A stretch of 288 nt of DNA. Origin: Escherichia coli. Lineage in GTDB: Bacteria; Pseudomonadota; Gammaproteobacteria; Enterobacterales; Enterobacteriaceae. This document shows positions 1 through 288 of the stretch, piece by piece (the stretch's first letter is position 1; the number at the start of each line of letters is the position of its first letter). The notes beneath the pieces are model-generated. The model had not been told where the DNA came from and searched no databases. It saw only the letters and a program-made list of their open reading frames with translations. A program made the position numbers and the translations under genes. Location of the stretch: the NCBI RefSeq assembly GCF_003334785.1, contig NZ_QOWV01000090.1. The stretch is one strand, 5' to 3'.

Positions 1-76
1 TGGTGGGTCGTGCAGGATTCGAACCTGCGACCAATTGATTAAAAGTCAACTGCTCTACCAACTGAGCTAACGACCC
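1..76 (-). tRNA. tRNA-Lys (anticodon UUU), complete, with genomically encoded 3' CCA
   Basis: Reverse complement of 1-76 reads GGGTCGTTAGCTCAGTTGGTAGAGCAGTTGACTTTTAATCAATTGGTCGCAGGTTCGAATCCTGCACGACCCACCA. It folds as a canonical cloverleaf: 7-bp acceptor stem GGGTCGT/ACGACCC, D-stem GCTC/GAGC, anticodon stem GTTGA/TCAAT with loop CTTTTAA (anticodon TTT, + strand 41-43 = aaa), T-stem GCAGG/CCTGC with T-loop TTCGAAT, then CCA. From memory this matches the E. coli-type tRNA-Lys encoded by the lysT/lysW/lysY/lysZ/lysQ/lysV family. Which paralog this is cannot be assigned from the window, so no symbol is given. Confidence 0.95.
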
Positions 77-110
77 ATACGGGTGTTACCTGAAAGATTT
101 TTACTCGGGG

Positions 111-127
111 CCAATCTTTAAGATTGG
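111..127. repeat. Perfect 17-nt palindrome ccaatctt-t-aagattgg, overlapping the CCA end of the tRNA fragment
   Basis: 111-118 ccaatctt is the exact reverse complement of 120-127 aagattgg, centred on t119. The right arm's tgg (125-127) is the CCA of the 18-nt fragment on the minus strand. An alternative partner for 113-119 (aatcttt) exists at 93-99 (aaagatt), giving a mutually exclusive 7-bp stem. Confidence 0.7.
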
Positions 128-142
128 TGGGTCGTGCAGGAT
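125..142 (-). repeat. 18-nt exact copy of the tRNA-Lys 3' end (3' half of T-stem, 3' acceptor strand and CCA); truncated tRNA fragment
   Basis: + strand 125-142 tggtgggtcgtgcaggat is identical to 1-18 and 223-240. Identity stops abruptly at 143: the fragment continues gactcg where the gene has tcgaac. The flanking sequence shows no further tRNA similarity (about 5 of 15 matches in the adjacent positions by eye). Confidence 0.85.
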
Positions 143-156
143 GACTCGCTTCGCTC

Positions 157-183
157 GCCCTACGGGCCGTTGCTGGCGCAACG
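157..183. repeat. Two adjacent short GC-rich hairpins: gccc-tac-gggc (157-167) and cgttgc-tggc-gcaacg (168-183)
   Basis: 157-160 gccc pairs with 164-167 gggc (3-nt loop). 168-173 cgttgc pairs with 178-183 gcaacg (4-nt loop tggc). Neither is followed by a T/U-run on either strand. Confidence 0.5.
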
Positions 184-196
184 TTATCCTTCACGC

Positions 197-219
197 TTAA
201 CATCTGAGTTTGATGTTAA
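197..219. repeat. Inverted repeat: 8-bp AT-rich stem ttaacatc/gatgttaa with a 7-nt loop, 3 nt from the 3' end of the upstream tRNA-Lys
   Basis: 197-204 ttaacatc is the reverse complement of 212-219 gatgttaa; the loop is 205-211 tgagttt. On the minus-strand transcript it follows the tRNA CCA after only GUU. No U-tract follows it, so it is not an intrinsic terminator. Confidence 0.6.
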
Positions 220-222
220 AAC

Positions 223-288
223 TGGTGGGTCGTGCAGGATTCGAACCTGCGACCAATTGATTAAAAGTCAACTGCTCTACCAACTGAG
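223..288 (-). tRNA. tRNA-Lys (anticodon UUU), partial: tRNA positions 11-76 present, 5'-most 10 nt lie beyond the window end
   Basis: + strand 223-288 is identical base-for-base to + strand 1-66. The anticodon TTT lies at + strand 263-265 (aaa). The missing 5' end would occupy 289-298 if the gene is intact. Confidence 0.93.

Follow-up and report, generated by a model that had tools for sequence, protein, structure and literature searches.

Structure directly 3' of an encoded CCA can affect the maturation of the tRNA that precedes it. In the secG-leuU and metT operons, Rho-independent terminator stems are located 1-4 nt past the CCA and have to be removed before efficient RNase P maturation of the upstream tRNA, which orders the processing events (Mohanty and Kushner, PMC2241853). 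In vivo, RNase P is inhibited by a structured terminator placed immediately 3' of the CCA, for a reason described as "not clear" (PMC2241853). RNase P RNA contacts the RCCA end through its L15 loop; in the E. coli RNA, G293 and G292 pair with C74 and C75, and loss of this contact is lethal (PMC1874595). Studies of the lysT operon have determined that it is processed by RNase P from 3' to 5' and that RNase E is nearly dispensable; the lys pre-tRNAs retain the entire spacer as a trailer, whose removal falls to RNase II and PNPase, followed by RNase T (PMC4176162). Agrawal et al. (2014) described this 3' to 5' order, with little help from RNase E, and gave no structural reason for it.

Two other described elements are relevant here. 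The RtT element (RF00391) is known from the tyrT operon repeats (rttR) and includes a tRNA 3' end with CCA. 3'ETS-leuZ, an annotated sRNA of MG1655, is a spacer or trailer sequence of a tRNA operon that is conserved and selected although it lies outside the tRNA. Lalaouna et al. are said to have described it in 2015 as an sRNA sponge that acts in trans.

The element discussed here is a small hairpin at the start of the native lysY 3' trailer in the lysT operon. It is similar to the secG-leuU and metT terminators in being a structure directly 3' of an encoded CCA. Unlike them, it is internal to the operon, is not a terminator, and is short and AU-rich. It also pairs the CCA and A73 themselves, whereas the terminator stems lie beside the CCA, and for the lysY hairpin we infer an effect on RNase P. 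The 3' arm of the hairpin carries 5'-GGU-3', which makes the same three pairs with C75, C74 and A73 that L15 makes. Unlike the L15 pairing, that of the trailer forms in cis within one molecule and would therefore be a competitor of RNase P and not an aid to it. The U-A73 pair is absent in K-12, where the sequence is UGGC, but in 38 of 50 sequences the base that follows UGG is paired with A73. The 98 nt upstream of the hairpin belong to the RtT family and, like RtT, end in a tRNA 3' end with CCA. The CCA in the 5' arm is the last three positions of the RtT model, but the hairpin does not belong to RtT, and no comparable compact hairpin is seen in the trailers of tyrT and tyrV (2 bp for tyrV; 6 bp for tyrT, spanning 26 nt with a 14-nt loop). 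Unlike 3'ETS-leuZ, the lysY hairpin is conserved as a structure and in cis, and no trans role is indicated. No description of the hairpin was found in the literature searched, which left out the study of trailer co-evolution by Li et al. (2005, RNA 11:567).

The lysY-lysZ spacer and its RtT-like module

The window, meaning the whole stretch of 288 nt that was analysed, is the lysY-lysZ spacer of the E. coli K-12 lysT tRNA operon, and it runs from inside lysY to the end of lysZ. The minus strand corresponds to the transcript, therefore the features below are on that strand. The identity to E. coli K-12 derivatives is 100% over all 288 nt, and the sequence is present in all 5,426 complete E. coli genomes. 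The 3' 66 nt of lysY, a tRNA-Lys(UUU) that is cut by the window edge, occupy 223-288 (Rfam tRNA, 54.7 bits; annotated as tRNA-Lys in the K-12 derivatives that match at 100%), and Rfam places this 5'-truncated tRNA copy at 288..226. Its genuine CCA is at 225..223. At the other end, lysZ is a complete tRNA-Lys(UUU) at 1-76. It is the one complete tRNA found in the window by ARAGORN (76..1), and it scores 79.2 bits with Rfam.

Directly after the genuine lysY CCA is an RtT-like module of 98 nt (125-222) that ends in a pseudo tRNA 3' end. The module opens with a hairpin, UUAACAUC-N7-GAUGUUAA (197-219), which is an inverted repeat that appears in the minimum-free-energy fold. This is the structure that follows the genuine lysY CCA in K-12; it differs from the trailer hairpin, starting at +4 and leaving out the CCA. 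The same stems are found after lysW and after lysY with different 7-nt loops, GAAGACA and AAACUCA respectively (2277-2299 and 2581-2603 in locus L001), and strain FORC_043 has the stem variant UUAGCAUC. The pseudo tRNA-Lys 3' end, AUCCUGCACGACCCACCA (125-142), is a direct repeat of the genuine 3' end at 223-240 and consists of the T-stem 3' strand, the acceptor 3' strand, A73 and CCA. Neither ARAGORN nor the Rfam tRNA model finds a cloverleaf for a tRNA gene or pseudogene at 125-142; the fragment is a 3' end only. Rfam reports the RtT element ending exactly at 125, with 47.6 bits in the window, where the match begins inside lysY (288..125), and 54.4 bits in the full locus, against a gathering threshold of 45. 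RtT membership thus applies to the upstream module. The palindrome is outside it, since the model ends at the CCA and shares 3 of its 17 nt.

The native trailer begins where the module ends. Its first 14 nt and the preceding CCA form the hairpin at 111-127, with arms CCAAUCU and AGAUUGG around the loop UAA, as indicated by the inverted repeat, folding and covariation among orthologues. Downstream is a trailer box, CCGAGUAAAAAUCUUUCAGG (89-108), which is conserved in sequence across genera, is AU-rich and single-stranded or weakly folded, and contains AAUCUUU at 93-99. RNase E may cut in the box. In some Enterobacter, Kosakonia and Siccibacter, UCUUCGAAGUC takes the place of CCGAGUAAAAAUCUUUCAGG. 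The lysZ 5' leader, UAACACCCGUAU (77-88), carries an ACCC that is complementary to the tRNA 5' end GGGU (73-76), as seen with RNAalifold and in folds. This ACCC is invariant and mimics an acceptor 3' strand. RNAalifold calls a 4-bp ACCC/GGGU leader hairpin in 39 of 39 trailers, without covariation, and in some folds the ACCC pairs instead with the 5' end of the upstream tRNA. On the antisense (+) strand, two terminator-like sites were noted at 80-102 and 168-193 where 0.3 were expected; the sequence of one is CGGGU-GUU-ACCUG with AAAGAUUUUU after it. Both probably mirror structures and A-rich runs of the sense strand.

Why does the K-12 hairpin adjoin a tRNA fragment? A comparison of nine E. 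coli strains provides the answer. The module lengthens the lysY-lysZ spacer from 48 to 146 nt, and the other spacers also have long and short forms (135 or 35 nt for lysT-valT, 149 or 51 for lysW-valZ, 132 or 33 for lysZ-lysQ). Each long spacer has one RtT match, and a further match follows lysQ, which makes five in the operon; the copy after lysQ is likewise present or absent among strains. A cassette of about 98-100 nt accounts for every difference between long and short forms. It starts right after a genuine CCA and ends in the 18-nt copy AUCCUGCACGACCCACCA, so it is flanked by 18-nt direct repeats, and recombination between these can add or remove it. The lysY-lysZ spacer of UTI89, WP5-S18 and HS-02 consists of only the 48 nt found downstream of the pseudo-CCA in K-12, and there the same hairpin directly abuts the genuine tRNA at its acceptor stem. 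The K-12 hairpin therefore adjoins a tRNA fragment because a polymorphic 98-nt module has been inserted upstream of the native trailer. The earlier note had treated the position at the exact edge of a tRNA-derived repeat as special. That idea falls away, as the hairpin belongs to the native trailer and exists without the module, and the edge reflects where the cassette is placed.

The cassettes vary independently at all five positions of the lysT operon, both among E. coli strains and across genera (1984-2083, 2273-2370, 2577-2674, 2799-2897 and 3037-3162 in L001, with strain variation in L002-L009). They fall into two sequence types, one shared by lysT-valT and lysZ-lysQ and the other by lysW-valZ and lysY-lysZ. 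In the PGAP record the copy after lysQ (3037-3162) carries the note "processed from tyrT transcript", a family label that is wrong here, and the four internal RtT-like modules have no annotation.

Conservation of the CCA hairpin

The earlier note described a 17-nt palindrome at 111-127 that takes in the CCA of the tRNA fragment, and this is borne out. The palindrome reads CCAATCTTTAAGATTGG on the plus strand, with perfect 8-nt arms around one central base. The transcript of the same positions is CCAAUCUUAAAGAUUGG, whose first three bases are the CCA that ends the 18-nt copy of the tRNA-Lys 3' end (142..125). As RNA it folds into 7 bp with a 3-nt loop at -7.1 kcal/mol, and its pairs have probabilities of 0.98-0.996 in the ensemble of the whole window. 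What appears as a palindrome in the DNA is an RNA hairpin in the transcript, located where the native lysY 3' trailer starts. Among dinucleotide shuffles, 1.2% for the window and 0.7% for the spacer contain a perfect palindrome whose arms are 8 nt or longer and whose loop is 3 nt or shorter, irrespective of whether it starts exactly at the CCA. Chance in AT-rich sequence, which had also been put forward, is excluded. Scans found no Rho-independent terminator on the minus strand: two of the seven pairs of the stem are G-C and GGCCCCGAG follows it, so there is neither a GC-rich stem nor a U tract. A dispersed palindromic repeat of the REP or BIME kind was considered and rejected, as a trailer query finds a median of 1 place per genome, with a maximum of 3, in 5330 E. 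coli genomes.

Three alleles of the hairpin are found in E. coli. Allele A, CCAAUCUUAAAGAUUGG, is the perfect palindrome (-7.1 kcal/mol) and is carried by about 46% of genomes. In allele B, CCAAUUUUAAAGAUUGG (about 34%), a C-G pair has become U.G, which breaks the DNA palindrome and keeps the RNA pair (-5.7 kcal/mol). Allele C, CCAAUUUUAAACAUUGG (about 20%), has a U/C mismatch in the middle of the stem and forms a 6-bp stem from A73 with a 7-nt loop (-3.8 kcal/mol). These shares are approximate and were reconciled from two 34-mer haplotype searches and four fetched loci (L091-L094); the identity bands of the allele C query include about 1420 partial-length alignments at 100%, and they were used only after this reconciliation. 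Judged from these alleles, the perfect symmetry is unconstrained, yet a stem that contains the CCA is always kept in E. coli. Point mutations are common in the pseudo-acceptor (128-134), with CGACACACCA in about 1440 genomes and CGAGCCACCA in about 870, and the CCA and hairpin are intact beside them (L002, L005, L091-L094). The acceptor mimic thus seems to be less constrained than the CCA hairpin.

To compare species, CpoB was used as the neighbouring anchor, 80 species loci were fetched and their tRNA arrays were mapped. The spacer in the orthologous arrangement, Val-Lys-spacer-Lys, is bimodal in length, mainly 41-53 or 137-161 nt. Some arrays vary, with a tRNA-Lys(CUU) in that of MAG UBA5654 and a tRNA-Val(GAC) in that of Intestinirhabdus, and the E. 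albertii array has no Lys-Lys junction (L030, L074, L019). When a hairpin is counted if it has at least 5 bp within 32 nt and includes C75 and A76, it is found in 54 of 60 unique trailers, compared to 16.8 +/- 3.4 in shuffled sequences (maximum 28 in 2000 runs), and is missing in six. It is kept after the genuine tRNA in 23 of 24 trailers and after pseudo ends in 31 of 36, the latter including old modules in Kosakonia. Across about 19 genera there are 31 distinct 5' arms, with a conserved core of 5-7 bp whose register is always tied to the CCA. The inner stems are AAUCUU/AAGAUU in Escherichia, UC/GA in Salmonella and Kluyvera, CUU/AAG in Enterobacter and Siccibacter, AAUU/AAUU in Citrobacter and Klebsiella, CCACCAA/UUGGUGG in Citrobacter, and C/G in Kosakonia. 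With the register fixed by the CCA and the first UGG alone, the first inner pair forms in 96% of sequences (A-U 28, C-G 11, U-A 6, G.U 2, U.G 1), the second in 89% and the third in 77%. Where the pseudo end is mutated to AACCCA (L066), the partner is the matching UGGGU.

Covariation was scored in two ways, both of which ignore kinship among the sequences. In the fixed register the score is 0.311 against 0.107 +/- 0.024 for shuffled sequences, none of 500 shuffles reaches it, and slid registers give at most 0.094. A MAFFT alignment that includes the sequences without a hairpin gives 0.203 against 0.093 +/- 0.013, again with 0 of 500 shuffles and at most 0.075 for slid registers. RNAalifold on the plain MAFFT alignment of 39 trailers called the ACCC/GGGU leader hairpin and missed the CCA hairpin, which is weak and variable in length, and pairs were therefore counted explicitly on the same alignment. 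Among interior cells that are not Watson-Crick, G.U outnumbers A.C by 10:1, which is weak evidence for action at the RNA level. A further strand test, in which stems could be extended with either G.U or A.C, lengthened 36 stems with A.C and 13 with G.U; the flanks are rich in C and A, which confounds the comparison, and the test was discarded for that reason. These comparisons indicate that the hairpin is kept by compensatory substitution across the Enterobacteriaceae and is a conserved cis-acting RNA structure. Compensatory base changes in orthologous spacers, which the earlier note had suggested looking for, are present, and free uncompensated decay is not seen. Of the readings offered there, an RNA-processing determinant best fits the comparative data, because the orthologous substitutions are compensated and not free. 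As a whole, the interpretation in that note is partly supported.

The hairpin is not found after all tRNAs. Among the trailer classes of the same operons, hairpins that include the CCA occur in 22 of 23 genuine lysY-type short spacers (6.7 expected from shuffles), 48 of 78 RtT module 5' ends (17.8), 18 of 36 Lys-to-Val short spacers (7.7), 10 of 36 spacers of the lysZ-lysQ type (3.6) and 8 of 37 on the terminator side (8.5). Among 38 other tRNAs of K-12 MG1655, from ten operons, there is no excess (9 against 8.6 +/- 2.4 expected). The valU operon likewise shows 3' to 5' processing by RNase P and fits partly only; the valU hairpin adjoins the CCA but does not take it in, and no hairpin is seen in the valX trailer. 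A rule for all trailers is rejected on these grounds, and by this sequence comparison the CCA hairpin is a feature of the tRNA-Lys trailers of the lysT operon and not of trailers in general. The terminators of lysV in the valU operon and lysQ in the lysT operon, with at least about 40 nt beyond them, are almost identical (L090 630-700, L001 3007-3075); paralogy between the 3' ends of the two operons extends past the tRNA. In the serV-argVYZQ operon (L101, MG1655), the argV, argZ and argQ trailers share the start UAUUCUNCG, diverge slightly, and then have in common UUCAGC(A/G)AUGAAGGUA. The argV-argY and argZ-argQ spacers are both 198 nt, and this may be another tRNA operon that bears repeats.

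Possible roles of the hairpin

When the hairpin follows the genuine tRNA, it folds from A73 directly against the acceptor stem with pair probabilities of 0.84-0.98. Its 5' arm consists of (A73)-C74-C75-A76 and the first trailer bases, and its 3' arm ends in UGG(U). The GGU of the trailer would pair with A73, C74 and C75, the nucleotides that are contacted by L15 of RNase P RNA. Kirsebom and Svard (1994) reportedly described a U294-R73 pair as a further part of the contact between RNase P RNA and its substrate. The hairpin may mask the RCCA end and act as an intramolecular competitor for the RNase P docking site. The usual RNase E cleavage region, the AU-rich bases that immediately follow the CCA, would be buried as well. 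RNase P and RNase E would then act poorly on the upstream tRNA, or on the RtT-like pseudo-substrate, until RNase P cuts at the next tRNA. RNase II or PNPase would then remove the trailer and release the upstream unit for maturation. Such gating would help to explain why the operon is processed independently of RNase E and from 3' to 5', one tRNA at a time. A conserved hairpin that masks RCCA and gates processing is the best explanation at present, and it is given an even chance of being correct. The stronger proposal is a tentative one, held to be more probably wrong than right: that the trailers carry a dedicated cis-acting "anti-RCCA" element, in which GGU mimics the L15 loop, pairs with A73-C74-C75 and holds both the upstream tRNA and RtT-like pseudo-substrates resistant to RNase P and RNase E until the downstream cut.

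Several observations argue against gating as a full account. Conservation of the hairpin is just as high after pseudo ends, where there is no tRNA that requires RNase P. The hairpin next to the genuine lysY CCA in K-12 excludes that CCA, and the valU operon conforms only in part. The hairpin is also weak (-3.8 to -7.1 kcal/mol in folds) and has a mid-stem mismatch in about 20% of E. coli genomes, so any block would be partial or kinetic. The literature search found no mapped RNA end, RNase E site or RNase P kinetics for the lysY-lysZ spacer hairpin. The hairpin and the NCCG that follows it were also considered as a minihelix substrate for RNase P, and this was rejected, as cleavage would remove the tRNA's own ACCA.

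Other roles have to be weighed against gating. The hairpin could be a barrier to exonucleases that defines a 3' end, with RNase II or PNPase stalling at it after RNase P has cut at lysZ. The outcome would be a kinetic pause that protects the CCA or, in K-12, a defined or stabilised 3' end for an RtT-like RNA ending in CCA. The published pathway leaves the whole spacer as a trailer for RNase II and PNPase, then RNase T, RtT RNA from the tyrT operon has been annotated as a processed product, and conservation after pseudo and genuine ends alike suits a function independent of RNase P. But the stem is short, AU-rich and weak, and PNPase removes even a terminator without the RhlB helicase (PMC2811032). 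The literature search found no stable spacer RNA or RtT-like RNA from the lysT operon, and a pure barrier needs neither inclusion of the CCA nor a conserved UGGU; this role is considered possible but rather unlikely. It is doubtful that the stem-loop serves as a cofactor for RNase E, filling its duplex-binding groove so that cleavage falls in the single-stranded AU-rich box GAGUAAAAAUCUUUC next to it. Allosteric activation of the enzyme by a neighbouring tRNA can be taken over by simple stem-loops (PMC9841416), RNase E cuts within the long lysT spacers when RNase P is inactive, and the hairpin and downstream box are lost together in the exceptional species. The role of RNase E in this operon is minor when RNase P is active, however, the flanking tRNAs already provide structured elements, and the use of the CCA by the stem is left unexplained. 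The chance is small that the hairpin has no role in processing, and is either a folding insulator between identical tandem tRNAs or a symmetry produced without selection by templated correction of a quasi-palindrome. The coexistence of three E. coli alleles of unequal strength at high frequency would agree with this, as would the AT-rich composition of the region and the six of 60 trailers that lack the hairpin. Its persistence in about 19 genera with 31 arms, always in register with the CCA, and the lack of excess in 38 other tRNA trailers of similar composition speak against it, and a mutational mechanism does not account for the anchoring at C74-C75 or the UGGU motif.

The earlier note had also raised a protein-binding or recombination site and a pair of mutually exclusive hairpins, and neither is upheld. 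Despite the perfect dyad symmetry in K-12 and the position at the junction of a polymorphic repeat, it is very improbable that the palindrome acts at the DNA level, as an operator for a dimeric protein or as the recombination site that created the tRNA-derived repeat. The 31 distinct 5' arms keep their complementarity and the inner pairs switch among A-U, C-G and U-A, which is the opposite of what a sequence-specific site requires: complementarity is conserved and half-site sequence is not. The DNA palindrome is broken in about 54% of E. coli genomes. The 18-nt direct repeat is sufficient to account for gain and loss of the module, and the hairpin is outside the module and exists without it. 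A scan found no promoter-like site near the palindrome and no internal promoter.

The two hairpins were thought to arise because the left arm of the palindrome could pair with 93-99 instead. The complementarity is real, as 113-119 is the exact complement of 93-99, but in the RNA it is the 3' arm and loop (119..113) that would pair with the downstream 99..93. A longer inverted repeat joins 90-99 and 113-122 with a 90% match. The exact 7-nt complementarity in K-12 could suggest a two-state switch in which the 127..111 hairpin and the 119..113 with 99..93 pairing regulate processing. This alternative pairing is worth -3.0 kcal/mol (-4.7 when extended) versus -7.1 for the hairpin, its pair probability is 0.003, and its conservation is confined to Escherichia plus a 6-nt version in one Kluyvera, where the specific AAAGAU(U):(A)AUCUUU pairing is found. 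Complementarity between the hairpin and downstream sequence is at least 6 nt in 11 of 54 unique trailers and 5 nt or less in 43. The box CCGAGUAAAAAUCUUUCAGG is conserved across genera whatever the hairpin sequence is, and the alternative complementarity arises because the K-12 arm happens to resemble this independently conserved box. A switch or attenuator was rejected, since the pairings are neither both conserved nor energetically comparable, and it is now scarcely credible.

Significance for processing of the lysT operon

The anatomy of the RtT-like repeats of the lysT operon is clarified by this work: they are cassettes of 98-100 nt that are gained and lost by recombination within an 18-nt tRNA 3' end. 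For the hairpin itself, a gating function is plausible and specific, and it is one that we infer. If the proposed mechanism is wrong, what remains is a conserved RNA structure, small and well supported, in an operon that has been studied intensively. A conserved, covarying hairpin on the nucleotides that RNase P contacts offers a concrete hypothesis both for the order of processing and for the inhibition of RNase P by nearby structure, and three natural E. coli alleles of graded strength exist. If it is true, the "anti-RCCA" element would be the physical basis for 3' to 5' processing, one tRNA at a time, and for inhibition of RNase P by structure adjacent to the CCA.

Follow-up and report, generated by a model that had tools for sequence, protein, structure and literature searches.

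The window, a 288-nt stretch of E. coli DNA, is part of the lysY-lysZ region, and its sense (transcript) strand is the minus strand. Two tRNA-Lys(UUU) genes, lysY and lysZ, flank a spacer of 146 nt (positions 77-222), whose parts are listed in Table 1. ARAGORN found a single complete tRNA gene in the window, at 1-76 (-). The 18-mer TGGTGGGTCGTGCAGGAT has exactly three exact occurrences there, at 1-18, 125-142, and 223-240. The copy at 125-142, which reads ATCCTGCACGACCCACCA on the minus strand, spans tRNA-Lys from T-loop position 59 through CCA and is identical to the tRNA 3' end at 18 of 18 positions. It lies inside the spacer, on the upstream side of the complete lysZ gene, from which it is separated by 48 nt (77-124).

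A preliminary description of this DNA, made from the sequence alone, had reported an exact copy of the tRNA-Lys 3' end with its CCA, 48 nt away from the complete gene in a 146-nt spacer, and a sharp end of the identity at one boundary. The copy is indeed present, as the third exact one in the window, and both measurements are correct; the boundary lies at 142/143, where tRNA identity breaks off (GAGTC/ATCC in the spacer versus TTCGA/ATCC in the tRNA, the slash marking the boundary). On the CCA side, a weak likeness extends for 7 nt more (repeat family D2, 92% over 25 nt). A chance origin of the 18-nt repeat was rejected, as none of 200 dinucleotide shuffles gave any match. A coding reading of the spacer was also set aside: the only long frame, of 54 aa, runs into lysZ and is not credible. 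A scan of the window for promoters and terminators returned only antisense images of the P2 hairpin and of a leader hairpin.

Table 1. Features of the 288-nt window, in transcript order
Feature	Position	Strand	Basis
lysY, 3' 66 nt of the tRNA-Lys(UUU) gene, cut by the window edge	223..288	-	Exact repeat of 1-66; Rfam tRNA 54.7 bits, 5'-truncated; K-12 coordinates and annotation
Whole short-form RtT unit, 98 nt (trailer, P1-closed domain, and tRNA-like tail)	125..222	-	RF00391; unit separating the 146-nt and 48-nt alleles; fold
Trailer directly past the lysY CCA, with hairpin H0 UUAACAUC / GAUGUUAA	196..222	-	MFE and centroid folds
P1 5' strand CGUGAAGGAU, complementary to tRNA-Lys positions 59-68	186..195	-	Pairs with 133-142 at 9 of 10 positions, one A.G
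P2 hairpin CGUUGC-GCCA-GCAACG	168..183	-	Centroid fold; 99% paired in 17 short forms; part of the scan core
P3 hairpin GCCC-GUA-GGGC, most conserved core motif	157..167	-	Stem invariant in alignments A1 and A2; predicted in folds
P4 region GAGCGAAGCGAGUC, ending in the family junction GAGU(C/A)	143..156	-	Covariation across copies
P1 3' strand AUCCUGCACG, first 10 nt of the 18-nt copy	133..142	-	Fold and alignment
Tail ACCCACCA, last 8 nt of the 18-nt copy, discriminator and CCA included	125..132	-	Unpaired in the 98-nt fold; identical to tRNA-Lys
48-nt 5' leader of lysZ	77..124	-	Entire spacer in strains without the RtT unit; Klebsiella homologue
lysZ, complete tRNA-Lys(UUU) gene	1..76	-	ARAGORN; Rfam tRNA 79.2 bits; annotation

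An RtT element between lysY and lysZ

Scanning the window against Rfam returned the two tRNAs and, at 125-288 (-), a member of the RtT family (RF00391), with 47.6 bits against a gathering score of 45; scored in its K-12 context, the window's copy reached 54.4 bits. The cmscan alignment places the 5' half of the RtT model on the tRNA body, with a 44-nt insertion and non-canonical pairs. We judged this part to be forced and took the real RtT homology in the window to be limited to the last ~71 nt. The tRNA is borrowed for the 5' half of the model because the element is a short form, in which some 41 nt of the model are missing, namely GAGAAC...CGAGAG together with the T-arm pieces in sense and antisense. 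In place of the forced half, P1 was anchored by hand at CGUGAAGGAU. The element begins at the first base past the lysY CCA, on the same strand as the tRNA genes and within their transcription unit. The 18-nt copy is the normal 3' end of this 98-nt RtT-family spacer element.

In the lysT operon of K-12, RtT scores above the gathering score behind all five tRNA-Lys genes (46.7-60 bits). Each of the five copies consists of a variable trailer, the core CGTGAAGGATAACGTTGC....GCAACGGCCCGNAGGGCGAG..CGAGTC, and then the exact 18-nt tRNA end. Comparison of the K-12 tRNA-Lys spacers, a check that had been proposed earlier, recovers the same fragment throughout, together with the shared core, and does not bear out a stray fragment. 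The term "orphan" given to the copy in the preliminary description has to be withdrawn as well, since the sequence beside the sharp boundary is homologous to other RtT elements: the 53 nt upstream of the 18-nt copy are related to RtT cores beside unrelated tRNAs, and not to tRNA-Lys.

E. coli has further RtT elements behind a tRNA-Pro gene (proK) and in the arg operon. The tyrT-tyrV spacer follows the same plan as the lysY-lysZ spacer, with a tRNA, an RtT element whose last 19 nt are those of tRNA-Tyr, a leader of 34 nt, and the next tRNA. The tyrT operon, which had been named as a precedent, is the right relative, since our spacer scores as RtT, the tyrT repeat family. In both, the element follows a tRNA gene immediately and in the same orientation, carries the core ...CGUUGC..GCAACGGCCCGNAGGGCGAG..CGAGU(A/C), and ends in an 18-19-nt tRNA 3' end including CCA, part of which is used by the closing helix. 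The window copy differs from the tyrT elements in that it lies between two tRNA genes and not in a distal tandem array.

Egan and Landy reportedly described, in 1978, 178-bp repeats distal to tyrT/tyrV, each starting with 19 nt of the tRNA-Tyr 3' end. As DNA these repeats are of the same family, with a tRNA end, about 159 nt, and a tRNA end again; like the window unit they are bracketed by direct repeats and prone to change in copy number. The window unit, in contrast, is single, 98 nt long, has a Lys-type end, and holds no credible tpr-like frame. We conclude that a described repeat and RNA family accounts for the stray tRNA end, and that there is no hidden island or integration in the lysT operon. 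The finding is real but largely ordinary, the RtT family being already known.

Predicted structure of short and long forms

The 98-nt unit folds with -32.7 kcal/mol (z = -3.5), and the tail ACCCACCA is left unpaired. Modeling and alignment show here that the first 10 nt of the 18-nt copy are predicted to pair with CGUGAAGGAU, 50 nt upstream, forming a helix (P1) that closes a three-hairpin domain and leaves ACCCACCA single-stranded. When the full spacer is folded, the tail can instead pair with the leader (CCAAUC/GAUUGG).

The predicted helices vary in a compensatory manner. Hairpin H0 of the trailer is AACGUC/GACGUU in Pluralibacter and CAGCAU/AUGCUG in Klebsiella. In the core alignment A1, whose mean column identity is 87%, one pair of P4 occurs as A-U, G-C, and U-A, and in A2 four P4 pairs are changed on both sides; in the window P4 is a short GC-GAA-GC hairpin, which is longer in other copies. 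When the short-form structure was imposed on 17 Lys- and Arg-type elements, 95% of cells could pair, versus 28-47% when the structure was slid along the alignment, and none of 500 shuffles scored as high. A GC-to-UA exchange in P1 separates the Lys and Arg types. The P1 5' strand varies with the tRNA, being GGGAGGAU at Arg, GGGGAAGGAU at Tyr, ACGGCAGGAU at Gln, and AGAGGAU at Pro. The scoring of cognate versus non-cognate P1 is blurred by G-U pairs in purine-rich strands.

In 24 long forms, five P1 pairs are changed on both sides, and there is covariation in P2' and P4 that does not depend on the tRNA. For these long forms RNAalifold prefers another closing helix, between a sense copy of the T-stem 5' strand and the fragment, and this helix is also supported. 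The order of parts in the long forms is an antisense copy of tRNA positions 68-49, a sense copy of ~45-58, the core, and a sense copy of 59-76; of the tRNA-derived parts, the window's short form retains only the antisense 10 nt and the tRNA 3' end. Covariation in RtT was noted earlier by CaCoFold (PMC7657543). In the case of P1, the covariation could partly stem from an origin by inverted copying of the tRNA end and not from selection.

Cognate ends, conservation, and loss of the unit

Our taxonomic sample is one motif scan of representative genomes with GCRACGRCCCGNAGGGYGA, which listed at least 120 matches and is a sample, not a census; about half of the loci listed are chance matches in high-GC bacteria or belong to an unrelated Alcanivorax repeat. 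RtT core loci among the matches listed come from Citrobacter, E. albertii, Enterobacter, Klebsiella, Pluralibacter, Superficieibacter, Acerihabitans, Rahnella, Gilliamella, and uncultured Gammaproteobacteria. Their host tRNAs, again among the matches listed, are Lys, Tyr, Pro(CGG), Pro(UGG), Arg(ACG), and Gln, while the copies at Arg(CCG) are degenerate. The T-loop TTCGAATCC is common to all host tRNAs in this set, and, contig-end matches apart, no RtT copy away from tRNA genes was found among the matches listed.

In nearly every locus listed, the last 18-19 nt of the element repeat the upstream tRNA from T-loop position 58/59 onward, CCA included. Cognate ends were seen in most of the roughly 60 RtT elements found beside five tRNA types among the matches listed. 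Single-base variants of the tRNAs are matched as well: two Citrobacter species have the tRNA-Lys variant ACGCCCCACCA, and Enterobacter BIGb0383 has the tRNA-Tyr variant CCCCCGCCACCA, each reproduced in the RtT end. The Arg and Lys short forms have nearly the same core and the same GGAU/AACG junction, and Arg-type and Lys-type cores group by tRNA type, not by genome. Hence the spread of RtT over the tRNA types dates far back. Models of how RtT arose or what it does must explain why the ends nearly always match the tRNA and form a covarying helix.

The seven-gene operon is shared with K. pneumoniae, where its spacers measure 125, 2, 149, 3, 146, and 133 nt and each long one holds a short-form RtT. 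Between orthologous spacers of K-12 and K. pneumoniae, the part from P1 through the core is 91-95% identical, compared with 59-82% for the trailers and 62-82% for the leaders; the 18-nt copy is conserved at 17-18 of 18 positions in three spacers. Trailers have been swapped between E. coli and Klebsiella. The fourth K. pneumoniae copy (lysW-valZ) is degenerate: its tail is gone, and of the fragment it retains the P1 part alone. Two other copies have a point change in the fragment; the CCA tail is therefore not strictly maintained. The lysT-valT copy is orthologous in Citrobacter and Pluralibacter too. These comparisons show here that the lysY-lysZ element is old, with an orthologue in Klebsiella, and better conserved than its flanks. 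We regard it as probable that the 18 nt of the window are the 3' module of a short-form RtT, a conserved structured element that stands behind gammaproteobacterial tRNAs and ends in a copy of the upstream tRNA's 3' end.

The unit is not present in all E. coli. The 98-nt unit is precisely what distinguishes the 146-nt allele of the lysY-lysZ spacer from the 48-nt one, and the same pattern holds in the other spacers. In K-12 the spacers measure 135, 149, 146, and 132 nt; in EPEC E2348/69, which lacks all four short copies, they measure 35, 51, 48, and 33 nt and consist of the leaders alone, with identical 33-nt spacers repeated. In O157:H7 and another strain, only the lysY-lysZ copy has been kept, and the 156-nt long-form unit behind the last gene is missing as well. 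The lysY-lysZ spacer is filled in 4,068 of 5,426 complete genomes (~75%, leaving ~25% empty) and the other three spacers in about 3,592, 4,147, and 1,996 of the same genomes (a filled range of roughly 37-76%). These counts use a minimum BLAST coverage of 80% and could be too high where separate pieces were joined. The operon itself contains 4 to 6 tRNA-Lys genes in the strains examined. At the E. coli tRNA-Pro locus, RtT has decayed in other ways, by truncation with a REP-like sequence and by IS3 insertion.

The missing unit is bracketed by an 18-nt direct repeat, formed by the real tRNA end (223-240) and the copy (125-142). Deletion by recombination or slippage between these repeats fits the empty alleles best. 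The polarity we infer from the filled state, which is present in Klebsiella and hence ancestral, so that empty sites would be deletions. Recombination between tRNA ends, one of the processes invoked in the preliminary description, probably does operate here, the 98-nt unit being precisely absent in about one quarter of the genomes, but it did not leave the copy behind as an orphan of a local crossover. The fragment varies in presence among related genomes, as had been considered, yet no mobile element lies nearby. K-12 and E2348/69, as strains with and without the copies, are natural knock-outs in which any effects of RtT on tRNA maturation and the stringent response can be sought.

Possible RNA product and alternative readings

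According to Agrawal et al., the lysT operon is transcribed as one polycistronic RNA that is processed by RNase P and RNase E (PMC4176162). The RtT element would be transcribed inside this precursor, which may then be cut by RNase P at the lysZ 5' end or by RNase E in the leader; trimming by 3' exonucleases could leave a discrete ~98-nt RNA ending in CCA, as Bosl and Kersten (1991) reportedly found for tyrT rtT. Release by the tRNA-processing enzymes is suggested because the element ends like a tRNA, with a helix, a discriminator, and CCA. Release of RtT RNAs from tyrT and further tRNA operons has been described, and Northern blots detect them in A. pleuropneumoniae (PMC4986893). We infer that the lysY-lysZ spacer may yield a CCA-ended by-product RNA. 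Three points speak against this step. The element is dispensable, as ~25% of genomes do without it; the tail decays in Klebsiella; and the covered sections of the lysT study do not mention a small spacer RNA for their two lysY-lysZ spacer probes, reporting only large precursors when RNases are mutated and, for the wild type, "surprisingly few" intermediates (PMC4176162).

A comparable case is 3'ETS-leuZ, a spacer RNA of a tRNA operon that, as Lalaouna et al. reportedly described in 2015, sponges sRNAs. Both would be by-products of tRNA precursor processing that might outlast it and have their own function; unlike 3'ETS-leuZ, RtT is a family of repeats whose ends match the tRNA. A function of this kind could lie in mimicry of an uncharged tRNA end, with the free ACCCACCA-3'OH of the released RNA titrating or signaling to RelA/SpoT, the CCA-adding enzyme, RNase T/PH, or Rho. 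This reading is compatible with a short-form RtT element as the best explanation of the 18-nt copy, and would agree with a tail that is identical to the tRNA in most copies and unpaired in the conserved fold. As cited in PMC4986893 and PMC2965389, Bosl and Kersten (1991) reported that the tyrT rtT RNA modulates responses when amino acids are limiting, and a modulating effect on the stringent response was claimed for it. Since the element is dispensable and its tail decays in some Klebsiella copies, we consider mimicry doubtful.

RtT may also be, or have been, a small non-autonomous mobile element templated by tRNA ends, the 18-19-nt repeat being its target-site duplication; we think this improbable. 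As to a MITE-like element, P1 is an inverted repeat and the 18 nt resemble a duplication. Mobility would account for the cognate ends, including both P1 strands, at seven tRNA species (with two Pro isoacceptors and the degenerate Arg(CCG) counted), for the precise insertions or deletions, for the near-identical core and junction of Arg and Lys short forms, and for the T-loop shared by all hosts. A self-propagating RtT would install itself behind tRNAs with the TTCGAATCC T-loop and copy the tRNA 3' end (58/59-76) to its far end and the complement to its near end, a scheme to which we give only a small chance. If true, the 18 nt would be a templated target duplication and RtT a bacterial miniature mobile element of a novel, tRNA-targeted type. 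Against it, copies are orthologous and stable since the split of Klebsiella and Escherichia; no gain event was seen and no recent jump is visible, Arg and Lys cores grouping by tRNA type; empty sites are explained by deletion; and the matches listed include none away from tRNA genes, contig ends apart. We know of no transposase for RtT and of no enzyme candidate for its mobility. RtT resembles the MITE-like REP/BIME sequences in being short, hairpin-rich, multi-copy, intergenic, and polymorphic in presence, but, unlike them, it is strictly linked to tRNAs, co-oriented with them, and variable at its ends according to the tRNA. A likeness of some BIME clusters to rtT has been noted (PMC2965389).

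The more economical reading in the preliminary description was a recombination relic. As a functionless relic, the copy would be a stray 3' end left by unequal crossing-over or slippage between tandem tRNA-Lys genes, and the remainder neutral filler. Units of tRNA plus spacer are indeed duplicated, lost, and converted as the operon evolves, as is evident from the varying number of tRNA-Lys genes, the repeated spacers of E2348/69, and the swapped trailers, and the unit is lost without obvious harm. We nevertheless find a relic hard to credit. Between Escherichia and Klebsiella the core and fragment outdo the trailer and leader in conservation; the helices show compensatory changes, also in P2' and P4, whose sequences do not derive from the tRNA; and the same architecture with cognate ends stands behind five tRNA types in several orders. 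The fragment is an integral module of a conserved 71-nt domain that has a Klebsiella orthologue and a covarying helix.

That the spacer holds a diverged tRNA pseudogene, a decayed tRNA-Lys copy recognizable only at its 3' end, is very unlikely. On the two sides of an insert at T-loop position 58/59, the long forms carry tRNA positions ~45-58 in sense (AAGGTTCGA at Tyr, GCAGGTTCGA at Lys, GGGGGCAGAGGTTCGA at Pro) and positions 49-68 in antisense, and because of these extra tRNA-derived pieces the RtT family may have begun as a partial tRNA duplication. The short form of the window lacks the sense T-arm piece, the 53 nt upstream of the 18-nt copy have their homologues in RtT cores beside other tRNAs, and we saw no remnant of a cloverleaf: ARAGORN gave no second gene, and the Rfam tRNA model had no match in 77-222 at E<=10. 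The 18-nt match is thus not part of a longer pseudogene of this kind.

An integration or excision scar, with the 18 nt as a displaced att core (attR) and the 80 nt between as the remnant of an integrase-borne element, is extremely unlikely and largely refuted: it has the layout of the tRNA att sites of tyrosine-recombinase islands and prophages in its favor (a direct repeat of the tRNA 3' part from the T-loop, strain-variable presence, and, in long forms behind the operon's last gene, the order tRNA, terminator, core, fragment, second terminator, like an element with its own 3' end and terminator), but just 80 nt separate the repeats 125-142 and 223-240, this insert is a conserved structured core that recurs behind five tRNA-Lys genes of one operon and four other tRNA types and is orthologous across genera, and no integrase, island, or foreign gene is present. 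Here the preliminary description, which had called the copy a classic footprint of such events, was right in seeing no integrase involved, the operon lying between cpoB and nadA in every strain examined, with nadA downstream also in Klebsiella. Among 50,697 phage records no intact RtT copy was found, and the sole partial match, a weak one covering 52% of the query at 79% identity, is in an unannotated 7-kb Salmonella phage record. Of the plasmid matches, the two that were inspected and those of megabase size are chromosomal DNA deposited as plasmid, an assignment that does not extend to a few small ones.

As to annotation, PGAP labels RtT in K-12 at tyrT/tyrV (four copies), lysQ, and lysV, and the lysY-lysZ copy is unlabelled. 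RtT spacer elements are under-annotated, since PGAP covers one of the five copies in the lysT operon, the last one ("RtT sRNA"). Rfam-based annotation had already marked four lys-operon RtT copies in a published K. pneumoniae genome (PMC4147364).

Hairpins at the two ends of the RtT unit

The spacer of the lysT operon can form a hairpin at either end of the short-form RtT unit. In the lysZ leader hairpin, the CCA comes from the 18-nt fragment, the copy of the tRNA-Lys 3' end. A compensatory change is found in the Klebsiella version (CCAAUU...AAUUGG), so that the hairpin is kept; in EPEC strain E2348/69, which is without the RtT unit, the genuine tRNA CCA takes the place of that of the fragment in the same hairpin (CCAAU...AUUGG). 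The lysZ leader hairpin may be a conserved feature masking the 3' end. The trailer hairpin also has compensatory variants, AACGUC/GACGUU in Pluralibacter and CAGCAU/AUGCUG in Klebsiella.

Features and their coordinates (L001 and L003 are E. coli K-12 loci)
Feature	Coordinates	Strand	Remarks
Leader hairpin CCAAUC-UUAAA-GAUUGG	window 108-127	-	Fragment CCA able to pair with leader start
Trailer hairpin UUAACAUC/GAUGUUAA	window 199-219	-	Immediately 3' of lysY CCA
54-codon ATG frame	window 39-203	-	Spans RtT core, fragment and leader; enters lysZ gene
tRNA, terminator, long RtT, 18-nt fragment, the same terminator again	L001 2007-2199; L003 6330-6520		Found after both lysQ and lysV in E. coli K-12

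In the lysW-valZ spacer of the K. pneumoniae lys operon (L130 920-1145), only AUCCUGCAC, the P1 part of the fragment, is left, and the tail has diverged. Two further Klebsiella copies carry single changes in the fragment (ACCUACCA and ...CACCG). Judging from these sequences, constraint on the helix part seems to be stronger than on the CCA tail.

Variation in tRNA-Lys gene number and RtT content

Comparison of E. coli tRNA-Lys operon variants (L004, L005, L006) showed different numbers of tRNA-Lys genes per operon (O157:H7, four; K-12, five; E2348/69, six) and repeated occurrence of identical 33-nt spacers. The operon is one that grows and shrinks through duplication of units.

The layout behind lysQ and lysV of K-12, with its two terminator copies, produces a 54-nt direct repeat. 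Precisely this unit, 156 nt in length, is absent from O157:H7 and strain GDSC2227PM. Because RtT is placed past the first terminator here, its transcription would need read-through of that terminator.

At the E. coli tRNA-Pro locus adjoining eptB (L127, L128, L129), RtT is present in about half of the genomes. It occurs in two copies in strain 746 and is truncated, with REP-like sequence in its place, in strain CFE299; in GPEC1356, an IS3 element has inserted behind it.

Look-alikes and artefacts

Among the matches listed for the 19-nt core pattern is a high-copy repeat of Alcanivorax sp. 24 (L065-L085), often in tandem, ~76 nt apart, and with no linkage to tRNA genes. It is probably an unrelated family of the REP-like kind.

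The 54-codon frame is reminiscent of the 'tpr' frame described in tyrT repeats; as a gene, it is not credible. In L001 700-2500, the tRNA genes give antisense matches below threshold (28.5 bits vs 65.7) to the Rfam model of the plastid 'ycf2 5'UTR' and to others like it. We regard these matches as artefacts; the models themselves contain tRNA-like sequence.
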